The notes beneath the pieces were generated by a model that had not been told where the DNA came from, made no database searches, and was given only the letters and a program-made list of their open reading frames with translations. The translations under genes and the position numbers were made by a program. DNA of 64,000 nucleotides, taken from Diadema antillarum (lineage: Eukaryota). Location of the stretch: assembly GCF_040938485.1 (NCBI RefSeq), contig NW_027270897.1:3100001-3164000 (forward strand). Direction: 5' to 3'. Numbering within the stretch: the stretch's first letter is position 1; each line of letters begins with the position of its first letter. Below, piece after piece: positions 1 through 64,000 of the stretch.

Positions 1-659
1 AACTTACGGGACATCATGGACATGGCGGATGTGAATCATCCAACTTTGATGGCACGAATATTTACTTTTGTTATTCGTCATCTACATGCTGATCTATTCT
101 GTCAGTCAGGGTTTTTTTTTTTTTTATATGAGATGCGATGTATTGCGCAATATAATAATCCTTGAGTTATACATGTTAAAGGAGCCTTGTCTCTCTTGCT
201 GGGTCTTTCAGAGTCGAGGAGGCTCGTCTATAAAAGCATGTGCTTAACACTGAAATCAATCACTTTTTTATCTTTTTTTCTTCTCTTGTAATACCTACTT
301 GTCTAGGAGGTACAGACATGGCATAAAAATCTTGTTCTCAATCAACACAGCTTAAACCAGAGTGATGGTATAATTATGTATATGCCAAAGTAGAAAGCGA
401 TGAATTGTATCGTTGCTGGAGCAAAACGTTAACATTACAATTGTAGTCATTGTATGAAGTCTTTAGTGGATGGTCTACTCCCAAATGTATAGCAGTTTAA
501 ACAAATCATCACTTTTTGTCCATAAATGAAACTGTATACAAGTGGCAAGTTGTTCTGTTTTTCTAAGTTACCTACATGCTCTACTTTCATCTAGAGATCG
601 AATGAGAGGATCGTAACACATTTTTCTGTGTATTTCTTGTAGGAATATGATATAAGAAT

Positions 660-850
660 ATAAAGATAGTAATGAAAATAATAATAATAACAATAACAAT
701 GATAATGGTTATGATAACAATAATAGTAATAACAATAATTATGATGATAGTAATTATGATAATAATAACAATCATAATAATTATACCCATTTAAATTGCT
801 CCATCGGCCTAGTACAACTATTCCGAGGCGCATTGTGAAAAGGAGGAGAA
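660..850 (-). mobile_element. L2-type LINE/SINE 3' tail with long degenerate (ATT)n tail
   Basis: Reverse strand: caatgcgcctcggaata...ggagcaatttaaat followed by about 120 bp of AAT-derived repeat. Confidence 0.45.
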
Positions 851-1479
851 ACACAATATATACGGAAACTACAAACTTGTTTTCACATAGCTATCCACTG
901 TACATGCATTTGTGAAAGGACTATTTTGGCACGTATTTACACAAGGACGCTGTGTTATTTGTCATTTCCATTGTCGTTGTATCCTTCTGAGTAATTTCAA
1001 ACAGTATTGGCGTGTCGTTGTTTCCACTTTGTCACCACCCATTACGAGAAAAAACAAAATTACAAGTCCAGTACTTTAACTCAGATAACTGCAAATCTGA
1101 TGAACTGAAATATTTCCATTTGCTCATATTTGCTCATTTCATCTTACTCGTGGATCTGATTAAAATGAAGTACATTAGACATGACAGTTCGATAATAAGT
1201 TTCTGGGTCCTTATGACTTCCCAAGAATTAAAGCTGTGAGCAGCTGTGTGTCTGGGAGGTAATGTTTTGTCACATTATCGTGACATCAGCGTTCCGTCCA
1301 GCGTTCATTTTTCACTTAATTTTGAACTTTAGAGTTTGAAAATGGGGATTTGAATGAAATAGAAGGTAATATTGTATGACATCCCATCTTTGAAATATTA
1401 GATCTGTCAAATCAATGAAGACCCCGAAATCCCTAAGGCCTCCCACTTATCCCTTTTATCCAAGGAAACATATTCAGTG

Positions 1480-1660
1480 TCGCCACCTCTCGACCAAAGA
1501 GAACTGCTGCCAGTATTACTAACCTAACCTATCCAGGTATATAGAAAAATATAGTGGCTAAACACATCTTGTCCAAGGGCATAGGAACTTTAATAATGGG
1601 ATTCGAACCTGGGACTTCAGATTGAAATTCGACAGTCCCATCCTCCGTGTCACAGTGTCC
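1480..1660 (-). mobile_element. Degenerate tRNA-derived SINE
   Basis: Minus-strand B box GGTTCGAATCCC (1609-1598) followed by cccttggacaag core-like sequence. Confidence 0.45.
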
Positions 1661-2284
1661 TCACTCTTGCTCAAGGAAGTAAATCATTATTTTTTCCAGT
1701 TTTCTAGTAACTTCTTTAAGATACAGTGCAACCTGAGAAAAGGATTATGCGCAATGTTCAATTCAATTCAAATGAAATCGTATTTCCAATAACACATGTT
1801 TGTTATCGATATAAATTTTAAAAAGAAGTAAATGTACACTGTATTACTACAAAAGAATATGCATATATGGAACTAATTGTTCGACATATGAGAATTAATA
1901 TTGTTCGGTTTTATGAGAACGGTTATTATATTCTCGTCTTTCCGCATTTTTATCGTGACAGTAGGAAGAAAGATGCAACGATTATGTAAATAGTTGTGAT
2001 TGAAGCTATTTCTTTTATCTCATCGATCGTCTAAAGCGGGAACAGGGAACAGGGATTGACTAAAAGAAAGACTTTATTTTTGGAAAGCCGGGCGGCAGAG
2101 CGGAGCGTCATGTTTGAACTAACACGTCCTCGTAATGTGTTTGACGTCGTGTCACCCAAGCAACACGCATCTAATCAAAGAATTATTATCATCACATGTA
2201 CGTCCCTGATGAAAGGAGTTTTATTTCACAGCTTGTTTGCATTCATCACATCTTTGGCTATGATTCTATTTGACGAGGGGTAGT

Positions 2285-2652
2285 TTAAAGGGATAGTGTG
2301 GCTTTGGTTAAGATTGAGAATGAGGTTTTAACTTTTTGCGAGATGATTACAAAAACACTTATGAAATACTATTTTAATAGGAATTTAAAGTTTATTTTGA
2401 TGAAAATTGGTGTTAAAATGGCTGAGATATCCGAAAACAAAGTAAAACAAATTGATATTAGTAAAAAGGTGGGTTTTTAGGATTCCTTTGCTTTGGGTAT
2501 GTCAGCAATGTCAAAACCAATTTTTATCAAATAAACTCTCAGTTCATCTTATTGTATGCTCTTTCATATTTCATAAGAGGCTTCTCATTATCTCACCAAA
2601 AGTTGGAAATCGAAAGCAGACCATGTCAACCAAAACTTTACAATCCCTTTAA
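2285..2652. mobile_element. TTAA-flanked palindromic MITE (Kolobok/Angel-like)
   Basis: TTAA-AGGGATAGT...ACAATCCCT-TTAA imperfect TIRs; a relative lies at 63590-63919. Confidence 0.8.
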
Positions 2653-2840
2653 TCTGATGCTTTGCCTTTGCTCTTGATTTTACTTCTTAAAAGCTTTTAT
2701 ATATCTAGAGTTGGCTTGATGTGAACATTGTCTGTATGAGAGGGGGGGGGGGGGAACAAGAACAAGGGGATTAATTCTCACTCAAAGATAATTGCAAATG
2801 TATCAATTCAATCATAAAACCTCTTCCTCTACTCCTGCAG

Positions 2841-3004
2841 TCGAATCTACCACTAGTGATGGACAGGCGACGTTTTCCTACCAAAAGGAGCTCTCTAATT
2901 ATCTTCTAGACGACTATGGCTCACCGACACTCCGCCCCGTCAAGAACGTCTCTCAGCCCGTTCAGGTCTTCTTCAGGATCCTGATCGCCCAAGTTATCGA
3001 CTTT
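2841..3004 (+). CDS. nAChR-like exon (mature N-terminus ...[50 protein letters not shown])
   Basis: Acceptor ctcttcctctactcctgcag, donor GTAAGT at 3005; LRPV motif and N-glycosylation site NVS. Confidence 0.9.
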
Positions 3005-6000
3005 GTAAGTATTGTGATATAGGCAGTCCAATGTGAGCTGTTGGGACTCGGTGAATATCAAGGGCGCCGATTCTCACGTTAGCAGCTGCAAAAAGTGTTT
3101 TCCGCAAGGCACATTGTCCTCGGTATTATCTCTAACTTGCAAATGGGACTTCAAAAGGAAGTTCCTTGATAGTGGAAGCGAATGCAGAGAGTTCATGCGT
3201 GCAACATACAGTGGAAGTTTAAAAATTCCCCTGTTGTTTTCAGCATTTCTTGATTCATAAGGCGCAAAAACTATATTTAAAAAAAATCACCTTTTCTACA
3301 TGAAAACAAATATTTTCTAGAACATCTAAAGAGCATTAGATCTAGCTCAAGATCATACGGAATGCATGGAGAACGATATTTAACACATCGTTAGTACATC
3401 TAAAGAACAAGTCAAGGAAATGCCTACTTTTCATCAATTTTACAACAACAACAAAAAACAATAAAATCCCCTGTATTTTCTCTACAAAATTTGTCTGATG
3501 TGACGCATTACATGGATTGTTGCTGATTTCCAACTAAAGAGGGCGGTCTAGTGTTTCACTAATCACATTTTTCACTTGCTTGATTAATAGATTATTATTC
3601 TTGGGACCCCCCCCCCCCCCCCCCCCCACCACCACCACCACCACCACCACCATCTCCCCAGTGCTCGCATGTTCACATACATGCATTTATTGCTTAATTA
3701 GAGCGACGTGAAAGAACTCATATCTCAGACTGTAGCCCTCACCCTAAAATCAAAAGGGTCCGTGACATACAATTATTTGGTAATCTGATTAAGATGCCGC
3801 CAATGGACAAAGTGGGAACTCATTACATCCATCACATGACAGTTTATTGCAAGGGGCGGCTCACGCATGTTGTAAATGTCAAAGCAGGAAATTGGATAAA
3901 GTCAATGAAGATTGCGAACATACATGGAATGGTATGCATTTTGGATGAATGATCCTGACGGCAGTGAGACATATCCCCGCATCTGTAATAATGATTTGCG
4001 CGATATTCACGATAAAAGTCGTGACTTTTTTCTTGATTGTAAATGTAATACCTGAGATAGAACAGATAAAATTACATCTTGGCACATTCATCAATATCTT
4101 GTGGCATCTGGAGGTGAGAAATGAGTGAGAGACAGGTGGAAGAGGGGGTGGGGAGTAATTAAAGTTCATGGGTCCACGAATTTGATTTCGCTTTGGATGA
4201 AGAGTTGCATTAAAATGTGACTTCAAGCGAGGTTCATGTCTCCCATAGCCTCCCACTTCTAAAATGATTACATTTGCTTTTACCCATCACTTCTCCAGTG
4301 TCCTTGTCCATCCGTTTGAATATAAATGAATATCGCATGTACACTCCCTGCCACATGTATCTCTGTCTTTCCTTATATATATATCTCTCTCTCTTTTTTA
4401 GTGCATGTTATTGTACACTTCCGTTGAGTGATATTCCGTTCTTTGTTAATCTCACATTTTTCTTTTAAAATTCCATTGTCAAGTTACAGTCCTCGCCTTG
4501 AAAGTTTGGTATTAGAATTTAAGCGTGTCTCACATTATTTTCATGACCATTCTCCAAAAACAAACTATAGCCTTTTTATAATAATGTCACAGGTTTGGTT
4601 GAGCCCATTAAAATCATGTACATCAGCAAGAGAAAGTTTCCTTTCCAACGCTGACACTGTTTTTCATAATGATTATTATTAGAGTTACGGCTACAGATAT
4701 TCTCTTCCAGTAAGGATTTCAAACTCGATTTGCTTCACAGAAGGAACCTGATGTGTAATATGTCAATTTTGCGTACAAGTTAAAGTGGTTAAAATGTTTG
4801 TAGAGGAAAACTGTCTGAAAGTCGATCAGATTGTCAGAAGAATTTGGCATCATGTACGCGGGCTCCGCAATCTATGCAGCATCATTCCAAAATGGGTCGG
4901 TATGTTGACATGGCAACGGTAGCCTTACCAACCAGCCCGGTGGATTGCCAAGTTAATGGGAAGTATAACAAAGTCTCAACGGTGGTTAATAGTTTAGGCA
5001 CACAGTCAGTTTACTGACAGGAAGACACAGGACGTGACGTCACCATAGAATCGTGTTGGCACGTGATTTACAATGAAGGTACTCCACTAATGGAAGATAT
5101 CGTTAATTGATGTGGATGCTTCTCTATGGAGTGTACAGGAAACAGTTTTAACGTTGATGAAGTTACCTCCGATTTGCTTAGGTTTTGTTTGAAAGCAGAT
5201 ATGATATCACAGTTCATCCTTCATATACATCACGTTAAGTGATGTTCTCCAACAATTTCTTTGGATGTGAGTTGGTAAAAACAAATGCCGTGTTAACGAT
5301 CCCGAGAGAACATCAACTATAGTCCGTCGTGATTGTCCTCTCTGTTTCTCAAACTTATCTCCCATCAATATCATGTTTCTTCCTGACTGTTACGGTGCTG
5401 TCATATCGTCTCATAAAACAAAAGAGGAAAATCCTGTGGCATGATGTTTCAATGAATCATGACAAACTCAAGACATCCTTGGTAAATGGTTGTTCATGAC
5501 ATCTTAATGCATTCTATTCTCTTTTTATGCAATCCCGCCAGCAGGGAATGAGAAATGAGAAATATATTACAGTTTTTCTCTGACACTAATGCATTTATCA
5601 GCACTGCATGGCAATCAATTACAGATTTATGCTTTGCGACTGCGATTCATCATATTTGAAGAGAGTAATGGCAATCAGAACGAATCATGCTGACTCAGCG
5701 CTGTGTGTTCCCTCCGTCATATTCAGTTGATTTAAAGTCCAATGATTTGTTTCTTTAATACAGTAGCCGCCAATCACAAATAAGAATGTACTCCACTATA
5801 TAAAGCCACAGGTACATGCTCTGTGTTGCTATGGACATCATGGACATAAAATTCTGAGGAAAATCAAATTGTTTGGTCTGGGTGCCAAAGTATAAGACTT
5901 AGGGCCTAACCTTGCTTTGTCGTTCATCTGATGTTTTTTTTTTGTTTTTTTTTAAGGTTGTACCCTATTTCGAGTGTGCTGAATCTGAAATGCAAGTTTT

Positions 6001-9000
6001 GCACAAGATATTCAGCACACTCAAAATACAGTGTAACTTCATTTTTGTGTCCATTTTCACCATTTTATGAGGAGATATTATGTAGGAATTTTAGATTTTG
6101 GCGGCCATTTTGAATATCTCAAAACCCTCAAGGATGCAAGAGTTGCATCATCCAGATTCGAATTCAGCATTCTCAAAATACTTAGGGTAAAACCATCAAA
6201 GAGCATCGGGTAGACGGTGAAGCATGGTTAGGCCCAAAATCTTTCTTTGGCACCCAGACCAAATACAATTTTGTCTTCCTCATAATTTTATGTCCGAGAT
6301 GCCGCATAGCAAGATTGTCGGCTACTGTGAGCTGCTCGTATAGAAACACATTTTTGGACTTTACATCAAATCGACTTTGATATCTAAGACGAGGGATCTA
6401 CGACGAATATGCCATCCCTGCATCATGCGCAATGCTGGAAGATAGCACGGGATGAAATCATCGGCTGCTATGATGTTTTCGTTGATAGAAAATTTCGGAA
6501 TGTGACATAAATTGTGGAATTACCTCGTCATAACCCATAGTGTTTTGATGAATAAGGAAATTACGTTGTAACATAAATGAGGAATGCGTGACTCTAAGAA
6601 TTTCTCCTGCTACTGACATGGTACAACGTTCAGGATTTTTTTTTATTGTTTTTAGGCAAAGAAATCGTAATACATGGTTTCATTATCAAACCATGAAAGC
6701 TAAAAGCCTTCATCTTTAAAATCTCATAAGAGTCTTGAGATCAGAGATTGCCTCCCACCATTTGGACATGATGAGAGCAGGGGCATGCCAGGAGGCGGGT
6801 GAGTGTCTCTCTCCCATAAAGTGGGTATCTCACTGGATTAGAGAGTAGGTGGCGACCCTGCGGCGACTCAAGTCTCACTGGTCGCAGAGACGTCTCCGCG
6901 AAGTCTCCAAGACCCCGTTTACAGTGAGTGAAAGGGCCGGGCTCGGCGGCGGCCGAGCCCGGCCTTCATTTCACTGTAAACGCACAAAAGGCTAAATGCC
7001 GTACCAAAATCGGCCGCGCATTTGGCCAAGATCTGGAGGTAGTCTCGGCCGCGGCTCGGCCTTTTTTCACTGTAAACGCAAACTGGGCCAAATGCGGTAC
7101 CAAACTGCGACCGGCGCCCTCCCAATAATAGTGTTTATTTGCAAGTAGAGCGCCACTACGACAAAATATTGAGAGGTTTGAATTACTGTAAAAGCCCGGG
7201 CCGAGCCCTCAACTGTAGACGGACAAAACTGCGGGGCCGAGTACCGCAATTGAGGCCGGGCTCAGCCTGGGCTCTGCCCGGGCTCGGACCAGCCCTGCAC
7301 TGTAAACGGGTCCTAGAGACTAGCCTCTTCTCCGGGGAATCGAACATGTTCGATTTTTTTAGAAGACTTTTTTTTTTCAGTCTCCAGCTGGTCTCAGAGA
7401 CATCTCTTTAGTCGAGGAGACTAATTTTATCCGCGAGGTCTCTGAGACATCTCCTTGACCTTGCGGCGAATAATTGGTAACCTTCCGGAGACCTCTTTGA
7501 GACGTCTCCACGACGTCGCGGTGTGTGACGTCTCTGCGACTTCCGAACGAATAAGTTGTCGCCATGTTTGGAGACGTCTTGAACAGTCGTCGCCCTGGAG
7601 ACACCTTCATGGTGACAACGCAAGCCATCTCTTGATCGTTAGAGTCGCACGAGTCGCGGCAGTCGCGGTGAAGTCTCCTTCAACGAGATATAGGCCCTTG
7701 GTTCACACATGACACACATGCTTTTTATTGTCTCAATGTAATGTTTTGTCTCAATGCAGTGTTTCGTATAAACGTGTATGAATGAATATATTCATTTCAT
7801 TACAACTCAGTGTCCCCAGAGGCTAAAAGAAAATTAAAAGCCACCTGGTGTGTGTGTGTGTGTCGGGGGGGAGGGGGGGGGCGTTGCGTGGAGATCATAG
7901 TCATTAGATTGAATTGACCTTTTCCTCACCTAAGCAGCCATATCCGATCCATTCGAGATGGAACTCCGTTTGCAGATACGCACTTACTACATTGTTATAC
8001 ATTAGAATTACATAGTACTTATGATTGCGAATTTCATGGTACTTGCAGTGATGACGATAATCAAAAGAATGCTGTGAATTGTAATGATATCGATTATAAT
8101 GCCATCATGGATATCTAATAACATTGAACCTTTTAAGTAAAGAAAACATTAATTGAAGCAGAGTACTTTTTAGTATCTATAATGATAGTGATAGTAATTA
8201 AAAGTGTGTAAAATAAATGAGAGAAATAATTCTCAGAAAGCCTGCATTTGGGTGCATCATAAAACAAATTCATGTTATTACAATTAGAAAGGATGTACAA
8301 AAGAAATTGAAATTGATATATTATTTACGTCAAAATCAGAAAATTCCTTCATCTGGTCATTTTACTCTCTCCCTTGGAGCATGAAGGCAGGTTGAATTAC
8401 ATGACAGACGAAAATCATTAATCTCAACGTTTCCGCGAAATTACCGGAAAGGAAACACAAAAAATACATCATAAGCGCCTCAACAATCATAAATTATCTC
8501 AGAAAGACACGGTTTTCTCCATCGTCTGGCTTCCCTTACGGGTCACTTCCCGCGTGGTCGGCCACCATGTTTGGTTGAGCAGTCAGCAAGGATTTGTGCG
8601 CGTCATGGAGCAGTATTAGGACACACGTGGTCACTGCTGTAGAGTGTTAATTTGGATAATTGCACACTTCGTCATAACCAGAACCGATGAATGATTAATG
8701 ACAGTGGATTTATCCTCTTTCCCTGCTTTTCCGCACGCTTTGGACCTTAGCTGTCTGTAATGAAAGGCACAGGCTTTTGCACTTGGTGGCAATATAGCAG
8801 TTACTTTCGGTTGATTACGGGGAATATTTTCCCCGTTTTCACAGTATTCTGTTGATAATCTTTCACTTATTAACTATCATCATTTCCGAATATGTTTTTT
8901 TACAGTCTTGATATGTCGAGGGTTCTGCATTTTGTAAATACGTTGTGACCATGCAATAGAGACTTGAACAGAACTAGGCCCTGATCTTTCAATTCTGATC

Positions 9001-10574
9001 AAAAACAAACAAACACACGACCAAACAAACGAAAACATACATGGAAAGAAACAACACAAATCAAACTTGGTACATATTTTGTCAGACTGCGAATTTTGGA
9101 CTAGTAAAAGGTTAGTCTAAAAGAAAGAGTGAAATTGTACGAGCATATCATTGACAATTTGATCGAAATCGGATATAAAAGACGTCAAGTTATAAAATTT
9201 TAAGGATTTGATAATTTTTGCAAAACAATTCTCGAAAAGTTTGCATGAATATGCAAATGAGTAGGCCTACACCAATCTCCCATCAGTGACTTTATTACAA
9301 CTACTTTCGAAAAGGTGTCACTGTGAGTCAGGACAAGTTTAAAAAGAGAACAAAAGAAGTATGAATTAACGTATAAGAATTATCAATAGGGAGTTGTGAA
9401 ACTGTGGAGCTCCAAGATGACCACGAACATGAATATTTATGAGCTTAATTCATGAATATGTATGAATATGCATTTATGTCAATATTATATGAATTATGTT
9501 TGAGCTGAGGAGCTGTGGAGAGTGACTCTTTTGAAACCGATTGTATGGCTTGTGTGGACTCCACAACGTACACTCCACACCAGCCATACAATCCGTTGAA
9601 AGAGTCACTCTTCACAACTCCACAGTAAAATCAATACGTCCATATTTCATATTCTTATAATCCATAACCCATCATTCATTTTTTTTTCATATTTTTCATA
9701 TTTCATATTTCCATACTCATAAAGAATATTTCCATATTTTCATTATTCATAGTTCTTTATTTCTCATTGTCATTCATATTTCCTTCATTCGTATTTCATA
9801 ATTCATATATTTCCCTATTTCTTATTTCTTTTGTCTATGAAAATTAATATCATATTCTTTTGTTCTAAACAAAGAATATTCTTATGACGCTAAAAGCACC
9901 CCTTTACTACTCTCATACCTGTATTTTATTCCCCTTAGACGTCACACTTTAAAGATAAATATAATCTTTCAAAAAAGATTCAATGCCTTTTGTGTTTCGT
10001 TTCCAGGTAGACCAAATTATTTCACTTCAGTCCTGAAATTTCCAATAGCATACACTCAGACTCTGTTCAGACGCCCTTAAAAATGACTATGGTTTCTACA
10101 AAAAGCAAAACAAAAACAAAAACCGTCACTTGTTTTTTATTAATGTATGCATTTGTAGTAAATTATTTGTTATTCTAAGCTGATTTGTATGTTTGGTTGT
10201 TTAGCATTGTAAAGCGCTTAGAAACATGTTGTATTAAGCGCTAAATAAATATTTCATATTATTATTATTATTATTATTAATCTATACGCCGAAAACAAAC
10301 TTTACGAATCAGTGTAAACGCCTTTGATAATGCGCCACCTTGCGACCAGTTTTATTGTCCTTCGCCCTGACATTCAGCTCCAACATTCTCACGGAGAGCT
10401 GGTTCAAAACGAGACGAAACCGACAACGATTCTTTGATAATTTCCAGCAGGATATATTATCTAGAGTCATCCATTTCCCTCAACCTGACCTCACAGGGAC
10501 TATCAATTCATATTTTACCCGCTTTTCGCTTTTCCCAATGTTGGTCTTGTTCACTGGTTTCTGTTTTGTTGTTG

Positions 10575-10609
<35 letters not shown>

Positions 10610-13600
10610 ACTGCTACTACTGCTGTTGTTTTGTCAGTATGATAGGTCGTATGTTTCTCCTTTTGTTTTTGTTCTTCCTTTTTATGGGGAGCAGTAAATC
10701 TGTAAAACTGGGTATCGAGAACAAGTATAGGCTGTGTACGGTTTGCAATGAATCCAGTTTTAAGAGATGATATATATACAACATGCATATATTGTAAATC
10801 AATTTCAACAATTTGGATCCATCAAATTATCTCGTGAAATATAACTTATCTGAAAAGAGCAAATACTGCTCGTGATATTGCACTTACCCGTGTGCATTTC
10901 AAAGCAACAAAAGGTTGAATATCACAAGCATTCACTAGTATGAGCACATGCATTGTGGTAGTGGGGCTGGTGCCTCGGGATGTCGCCTGCCGCAGACAGT
11001 GAGTTGAAGAGGGAAGAGTGATTCATTCTAGATCGGTAATGAACAAATTAAGCCTAAAATTGAGATCGTATCTGCATTAGCTCTATAGTAACAGACCACC
11101 GTGGGGTGACGCTAATCACGAATGATTAACTGTTGCAGGAAAGTGCGTGATAATTATCGGTGCGTGGACACGCGGCCTTCACAGTGTAAATGAAGAAAGC
11201 ACTTTAAAGAAGATACCCAACCATCAATTTTCATTAAGTTAATTCAAACTACTTCTTTCAATCCGTAAATACTACATTTCATGCGAGCGTGGCCACATAA
11301 TGAGTAGCACAACGACGTTTTCAGTTATTTCTATCATTATCAGAGCAGAGCAAAGTGTCGCGTGCTTACAAGGTTGCCATTATACCAATCTCAACCACAA
11401 TACCTGGCACGTCACTTATGGTTTAAAGCGATGATCCCTGATGATTTCCAATCGGAAAACGTGTATAAAAGGGTTCCTATAGAAATTCCAGAGTTTTGTA
11501 TGGATATTTAAAAGAAATAGCAAACACACAAACGTAACCTATGTTCATGGCCAGTATTCATTATCGTGACAGATAGAATATTTGAACTGATATTCATTTA
11601 TTCTTATTTCCGTTTTATTTCAACAGGGTAGCCCTTTCAGTTAATAAAAATGCGTTATCAAGGGGCCCTGCACAATAAAAAGATACAGAAACATATATTC
11701 AAATGCACAACGTTACAATCAAAACAAACGTAGACATATCCACCAGATAGCAAAAAAAAAGAGAAAGAAATTTAACCAACATTATACTATGTAAACAGAG
11801 AAAAACTGACTAAAAATTTGTATAATTTATTATTGGAAAATTGAGCAAAGAAAATGGGATTCCATCGGGATTCGAACCCGAGATATCCGGATGCTAGCCC
11901 GGTGCTCTACCGACTGAGCTGTAGAAAGCCCTAGTTCAGTATTTGTCCCAGAAACCCTAAATTCTCAATGCTCGGATGGTCAGAAGCTATAGCAGTGCGC
12001 TTTCTGTGTGACACACACGCACGCACTTAAAACTGGCATAAATCCGAGGGATAATTCAACTTGGGGATAAATGCGAGGGATCACCGAAGTGATGCAGCTT
12101 TTTGAGTATGTAACAAACGTAAACAGAGGAAAACTGACCAGAACTGAATATAATTTATCGTTGGAAAATTGAGTAAAGAAAATTGGATTCCATCGGGATT
12201 CGAACCCGAGACCTCCGGATGCTAACCCGGTGCTGAACCGACTGAGCTACAGAAAGCCCTAGTTCAGTGTTTGTTCCAGAAGCCCTAAATTCTCAATTCT
12301 CGGATGGTCAGAAGCTATAGCAGTGGATTCCTGATGGAATGTCTCTAACAATTTCATTAAGATCCCAATACATATCAATCTGACATTACACTCGACATAG
12401 TTTGTTCACCTTTCATAGCGTTTTATTAGAATTTTCGGTATAACAGTTTTGCTATTACGCAATGCATTGTCTACGTCATTCATTTGCGTGTTATGTTCTG
12501 CCAAACAATTAAATTAAAAAGACTGTAATTAGATGTACCAGACATTTTTGCCTTTTATATCCTTACGTACCATCACTGGGCTTCCACCTCGGAATTTAGA
12601 AACGAAATCTCATAATCGAAGCCTACAATGCCAAAATGTGGACTTTTTTAACACGTTGGTATTTTCCATACACCCTCGTGATTCACTGCGCTCTCATTTA
12701 TGAATCCTTACAAATGACACAAGCACCACACCGACATGACCGATGAGACTGGAAAAACGAAATGAATCATACTAAATATAATGAAAACGTTATTTCATAT
12801 GGAAACGAATCAAAATGGGCAGTTGATTTATATTTCAATCCCATGTAACCAAACAGAGGCACAATTTAACTGCGACTTCAAAACTATCTCGACACATTTT
12901 TTACGTAATCGAATGCCCACCCTATGTGTCATTAGACAGATTCGTCAGTATCAAAAACGGCGAGCCAGAGATTGACGATCATATCCAGTTCTTATCGAGT
13001 TAAGATTTCACTACCGAAATTGGTCTCTCTTCTTCTTCTTTTGGAAACCCAATTACATTACAGATTGACCTGCTTCACTTTTCAAGCCAAACTGTCAAAG
13101 ATATACATAGGCGCATTTCAATTTTGCAGGAGGGTCAAGCGTGAAAGGACAATGACGTTCTCTTTACGGCTTAGATGTTGAAAACACGTATTTTTTTCCT
13201 CGGTGAGATATTAGCGCATGCCCCAGTTACATTAATGTGGCGATTTAAATAATTGATGGCCAACTTTAACGTATCATAAAGCTTAGATTGATAGAGCCCC
13301 GGCCCCGGGTTACAGGGGAAGAGAGGTTTATTAACGTCCGCTCAAAATACCTGGCGTACCAACCAATTAAGCACTTACAGTATTCCGCTATAGCTGTGAT
13401 TATGAAAGGGAGGGAGGAAATTGTGAAGCAGTAACGGAAAGATTAGTAATGATGCGTCAGATTCCTTCTTTTGAGTGGGAGGGGGAGGGGTAGAGTATTA
13501 AGGCATCGATCACGATTTATAACACTGGTTAGCGACAAGATATTGTCCCATAATCACGATATAGTGCGGTACATAAACTGCACGTGGTATATTCGAATTT

Positions 13601-16600
13601 TAGGGAACGTTAAGCTTAATTGTTTCATTTCATGCTGCTGATGTTAAAATGAGAAGATAAAAGTTCGCAAATAAGCAAAGATTAGTAGGCAGGAAAAGCA
13701 ATAAAAAAAAAAAACTCCGAGATGTCAAGATGATAAAACGTAATAATTTGACAGTTTTAATTGTAATTGCATGAATAATTAAACATCTATAAAATCAATA
13801 ATTTTTGTCACATTTTAGTATTGTATAATTATTTTTTAATGAAATAATTTACCATGGCAACTGGGAGAAGACGTCAGAGGATATTACTAGGGTTCTAATG
13901 CAATGACACAAGTAATTACAAATCTATAAATATAGTCACTATTGATACACTTTACTATTTGATGATATAAAACATGTATTTTAACAAAAAGAGCGATTCG
14001 TTGCCATGACAAAGGGAGAAGACATCACGGGCTCAATATCTAAATCTACCGAAAATATATCATTCAGCATGTGTGCTAACTTTGGCGCTTTTAGATAGAA
14101 ATGAACAATTGGTCAGATATTTTATCTGTTACTTTGCCGCTGAACTATGTGGCCAGAATTTAAATTAAATCTATTTAAGGAATGTTAGTATAACGAACTA
14201 CACTCACTCGTTATTTTGTTGTTTTCGTTATGGGAATATTAGGGAGCTTTAGATTTTCGCGACGGGGACGTTCAATGGAAAAGAAACCCTGTTCTGAAAT
14301 TACGCAAAATCGCTTGTCAAAACCGATCTATTTATACCTTGCGTCGTCTCAGTTTCCACTACGCGTCCTGGGCTAGTTTTACGTCCGCTCAAACCACGAC
14401 GAAGAGAGCTACTTTAAGCACTGATCGTAATGGGGGCACCATTTTAATTCTTATAAGTCGCGTTCTCGCGTAATCTAAAGCTACTCTTCAGCACGACGCG
14501 GGGAGAGAGGAGAACGTCCAACACCATCGTCGTATCAAATGTCCGCGTCGCAAATCTAAAGCTCCCTATTGAGGACTTTTTGAACGAATTGACAAGACAG
14601 CCTTTACTGGGGATGGACTCGTCAAAGTGCTCGAGTTGTCAATCTCTCAAAGAATGTGTTGATTCTACTCGAGGTCGAAGAGCTGAGTGAATGTGGCGAG
14701 AGATAAACATGACGTCACAGACCAGAAGACCATTCGAGATAAAGGGCATCAGTTTATGCCAGAGTAGACAGGTGCAATAATGTGATGCCAACTCAGAGAT
14801 TAGAAATGCGTCATCATTATGAGTAGCAATCTACATCGTCGTCGTGCAAATCGGAAGTCCGCATCCACTGTAAATTGCACAATATTATTCGATGGCATCT
14901 CGTTTTAGCTTTATCAGTCGACATCTATATTATCTGATAATGAGCAACGTTTGTTTTTAGAAATCATTCCAATGCGCAGACATAGTCAACATTTCTTCTG
15001 GGCCTATTTCAGCGGTTTTTCACAATAATTTCCTACATGCATTTCTGTCTGTCTTTGCCCCTATTCAAACATTTACCTTCGAGATACGTATCGATCTTGG
15101 GAACAATCTGCCTATTTATGTAACCATCCATCCAACTCTTTACTTGTTATCTCTCTTGAATCAATCCTTACTCTTACATTAGCCTAAAGATAGTAATTAC
15201 TGGGTCCAACCGATGATGAGAATTCCGCCGGCTCAAGTAAAGAATAAATATTCCCTTTGGGAAGCAAAAAAAAAAAAAAAAAAGGTGGAGATATTTGTTC
15301 TAAGTTTGCGATGGATGACATAACTGATGCAGTACAAATTATTACACGCAACCACCACTGACAACCTTTTTGTCAATGTCAACAATACTGAGTGAAGTGT
15401 AATAGCTGAGTGATATGAGCGTGCATCATTGTCAATTTAGGCTAACTTAACGTGCGTGCAGAGTTTGCGCTGTTAGGGAGTGCCTTTTTAATATGCCTGG
15501 CCTTTTCATAACAGTCATTACATTATTGTGAACACGTATGTGCTGTGAGTATGGGATTTGTATCTATTTCATCTTTTTCTTCTTTTTAAATGAAGAGTAT
15601 TGTTGACTCAAAGGGCAGACGAGGGTTTCCTGATGCTGTTCCGTAAGTGACTTTTTTGAAGCTTGTAAGAAAGTTGACATCATGGAACGTACCTTAAAAA
15701 TATTATCTATGCAATTATTTAACGTCGCGTTAATATCTATAACAGAACAAAATGATACCTGCTTTTATTAGTGAAGACGACTGAAAAAAAAACACCTAAG
15801 GTATTCTCTCCGTTTTGAAATTTCATCAGCTTCTCTTGTGATCTTTTTCTTCATATTTCAGAACGAAAAGGAACAGCAGATTACAATCAATGGATGGAGG
15901 CGCATGGTAATTACCTCTTTGTACTTTCAAAAACAATAACCACTCAGAACAAAGGTATGAGATTCCGTAAATGATGTTACCTGTTCACGTCTAGATTAAA
16001 ACTTTTCATACGCCAATTAAGATACATTAGGGGAGTTACCCAAGATAACCTGTTTAAAGAATTTAAGCAGTGGTCAAATTCTACCAAAATTGTTGTTTTT
16101 TTCGTCATTTCTAAGATATCAGATATATTGATATCTGTAATTTTCTATTTTAATACCTGCTGGCTTGTTTAGCTGTACCGTCTAACTGGACCTTCTTCAC
16201 ATACACATTTCATTAAAGATTCCTCGGAGTCCCTAAAGCTGAAAGGTCCGGACGTTTATCTTATCATTATTTACTTTTTTATTTTCGTTTATTCTTATTT
16301 ACTTGTTCTACGTTACGCACCATGAACTAACCAGGCATATAGTAATGATCAATTTTAATAACACATGTAGTTCAGTATGGGTCTTTCCTCGAATAAGGAA
16401 ATTAATAAACGAAGAATTGATTATCAATGCATTAGTCAATTAATCAATATTAATGGGTCAGTGAAGATTTAACGATATTTTTGTCTCCGTATACATTTCT
16501 CTCCTTTATTTCACTCTCTCTCTCTCTCTCTCTCTTTTTCTCCATCTACCTCTCTTTCTTTTTATTGTCTCTTCTTTCTCCTCCAGAGTTGGCTGGACCA

Positions 16601-19600
16601 TTTCCTGAAGTGGAACAAGGAAGATTACGGCGGCATCGACACCCTGGAGGTCTCTCCTTTCAGCATCTGGCTGCCGGACGTGAAGTTGTTAGAAAAGTAC
16701 GTTTGTTTGTTTGTTTGTTTGTTTGTTTGTTTGTTTATCTGTCTTTTTTCTGTCTTTTTGGGGATTGTTTAATTGTTTGTTTGCTTGCTTGTCTGTCTGT
16801 CTGTATCCACAGTCAGATTACTACGCTCATCATTTTCCGCATCTTCAGCTTCGTCAACAGCGCACCGCAGACGATTGCCATTGCCATTACAAGTGCATGT
16901 ATATAGGGCCATCCTTATCTTACAGTACAGTCCATTATGACTTTTAAAAAAAATCCTCAAGATTACAGTTTACCGCTCATTCCGCGGGACTATCTGTTAC
17001 CACAGTAAAGTCCGTGACCCGCTACATCCAACGGAGCCATAAGTCGGGAGTGGCCGATTGCTGATAATGGCATAGGGCATTTTATCTCTATTCCTCTTCT
17101 CTAATATAAAATATGATTCATGAAACAAAAATGCCCATGAACAGACATTTCGAATGCTGTAGGAGAGCATAGAGAGTGGGCCTGGAAATTTGTGTTTCGA
17201 GAAAACCACCTTCAAAGTTTTCATTGCAGCTGACACCACGTGTCTTTATCTACCGTTTTCTATTTGCCATTACGTTTATTTTGTCCACGTCATTTTCTTT
17301 GACATTTTAAGAACGCTATAGTAATTAAGAAGGAAGATCCAAAGATACCGAACAGAAAACTTTGTCGAACGAAAAAAAAATCCTAAACCGCAATTAGTAT
17401 TTTTTTCTTACTTTAATATGTTGCCGAAAGAACGCCTTAATGCACTGCATCATTTGATATCAAAACGGTGCGGTGATAACAGTCATCCTGTAAAACGCAA
17501 GGACGTGTCAAATACGTTTTCTTTCGCATCTTCTGATATGCTTTCGTGTAGCATTTCTTTTCGTTTTCATAATTCACGACGCACTGTCGTGTTTGCTTTC
17601 CACAGCTGATACGAGGCAGTTCTCAGACTGGTGTAAACTGTCATGGTAGAGACGAGCAAACTGCATATTAGGATCTGTTAAACAGACAAAGAAAATGTAG
17701 AAAGAATGAGGAGAATAAGATATGTAAGAAAAAGGACTGAGAGGAAAAGAAAGAGACAGAGAGGGGGAATTACACTGGCGCGACTCATCTTGTTTCACTG
17801 CTCATTATCATCCCACACCTATAGGGCCTCTGTTATAAAAAGTTTCAATAGTACTAGCCATTCATTTTTGTTTATTAGAAGTCCATGCTGACATGAGTGT
17901 ATTAAGGAAAAACTTACGATGGATTATAACTCTGTGAACAGGGACCTGGTCCAGGGCTTGAACTTGTATCCTATGTGTATACATTTAATGAGGTGCGCGT
18001 CTCGCTGAAAAGAGGAAAGCCGTTTTAACAAACAGGCGAGGGCCTGTCACACACACCATGATCATTTTGAATTCTACCATAATGTCTATGGGTTGATTCT
18101 CTGATCATTACCATAACTGAGGGATTGTCTGCTTTATGTTTCCGGAATGGATTCTGACTACACTTACGTTCAGACGGTGATCCTTAGCTTAGCGGATAAG
18201 GTAACTTCGAGAATAATTTTGTACTTATGCATGGGGCGCCAAGTGTCGCATGGTCTTTTTCGTTTTTTTTTTCGTTGACAAGTGACAAAATCGATATCAT
18301 CGACGAAATCAACATTTTGCTAACGACATTACAATTTCGTCACGGAATGACAATTTCGTCATTTAGTTGACGAAATTGACGTTGTCCCTTGTCAACGAAA
18401 AAAAAAAAAATTCGTGACGAAAGGGACAATGAGACACTTGGCGCCCCATACTTAACTACGAGCTTATCCTCGAAGTTAAGGATCACCGTCTGAACTTGAG
18501 TGTGACGTGGAATGTAGATTTTTTAAGAATAGTGCAGTCCAAGGCACAAAAGGTTACTGTATTTTGTCGGAGATATACCTTGCAAATAATGAAGAAAGAG
18601 ACAGAGTTGAGAAGAACGAGACGTTGAGGATAGTTAGGTGGTTATGTGTGGATGATGTAGTTATTTGAGCTCTGCTTTATCCGTCGTCATAACATATTAT
18701 TTAACAACCCCTCCTGTTTCGATGTTGTTGCAATCATTTCAATATTCCCTTCTTCTTCCCTTTGCTTCTTACCAGGGAGGTTGAAGAATTATTCCACCTC
18801 CCTGGTTCGACAAGGTGCCTTAATTTATCTGAAAGACACCAAAATGCATCATAAGCTGTCGCCTTTTCTAAGGAGAGAATGATCCACCGACAGCGTGGGT
18901 AGAAAGCCGAGAGTTCCAAAAGTCGAGAGTGGTGTGGACAAGGAAGGGAGTAGGGATGAAAAGAGTCTTGGTTTGTGTTTCAGCTACAGACCAAATCCGA
19001 TGCATCTTCGTGCTTATGATACAAGATGACAAAATTATCATGATCATAAATCAAGATTGCATAGATGTCTAAGATGTTGAAAATTTATGTTTAACAACCA
19101 ATCAGTGTATAAAAATTTCATTATTATGATTGTGTTGGCAAAGACAGTATTTATTTTGATTTAAATTGTTATGTTATGTTGTGTTATGTTATGTTATGTT
19201 ATGTTATGTTATGTTATGTTATGTTATGTTATGTTATGTTATGTTGTTTAAAGTGTGGCGTAATCATAATCCCCTCCAATGCCCCAGTTTAAACCGTTAT
19301 CGACGCTAACTCTGGCAGAAGGACTTCGAAGGAGGTTTTAGAATCCCTGGCTGAGCGCGTCTGTCATCCATGTACGAGATATTTTCAACTTTAACATAGT
19401 AAATTTTAGTGTTCATTCCTACTTGGAGAGTCAAAGCACATCCCTGCAGTTCTCGAATCTTGCCTTATCCTCGGATTACCTTTCAAACGATTCTTTGGCT
19501 GGTTTCGTTGTAGCCACTTACGTCTGATGAGTGCAGACAGAGCTCACTGTGTTAGCCCTCCTCCGTTCATCGCCCAAAGTTTGCCCCGAAGTTACCATCT

Positions 19601-22600
19601 TTATTGTTGAAAAGTACGCGTGTAAACTCAGACTCGTGTTTTCCACATGAAATATGAGTTCATTCCTGTTTAAAAACTTGATGATTGCTGGCGTCGATTG
19701 TTGATTAGGTCCACAGGTCTTCCTAAATCAATATTGATTGAGTTCTTTGGTATTGTGTACCAAAGCTCGCACCTAGGTTGCCTTCGGCCATTTCTGTTCT
19801 ACACTGTTTTCGGAGCTAGGGCTGCACCGCTAATAACTAATCGTTAAATGTTGCCACGCAAGAATGAAACAGAAAAATAAGTTGGGAGGACCACATTATG
19901 ACTGCTTCATGGTTATTACCCCCCCCCCCCCCCCCCCCCCAAACACGACCATCATCAAACTACATTGTCAAAATGGGGTGCTGGGTTAGAAAAAAAGCCG
20001 GTCCACAATCCCGTTTAGTCTAAAATAATGTGTTTGCTGATTAGGACATAAATAATGTAAGTGCTGCGAAGGAAAAACATGAACATTTATACAGCGGCGT
20101 CTTTGTTGCTAATCACTTTCATGAAGCTCTAATAGAGTAGCCATATTGCGCCCGAAGAAGAGCACGCCTATCAACAGACAATGGAAGTTCGACCTACATT
20201 TTATCTGTTAGCGTGCTGTGTCCTGAATATCAATGTAATTAATGACAAGCTTGTACCGGATGGGTAGAAATCAGCTGCCAAGTAGGGTAATAGCATGACT
20301 CACTAAAGATATCTTGGACCTTGAGCCAGACGGGAACAAAAATGTGCCATGTATCACCATACTTTATTTCATACACATTATTATCATGTACGCCAATTGC
20401 CCAGGGTTTTAACCTGTTATCTCATATTCAGACTCTCGGCTGAAGTGCATGATCTGTTGATTATTTTGTTTTGTCGATTAGAATACACTTCAATCGAGGA
20501 TACGAGGTTGATGATTTCCAGTCCTGCGTGAACAATGCTGAAAGTATTAAATATGCATTAATGATTGGTAATCTACACAAACACACTCGTATCAATAGTG
20601 ATAGACAGATAAATACATAAGTAAATGGACCGGCATGGCTGTTACAAGTAAAGCGGATCACGGTTTTGATCTTCCAAGCGGTTATCAACATTTGCCTGCA
20701 GGCAAACTTTTGTCTTTCTTTCGATCATTTAGTCACGAAACTTCCACAGATGGCGGAAAAACTCTTGGACTACATAATCATGCCGATAACAGAAATCACT
20801 GATTTTGACTACTGTTGGCAATCTGATGATTTCAAACGTGATTTTTTTTTTCATCTCAGCTGTTTTCCACCATGCCGACTCCGGAATCATTTCGTCATGG
20901 CGGGTCACTTTTTGTCTCTTCACCCATTATTTCATATCATACAACATGTGCGTTCATATTGTATTCTTATTTAAAGTTGAATAAATGTTCATCCTTGTGT
21001 TGTTACCGTTTTTTTAAGAAGAAAGTGTTAAAATCTCATTGTTTGAATATCTCCAAAATATGCTGACAGAACAACAACAAGAAATCAATCGCAGACTGAA
21101 ACTAGAGATTGTAATTTGTCATCACTGACAAATTAAGGTGATCCGATTTTTTTTTATCAATGATTAGAGTCCTGATTGCAATAGGCATGACCATACAAGT
21201 TCCATCTGTGTTTAGAGACATTGGCCGTGTGAGCTAGTGCTCGATAAAGACAATCATGTCAATTTTCACATTTAAAAAAATTCCCTCCCATAGAGATAAC
21301 ACGTCATAACGAAGATACAAAAAGAAGTACATATGACCTTTGACCTCAATTTGCACAGACAAGATGGCATCTGAGTAAAAAGTAGTTATTTTGTGAAATG
21401 ATCCTTGTAACATGGTCTTTGCGTGTGCAAAATATGGGAAAGATAGTACAGGTATTCACTAAGATACAGGATGAAACACTTATGACCTTTGACCCTAATT
21501 TACATACCCAAGATGGTGTCTGATCAAGTAGTTGTTATTTTATGAAATAATTTACGTGACATGAACTTAACATGTGCAAAATATGGAAGTGATAGAGGCC
21601 GTTTTTCTTGAGTTATTGCAAAGAAAGTTGCAGAAAGAAAGAAATATCTCAATACATCGAAGATAAGCTTGAATTTCAACCAAAATCTTTGACGTGATCT
21701 CGACAGCGTATGAAAAAATGAAGGGCACACTTACGGTAGCGTTAAGTCTCAGCTACAACATATTAAAATCTGGGAGAAATTTACCGAAGGGTAAGTGAGC
21801 TAGTGCTCGATAAAGATAGTCATGTCAATTTTCATTTCCAGAAAAACTGCACTCCCGTAGAGATAACACGTAAACTGGTCAAATTTGACAAGATTACTTT
21901 CAATCCATTTTTACGAGGTGATACCGTTATCCAATCAAAACTTTGTAATTTTGTGTTTGTAAGAACATTAAATAAGCTACAATATACTGAAATCTGGGTG
22001 AAAATTGACAAAGGACTAGTGAGATATGCTCGAATAAACTTGAAATTTGATGACGTCATTTTGAAAATTCACTTTTTTTACTTTATTAAGAAATTTGATA
22101 TCTTTTGATCATTTTGTCAGCATTACCACCCCATGAAATGACATGTACAACTCATCAGCTTTCAAAATATGTAAAGAAAATGGGGGGTCACCGTCCATCC
22201 TGACGAGTAAAATCGGATTTAAAATTGGCGGTTTTTTGGCATAGTTGCACTGTATATCGCCATTGACGCGCGCGCGGAATTTAAACTTTGATTGGCCCGT
22301 ATGACGTCATATTGAGTCGGATCGACTTGAAACTTGGTAGAAATATTCCTTGACATTTCAGACATTCGATCCGTGCGATAAGACGGGAAATTTCTATTGC
22401 ATATGAGCTGTGCGTGCGTATATGCGCGCGCGCGTACGCGTCCGTCCTATTTTTTCAATTTTTCAAAAAATGCTCGAAATGGTCTGAAACGTGTGCAAAA
22501 AAAATTTGAGCTCGATTTGAGCATACAAATATTTCAACGCGCGCGTACGCGCACGTACCAAGACAAATGTGAATTTTGAGAATATGAGTAGAATGCGCAT

Positions 22601-25600
22601 AACTTGAAATATATGTGACGTAAATTTCATTGAAAAACTTCATTCCATTAATGAGATATGATTGAGAATGTGTTTTCATATAATGACGTCATAGTGACGT
22701 CACGGTCGACTAATCACTTTGATTTTAGTTCGATTGCCGTCTTTGGGACACGATACATACATGGTATAAGTTTGAACTTGATAGGCATAGTACTTTCTGA
22801 GCTAACCTCTGCACAACTTTTGGGGAGAAATAAAGAAAGAAGAAGAAGAAGAAAGAATCCGTACAGATACAATAGGTGATCCGAGAGGATACTCGGATCA
22901 CCTAATTAAACAAACCAGTCATGTTAACCAGCTTCTTGTAAAGAAAAAGACGACCCTGCAATGTCCTGCAAAACGTGTAATGAGACGAAATGACCCAGCC
23001 GCACCCACTCGTGTCACTGTTTTGCTATGAAATGACCTCGTGACGAGTGCCCACTTCTATACTGTAGTGTTAAGATAATATGATAATCTATCCTACTAGA
23101 GTATCGCTGAATAGATGTGGAGCGACAGTATGTTTGTCCAGTGGTATCGTTTTCACTCCTGCAGTCATTTCCTCCTGCACTTTATTCCCATCTCATACTT
23201 CCACACCCAGCATCGATAAGGACTTTCAGAGCGAGGACGCCGTCAATGCCATCGTCCAGCCGGACGGTATGGTGGAGTGGTACACGCCCATGGTGATCAG
23301 CAGCTCGTGTAAGATCAACGTGCGCTACTTTCCGTTCGACACCCAGACGTGTGTGCTGACCTTCGGCTCCTGGGCCTATGACACCATGTCACTGGACCTC
23401 AACTACTCCGACGACGCCACTCAGGTATCACTGATCGTAGCTGATGAGCTTTTCTCGTGATACATGATGTACAATCTAACCTCAGTTATCTTCCCATCCT
23501 GATAAGTGAGATATGCTCAAGCAAGGCACTTTTATGCAAACTGAGCAGAGGTATTAAACGTAATGTATTGTTGTTGTTTTGTTTTTTGTTTGTTTGTTTT
23601 TTGCTATTTGCAACGATGATTCGCATCATATTTGCACGTCTAATAAGTCAAAGAATGTAAAAACAAATGGATTGTGAGTAGATTTACACCTTCCAGTTAA
23701 TCTTGTCCCTTCTAGAGATATTTTGGATTGTAGATTTACATGGTATCAGGGTAATTAACATCTATTTCCCGAATCTCTTAATTCCATGAATTTGTAAGAG
23801 AAAAATGCTAAACGCAGTTAAGCCGGTGCCTGTTCGTGTCCGGATAATAGAGATATCCAGATTAGTGATGGCTGGATACTGAGGTCGGTCTAACTTTAAA
23901 AAGGGCGATTAAACAGGACCTTACATACATGTAACATGAAGTACTTGATATTCTTATATCTAATTTGAAATATTCCAGAACGGATTCACTATGACACAAA
24001 AGTTGCTGTGTTGTTTTTGTTTTCAACTGCTGAAACCTGATTTTGAAAGATTAACTATGTTGCAGACTACATCCTACTCATCATGATTTTTTTAGTTCGT
24101 ACAAGTTCGAAATGTGGTAATATGGAAACCGAGAAGTTATAAGAATGTGAATGCAATATCGACACGTATACTCCTATCGCTCTGCCAATTAAGCCGGGTG
24201 GGCCCTTTAACAAAACTGTGACATAAGATGTACACTTCCTTTTAATTGTCATGTTAACATCAATACAATTAAACGGGACTTGAATCTTGTGTTTATTCTA
24301 TCAATTCAGAACGTTTTTCTCAACAACGGCGTCTGGGATTTGCGCACGATCATGGTAGAGCGGGAGCTCCGGTTTTTCTCCTGCTGTGAGCACCCTTTCA
24401 GCTACGTCGTGGTGAGGCTCGTTCTCCAGCGCCGCTACGAGTTCTACGTTTTCAACATGGTGGCGCCCTGTATCATGTTGTCGGCTATCAACGCCTTGGT
24501 GTTCCTGGTCCCGCCCGAGTCAGGCGAGAAGATCTCGTTCTCCGTGGCGAACCTCCTCGCGTCGATTCTCTTCCAGCAGCTCATCGGCGAGCTGATGCCG
24601 CCCCTGGGGGACGAGATCCCCCTCCTAGGTGAGCTCCGGGCCGACAAAACAAGTCATCCTGCTATACCTCTTTACGAAAGGGACGACCCTTTACCAACAC
24701 ATCCCCCTTTCGTGCTTTATCTTTTTTTAATTTGTTTCCTCGTGTGAGTTTTCTGCAATATTTTTGTAATACATGTTAATTGCTTTTCTAGTCCTCTATT
24801 CTTCATCTGTTGGTTTCACAAGATCTGCGAATTTGATAGTAAGCAACGAGAAGAGTCGTGCATAAGTGCACACAGTTCTTGAATATTTTTTTTTAATCTG
24901 AATTACATGGTGTTGCCTAGAATTGGTTACTGGTAGCGTAATGATGAAAAGTATTATGTTGTTTGTCTTTTATTTTCCGTTGATACAATTTCTTATATGA
25001 GTAACGTATTAATAAAAAAAAACACACATACACACAAATGATCAACAGACGTTACTTTTCTCCAACCTCACGTAATTATGAAAGTATCGGCATGACACTT
25101 TTTTGAATGGTGACTTTACCAAGTGACATGCTTACATTTGATTGTGATGTTTGCGTGCTTTACACTGATTTACCTCACGGTCTTCTTTGTCTTGTACTCC
25201 AGGTATGTTCTTTCTTTTCATGGTTGGGATGAGTTGTCTAGCACTGGGAGCCAGCGTCATGATACTGCGCATGTACCATCGCCTGGGCGACGAGCCCGTT
25301 CCATCGTGGCTGAGACACGTCTTTCTCCGAGGTGGTCTCCTTCCTTACTCCATCAAGCGGGCCAGGGCGGCGTTCACCAGACAACAGAGCAAAAAGTCGC
25401 CCTGCCAGAATCGGGAAGGTGCCTACCGACGCAGCAGCAATTGCAGTGTGTCGCTCGTGAAAGAAGGCAAGAACGACGTGCATCTCAGTCTAACGGAGAA
25501 CATCCCCGCCTCCATACATGACAAGTCTGACAAGAACGCCCCCTGCAAACTCTACGCGGACTTCGACGAGGACTTCGATGACGAGACGACGATGATGAAG

Positions 25601-35987: not shown

Positions 35988-38900
35988 GTAATTCTCCGTG
36001 TTTATATAAAAATGTTGACTGCATATCATTCTTAACAGGAGTATTTTATACATAACCCATTCATTGATGGTCCCCGTCATCAAGTGATCATACTTTTAAA
36101 TTTTCCAGGCTCTCCCATATTTCCATGTGTCGTACTTTGTTGCCAATAACTTGCTACACAAACAATGACAAACGGTGTAGAGCACCTGATTATCAAATGA
36201 AGACTTTGTTCGTTTGTTTGTTCATTTTCCATCTAAGAAGACGGCTGCCTAGCCCACATTCAGCTACACATTGCTGGTCTTCCATGGGGTCCAGTCTGAT
36301 GTTATAGGCGGGACCACTTCACCGGGTTAAACACCCTGCTCTTTGCGATGAATTAATGAAGCATGATCTTGTACGTGTTTATATGAGTTGAAACTCTCTC
36401 ACGCACGGGACTTTCATCTTATGTCCGATCTGAGGGACAGAGTGCTTTGCCTCTTACTAGAGGGGACAGTATGATTACACACAACATTGCTCAGAGAGAC
36501 TCGGGAATCGAACCCGGGCCCTTTGCATCTGGAGGCAGACGCGCTGCCCGACTGAGCCAACTCTCAGAGTCTTCGAAGATTCGGCTGTGGACTTTAAGAA
36601 TCGGTGAAAAAACGTGGTCAAACACTGTAGGTCATTCCTGCAATTATTGGATTGCAATAATACCTTCAGTGTAAACATTTATCATCATGTAGCTTTCTTT
36701 TTCGCTCGAAGGTGACCGCATAAGAACCTCCTCAGAAAGGATTATTTTTCCCTCTTGTCGAGGAGGAGGTAGGGAAGAGCAAACATAATTTCCTTTCATT
36801 TGGATGTAAAACGACATCCGTGCAGAGCTCATCCAGGGACATTGGTTAGTGAGAACCCCAAGAGTACTGGAAGACAATCTCTACACTTCCAAAATTATGT
36901 TTATCTAAATTCAATTTTGTTAAAGTTATAGGAAGACAGAATTTTGATGGAATGCACAAAAATTACTTAGTATTATCAGTATGCATAAAGTATACACATT
37001 GTTGGCAGTATATTGCGTACATACTAACTTTCTCGATTGGATTTACCATGGACCTACTACACACACGTATACCAGGAACGGAGGTCTTTCTTTAAGCCCA
37101 TCATCACCGCCGCCATTTGATTTTTGTGTGCATCTTGATGAGTGGTACATTCACATGTTTGGACAATGATAAGTGTGTAATCGTGCGTTGTCACTGACAA
37201 AAATAATAAGAACCGTTGCCCTAATGTCGGTCTTATTTGGCTGAGGTGCCTTTTCAGACTCAACTGCCTTTGAATAAACATCAGTGATGGGGAGCAGCAG
37301 ACCTCAAAATATGACAAATTTTGTAAGACAAAATTAGTAATTACTGAAGTGGACTCTAGTCTTGTAGGCACGCATGTAACGTTGCTTAATAGTAAGACAT
37401 ACATGTCATCTACCGTGGTTACTGGCCATGTTTACTCTGAAACAATGTGCGAAAAATGGCAAAAGTAAGATTACAAATCACATTCAACCTGCCAAAATGT
37501 TTGCTTTCTCTCGTAAAGTAAGTGTATTTCAAAAATGATATTGGCTGAGCGATGATATCCCAATGTACATGCATTTTCTTGATTTGAGAGACTACTATCT
37601 TCTTCGCATGTAGGTTTTAGATTTCTCGTAGCGCCGTTTTGTTTTTATCCACGCTGGCTGTCGGGAGAAGGAAAGGATAGGTATGACCAGGGAGGTGTTT
37701 TGTCTCACCTCCCTGGTATGACTATGGAGTTTTCATCACAGGTGTGCCTGTTGGAATGTTTCGATACAACGTGATATCACCTGGATTACTGATCAGCAAA
37801 GCAAGACATGTTTTCTCGCTCAGGTGCAAATTGTCAATTTTGTTTACCAGGCCATAATGGGTTTACTGGTTACGTAAGAGATTGAGTGCGGCAATATTTA
37901 CACGAAGGAATTTTATGTACACAGTAGGCCTACACATGCATTTACAACGTGAAGCTTGATGATAGGATCATCAATGTTCAAACAGAGACATTTGCTTTCA
38001 CAGCTTTCTTATAGAATACAAATAGGATAAGAATACGTAGACTTAACATTTCTAATGTCACAAGAAAGAGAGTTCGAATTATCGGGTCCGGTGTCTCTAA
38101 AAGATTTCAGAGCCATCATCATTTTAGGATTATATAAAAGATGTTTGTTTGTTTGTTTTTTCAGATTGTCTTGTAGAACACGAGTGTATGCATTTGTTCA
38201 ACTGCCTTACATTATAAGCTGTCGAAACATGAAGAATGAATTTTGAAGAAAGTTAATGGCATCTATACCTGGTTAATTCTGCCAGGGAGGCTCACCTCCC
38301 TGATTCTGCTCATGAAGAATCTTTCAAGGCCATTAATGGTCTGGCCCCAGGATACCTGTCTTCCCTAATCTAGCGACGGCAGACTCGTCCTGGCCTTCGT
38401 TCATCTGGCCTTACTCTCCAGGTGCCCATCACACATCTCAAGGGATACGGAGACCGGGCATTTTCTTCTATTGCTCCTCGCCTATGGAACTCCCTCCCAT
38501 CTTTCCCTCCTTGAAATTGACAAACTGGATCACTTCAAAGCCTCACTCAAAACTCACATTTTTCACCGGGTATTCAACTGTCTTGGAGGAGTCTGTGCCC
38601 TTTGGATGTTTCTATAACAGATTATATGGCGCCATACAAATGCTGTGGATCATCATCATCATCATCATCTGAATGATCCTAAGAACCCGAGTTAGCGCAT
38701 ACACATATAGCTTTCTAATATTAACAATCAGCCCCAAACAGGTTTCATCTTTCCCTCATTCAGTGCGCTTCTCCAGCCGTCCACAACAATGTATACACAC
38801 ATATGAAACATCTATAACTGGCTTTGCATTTCAAAGAATTCTTCATTTCTATAAATTACGTCACACCGAGCAATATATCGAGAGAGCTTTAAATAATCTC

Positions 38901-41900
38901 AAAAATTATACACACATATGAAACATCTATTGGCTTTGCATTTCAAAGAATTCTTCATTTCTATGAATTACGTCACATCGAGCAAAATATCGAGAGAGTC
39001 AGAGAGCTTTAAATGATCTCAAAATTATATCATGAACTTCCAGAAAACCAACGGGTTTTTGAATGCAGGTATATTTGGACAGAGAGAGTGAGAGAGATTA
39101 CAAAAGCACCGGAAAAAAAAACACGGAATTAATGGGTCCAGGTATATTACAAAATTCCAACAAAGTATTAATGTCAGAACAGTTGAGATGAAACCTTGGC
39201 GTAAGGTTGTTGTTTTTTAACTCTCTTTTTAGGGGGGGGGGGTCTACAACGAAGGACTATAATGAGGCTGTAAATTCTAAATCGTGTTACCAATGTTGAT
39301 GTTTCCTCTTTCAAGATTAAAGGAAGGAAAATAGGATCACTAATGACTTATTTGACAATGACCCGTAAAGTGAAATCTATGCATAGCGCGGTCTATCCTA
39401 ATAGGGAATTTTAATGGTTTCCTTTATGCAAACCAGCCGCTTGTCTGCCTGTGAGAGTGTTCGCGAGTGTAATAACACTGCCAATCCAAGCTTTCATGGC
39501 GATTATCCAACCTACATGAAATACATTTGAAGGAGACACTTGAGCATGTTGAGTAAGAACATTATCGTGAGAGGTTCACGGATCGGAGAGGAGCTATTAA
39601 ATTAGAATATGATCGAACTGAGCTTGTCCTCGTACGGGTTTCTAAAATCAGTTTCTGTGAGCAGGAAATCATGTCGCAAACAAGTTGTCATTGCGTTGGG
39701 TTGTGGGGTTGCCATGCATATAAGGTATGGAGTATACTTAAAGGACAAGTTCACCTTCATAAACATAAGGATTGAGAGAATGTAGCAATATTAGTAGAAC
39801 ACATCATTGAAAGTTTGAGGAAAATCGGACAATCCGTTCAGAAGTTATGAATTTTTGAAGTTTTTGTGCAGTAACCGCTGGATGAGAAGACTACTGCAGT
39901 GTGTGAATAATTTAGATGTCACATGCGTACAACAATATAAGGAAAATATAAAGAGAATTTCACAAAATTTCATCTTATGAAAAAAGTTCACATTCCCCCG
40001 ACTCGTTACCGACAAATGTTATGGGTAATATTATTCCCCCTGCCTTTAGAAAGAGCCAAGTCAAGTGCTCTTATATTATGTGAAAAAAGTGAAAATATGT
40101 TGAATTTTCTTTATATTTTCTTTATACTGTTGTACGCATATGACTCACAAGCTGTAGTAGTCTCCTCATCCAGCGGTTCCAACACAAAAATTTTAAAAAT
40201 TCATAACTTTTGCATCGATTGTCCAATTTTCCTCAAACTTTCACTGATGTGTTCTACTAACATTGTTGCATTCTCTCAATCCTTATGTTTACGAAGGTGA
40301 ACTTGTCCTTTAAGAAAGATTTGCATATGCTGCACGTACAGTATGTACAACCTAAGGCCCGTTTGCGCTGAATACGGTAAGGGCAACGGGCCGTTTTTTG
40401 TTTTGGCTTTGTTTTGTTTTTTGTTTTTTGTTTTTTGTTTGTTTTTGCTTTTGTTTTTTTGCTATGGTGCGCCAAAAGGAAGCATGTCTGGTTCTGTTAC
40501 AATATCACTTCCCCGCTAATAATTTTGATACAAAATTAATCTTCTACTGTTGATTTTGTTGCTCTAGATTGTGACACAAAAATAACGTTTAGGGTGATTT
40601 TATACCGAATTGCTGAGACTTTTTTTTAACAGAACCAGACATTATTCCTTTTGGCGCACCATAGCAAAAACCCGTGCTCGGTGTAAACGCGCCCTTACAG
40701 CCGAAGGCCGTGCGGACGACACGACCTGTCGATGGTAATTATTCATCGTCACAATTGCACAGGAAGTCGCTTCGTTTTTCCTGTATTCTTGGCGCATCCG
40801 ACATTATGCCACTTACCTTTCTGCTTGAAGGGATCTTAACCAGTTAGCTATGGAAACATATCGTGGGCCCTGTGAAAGCCCATGCGGAGGTCATCATATC
40901 ATTAGAAAGGGGTTGATACATGTTTGGTTATTGCTACAAGGTTACAAAACATCTTATTTTAGCAAAACAGCACATTTTGCGAAGCTAAAGTTGTACACTC
41001 ACACATACTCTCATAAACCCATGCACATGCTTTATTTTGATGAAGCATTATGACTTCTATACTTGCCGTAACTATTTTCAGCAGGTTCGGCTTACAACCG
41101 TTGCTAAAAGGATTTGACTCATCCGTCCTCTGTGATAGAAATATGACAGTACTAAGTATACAAATAATTCTCTGAGACCAACATCAAAGCAATCGCTTTA
41201 ACCCATTAGTAAGTGAACCGCTAGAAACCGCCCATCTTATTACACCCTGAAACGCCCGAAACCGCCCGTCCGCTTTTTTATAGTTTTATGAGTTACCATT
41301 TTGTGTTCATAAAGAATATATTATTAGGTAATTTGAAGAGGCAAAAGGTCAACAAAAGTATGTCAGAATTATTTGAGTCTGTGACATACCAGTCTCTTGA
41401 TAAGATAAAGTATTCATTGGCTTTGAAATAAGTATAACTTGTGATAGACAAAAATAAACATGCAGTGATCTGTTCTACATAATTTAGAAAGTTGTGGAAA
41501 TGAGAATGATATTACTGTGCCTTCTAGGGAACGATAGGCCATTATGTTCGGAATCTTCATTTGCTAAAGGGTTAACAAAGGATTATTGTTATTATCTTGG
41601 TGTATTTCATAACTCTCCTTTCAAAAGAAATCAGCAGGCAAGCAAGAGAACCTGGTCGAGGTCTTGAGATTTGAAACTGATTTAGAAATCCACGACAGTC
41701 AACAGGGGAATCCCGTAGTAACGAGGTCATCGGGACCTGCTATTATCTCGCTATATCTGGACCCTTGTTGTAGGACTGCCTCGTTGTACACTAGGACCAA
41801 ACACACACACACATACTTTTTTTTTGTTTTATAATATTCTTTATTTGAGCTTCATTCAATGTGAAATCCATATTAACAATAAAATTAATACATCCACCAG

Positions 41901-44531
41901 CAAAAAAGAAAGCAGCTGTATTCTTCATTCTTGTGCTGCTAAATCATTTTTCAAACATACAGTACGATATATTTGATTCTTTTTACCAAATCATACCCTG
42001 TTTTTATAAGAGAAATGACATAAAAATCTGCATAATTCTCAGAAAAAGCTATTTTGATCAGCCTAATCAAGCCAATCCGAATGTGCCTTATCACTCACAC
42101 ACCGAATAAGAAATGTGTGCTACTCAATCACTTTTTTACTTAACTTCCTTCTTTTTTTCTTCTTTTTTTTGGCAGAGCACACGCTATATACATAAATATA
42201 TCAGATAAGGTATAACTCTTAAAAGGGAAAAACAATTCTTGATCAACTTGATCAGATTGCTCAATATCCACTCTATTACATAAATTCTCTTACACTCTCT
42301 TGAGAATACAGCATTTCCTGAAACATATCATATAAAAAGAATTCTTTACTTAACCGAGCAAAACTCATCATTTTTTTTCCATCTAACCTATCAACCACCC
42401 CTCCCACCCCCCGTACAGCACAAAATAACCATATGTGTATATCATCAAAACAAACCATATTCCTGCCTAACCCCTTAACCATTATTCTACTGTTGCCTAA
42501 CTACATCTACCTAACCCTAACCATCCCCACCTATTTCCCCACTAACATACCCCCGTAGCCTTCCCTCAACTAAACATTTTACATGGGGGAAAAAAAAGTG
42601 ACCACCATAATGCTGATACATATACAGATTCCTAAACATTAATACGGCAAAAACCTTTATAAACTGACCATACATCTGACTCTATGAAAGTTTCAACTGC
42701 TCCCATTTTTGCAAATGAAAACCAAGCTTACCTGCTTTAACCGCAACGTTCTTTTCCTCCTCTATAAAATCCAAAACAAATTTCTTTATCTTTTCCCTCT
42801 TGGGTAACTTATTTTGTTCTCTTGACCGAAATATTACAATTTTCATCAAAATTATCAAGGCATTCACGCATTTGATTCGATTTGAACTACCTCGTAAACC
42901 CAAGAAGATATCTCTCCATTCTAATTCTTCTAACTCAACTAAATCATAAAACTCAATAAGAAACTGCCATATCGGCTTTACTTTCACACAATCAAAAAAT
43001 ATATGTGAATAAGTTTCCCTTTCCAATTGACAAAAAGAACAAAGATTATCATTCACAAAACCAAACTTAAACAAAATGTTCCCTTGTATATATCACCCCG
43101 TGTAACAACTTAAACTGAAATTCCCTATGTTTACTAAGTAAAGTCGTGCTTCTAGGTCTAATAAATAAATTTTTAATTTCCTTATCACTGAAATCATACT
43201 TCACTTCACCATATCTTATTTCCAGGGTATACAATTCTTGTAAAACTGTAACAAAATACTCGTACACTATTTTTGACTTAATATTTTGAAATTCTAATAT
43301 TTTACCAAAAATCTTCACCTGTATATCATAATTTAATACATCAATTTGCTGAAACCTTACACTCCCTGTGGACTCTTTCCACTTTTCTGGAAAAACATTA
43401 TAAATATCATTTATCTTAAATATACCATTTCCCATGATACCTAAATTTCGAAAATACCCAACGGGTTTAATAAAACCTCCTTGTAAAATATGATGTACAT
43501 TATAAACACCCTTTTCATATAAATCACAATAAAAAATACTCTTCCCTTTTATACATATTTTTCTATTATTAAATATAACTGGATTCATCACTTCATCTTC
43601 AAAATTCCTACATTTATCCATTTCCTGCCATACCTTGACCATTTCTAAATTAAAAGGTGGAACTGGATTTGTCAATGTCAATCTAGACCATTCATAATCA
43701 CATAAAAATAAAAACCTTCCTCCTACTGATCGAAAACTAAAATCAAAATACATTTTCCACCCAGATTTCTTCTCACCATACAATAAACGTTTCAACCACA
43801 TAATACGTTGCGTTTTGACAAACAGCTTAAAATTTATCTTTCGCAGTCCCCCATTAACATAATCTTGATACATAATATTCCTTTTTACCCGGTCTTTACC
43901 ATTCCACAAAAATTCAAAAATCATCTTATCCAATTCAGGAAATATCCATTGAGGAACAACTATGAGTGATGAAACATAATTTAACCTTGATAATGTATAA
44001 GTTTTCAACAGATGAATTTTTCCCATGAGTGTTAAATCACGCTGTTTCCACCATCCTAACAATTTTTTTTTTATTCTACTTAATATTTCTTTAAAATTGA
44101 TCTCATTCTTCCCCCTCACATCTCTTGCAAAATTCACCCCTAAAATGTTAACTGCATCAACATATTTTCCAGATACAGATAATACAGGTTTCTCTGTATC
44201 CTTACCCATCCACAAAAAAAAAAAATCAATTTGTCTTTATTTACAATTAAACCGCTTATTTTCCCGAATTCATAAAAAATATACTGTAACCTATTTAAAG
44301 ATTTTATGTCCTTTATAAACAACGAAATATCATCCGCATATAAAATTTGCTTTATTTCATTCCCCCCAAAACATATTCCTTTTACAGTGTTATCTTTCCT
44401 TACTACTTGTGCCAGTGTTTCAATTACTAATAAAAACAAATACGGAGACAGGGGATCACCTTGCCTAACCCCTCTCTTGATTTTGAAATAACCCGTAGAG
44501 TGCCCTCCATTCATAACACAACTGCTAATAT

Positions 44532-44580
<49 letters not shown>

Positions 44581-47500
44581 GATTACATTGCATGTACACG
44601 AAGTGGTCCACATGCAGCTATTTTTAACTTGCATCAGTAATAATAAATTATTCAGACAAGGCGTAAAAAAGGAAAAGAAAAATAGGACACACTGATAAGG
44701 GAAGAGATAATAATGTCTACATCTTAATGTGGACATGCCTTTCAACCTAAAAAAGATTTGGCAGGGCTGCACTAAATTGTGTGCAGGAGTGTGTGATGGT
44801 GACTCCTTTATTCGCACTATAAAGAACGCCGAGACATCTTGAATATAGTATCTCAGAGGAATTGTGGCTGTATGTGTGTATTTATACTCATATGTTTTTA
44901 AGTGTTTTAGCCCCACTTCACTACACTCCTTCGGAAAAGAGGAGCGCAGTGAGCTAAGATATTACTCCAAACACTTCTACCACAACTATTGCACAAGTTT
45001 TCCTTCTTCATCTTCTTTTTCAGCGTTTGCTTCTTCATATTCTGTTCCTTCTACCCTTTATAAATCTTTCCTTCCCCTTCACAGAATGCACTCGCTGCCC
45101 TCTTTCACTTACTATTACGTTAATGTAGTAGGCCCTACCTTTTCGGAATGTGAATTTACTCGGGCTTGCAACGGACCTCCACGTGAAATTCCACATATTC
45201 AATTTTACCCCAATCGATAGAGTAGAATAAGACAAACGAAATACCACAGGCTTCACAAATCCGAATAAACGAGTAAGAAGCGCTATCTACTGAAGCCAAT
45301 TTGAAAACGGCCGCGTTGATAAGTTGTACTTGTAGCTTCCTCTAATGAAGAGTCGATCCGATCCCTGTTCTTTTATTCAAAGTTCTGCAATTAAAGTTAG
45401 ATATATCATATCTCACTTTTACCAGCATTATCTTCATTGAGTGTGATATCCTAAGAAAGCCTGATTAATTATCTTTAAAATGACACCTCACTTGCTATGA
45501 CTGGGTATTTTTGGAATGTGCAAAACAGCTTAGTATGAGGACAGATCAAAAGTAAAATGTCGCAACAATTCTGCAATTGATAATGTACTGTTTCGATGAA
45601 AAAAAAGGCCACTGGAAAAAGCAATGCTGAAACGTGAGCACTTTCAAAATCTCTCATTTCCTAAACATTAGATGATCGTTTGGTCAACCTTAATGTTTGA
45701 TTTTAATCTGCAGATACTGTTGCAGTTTGTAATTCATGGATGAAGCCTGGAATTTAATGATAATCTCACAATGCATTCTTTCCAAGTACATACCTTCCCT
45801 GAAAAGACAAAAACAAATTGGGATTATACTGTCTGACATAACACATTTGCTCCATTTTGCAACATTTCAAATTTGACCTTTCCTCATACTCAGTTGTACT
45901 GTGCATTCCAGGAATGCATACTGCAAACAAGTGAGTTGTCATTGTAAAGAAAATTAATCAGGCTTTCTTATGATGTCACATTTGAATGGAATAATATAGT
46001 TTTAAGAGAAATATTATGATACATCAAACTGGAATTACAGGTCTTTTTTGAGGGGTTTACATGAAGTTCACTACATTTCTAATTCAATTTAACCCCTCGA
46101 CGTTACAAAGTATATGAGAGGGAACGTGTTTAGCCACATTTTTGATTCACTTTAAATCGCCATATAAATCAGTTGCTTGCTTTGATGTTATTATCACTCA
46201 CGAGCCCATTTTAGGCGGGTATTTTTTCCATCTTTCAGGCTCGTACCGCAATTCAGCAGACAAGTTTTTTGTCATAGCGAATTTAATAATCCTTCATAAA
46301 CATCTATTTTTAATGAAAGTTCAAGGTGAATAAACTTCTATTGCCATCAATACACGTTTCTACTGCTTTTTTGCAGAAAGTGGTTGACACGGTCACGGCC
46401 GATGGGGGCGACATTCATGCCGCGCAGTGCGACGTTTCGGATGAGGCGGCTGTGAAATCCCTCTACGCTGATGTTGAGCAGAGGTTTGGTCGGGTGGACG
46501 TGAGTGTGCAATGTGCAGGGCTCTCACGACCTGCACCACTGCTATCGGGCAAGGCGTCTGACTGGAGAATCATGACGGAGGTTTGCATTATCTTTTGACC
46601 AAGAAATAGTTGTCTTAAATACCTAAAGGCCTCTTCAAAGTCCTGAGAAAACCATCAACATAAACTCTTAATGATTGTATAATTTTCGCTTTTTATAATG
46701 CTGTGGGGAAAAATAATAATTTCAAATTTTCTAGTTTATTTTACATCTTTTATAGAAATACAACATAGACAGAAATGCAACATCTAAATTACATATCAAA
46801 TTTCACGTTAAAAACATAATCAGGGTAAAATTTTACTCAACAAACACAAAATAATTACTGACTAAAATTTACCCCTAAAAAGCCAAGCCCATAGGTAATC
46901 ATTTTCATAATAGTCAAGATTTTTTTCTGGGTAGGTTTTGTTTATTTTTTTTCCTGTTTCTATGCTTGTAGTTGCTTCTCATTTTGTAAGCTCCAATTAC
47001 CAAAACATACAAGTCATAAAAAATTCAAGATCGTCGAACTTATGCCATCAAGGCGGGAGAAACAGATCAAGACATAATGCCAATGGCACTTTCCTTCACC
47101 TGTCTCCTTTCGTTGTTATAGAGACAATACTAGAAATGGTATTGGCAGGCTACAGTTTTTGTTTTGTTTTGATTTTTGGCCCTAGTTGATCGGTTTGTTT
47201 CAACTTCTCTGTTATGACAGGTGAATGTCTTGGGGACGCTGTTTTGCTGTCGTGAGGCTGTAGATCTGATGAAGAAACACAACGTGGATGATGGCGTGTT
47301 AATAAACCTTGTTAGGTAATTTCCGACCAGATATCATAGTTGAGAGAGAGATCTGTATACTCGCTGGCTGGCGAGGGGCTGTGACCATGTATAAGTATCT
47401 TTGTGTAATCAAGTAGAAATGATGATACTTTCCTATCATTTATGTTGAAAATTCCAGAATCATCTCATGTCCTTCGTGTCAGAAGTAAAGACTAAAATAT

Positions 47501-50500
47501 GTGCGCTTAAAGTAATATCATGTCATCATACTACAAGTATAGGAATCTCATTGTGACTTTAAGTGAATCGGGGATAGCTATAAGTAGGGCTGAAGACAGA
47601 CGAACGTGATAAATGTGATATTGTTCAATATGAAACGTAGATGATGATTCCGTTATAGTTCGTCATTTCAGAGATTCGTTAATCCGAAAATGGAATGAGG
47701 TTCGTTCTTCCGAAGGTTCATTAATCCGAAAATTAGATAAGGTTCGTTATTCCGGAGGTTCGTTAATCTGAAAACGAAATAAGGTTTGTAATTCCGAACG
47801 TTCGCACGCACCTTCTTTTTATTTACGGATTAATGAAATCTTGGAATAACAAACATCATCCGTTGATTCTACCCCCAGTCTAGCCGCCCACAAGTGGACA
47901 CCTCACAGTGATCTTCACTTCTATGGTGCTACCAAGGTGATGCTGCTAGCCATCCAGGAAGGTTTCCGACAAGAGCTGAGAGAGATCAACTCCAACATCA
48001 GAATATCGGTGACTTTACTACAAGACTTCCTCATCATTTCCAACCTCACTCCGCATTAAAAGCCCTCGTATTTAGTAGGCAGGTAGTTTGTAATGGTATC
48101 TGTAATCTCGTCAATGTATGTCCGATCTTCGTATATTACACATTATTTTGAGAATTTAAGACAGTTTGTCATGTTGCGATGAAGCAATTTGTTTGAATCA
48201 TACGCAAAATAATATTCTGCTGTTTTGGATAACAGCAAGTCTAACACCAGTCTTCGGCTTCGTAAGATAATGCACAGGAACAAAGTAATTACATCTTTAT
48301 ATAAGTATACCTTTGATAACCGAGATGAGAATATTAAGTAGCTCTTTGATAAGGTTCCACAGATCAAAGACATTTTACATTTATTCCTTTCAGGGTATCT
48401 CACCTGGTCAGGGAAACACGCGCTTCTACCCCGACATGTATGGCGAAAAGGAAAGCAAAATACCACTTTTGCCAAAGGTAGGAATGGGTCGCAATAAAAA
48501 TAAAGAAACGATACTAGTACTTTCGTTGTTAACGCGCGATACCTAATACTACCCTCTTGTGTCCCCTTTATTTCCTTATGTACTCTACTCTCATTATTTC
48601 TTTGCAGAACAATGTTCACATGACGGACCGCAAACGTACAATGTATAATGTGTGCACCGTCGCAAGCAAATATCCCTTTTCAGTGACATTGGAAACCTCA
48701 ACGTTTTTGATGAGGACAGGCAACAATCTTTACAAATCATAACACACAATATGTCATTGGAGGAGGATGAATTACATTATGATGTAGTGGAACGGTGTTT
48801 CTCTTTGACAGATATACTAATACATCAAAGAAAACTTCGTTTTGGGAGCCACCAGATTTTCTTGCATGACAGATGAATGCCCGAAGATCCTTCCGTCCTC
48901 TTAAACTAATTTACTCAACGTGACAGAAACAAATAATGGATAATTTATGCAAATTTGGGAATGATTACTTTAGATTTCTCTGTAATACTTTTTTAATGAT
49001 TATAATGATGCTCGCATAGTAACATTCACAAAACCTTTGCAGATAACGAGGAGATAGCAAGAATCTATAACAGGAAAGAGATTTCAATTTTCAAAGGACC
49101 TTTTACAAAGAAGAGGAAAAAGCGTATAAACATGATTTCCCTGAAAACGAGATGTAAAGTGTCAGATATCTTATTTGCATCCGGTGTAATGATTCTAACC
49201 CTGTTTCTTTGGAGAAATCAATGGTAGGAATCGCATTAGCCATGTCAAGCTCTCACCGTTGGTGGGGTAAGTACAGGAACAGGAAAAAGACACACATGAT
49301 ATCATTCTGATTGTGTGGGTCGTAATAATGTTCATAAGTTCCTCAGTTAATTCCCTACCTGGTACCTGGTTGGCCCTGTGCTCACTCTTCAGGAGTCATA
49401 AAAAGAACATTCTAGAGAACAGATTAACAAGTGTCTATTACTACTTCACTTTCCAGCCTCCACACCCCCCCCCCCCCTCCTCCTGAAGAATGGACACATT
49501 TTATTCACGCCTCTTTAATCAAAGAAAGTCGCCGTGCTTCGTCGATAATTATTATAACCTTAATATTATCAGGAAAGAAATTGTCAGGCGAGAAATTCAA
49601 ATGTTACACAAATGAATTGTATGGCCACCCATATAGGATAGTTCGTCTGAGTGTAATTCTCCCTTGTCTCATTTTATAGCAACTTGAACCAGAAGACATC
49701 GCGGGTGTGGTGGAGTACATTCTAGGAACTCCCAAGCATGTTCAGGTAAGGAGATAAGATGGAGATGCTCTCGTTTCAAGTCATACAACTTCGCTCCATC
49801 TTTCCATCATCTGAATTATGATTTCTTATTTGTAATATATAGATTGTAGATAAATACGGCATCATAGAGTCGTGAAAGGCAAAATTACTATTTGCAGATG
49901 ACCAAAAAAAAACAGCTTTAGTGCTTCAAAATAGGTCTAAAGTGTGAGTTAGGGATAGAAACAACCAATGTACATCTTTGAATCAGTATGATTAATGATA
50001 AGTATTGTAATATATACAAAATGTGAACAATAGTTATAATAAAAATTTTCTAGACTAAACCGACTATAGCACAGTTATGGTTTATTGAGAAGAACAGTGA
50101 TATCTCCTTGAATTTTAGTCTTTATTGCAAAATGTTAACATAGTAGAATGTTTTGTGATATAACTGACCTACACATACAACTGACATACTAATCAAAAAG
50201 TAATGTGATATCTGGAACATTTTTCTTTAAATCACTGCTCCCAAGGTAAGCTGTACCTTTAAGATATTTTAGATTAAGCTTTTGAAAGATCGCCTCATCT
50301 TTGTTTTCACCTTTAAGTTATCTTTGTTATCATATCTGAAACGTCGATGATGCAAGATTTTGAGATGTCACCATCATCGTTTTAATTCATACTTCGTATT
50401 GTGAAGTACTCATTCAAGTCTTTTCGCTGTTTATTATGTATGTGCAGGACGTTTGCATTGGAGTTCATGAAAGTAATGGTCGGTAGAGTTGAAGAGCTAT

Positions 50501-51404
50501 ATTTACAAGATTCTTCATTTCTTTCTTTCTCTCTTGGTCTTTCCTTTTGTCTGTCCTTTAATATTTGGGTGCACGTTACGAGACCGACACGTACCCATGA
50601 GTCATACAGCCCACAAGTCATACAGCTCACAAGTCATACAGCCCACGAGTCATACAGCTCACAAGTCATACAGCCCATGAGTTCGACACTAAGCCAACAA
50701 GGCCCACGAGACCGACACATTACGCGCCGTGTTGTATCTGTCGAACTCGTGGGCTGTTTTTACCTAGCGTCGAACTCATGGGCTTTATTTGCCTAGTGTC
50801 GAACCCATGGGCTGTATGACTCGTGAGCTATATGACTCATGGTCCTGTTTTCAATGTCGAACTCGTGGGCTGTATGACTCGTGGGTGTCGGTCTAGTGGG
50901 ATGACCCCTAATATTTTACGTTAAATTAAGTGTTGCTTTTTTTTTTGTGGGCTTACTATCACTTCTGCTGCTTTGTTCTAACCCGGATCGGTACTTCGTC
51001 TCTGTTTTACCTTACTGAGCGCATAGCGACATTATCACTACGCGTTATGCGCTTTACACTGTCGATTATCATTTTGCGCCGTTTTTAACTTGTAACTAGA
51101 GTTTTTTAGGAGGGTACTGCAGACTACAAACTCTGCTCTTTAGCAGTCCTCTCCATTTCCAACCATTTTTTTTTTTGTATTTTGTCTTAAAATTTGCCAA
51201 ATTATATCACTTTTCATAGCTTGTTTTTCAGTGCTTTGTTGTATCATTAGTATATTAAATGTTGTAATCATATGTGTTGAAAATGAAATAAAACGAAACA
51301 AAAATGTCCTCTTTAAAACTGAGTTACCTTTTCTTTTTCCTACTTTTTTCTTCTTTCCACCACAGGTTCACGATGTCTTACTGCGTCCGGTTATCCAGCC
51401 ATAG
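35850..51404 (+). CDS. DHRS11: DHRS11-like short-chain dehydrogenase/reductase, 7 coding exons, 251 aa (exon 1B or 1A + 46377-46580, 47221-47315, 47879-48008, 48394-48477, 49680-49745, 51366-51404)
   Basis: In-frame joins (phases 0,0,2,0,0,0). DHRS11-type motifs CDVS, VNV, DDGxxINxxS, HFYGATK (YxxxK), FRQELRE, ISPG, LEPEDIA, RP; TAG at 51402-51404. Confidence 0.92.
36205..36567 (-). mobile_element. tRNA-derived SINE (head, central body, (AAAC)n tail)
   Basis: Minus strand: TGGCTCAGTCGG A box and GGTTCGATTCCC B box at 36560-36500; about 300-bp body; AAAC-type tail near 36205. Confidence 0.7.
37688..37715. mobile_element. 28-bp CAGGGAGGTG...CACCTCCCTG insert, 7-bp TSD GTATGAC (transposon footprint)
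   Basis: Perfect 10-bp IR; GTATGAC at 37681-37687 and 37716-37722. Confidence 0.8.
38283..38302. mobile_element. 20-bp CAGGGAGG..CACCTCCCTG insert, 7-bp TSD ATTCTGC (transposon footprint)
   Basis: ATTCTGC at 38276-38282 and 38303-38309; same termini as 37688. Confidence 0.8.
38303..38669 (+). mobile_element. L2-clade LINE 3' fragment with (CAT)n tail
   Basis: Degraded ORF FKAINGLAPGYLSSL...YGDRAFSSIAPRLWNSLP...FKASLKTHIF, then an L2-type 3'UTR and a (CAT) run. Confidence 0.85.
38792..39030. repeat. Local tandem duplication, period about 115 bp, two copies
   Basis: tatacacacatatgaaacatct...ggctttgcatttcaaagaattcttcatttctat recurs at 38792 and 38907. Confidence 0.85.
39738..40313. mobile_element. 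TTAA-flanked long-palindrome MITE (Kolobok/Angel-like)
   Basis: TTAAAGGACAAGTTCACCTTC... / ...GAAGGTGAACTTGTCCTTTAA; arms pair over more than 200 bp. Confidence 0.9.
40353..40697. mobile_element. Harbinger-like MITE with GTTTT expansion in the left arm
   Basis: TAAGG..CGTTT.C.C termini; inner IR TTTTGCTATGGTGCGCCAAAAGGAA..ATGTCTGGTTCTGTTA mirrored at 40627-40670. Confidence 0.75.
41198..41575. mobile_element. piggyBac-type MITE
   Basis: TTAA-CCCATTAGTAAGTGAA / TTCATTTGCTAAAGGG-TTAA. Confidence 0.75.
41817..44532 (-). mobile_element. 5'-truncated L1-clade (Tx1-like) non-LTR retrotransposon: RT C-terminal half, zinc knuckle, about 860-bp 3'UTR, poly(A); frameshifted
   Basis: GVRQGDPLSPYLF, YADD, SGLIVNKDK, LTLMGKIHLLKT..LS, CSFC..ERETYSHIFFDC. 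Sense-strand AATAAA at 41845-41840, then an A-rich tail at 41825-41817. Confidence 0.92.
44533..44578. repeat. (CA)23 microsatellite at the 5' junction of the L1 element
   Basis: Direct reading. Confidence 0.95.
46377..46580 (+). CDS. DHRS11: SDR exon 2 (KVVDTVTADGGDIHAAQCDVSDE...VDVSVQCAG...WRIMTE)
   Basis: ttttttgcag acceptor, GAG/GTTTGC donor, 68 codons. Confidence 0.92.
47221..47315 (+). CDS. DHRS11: SDR exon 3 (VNVLGTLFCCREAVDLMKKHNVDDGVLINLV)
   Basis: gttatgacag acceptor, AG/GTAATT donor. Confidence 0.92.
47648..47864. mobile_element. Foldback-like repeat of GGTTCGTTAATCCGAA units with an inverted copy
   Basis: Several ggttcgtt(a/c)(a/t)tccgaa units; ttacggattaatgaaatcttggaataac is their reverse complement. 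Confidence 0.6.
47879..48008 (+). CDS. DHRS11: SDR exon 4 with catalytic YGATK
   Basis: ctacccccag acceptor, TCG/GTGACT donor; LAAHKWTPHSDLHFYGATK...FRQELREINSNIRIS. Confidence 0.92.
48394..48477 (+). CDS. DHRS11: SDR exon 5 (GISPGQGNTRFYPDMYGEKESKIPLLPK)
   Basis: ttcctttcag acceptor, AAG/GTAGGA donor. Confidence 0.9.
49680..49745 (+). CDS. DHRS11: SDR exon 6 (QLEPEDIAGVVEYILGTPKHVQ)
   Basis: cattttatag acceptor, CAG/GTAAGG donor. Confidence 0.92.
50567..50908. mobile_element. Foldback-type MITE with 16-bp tandem arrays and 8-bp TSD TAATATTT
   Basis: gagaccgacac/gtgtcggtct IR; five CACAAGTCATACAGC(C/T) units and inverted copies; TSD at 50559-50566 and 50909-50916. Confidence 0.8.
51366..51404 (+). 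CDS. DHRS11: SDR terminal exon (VHDVLLRPVIQP*)
   Basis: Long pyrimidine tract + ccacag acceptor; typical DHRS11 D...RP tail; TAG. Confidence 0.88.
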   Translation, partial: VHDVLLRPVIQP

Positions 51405-52617
51405 AGTATTAGCGACTATATTCACGCCCCTGTTTTAAGGAGCATGGGGTGTAAGAGATGTTGCTTTGTAAGACCATTCTCCAATGCATCGCAGTAGCGA
51501 TGTACGCCAACAGGGAAAGCCTTAAAGTGCTATCACATGATAATCCTTCTATGCAGTAGCAAGTGATTTTTGGCACACAAGATGTATACAATGTTCGATG
51601 TGTACATAGAAAATTTATCTTTTCAATATCATTCTTCTGATCGTGTCATTATGATTGTCTTCCAATAGTAATTTCCTTGGTATGATTTACTCTTTTCTGC
51701 GGGATATCATCAGATGGAGTCTGCCAATCAAAGGGGTCATTTAACACAGTAACGTCTATCGAACTCATTTATCGTACAGAATCACGGGTACCTATTTGCG
51801 TCCTTACTTGGTTCGAAAAGCCAAATAAATTCGTCTAGATTTCAGGTTCATTAATGGATGCCAGCGACGGACATGACTCCTCCGACATTCAAGCATCGTT
51901 GCCGATCTGAAGCGCCATGTGTGGCGATAAGGGCTTGTCACGCCTTGTCGAGTCGAGCTGGGACAGTGTTGTGCGGACTACAGAGGGCGGGCTGCGGGAT
52001 GTCGCTCAGTATCAACATTTTGCTCGAGAAGCGTAATACGATGTGCACTGCATATCTTTTTCTCTCTCTCTTTAATGTTAAGTACAAACTGCCAGAAAAA
52101 CAAAACAAAACTAAACAAGAACAAAACCCCTTATCGTTACTTGCCTCTGTATATAAGGAGTGGGAGGTACACCGACTGTACTCCCGAAGTTTGTTTTTGT
52201 TCCTTTTTTATTTCTCTCCAAGACTCCAGCTATCGGATGAACCGGTAACCACAAATACAAGCTAATTTTTTTTTTCAATAGCCGTCTGCCCACTGCTAAG
52301 GGAGACCTTGTTTGAATACTGAAAAATTCAACTCTCTAAATCAGCGGTTAGATTAACCTGCATGCTTGTCGAGTGCGTATTTCATCTAATTAGCTATATT
52401 ATACTACACAATGACCGAAAAGCCTCAGAGATTATAAGATTTTCGTGACAATAGCATGGCAAGCAGAATGGATTTGTTTTAAAGATGTTTGAGATATGAA
52501 TCCAATCCATGTGTGCTATAAAAGGACATTTTTTTCCCGTCAGAAGTCATTTAGTTGTCGTGTAATTTACAAACAAAGTCAGATGTCAGAGGCATGCAAC
52601 GCTGTGTACAACAGGAC

Positions 52618-52790
52618 CAGGGCCCTGTTTCGTAAAGCTGGTCGTATAGTTACGAACGACTTACGAGTGACTGGTGATCAGTTCTAGTGCTGAATTACTG
52701 AAATTCTAATAAGTGTAGCACATCAGAACTGATCACCAGTCGCTCGTAAGTCGTTCGTAACTTTATGAACAGCTTTATGAAACACCCTCA
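52618..52790. mobile_element. Short hairpin MITE
   Basis: tgtttcgtaaagctg.tcgta.agttacgaacgacttacgagtgactggtgatcagttct is mirrored at 52726-52784. Confidence 0.85.
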
Positions 52791-53294
52791 GGGCACTTTG
52801 TCTTTATAGTATAGCAACACGATCATGTCGTTACCACTAATTTCACTGTAGTAAATTCATTACCCACGGCAGGTGAAGCATTTCCAAAAACCTGTGTTTT
52901 TACACCCTAACAACTTAGCAGCTGTTATTTTTATTGTATTACCCCATCCTCATTTAAAAAAAAAAATCGCACCCCCACCCCGATGAGATAGCGAAACACC
53001 TTTCACGGCTGATCGCATTGTCGTATTAGATCGTTGAGTGTTTACTTTTACTACCACGCGTCAGTGTATCGTACACATAATTATATCAATTATAGATTCA
53101 TCTACTGTAGTATTTACGCAATACAATTTACTCCGAGTCTTTTTGACATCAGGCGAACTAGTGTACCTGCGTTATTACAAGGATTTGATTAAACAAACAC
53201 CTGAAATAAATACTATGTACTAATCTTTATCGCTGTTATTGTCGTCTCATTGACAAAATGCTGATACAAAACTGTACTCTCTTTTATTTTTTCG

Positions 53295-53557
53295 NNNNNN
53301 NNNNNNNNNNNNNNNNNNNNNNNNNNNNNNNNNNNNNNNNNNNNNNNNNNNNNNNNNNNNNNNNNNNNNNNNNNNNNNNNNNNNNNNNNNNNNNNNNNNN
53401 NNNNNNNNNNNNNNNNNNNNNNNNNNNNNNNNNNNNNNNNNNNNNNNNNNNNNNNNNNNNNNNNNNNNNNNNNNNNNNNNNNNNNNNNNNNNNNNNNNNN
53501 NNNNNNNNNNNNNNNNNNNNNNNNNNNNNNNNNNNNNNNNNNNNNNNNNNNNNNNNN
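53295..53557. other. Assembly gap (263 N)
   Basis: Run of N. Confidence 1.
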
Positions 53558-53820
53558 GTTGGAGTAGTAGTAGTAGTAGTAGTGTTTATTGTCAGTATGC
53601 TCTGAATCTACTGATTTGATATGTAATCAGATGTATATTATACATATATATTGACAAACAGATAGAGAGATAGATAGATTAGCACATAGATAAGTAGATA
53701 GATAGATCGACAGATAGACAGACAGACATATAGATGAATACATTGATAGAAAGAAAAAAAGAAAGATAGATAGATAGATGGATAGATAGATAGATTGATA
53801 GAAATATAGATATGACGATA
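53558..53820. repeat. (TAG)n and degenerate (GATA)n repeats next to the gap
   Basis: Direct reading. Confidence 0.8.
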
Positions 53821-56800
53821 TATTATGACATACATAATCAAAGTTAACAAACAACTTTTTTTTAAGGAATCTATTTTCTATAAAAACAAAGGGGCAAAGA
53901 CACACAATCACACATACACCATCACACAAGCACACACAAACACAATGACTTGGGCTCACCATGTTTCTTGCTGCACAGTCAGTCAATATTGAATTTGGGT
54001 CATTATTATATACCTCCCTCTATTGGGCTGATTCAACAACACTTCAGCCAATCCTGATTGTCTCAAACAGTGACTCGGGGCCGCGCCTCCTCGGTGTAAC
54101 TGTATCAAGCAGGAACATTATTATCGATTGGAGATGGAGACTTTTTTTTCTATCATGATAATGATTTTCATAAGTATCTATACAGTACTATCAAAGATGA
54201 TCTTGATTTTCCATGGAAGTCAAAGGACATGCAGCACAATGTCAACTCACATACCAAGCTAAGCTCGCATTCTAGCTCATGGTATATGATAGATAATCTT
54301 AGCACACGTTATAATGACGAACAAAATCAAATCATATTTCTCTCTCCCTCTCGTTGTCTCCCCTCACCCCCACCACCCCCTCTCTCCGTCCCCTGCATCC
54401 CCCCTCTCTCTCTCTGTCTGCCCCCCCCCCCCGCCCGCCCTCCTTCCCCATATCTCATCGGACTCATTGCCCGAGGAGTTTCGTCGCTTTTAAGAGTAAG
54501 GCGTTCATTTCCCTGGCATAATATATTAACACTGTCATTACGGTTGGCAACCCGATTGCACGTGATGTCAATTACATTTTTCTGGAGGTGGTCTCTAGCG
54601 TGTTAACAAGACCCACTTTCCATCTCGAGAGAGTGCTCGCCCGAACTATCCGCAGCAATTTGACACTTCTGTCAGAGCGCGCACATTACAGCAGAGTGTA
54701 ATATCGGGAAGAGACTCTTAATTAGTGCACTGGAAATCTTTAAATTATCATAGAGTGATGAGGAGTCGGGTCTGATGCACCAAAAGTGCTCAGGTTGGAT
54801 TTCACCCCCCCCCCTCCCCCTACACACGATCCACTTTTGACATGTTTTCAATTTCTGCTCCAATAAACGCTCTCATCTAGATTTTAAAGGAGTACGTATA
54901 CACACACCCATATGTTACGACGCTACAAATGTTCAAGTTCACTTCAACTCGATTATTTTTCGCCTTGACTGAGGATTGCGGTTTATTGCTACTAATGAAC
55001 ATGCTAATGTCATTAAGTGACCTAGGAAGAGACTTATGATCTTGCCATATATCACATATTTTTCTTCATCTAAAACTAATCAAGGGAGGAAGAAGTAAGC
55101 TAATAGGGCAGGAATTGAAGAGGGTAGGAAGGAAGCAAGATAGAAACACTACAAAACGCCGACAATTAAGAAAAATAAAATAAACTCAAAGTTGAATTTT
55201 AAAGCTGAGGTAGAGCAGTAACCATAATTCCAATCAACAAAACACGCAATTAGCAGAACTTCGTCGAAGTTGAATTTAGTGCGTGTTCATGTCGAATAAT
55301 CATATTTATTCTCGTAACGAAAGTCATCGCATATTCTCTAAACTTTCTTGTAAGTGCATGCAGCCTACCTCTTTTCATATACGGCAGTCATGAAAATAAA
55401 TCTAGCGTCAGCATACAACATAATTATTATACCATGACAGCAGTGGTTAACTCATACTGTCACATAAAGCACTGACACTTCAGAAGTCAACATGAAGTAA
55501 ACGTCAACCGAAACGAGGAAATAGCATGAGTGAAACTGCAGGGGAAAAACAGGTACGTATCCTAAATGGATTACCGATTAAAAGGAGCAGCGTTCATGTC
55601 GCTTATGATCTCACAAAATCAAATGTGGCGTGAAAATATCTACCACCTTAAAACCCAGGCCTGGTCCCTTTAAGTATCTCTCGTTTGACTTCCTGAAGAA
55701 GTTTATTCCTCCATTAGTGCGGAAAACTCTCGCCTCGGGCCCGCCTTCGAGATCTGAGCATTCGCGTTGAATAATTTTCAAAATTCCCCCCTCATTGGCT
55801 ATGTCAGGCCGGGCCGATGTGACTGCCGTGAACCAAACGCGATACGCCGTCTGCGATGCGCGGGGGATGTGCCCTCGGGGCAGTACTGGCATAGAGATGT
55901 ATAGAAACGTGGGTCAATGACTTCGCTGAGAAAGAGGAGCTCATTGCAAACTCGGGGAGAAATCAGCGGCACATCTCCAATACACCTTGGGCAATGTTTG
56001 GCTGAATAGTCAAGCAGGTTATATCCCCCGTCGTCTGGAAACGGTGGCTAGGGTATCTCTCAATTATCATTCAATGGGAGGAATAAGTGATTATTGACAT
56101 AGTTCCTTAATTGTTCCAAATTATGTTGGATGCAAAACCTCCTTCGTCTGGAGATTTTGCACACGGACGATGGTCTCTGTTTCTGTCATGGTTGAACACT
56201 TGAAGTCTATGGGCAATTTATATTCAACGGAGAATTACCTCAGAGTAATATGTGTAACGGTTTGCTGCATCGTTTGAGCAAGCAAGACAATTTTGAAAAC
56301 AACAACAACAACAACAACAACAACGACGACAAAAAGTTACCTCCTCCGATGCAAGACACAAGCCTATAATTATACTAACGCTACGGTCGGAACGAACGAA
56401 AGAATTAGTTAACGCTAAACATTGTTATTTCTTGATAGGAGTTATAATCCCTGGTGAAATGATTCGTCAAAATGCCGCTAAGAGCGAGAGAAGAAAATGG
56501 CAGTCGTGATATGGCGATGGACGACATTATGAGTAAACAAAGCATTCTCGACTGACGAAAGCACAAAGAGCTGAACAGTTTTCTTGTTTAACGCTATATA
56601 TTCAAACGTAAGCATTTCAACAGCAAGACAGGTGTATTAGCTGCTGACGGCTCATGCAAAAATGCCAATCAAGACCAACAAACCTACTTCAATACTTTCG
56701 TCATTGCGGTCTTACTATTCTTTAAAGTAAACTTTACATTTACAACCAAGTCGCCTCGAAAGAAATTTAATTGCGGTCGTTATTTCTCTCGAGGATGCTT

Positions 56801-59800
56801 ACAACTACACGACGTATTAAAAAAAAAACTCACAGAAGAGAAAAACAGGGAAACGGCGGAATAAGCTGTCATGCCTGTCCAACGCCTGGCTCAAGCGTGC
56901 CGGCAGAAATTCTAGATGCTGGCGTATCCGGTCAGTCGCTCATTAACCAGAAGTGCAGCAGTCGCAGCGGAGGTTACTACCGGTCAAACTGCGAGAGCCA
57001 TGCAGGAATGGAATATATCGACAGCGCAACAAATTCAGCAACGGGCGACTGGACAGCCTGGGTATCAGATCTGATACAGGCACACGTAGAAAGAAGAAGG
57101 GAAAAGAAAGAAATGAATAATGAGAAAGCGAGGAGTGGAAGAGCTGAGAAGAAAATGTGACTAGCAGTATATGAATGCATCCATCATACATCTCACTTTA
57201 TCACTTCAAGTGTGCGGACGTATACGTGTATAGAGGACAGTAGAAGGGGGGAAACAAAAGAACGCTTAGCGATAAAAGCAGTTGTTTGTTGTTGTTTAAG
57301 GGGAAAATAGTGAGGACCACTTGAACATGAATTGCTCCAGCCAGTTCTGGTATCATATCAAACAATATCATGAATAGTTCAAAGAATATCATTTATATTT
57401 CAACTTGTGCATCCTTTGTCTCCATGGAGGAGCTCATGAGAAAGAAGAAGAGGAAGAAGAAAGAATTTAAAGTCTCCTCATGGAGGCGCATAAACAGAAC
57501 AAAATAAAGATGTTAGTGCAACTGATGGACGCAAGAATCTCATCAATTTGAAAAATAAAGATTGTGAACTTGCCTCCAATAGGAGCTCATAAAAGGCCTA
57601 TTTTTGGGTCACACAAACATGAATATCCAACACCGCGCGCGTGTTATACCAACACACACAAACATACGTTGGGGATAGCACACATATACAATGACAATAC
57701 ACACACGTTGTATTGACAAAGGTATACAAGACTCGAAGTTGTTATATCGTACAAATTGAATTGGGTGGGAAATAGATAGGATGCACTCTCTGGATTAGAA
57801 CTTGTGCTGGAAAGGAGCTCGACTGGAGTATAGGATCTGGATCACCGAGTTTCTTCCATGTCATGTGACCAGAATAACCGCATCGCATTGGCATGAATAT
57901 TCAACTGACAGCTCCTCGTGTTATTCAATCCCTATTTTGTGGTTGCGGATTAACGTACAATTTTCCTGGAAAGCTGTAGCAGTATACAAAGTGGAAATCT
58001 AGTTGCATGTTACATAAACCTGATAAGGCATGGACCAAAAAATAAATAAATAAACAAATAAATAAATAAATAAATCAATCAATCAATCAATAAATAAAAC
58101 AGATAGCACTTGAATATGATGTGGTCAAAATGGCGACAATCAAGACTTCTATCATTGTTACCAAAACCATGAATGCCTACATTATACTCGGTATTTTGTT
58201 ATTGCATAGTTTGTAAACCTTGTAAAGCATGAAATCTGACAAAATAACACATACCGCATTTCGACAATTAAGTAAAGAAACGTCAATTAATGCACAAATT
58301 ATTTTCACCCCGCTGTGGAGAACACCCCATCCCACGACATAAGCTTTGCTATTTACGCCTACACAACAAACGTTATTATTTTAATGGTTGGTGGAATGCT
58401 AACATATCTTGCGGTATTACTATAGAGCAATGAGGTAGTAAGCGAGTTTACCTCCTCGGGGATCACAGAGTAGGGGACTTTGAATTTTCACCTCCCTGGT
58501 GAGAGGGCGCTGGGTCAATGGAGGACATATTAGTTCCGGTTCATCTGCGCACCAGTGGGAATAAAAAGAAGGCTCGTCGTGAAGACTGAAGAGGACCGGT
58601 CTTTTGTTTTGTTCTCACTCACATTTCACAGTGGTTGACGAACGAGTGTAATGCACTCTTTATGTGCCCCTGTTTCTATGAGATGACACCTCGCATTTCA
58701 GATCACGCTGGATTTCATGTGATTTGCGAGGGCGTGCACTGTTTTGGCACAAAGAGGGCACGGCCGAGCGGCACAGGGTAAATACAGGTTAACATTTCTT
58801 TCCAGTGGCAGTCTTCTCAGGTATGGTTTGTTTTCAGTGACTTGCCAAGACATAAAACTTCTTTGCCGACTATTCTAAACCTCAGGAACATTATCTTTCC
58901 ATTTCAAACAAAAAAGCACATAAGCAAAGAAGCAAACAAGAGTAAAACAAAAAGTTATAAAGGTGTCAAAGTCATAGGAAATTGAAAATGAATAGATATC
59001 ATTAACACTGTAATGTACCCACAATTATTAGTACTACAGATTACCCCCTTGCCATCCCTCTTTCTTTGATATCAGCGCAAAATTTGGGCGTAGTGAATGT
59101 CTAAATGCATGTTATTTCAGATGAAAATTTGATATGAATGTAATATGTTAAATATGTCGGGAATAAATGTATTAATTCACCTTAGCTTGTGTAGGAGTGT
59201 AATTTGAGTTTGAAACCCCCTTTCCCCCGTAATCATTTTACATTAAAAAAAAATGTGTCCGGATAACAGAGAGATCCGGATAAAGTGTGGCCGGATAAGA
59301 GAGGTCGGACTGTCTTGTCTCTTCAAGGGTAGACTTAGCAATGATGTCTTTACCGCTGAGACTTTTACATCGAATAAAGGCCTACTTTACTTGGAGACTT
59401 TCATGCGATTTTACATAGCCCTATGGAGCATTATAGGCCTACCTGTTTTTTTTTTTTTTTTTGCTTATGTTTTCTATCTCATTGCTTTAATGAGGGGCAG
59501 CAATTCACATGAAGTCTATGATTTGAGCTTTGTTTTGTAAACCCGCAGATAATTTTTCTGATGGCTAATACTCCAAGTTTAATGTCATTACTTGAAGTAC
59601 GATCAGCGCACCTTATGGGTCTATTCATACACAACCTTCAGTCACATGCGTTATTTCGCAGGTCTGTCTGCATGGCCCATTCGTGAACGAGACATGCGAA
59701 ATTCATCAGCTGCCGCCAATTGTTTTATCTGCAACTGTGGGTATCTTACACGGATTAAGATTGATTAGCAGCAAAGCACAACATAGTCTGACATGGATAG

Positions 59801-62800
59801 GGGATTACCGTATGATTACACAAAACAGTTGACTAGAAAGGAGATAAAACTATTTAAGTTCAGATACAAATGGCTGGGTATTTGTACCATCGGGTGAGGT
59901 CTTGGCGCCAAAGGGATTCTAACGGAAATCATGATAGACAACGAAATCTGGTATCAAAACGACATTGCCGGTGGAACGGAGAATCGGGAGAATGACACAC
60001 AAGAAAACAACCAGAGTAAAAAGTAAAAACATTATAGTGCTGACCGAATCTGTTGCTACAAACACCACTTAGACTTCAAACTGAACTGTTTTCTGTCTGA
60101 TATAGACATAATTATAGTACGTGTACTTATAACCTATCTCGTATAGCCTAAGATCACCAGCACATTATATTGGTCTTTGCTGATCACTTCTGATTATTGT
60201 GAGTTAATTAGATACATGCATAAAGAATTACATGGAGGACCTACTTTACCTATATATACGTGTCAGTAAACTCGCGTCTCCATGTCTGCGTTTTAATTGT
60301 AAACTTCTAACTCGACGTTGAGGAAGGATTTTGATGACTAACTAATGTTATTCGACTGTGAAACATGTCCTCAGTTTTGATCAACCTTATGGCTGCTTTC
60401 GCCAATTCCTACAAATAATATGATTATTATGAATAATCTCTTCATAGGTCCCCTAAAGAGAAAAACCTCAGAAAAGTAAATTGCCGACAGTCCAATTTGA
60501 AATATTGTTCACAAATTATACCTGCCTGTTTAATTAGCGTAATTTCGGTTGTTATCTACCTGGTAATCGCTGACTTAATCAGGAATGAACAATAATTTTC
60601 ATTCAGGAAGAAGACCAATGGGTAAAGGCTTCATTAACGTCAAAACAATACAACCAAGAGGTGGTCAACGATGATCTGATTACTGGCTAAGGCAACCTGT
60701 CTCTCCGTTCTCAGAAGCCTTGTGAAGTGACCGCCATGTTTGCAGACCGCACAGTTGAGCAAACTTCTGTACTTCGTCGTGTACTGTAACCGTAATCAGG
60801 CTGGTAATGTTTGTAATAGAAACAGCTGAGTTATAGGGCTATACACGTATAGCAGGACCTGTATGGTCAATTTGAAGGTGAAAGAGTCGCCATGGGTAAT
60901 CCTCGATGTTGTTGCTTTCAGCTTTACTCCATAAACATTCGGAACACAATGAACTACACACGCGTCCCCGATAATAGTCAGTGGTCCGTATATCATGCTT
61001 GGTCAGTGATCCGTTACTTTCAATTATCTCTATAGTGTAAAATAAAAAGTCCCATGCATTAATTTAAAATACCAACACGTTCCAAGATGGACGAGAGTCC
61101 AAAGTCGCAATACTAATTCAGGAAATAACAAACACGATGATATGAATAATATCAAAAAACACAGCATAAATAAACATAGATAAACAAAGAAACAAAATAA
61201 GCACGTAAGAGCAACAAACACATTCTGAGAAGATGCAATTTATTGTGTCTCACTGTTTTGAAATGGGTGTTTGAAATGGACCTTTTACATGACACCTCGC
61301 AACAATCTTGACATATAAATCCAGCTTCGGTTATAAGGAGGCGGGTCCTGTAGTTTATGATCTTGAGATTGTGTTATACATAAATCACATTTTCATTCAC
61401 TAGCTCTGTTTTGTTAAAGACCGCGTGACTGCATGATATAAGCAGTCCTCTAGGCAAATGCTAGGAAAGATTCTCCAACAATATATCATAGGTCAACGCC
61501 CGTGGCTCACTCAAGCAGCGACGAAATCCTGACGAGGTGTGAGCAGTGACCAGTGAGTAGAAAACTTTCCTAATGAGCAGCCATAGTCTTTGCCTGCAGC
61601 TGCTCCTCGGGGCTGCATACATGCCTCGTCCTCCTTATCTTCACAGATTACAAGTCAAATAAAGGAACAAACAGCGGCATGGTCCAAGAAAGAGAGATTT
61701 TCTTAAACCTATACATCTGACGTGTGCCATTAACAATCAAGACTCCGTGCATCAAAGGGGCGCCGACACAATCCGCCATCCAAATTAGGCCCTAGATGTT
61801 AATTCCATCACGGCGCGTGCACTATTTGTTTTCTGAATAGCCAACGTCATTAGCGGATAGATAAACCACCCTGGCTTCGTCGTACTTGTTCGAACGTTCT
61901 CCTAATTAGCCAAACCCACATAGAGTCAGTGGAAGTCATTATCATTGCGGCAAAAGAAACTTGTCGCAATCTCGATGACGAAAAGTCATTAAATTTGTTG
62001 TAGCATGCGACTTTTTTTTTTCCTGAAATCCATATCTCTCAATCTAATTACTTCTTTCACCTTTGTTTGTAGAACATTGGAGGGGGTAATTTCACATGAA
62101 ATGGGTTGATGCACAGTTAAACAATATTTCCAGTCAGAAAAATTTGAGCCGCATGACTCCACATACTATGTGTATCCAGGTTTGTGTATAATAAAGCTAT
62201 ATGGAAAACACGAAGCTATACACAAAAAGTAAAAGTCAATAGCCACTGTTAGCTGGTCGACTATTATTCACCTTACTCGTGTTTCCTCATGTACATATTT
62301 GTCGGAATGACTGTGCCGGAAGATTTTTTTATCAGTATGATGATACTTGCTCGCATAGACTGACAGCATGACTTTCTGATAATATTATTATTTCACATGA
62401 CTAGACTAGGTGTTTGGGTTGGTTACTTGTTTGTTTGAGATTTATTTGCTTTTATTCTGTTCATTCAACTGAACACCTTTACACTGTGCAACCAGCAAGT
62501 TCGACATTTTTTTTTTCATGATAAACTGTATACGGAGCGCCACCGGAAGGTGTTACCACCAATGAATCTTGTGCTTCATGATTTGAAGTACACTGTACTA
62601 ACTTGTTGCAAACATGGAGCTACATTCTGTGTTGTAACACTTTTTTTTAATTGATTGTGATTGTGTCCTTGTTGGGCATGTAATAAGGGTATAATTTACT
62701 GGCGATGGGTACTGAAGTAGCAATGGTAATGACGAGTGGTGAAGTGGAATTGTAAACACGAGTTCCAAGAGACCGAATGAATCAAGTCTCGTTCAGCCAG

Positions 62801-63589
62801 TATCAGATTTATTGGTCAGGTGTAGTAACAAGTGGCAGCGAAAGTAAAAAACAAACAAACAAACAAACAAAACAAAATGGAATAAACAAAAACAATGAAA
62901 AAAAAAGAATGAAATAGAAATCTTGCCATTCCGCTGTATATGCTACCAACAAACTGAAGCCCACAAGGCTGGGGCGGAGGAGTAGGCCTACGGCTTCTGT
63001 CGAGTACCATGAGGATTGGCAAAAGTAGAACCAGCAGCACATATGGATATGGGGGCGTATAGTAAAACTTTGAAATTGTACAATAGTATCTTGCTTAGTT
63101 AACATTAACATGATGGGGAAAGGTTAACACTTTATAGGCCTGCATAATACACAGTAATGGATATTCATCACGGGATATTTTAAATCTGAGAAGAGGAAGT
63201 TCTAACACCATTATGATTATGGTCATCATGGTCATGAGATTTTGTGAATGACCACTGGACATCCTCACTATAGGGTATGTCAACAACGGAAAGTGGTGGT
63301 CAAGTGTTTATCTGTACCCTCTAAACAAAGGGATACATTGGGGAGGGGTCAGTGAGGAGTGCTACCTTTCCAAATAAACCCGGCTGTTGGAGTGATTCGC
63401 AGAAGCAAAGGCGTGGCGTGGAGAAAGAGGGGAAAGTGTAGGTACATTTTATACTGTGCACGACAAAAGCGTTGCAACCTAGGGAGCAGTTTTTATTTAA
63501 TCATAGAGCTACTTTCATAAAAGACCAAACGAGATTCGGATGTGATGGGATTTCAGGTTTTTAACGTTTTTTCATAATCATTTTGTTTT

Positions 63590-63919
63590 TAGATAATGAG
63601 AAACCTCTTATGAAATATGAAAGAGCATTTATTCTAAGAGGAATTTAAAGTCTATCTGATGAAAATTAATTTTGAATTGACCGAGATATCCAAAACCAAG
63701 TGATCCTGATAAAAGGTGGGACCCATCTTTAACTAGGATCGCTTTGTTTTACTTTGTTATTGGATATGTCAGTCATCAAAACTGATTTTTATCAAATAAC
63801 ATTTGAATTCCTCATAGACTTGTATGCTCCTTTGGCCTTTCATAAAGTGGTTTCTGAGTATCTCACAAAAAATAAAAGTTGAATCCTCGTCTCAATCACA
63901 ATACTACACCATCCTTTAA
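63590..63919. mobile_element. Same TTAA MITE family as 2285-2652 (left end uncertain)
   Basis: Shared internal blocks (gataatgagaa.cctcttatgaaatatg, ggaatttaaagt, gagatatcc); ends ccatcctttaa. Confidence 0.7.
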
Positions 63920-64000
63920 ACTAATGTGTCAGACAAAATGAGCACTCCATCAGCAAAGTTTGTAGAAACAGCGTACACATGAATGTTCGCACGTTATCTA

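Follow-up and report, generated by a model that had tools for sequence, protein, structure and literature searches.

The gene analyzed here is an intact alpha-type cation-channel subunit of the Cys-loop nicotinic branch, located in a stretch of 64,000 nucleotides of Diadema antillarum DNA (here referred to as the window). It may well act within a heteromer, in a complementary or accessory role, a reading which we favor with some reserve. The subunit would probably be the partner of others or respond to acetylcholine (ACh) only weakly.

Exons 2 to 7 were found between positions 2841 and 25729 on the + strand of the window and encode residues 27-485 of XP_071489270.1 (P0259), which is labelled "neuronal acetylcholine receptor subunit alpha-10-like" by NCBI. 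Identity to this protein was 100%, all introns were of the GT-AG type, and neither a frameshift nor a stop interrupted the frame. Exon 1, which carries the signal peptide, is located upstream of the window. This exon is conserved in D. setosum, and the NCBI models of the D. antillarum locus differ from each other at the 5' end. The loop D exon was missed by motif and splice-site scans, since its sequence NGWRRM deviates from the usual N-x-W-L, and was located via the annotated protein. For single exons, which are too short for a length-filtered word search, an exhaustive representative search was used. Duplicated exons with canonical loops were not found within the introns by tblastn. A search of RNA runs yielded one contig of 158 nt from a single run, which lies in exon 7 and is uninformative on expression.

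Features of the alpha-10-like gene within the window (positions as in the window, residues in alpha7 numbering unless stated otherwise)
Feature	Position	Strand	Content	Evidence
Exon 2	2841-3004	+	N-terminal helix and beta1, residues 27-81 of the protein	tblastn, 100% identity; acceptor CAG and donor GTAAGT read
Exon 3	15862-15906	+	45 nt, loop D; Arg at Q57	alignment to alpha7
Trp55 codon	15895-15897		exon 3	
Exon 4	16587-16696	+	110 nt, loop A	
Leu at Y93	16689-16691		exon 4	
Glu at N94	16692-16694		exon 4	
Exon 5	23211-23424	+	loop E, Cys-loop, loop B	
Thr at K145	23359-23361		exon 5	
Trp149	23371-23373		exon 5	
Exon 6	24310-24628	+	loop F, loop C, M1, M2 (with Leu9' and Glu20')	
Phe at Y188	24376-24378		exon 6	
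Cys190/191 pair	24382-24387		exon 6	
Phe at Y195	24397-24399		exon 6	
Tyr at D197	24403-24405		exon 6	
PPESGEK	24511-24531		exon 6, M2	
Exon 7	25203-25729	+	M3, intracellular loop, M4, stop codon	

The exon translations matched the ligand-binding and membrane domains of Pfam (PF02931 and PF02932, respectively). An AF2 model was confident (pLDDT 83.9), with helices at residues 248-270, 277-299, 309-335 and 431-484, and its top Foldseek matches were alpha7 chains (E ~1e-36). The Cys-loop in exon 5 is complete, with 13 residues between the two cysteines and the FPFD motif. Comparison with M2 of alpha7 revealed the signature of a cation-selective pore, consisting of Glu at -1' (GEK), Leu9' and an acidic residue at 20'. 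The pre-M1 Arg, FPFD, GEK, Leu9' and Glu20' are all retained in the alignment. The vicinal Cys190 and Cys191, by which an alpha-type subunit is recognized, are present at the tip of loop C, and the complementary face is represented by Trp55 and conserved loops E and F.

Residues of the binding site were assigned by phmmer alignments to human alpha7 chains. These were without gaps through loops A, B and C, and the extracellular domain as a whole had a single gap of one residue, located in loop F. The tyrosines can therefore not be regained by a shift of register, which is anchored by W86-P88-D89, the Cys pair and P194. When compared to human alpha7, five positions were changed (Y93L, K145T, Y188F, Y195F and D197Y), whereas W55, W149, the vicinal Cys pair, the Cys-loop, GEK and Leu9' were unchanged. 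This is in agreement with an earlier note on this DNA: every residue listed there was found at its place in the gapless alignments, without a shift of register, and the exons confirmed that all three tyrosines and the K145 and D197 partners are lost in an intact gene. The features it had named as kept (W149, W55, the Cys pair, the Cys-loop and GEK) are present as well, although Trp55 and PPESGEK lie outside the interval it had given (16587-24420).

Consequently to these changes the ACh cage of the principal face is incomplete, being composed of Leu93, Trp149, Phe188 and Phe195 and not of Tyr93, Trp149, Tyr188 and Tyr195. The link Lys145-Tyr188-Asp197 is absent and occupied by Thr145, Phe188 and Tyr197 instead. 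Thr145 alone does not exclude gating by ACh, since alpha9 and alpha10 also have Thr145. Aromatic residues still occupy four of the five cage positions, the cation-pi Trp149 among them.

To what extent these changes are found elsewhere was surveyed among 148 relatives that have the vicinal Cys pair and Trp149. A complete lack of Tyr at positions 93, 188 and 195 was seen in six of them, three of which represent the Diadema gene itself. Single changes were more frequent: Phe195 was present in 41 and Phe188 in 16 relatives, including cnidarian and annelid sequences with Asp197. Thr145 and Lys145 were equally common (54 each), Thr145 being the state of vertebrate alpha9 and alpha10 and of many echinoderm relatives, and Asp197 was absent from nearly all sampled members of sea urchins, sea cucumbers and brittle stars. 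The earlier description of a "coordinately dismantled" site is thus overstated, as Thr145, the loss of Asp197 and Phe195 are all common to relatives, and on this distribution the Diadema gene did not lose these residues in a single coordinated step.

The Lytechinus orthologs have Phe195 in common with Diadema and are likewise aromatic at 197, yet retained Tyr93 and Tyr188. According to this comparison Phe195 is older than the Diadema-Lytechinus split. The sites of the two genera differ only by Y93L, Y188F and a Phe/Tyr exchange at 197, so that Phe188/Tyr197 of Diadema and Tyr188/Phe197 of Lytechinus are swapped residues; the states are identical in both Diadema species. As the cage of the Lytechinus ortholog is almost canonical (Tyr93, Trp149, Tyr188, Phe195), its (+) face may bind agonist at least there, which is a point against the accessory reading.

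Strong purifying selection acts on the Diadema gene. In comparison with D. setosum, dN/dS was 0.10 overall and 0.096 for the extracellular domain, and the two D. antillarum haplotypes were separated by 8 synonymous changes and by no nonsynonymous one. Between Diadema and Lytechinus dS was saturated, so that no ratio is given for this domain or for the gene as a whole. A consistent acceleration of the Diadema lineage was not found, the relative-rate test being significant with one of eight outgroups. One ortholog per genome was present in Diadema and Lytechinus. For Strongylocentrotus purpuratus, neither the protein search nor the 10 kb flanking regions around its paralogs yielded an ortholog, which does not prove a loss. 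A quick ML tree placed the gene into an echinoderm-only clade (SH-aLRT 100) outside of alpha9 and alpha10, with the forks linking this clade to alpha9/alpha10 left open. Both the selection analysis and the phylogeny had been suggested in the earlier note.

Conservation between Diadema and Lytechinus was unevenly distributed. M2 was 100% identical, and loop F (88%), the Cys-loop (93%) and loop E (72%) were more conserved than in the group of the neighboring paralog (56%, 53% and 56%, respectively). Loop C was the least conserved segment with 45%. However, it reached only 50% in the neighbor group, which has its tyrosines, and the low conservation is therefore not specific to the alpha-10-like gene. 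Both genera retained the Cys pair and Pro194, and position 195 is aromatic in each. This retention hints at a remaining role of the loop C tip, which runs counter to an accessory function.

The neighboring paralog (P0012 in D. antillarum and P0263 in D. setosum) has an intact principal face with Tyr93, Trp149, Tyr188, the Cys pair and Tyr195. Both genes are arranged head-to-head with start codons 3.1 kb apart in the two Diadema species, and the divergent orientation is also present in Lytechinus variegatus. Such an adjacency may persist simply from local duplication, which is a further point against the accessory reading.

Taken together, we would describe the gene product as a functional subunit of the alpha type, belonging to a clade of cation-selective nicotinic receptors which is confined to echinoderms and alpha9/alpha10-like. 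Its (+) face would have exchanged Tyr93 for Leu in the Diadema lineage, and with Phe in place of Tyr188 and Tyr195 two hydroxyls are missing as well, so that this face presumably no longer makes a high-affinity ACh site. The (-) face appears intact and unusually conserved (Trp55, loop E and loop F), as does the gating and pore apparatus. The subunit may co-assemble with paralogs of intact (+) face, the head-to-head neighbor foremost. In such a receptor its (-) face would take part in the agonist site, and the subunit would line part of the pore. Its role would then resemble that of vertebrate beta subunits, alpha5 or alpha10. The option of a modulatory subunit, which the earlier note had offered beside a new ligand, fits synteny and conservation at least as well as the latter.

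Other explanations have to be considered. The (+) face could bind a ligand other than ACh, more hydrophobic or otherwise different, and the receptor could serve chemosensation or other signalling, alone or in a heteromer. The rarity of the combination without tyrosines and its maintenance by strong purifying selection in both Diadema species speak for such a receptor, as do the retained Cys pair, Pro194 and Phe195. The Tyr/Phe swap at 188 and 197 between Diadema and Lytechinus also looks more like a repacking of the pocket floor than like decay, and precedents exist in Alpo4, which binds a sterol derivative orthosterically, and in the cephalopod chemotactile receptors, which are cited as ACh-insensitive (PMC10338036). 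On the other hand, a pocket that kept Trp149, Trp55 and aromatic residues at four of the five cage positions is still suited to a cationic amine. No more than two of the tyrosine losses are confined to the Diadema lineage, and a single-copy gene with a dN/dS of 0.10 and without consistent acceleration is unlike a diversifying sensory family. We therefore regard a re-tuned (+) face as unlikely and the arguments in favor of a new chemosensory channel as weak. More doubtful still is the fuller proposal that the subunit, alone or with its neighbor, forms a channel whose orthosteric site is re-tuned to a non-ACh ligand and in which the 188/197 exchange would be an adaptive repacking.

It is also rather improbable that the subunit is simply a cholinergic one of low sensitivity, whose (+) face would bind ACh or choline via cation-pi interactions with Trp149, Phe188 and Phe195 at a much reduced potency. 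The Phe substitutions stay aromatic and only hydrogen bonds are lost (PMC4621750). Phe195 and Phe188 occur in many relatives, as described above, Thr145 is normal in alpha9 and alpha10, and the cation filter and gating elements are intact. However, Leu at Tyr93 takes away one wall of the cage, and the three changes together are expected to compound. In mutagenesis of muscle and alpha7 receptors, a change of the Tyr190Phe type alone moves ACh potency by orders of magnitude. The view that the site is decaying in a gene drifting to loss of function, or that the model is an annotation artefact, could refer to the single exon 7 contig, the missing S. purpuratus ortholog and the disagreement of the NCBI models at the 5' end. 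It is strongly disfavored and hardly credible in view of six intact window exons with canonical splice sites, the low dN/dS between species, haplotypes without any nonsynonymous difference, an M2 identical to that of Lytechinus and the signal-peptide exon conserved in D. setosum. We retain the complementary or accessory subunit as our tentative explanation.

Echinoderms possess their own radiation of nicotinic-type subunits, and we know of no electrophysiology for any of its members. The orthologs provide a natural experiment, since Lytechinus has Tyr93 and Tyr188 and Diadema does not, in an otherwise conserved background, and both adjoin a paralog with a canonical site. This contrast bears on the question whether the clade is cholinergic at all, and also on whether subunits of the alpha type can become complementary-only by such changes. 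With regard to annotation, "alpha-10-like" is a label of similarity and implies neither orthology nor a ligand. If the (+) face were indeed re-tuned, this would be a first echinoderm case of a nicotinic-derived receptor for a sensory function or a novel transmitter.

The chemotactile receptors of cephalopods are sensory genes which multiplied lineage-specifically and diverged fast. In contrast, the Diadema gene is single-copy, with a dN/dS of 0.10 and no consistent acceleration; the likeness suggested in the earlier note does not extend to the evolutionary mode, and there is no phylogenetic link since the gene sits in an echinoderm clade. The cephalopod receptors are described as nicotinic-derived and ACh-insensitive, with a remodelled orthosteric pocket and without common signature ligand motifs (PMC10338036), whereas the Diadema gene kept Trp149, Trp55, the Cys pair and two further aromatic residues. 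Alpo4 of Alvinella pompejana, an orphan nACh-like receptor of an invertebrate, stems from a radiation restricted to its lineage. Its binding site is modified, and the orthosteric site binds a sterol derivative (PMC10338036). Here the pattern is opposite to that of Diadema: the aromatic residues Phe103, Trp159, Tyr199 and Tyr205 are kept and the vicinal cysteines are absent (PMC10338036).

Further comparisons are provided by Lytechinus XP_041464938.1 and Acanthaster XP_022082963.1, which belong to the same echinoderm radiation and share the M2 signature LFQQL and the Cys pair. At positions 93, 188 and 195 they carry Glu/Phe/Phe and Leu/Trp/Phe, respectively, and XP_041464938.1 lacks Trp55, unlike the Diadema gene. 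As they represent other paralog lineages (not placed on the tree), their tyrosine losses are taken as independent.

The vertebrate subunits alpha9 and alpha10 are gated by ACh. In the protein search they came out as the best-named relatives. They have Thr145, Arg at Q57, the F-Q motif in M2, the vicinal cysteines and GEK in common with the Diadema gene, but retain Tyr93, Tyr188, Tyr195 and Asp197, which the latter lacks. Alpha10 depends on heteromeric pairing (PMC8634148). Alpha5 and beta3, although not closely related to the Diadema gene, are accessory subunits unable to contribute to the orthosteric site, and CHRNA5 is clustered with CHRNA3 and CHRNB4 (PMC7744819). Alpha5 is an alpha-type subunit outside of the orthosteric site which nevertheless shapes channel properties and whose gene is clustered with those of its partners (PMC7744819). 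Since the (-) face of the Diadema gene is intact and unusually conserved, a beta-like complementary role would be as likely as a pure fifth-position role.

The gene encoding the nicotinic-type alpha subunit XP_071489270.1 (P0259) consists of seven exons, of which exons 2-7 are carried by the window on the + strand. Every junction was GT-AG and the frame was open from end to end. In Pfam the translations matched both domains of neurotransmitter-gated channels, the ligand-binding one and the membrane one. Using the translation of exon 6 as query, an exhaustive protein search gave a 464-residue protein which was 100% identical across this exon and which a cluster look-up identified as Diadema setosum XP_072164228.1. 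The same look-up gave D. antillarum XP_071489270.1 (485 aa), whose residues 27-485 are matched exactly by the window. Both proteins are annotated as "neuronal acetylcholine receptor subunit alpha-10-like", and the gene itself is already annotated. Exon 1 with the signal peptide is located beyond the window; on a sister D. antillarum contig, approximately 31 kb separate it from the downstream exon 2.

Features of the window (positions in nt)
Feature	Position	Strand	Remark
Exon 2	2841-3004	+	
Exon 3	15862-15906	+	
Exon 4	16587-16696	+	
Glu codon at alpha7 N94 position	16692-16694		
Intron 4 segment	21101-22904		~1.8 kb
Exon 5	23211-23424	+	
Exon 6	24310-24628	+	
Exon 7	25203-25729	+	
Short-chain dehydrogenase gene (adh_short)	~33000-36000		
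Negative GC skew	42001-44000		-0.46
Negative GC skew	44001-46000		-0.19
Assembly gap	53295-53557		263 N

The window and the sister contig shared 96.7% DNA identity. Since the D. antillarum assembly is uncollapsed (1.73 Gb, bioRxiv 10.64898/2026.05.24.727502; the D. setosum assembly has 886 Mb, PMC11066563), the window was taken as the other haplotype of the same locus. Both contigs were collinear except for the intron 4 segment. This segment was missing from the sister contig; it probably represents an insertion specific to one haplotype, perhaps of a mobile element. In the NCBI model XP_071486150.1 (421 aa, from one D. antillarum contig) exon 2 is left out, and the protein begins with 17 residues of unrelated sequence. 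The window contains an intact exon 2, and the sister contig's 485-aa model appears to be the right one. A short-chain dehydrogenase gene is found downstream of the receptor gene on both contigs. Further downstream, a strongly negative GC skew suggests a strand-biased repeat block, and one assembly gap is present.

To describe the agonist site, exons 5 and 6 as well as the whole protein were aligned to human alpha7 chains by phmmer (alpha7 numbering is used throughout). The alignments had no gaps in loops A, B and C. Compared with alpha7 the subunit carried Y93L, N94E, K145T, Y188F, Y195F and D197Y, while W55, W149, Y151, C190/C191 and the Cys-loop were retained together with the pre-M1 Arg, Glu-1' (GEK), Leu9' and Glu20'. 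The changed and kept positions listed in the earlier note were thus read correctly, including Trp55 and GEK, which stand at the protein places it gave though beyond its interval. A shifted register restoring the tyrosines was excluded, as W86-P88-D89, the Cys pair and P194 anchor the alignment. The AF2 model based on a 62-sequence alignment was confident (pLDDT 83.9; >90 in the greater part of the extracellular and membrane domains) and had alpha7 chains as its best structural matches.

With the full protein as query, a word-based search gave a list of 174 relatives. Frequencies were counted in 148 relatives carrying the vicinal Cys pair as well as Trp149. Of these, 99 had Tyr93, 127 had Tyr188 and 101 had Tyr195; Phe195 (41/148) was found more often than Phe188 (16/148), and Thr145 was as frequent as Lys145 (54/148 each). 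Only six relatives had no tyrosine at any of the positions 93, 188 and 195. Three of these six were the gene under study, the others one Acanthaster, one Lytechinus and one Lineus protein. Ile or Val has taken the place of the loop A tyrosine in other sea-urchin paralog groups. Although the combination as a whole is rare, its single steps recur in the echinoderm radiation. The Acanthaster protein XP_022082963.1 has kept the Cys pair and carries Leu/Trp/Phe at 93/188/195; the Lytechinus protein XP_041464938.1 has likewise kept the Cys pair, carries Glu/Phe/Phe and has also lost Trp55. Glu at the N94 position was found in 24 of the 148 relatives. Many members of the echinoderm clade show x-E-N in loop A in place of Y-N-N/S/K, and frog 5-HT3A-like sequences in the same alignment also carry this Glu. 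A carboxylate beside the cage could be relevant to ligand choice.

The maximum likelihood tree placed XP_071489270.1 inside a clade made up of echinoderm sequences alone (30 of 49 rows, SH-aLRT 100). Sea urchins are represented in it by four strongly supported paralog groups, and these are sister to a sea-cucumber pair. As the tree gives this clade no firm tie to vertebrate alpha9/alpha10, "alpha-10-like" is to be read as a similarity label. Thr145 is the state in vertebrate alpha9, alpha10 and many echinoderm relatives; gating of alpha9 and alpha10 by acetylcholine is established (reviewed in PMC8634148). Nearly all sampled members from sea urchins, sea cucumbers and brittle stars lack Asp197. 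The Diadema gene has Phe195 and an aromatic residue at 197 in common with its orthologs from L. variegatus and L. pictus (68% identity). The latter kept both Tyr93 and Tyr188, so that among the positions listed in the earlier note the two genera differ only by Y93L, Y188F and an exchange of Phe and Tyr at 197. Outgroup states point to Tyr93 and Tyr188 as the ancestral residues. The pair is Phe188/Tyr197 in Diadema and Tyr188/Phe197 in Lytechinus. In nicotinic receptors the side chains at 188 and 197 are adjacent (the muscle Lys145-Tyr190-Asp200 link), hence in Diadema the hydroxyl may have been relocated between the two positions rather than lost. An acetylcholine site "coordinately dismantled", as had been proposed, goes beyond the evidence: the changes accrued stepwise across the history of the clade, and the cage is still largely aromatic.

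Within Diadema the gene is under constraint. Over 458 codons compared with D. setosum, dS was 0.174 and dN 0.0175 (dN/dS 0.10), with regional ratios of 0.096 for the extracellular domain, 0.078 for M1-M3 and 0.125 for the intracellular loop and M4. None of the 17 amino acid differences affected the binding-site or kept positions. The two D. antillarum haplotypes differed in 8 codons, all synonymous, and M2 was 100% identical to the Lytechinus ortholog. Taken together this rejects neutral decay, and a decaying gene is highly improbable. In a relative-rate test the Diadema branch was not consistently accelerated.

A 476-residue paralog, XP_071489268.1 (P0012), is located head-to-head with the gene in D. 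antillarum, the start codons being 3.13 kb apart. The signal-peptide exon is conserved in D. setosum (positions 6773-6847 of the locus L003; 88% identical to its D. antillarum counterpart), and 3.15 kb separate it from the start codon of the neighbour. As the model XP_072164228.1 of that species opens instead with a 5-residue exon and lacks a signal peptide, its 5' end is mispredicted. The orthologs of both genes are likewise adjacent and divergent in L. variegatus. The neighbour group retains Tyr93, Trp149, Tyr188, the Cys pair and Tyr195. Between Diadema and Lytechinus, the gene under study versus the neighbour group showed identities of 88% and 56% in loop F, 93% and 53% in the Cys-loop, 72% and 56% in loop E, and 45% and 50% in loop C.

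The alpha-type cation-channel subunit XP_071489270.1 is intact and constrained. Its principal (+) face has lost hydroxyls and part of its aromatic character, and its complementary (-) face is well kept. The subunit belongs with the divergent invertebrate nicotinic-type subunits lacking assigned pharmacology. A (+) site of low cholinergic sensitivity is rather unlikely, even though Phe loses only hydrogen bonds and stays aromatic (PMC4621750). A site re-tuned to a non-cholinergic ligand, for which Alpo4 and the cephalopod chemotactile receptors offer precedents (PMC10338036), appears similarly doubtful. The chemosensory emphasis of the earlier note exceeds the evidence, since the gene evolves as a conserved single-copy neuronal-type subunit and not as a diversifying sensory family.

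We tentatively favour, at somewhat less than even chances, a subunit that would work within a heteromer. There it would pair its complementary face with the canonical (+) face of its partners and contribute to the pore lining. The partner would most simply be the divergently transcribed neighbour, whose principal face is canonical. Against this stand the Cys pair, Pro194 and Phe195 still present in the subunit, the near-canonical cage of the Lytechinus ortholog XP_041453750.1, and a loop C which is as variable in the neighbour group. No description of the altered binding site was found in the literature searched. The main value of the gene lies in the testable contrast between Diadema and Lytechinus and in the conserved head-to-head pair. 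In the proposed heteromer the Diadema subunit would play a part similar to that of beta subunits, of alpha5/beta3 (PMC7744819) or of alpha10.

Follow-up and report, generated by a model that had tools for sequence, protein, structure and literature searches.

Short palindromic inserts with 7-bp duplications in a sea-urchin genome as probable excision scars of P-superfamily transposons

We analysed a 64-kb stretch of an echinoderm genome (the window; G000:C9:3100001-3164000 of a 1.75-Gb assembly) which carries two very short palindromic inserts, each flanked by perfect 7-bp direct repeats. Both inserts are probably scars at donor sites which P-superfamily cut-and-paste transposons have left, more precisely transposons of a Galileo-like branch that generates 7-bp target-site duplications (TSDs). 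The assignment to this superfamily is based on a 14.3-kb element of the same genome that encodes a P-type transposase, has related ends, shows 7-bp duplications and leaves the same kind of scars. This supports the original prediction, made from the letters of the window, that the inserts are P-superfamily excision scars.

In the mechanism we propose, a longer element with CAGGGAGGTG... ends would insert and thereby duplicate 7 bp of the palindromic target TnnGTnnnACnnA. A transposase would later excise the element with a long stagger, cutting one strand at the boundary between element and flank and the other approximately 18 nt inside the terminal repeat, so that both flanks would retain a single-stranded 3' tail with at most 18 nt from the end of the element. 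Joining of these non-complementary tails by end joining, accompanied by variable trimming and sometimes by 1 to 3 filler bases, would finally yield two pieces of 8 to 18 nt each, placed back to back between the two TSD copies.

Window inserts and their parent elements

The perfect 7-bp repeats around the two inserts had been described before and proved exact when the letters of the window were re-read. The first insert, CAGGGAGGTGTTTTGTCTCACCTCCCTG (28 bp, 37688-37715), lies between two copies of GTATGAC (37681-37687 and 37716-37722), and the second, CAGGGAGGCTCACCTCCCTG (20 bp, 38283-38302), between two copies of ATTCTGC (38276-38282 and 38303-38309). In both cases, a CAGGGAGG...CCTCCCTG palindrome fills the space between the TSD copies, and no strand is assigned to any of these features. 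In the 28-bp scar, 10 nt from one end of the element (CAGGGAGGTG) are joined to 18 nt of the other (the reverse complement of CAGGGAGGTGAGACAAAA), and in the 20-bp scar 8 nt (CAGGGAGG) are joined to 12 nt (the reverse complement of CAGGGAGGTGAG), with zero filler bases in either. The end sequence in the 28-bp scar matches the right end of a 1.56-kb element (L036:112-1672) while the 20-bp scar reads GAG past the shared 10-mer, which is consistent with GAGA-type subfamilies. The 28-mer of the first scar was found again elsewhere in the genome, approximately 15 times among the matches listed.

The inserts are composed of two truncated ends of longer elements, for example of a non-coding 1.56-kb family with approximately 80 copies, and the outermost bases of scars are the ends of real 1.56-kb and 2.5-kb elements. 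Parent elements with the same ends include the above element at L036:112-1672 (1561 bp, TSD ATTCTAC), one at L053:101-1691 (TSD GTACATC) and a longer one at L035:146-2671 (2526 bp, TSD GTTTGAG). In the 1.56-kb family, the left end reads CAGGGAGGTGAGAGGAAAAGGAGTGGGCACT and the right end CAGGGAGGTGAGACAAAAAGGAGTGGGCACT, and the copy number of this family derives from 159 exact full ends genome-wide. Terminal repeats of the CAGGGAGGTG families measure only approximately 31 bp, and ORF scans of the 1.56-kb and 2.5-kb elements yielded no ORF of note. At least 40 copies of the 1.56-kb family are 100% identical over their first 160 bp, which indicates that this family moved recently. The source had been pictured as a once highly active family; judging by these copies, its activity is not confined to the past, and the families are not extinct.

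The 8-mer CAGGGAGG occurs 7 times in the window compared with 0.65 expected occurrences, and none of 100 shuffles reached 7. Two further features, both absent from the original prediction, belong to this set. A third short insert (32 bp, 18773-18804, no strand assigned) has ends of the GGAAGA subfamily with a substitution in one of them and is without a clean duplication, its flanks TTCTTAC and GTTCGAC agreeing at 3 of 7 positions; this insert is probably a scar of greater age that has decayed. Further, a lone CAGGGAGGTG end (58489-58498, minus strand) is a perfect match for which neither a partner end nor a visible duplication was found nearby, and this end may be a half scar or a chance match.

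Target duplications and a P-type element with related ends

To characterize the duplications, flanks were read for 103 short inserts, 86 of which are unique. Among these 86 sites, 49 (both window sites included) carry a perfect 7-bp duplication, 14 a duplication with one mismatch and two an 8-bp duplication, and no other duplication length fitted. The logo built from the 49 perfect sites is palindromic (TnnGTnnnACnnA), with T at position -3 (82%), G at 1 (45%) and T at 2 (78%) on one side and A at 6 (78%), C at 7 (45%) and A at +3 (82%) on the other. Duplications of 7 to 8 bp and a palindromic GT..AC target preference had both been foreseen, and the former turned out to be 7 bp and rarely 8 bp while the latter is directly visible in the logo.

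Two other superfamily assignments were rejected. A hAT reading would need 8-bp duplications, present at only 2 of the 86 sites, and hAT excision leaves no element remnants. Dada elements, which generate 6-7-bp duplications, were set aside because they are known to target small-RNA genes.

The genome contains 79 matches to PF21787, the RNase H domain of P transposases. One P-type element is present in three copies of 14,258-14,259 bp (G000, C400:797281-811538, C400:923979-938237 and C643:53822-68079; loci L018-L020 and L114-L116) which show 100% identity across more than 8 kb and whose terminal repeats measure at least 220 bp. This element, referred to as the CATGGAGC family, contains a 607-aa ORF that matches PF21787 at 92 bits. 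Its end, CATGGAGCTACAAACGAAAGGAGAGGGCACTC, is identical to the CAGGGAGGTG-family end at 23 of 32 positions, inner motif AAAGGAGnGGGCACTC included, and a 28-bp subterminal match between the two lies at a similar distance from the end. Two further P families of the genome have the ends CAAGGAGC and CATAGAG.

The flanks of the 14.3-kb copies, six for the three copies, fall into three pairs of identical 7-mers (TAATAAC, GTTAAAA and ATGAAAC), which indicates that this element also generates 7-bp duplications. The pairs are found across copies and not within them. Such shuffling points to ectopic recombination between the 14.3-kb copies or to assembly joins inside the repeat. The end type of the element occurs in 1369 short scars, compared with 5 in the control, and perfect 7-bp duplications were seen in 6 of 6 sampled scars. 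Thus, this genome contains a genuine P-type element whose scars are the same as those of the CAGGGAGGTG families.

We infer that a P-type transposase was also the enzyme that moved the CAGGGAGGTG families, and a coding partner with their ends was sought in several ways. No CAGGGAGG was present within 5 kb on either side of 20 P-transposase loci, a weak test given that the one delimited P element is 14.3 kb long, and a generic search of the same 20 loci for 7-bp duplications combined with CA-terminal-repeat pairs was equally negative. A pattern search with all ends carrying the inner motif returned no end pair spanning a P-transposase hit. Longer copies of the 1.56-kb family (two of 4763 bp, one of them at C7:2731036-2735798, as well as 6680 bp at C327:375346-382025 and 8819 bp at C594:946624-955442) do not overlap with any PF21787 hit. 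Across the 20 loci, the ORF scans of the parent elements and the comparison of these longer copies with PF21787 hits, no transposase-encoding element with CAGGGAGGTG ends was found, which counts against our explanation; of the elements delimited, only those of the related CATGGAGC family encode a P/THAP9-type transposase. As to the expectation that any autonomous partner would be of P type, no non-P partner emerged, but a partner with these exact ends did not emerge either. The CAGGGAGGTG families may be moved in trans, or their partner may lie among other loci.

The negative outcome of these searches for a P-type gene between CAGGGAGGTG ends would also fit true excision scars of a non-P superfamily whose chemistry happens to leave long tails, and to our knowledge the cleavage chemistry of several eukaryotic transposon superfamilies has never been mapped. 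We nevertheless consider such an origin unlikely. Three families of this genome that encode a P transposase (CATGGAGC, CAAGGAGC and CATAGAG) have related ends, and the end type of the P-encoding family leaves the same scars. Moreover, the combination of a 7/8-bp duplication with a palindromic GT..AC target matches Galileo, a Drosophila transposon of the P superfamily (PMC4168063).

Length wall and scars formed in place

Pairs of CAGGGAGG and CCTCCCTG were collected genome-wide and sorted by gap, with a control pattern run alongside. Gaps of 0-30 bp, equivalent to inserts of 16-46 bp, were found at 6675 sites (control: 10), of which 6382 have inserts of 16-36 bp and 293 have gaps of 21-30 bp and inserts of 37-46 bp. 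Gaps of 31-60 bp (inserts of 47-76 bp) were found at 294 sites, many of them two adjoining scars or a 48-bp multi-copy form. With 6382 sites at 16-36 bp and only 293 and 294 in the two longer classes, the length distribution is not continuous and has a wall near 36 bp. A cap near 34 bp had been anticipated; the cap itself exists, but its value is approximately 36 bp, each retained end stopping at approximately 18 nt. The 10-mer CAGGGAGGTG occurs 27,087 times in the genome compared with approximately 1,375 times in the control. All genome-wide counts are inflated, perhaps two- to four-fold, because the assembly is redundant (unpurged haplotypes or several individuals), as evident from the window section 37300-38700, which was assembled four times at 98-100% identity (C9, C318:927562-928962, C152:3100952-3102352 and C694:381041-382422).

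Retained lengths show the wall at each end separately. At least 14 nt of the right end are kept in 1179 scars genome-wide. In a by-eye tally of the 100 listed sites, 14, 15, 16, 17, 18, 19 and at least 20 nt were kept roughly 35, 30, 15, 3, 12, 2 and 0 times, respectively, meaning that retained lengths fall off, show a second peak exactly at 18 nt and then nothing. At least 18 nt of the right end are kept in 140 matches. Among the approximately 94 of these that were listed, 12-13 still match the element at base 19, 1-2 at base 20 and none at base 21, a level of agreement expected of chance filler. In case of the left end, 280 matches keep 18 nt while 0 of the approximately 98 listed reach 21 nt. 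The largest scars in four subfamilies consist of 18 nt, 1-2 filler bases and another 18 nt. Such a wall is the pattern expected if flanks keep 18-nt element tails that can only shorten, and from the scars we infer the 18-nt staggered cut itself.

A paralogous site inside the 1.56-kb family shows that scars are formed in place. The site CTGCAAA is single, i.e. empty, in the copy at L036 and duplicated around a scar in 12 other copies. Five kinds of scar share this one duplication: a 27-bp form (seven copies), an 18-bp form (three copies) and a 19-bp, a second 27-bp and a 39-bp form (one copy each), and the 27-bp form cannot be obtained from the 39-bp form by a further deletion. Five scar kinds with the same duplication, together with one empty copy, indicate that the scars arose at this site. 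No occupied copy of the site was seen among the copies read, and the series may result either from a nested element that was copied along and later excised independently or from repeated hits at the same site. An observation that counts against the excision-scar explanation is that no site was found at which one allele carries the complete element and another allele a scar. Separately, we observed pairs of scars exactly 7 bp apart, often of different subfamilies (e.g. G000, C64:1887882-1887939, C2:325443-325496 and C95:2934053-2934099), an arrangement which suggests that elements inserted into one 7-bp target more than once and were then excised.

Some junctions recur frequently. The 26-mer composed of 18 and 8 nt represents about half of the left-end matches listed. 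A 29-bp scar of 18 nt, TCG and 8 nt was seen with the same three filler bases at approximately 14 sites among the matches listed, on many contigs (e.g. G000, C2:2898249-2898277, C6:1176453-1176481 and C10:1743018-1743046), and the flanks of one copy carry the duplication CATGAAA. Because an identical TCG filler is too specific for independent repair, this scar was probably copied inside another repeat or is itself mobile. Further, a 48-bp form (CAGGGAGGTGGGAAGAGAAGGAGTGGAATCTCTCTTCCCACCTCCCTG and variants) is present at at least 20 places (e.g. G000, C18:6046373-6046420, C26:4226351-4226398 and C29:7101242-7101289). It keeps 24-29 nt of an end, which extends beyond the 18-nt wall and includes the inner motif, and it could be a true mini-transposon. 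Four identical 36-mers with common flanks represent one event copied along with a host repeat, and one 27-mer scar is also located in a repeat. The very recurrent junctions (26-mer and 29-mer) count against the excision-scar explanation and may reflect assembly redundancy, hitch-hiking in other repeats or mobility of small pieces.

Recurrence of this kind, i.e. identical short forms at many places such as the 28-mer of the first window scar and the frequent 18+8 26-mers, together with the 48-bp form and its 24-29 nt per end, would be expected if the palindromes were mobile mini-elements (micro-MITEs), inserted as 20-40-bp units and owing their 7-bp duplications to their own insertion. We regard this as quite improbable. 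The retained pieces never hold positions 19-31 of the terminal repeat although a mobile unit would be expected to need them, since precisely this part (AAGGAGWGGGCAC) is conserved between subfamilies and with the P-encoding element. Junctions are also highly diverse, and a single paralogous site with a single duplication carries five different scars. In addition, the window locus is present four times in the assembly, and the four 36-mers are one event that was copied with its host repeat.

Even less probable are extreme internal deletions caused by interrupted template copying (abortive gap repair) in place of joined cut tails: gap repair is known to yield internally deleted elements after P excision (PMC4168063, PMC2895639) and intermediate sizes of 47-76 bp and 240-270 bp are present, but its end points should spread along the element, whereas two different ends and several subfamilies all show an 18-nt wall, a secondary peak lies precisely at 18 nt, and sites past 36 bp are 20-fold fewer.

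Relation to known P-type systems and state of the window locus

Returning to excision by a P-type transposase, the closest experimental counterpart is the Drosophila P element, which upon excision leaves behind 3' tails of 17 nt and junctions of the type TSD-end-filler-end-TSD (PMC2895639); for Drosophila melanogaster, the 17-nt tails are credited to Beall and Rio 1997 in PMC10983969. The scars described here have the same order of parts (TSD, truncated left end, optional filler, truncated right end, TSD) and likewise involve non-complementary tails, short microhomologies and recurrent junction types. Unlike in the P element, the duplication is 7 bp instead of 8 bp and the longest retained piece 18 nt instead of 17 nt, the latter difference being a further observation against our explanation. 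While the Drosophila junctions come from laboratory assays, the scars reported here are natural, apparently fixed and present in thousands in a wild echinoderm genome.

In case of Galileo, duplications are 7 bp and rarely 8 bp with the consensus GTANTAC (PMC4168063), and exchange of flanking duplications between copies by recombination is described in PMC2775673. The system analysed here shares the 7-bp and rare 8-bp duplications, the palindromic GTAnTAC-like target and the long terminal repeats (at least 220 bp) of the transposase-bearing element, and the exchanged flanking duplications of the 14.3-kb copies, a sign of ectopic recombination unless they reflect assembly joins, represent a further similarity. 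It differs from Galileo in having T at -3 and A at +3 in place of AAN/NTT target flanks, in the 14.3-kb length of the coding element and in the short repeats, only approximately 31 bp, of the CAGGGAGGTG families. The word 'footprint' is absent from the Galileo paper (PMC4168063).

The excision-scar mechanism is already known from Drosophila experiments. The present analysis adds the identity of parent elements, a wall at 18 nt that two independent ends share, a series of scars at a single paralogous site, a logo of the target and a link with a Galileo-like P element. As far as the cited papers show, Drosophila is the only case in which the cut made by a P-type transposase has been mapped biochemically. 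Thousands of echinoderm scars with a sharp 18-nt limit suggest that the unusually long stagger has been conserved between animals that are very distant from each other, and this limit offers a sequence-only way of reading the cut site of a transposase. Further, there are more than 20 scars (6675) for every intact end that carries the inner motif (312 in the genome). The elements thus appear to be lost mainly through excision and subsequent end joining, and not through decay in place, and this process appears to provide a steady source of 25-45-bp intron insertions.

A wider reading that joins these points is tentative and, taken as a whole, rather doubtful. The long staggered cut, mapped so far only for Drosophila P, might be old and general in the P superfamily and readable from sequence alone, measuring 18 nt in the 7-bp Galileo-like branch and 17 nt in the 8-bp branch, and the 1.56-kb family might still be mobile, with a P-type enzyme acting on it in trans through recognition of the shared inner motif. 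If this were true, stagger and duplication would add up to 25 in both branches, which hints at a fixed transpososome geometry.

The two window scars themselves were followed in further assembled copies of this locus as well as in public sequencing runs of the same organism. The second scar has identical letters in contig C694, and the first carries two substitutions in contig C152, so the two scars are not very young. Both were also found in contigs of three other sequencing runs. Empty orthologous sites had been proposed as a check, but in the three other assembled locus copies and four public runs only scar-bearing copies were seen and no empty allele; no occupied allele of either window site was seen in these copies and runs either. 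Based on their presence in the other locus copies and runs, both scars look fixed.

Scars are denser in the window than the genome-wide density predicts, with 3 in 64 kb compared with approximately 0.24 expected, and further close pairs exist elsewhere (e.g. C2:2898249/2899571 and C2:3438329/3438643). This clustering fits either local hopping or a regional preference, local hopping being only suggested. The second scar also has a repetitive neighbour: a repeat of approximately 350 bp (window positions 38321-38669) begins 12 bp past its duplication and, with more than 3000 candidates of approximately 92% identity in a first look at the genome, represents a high-copy short element.
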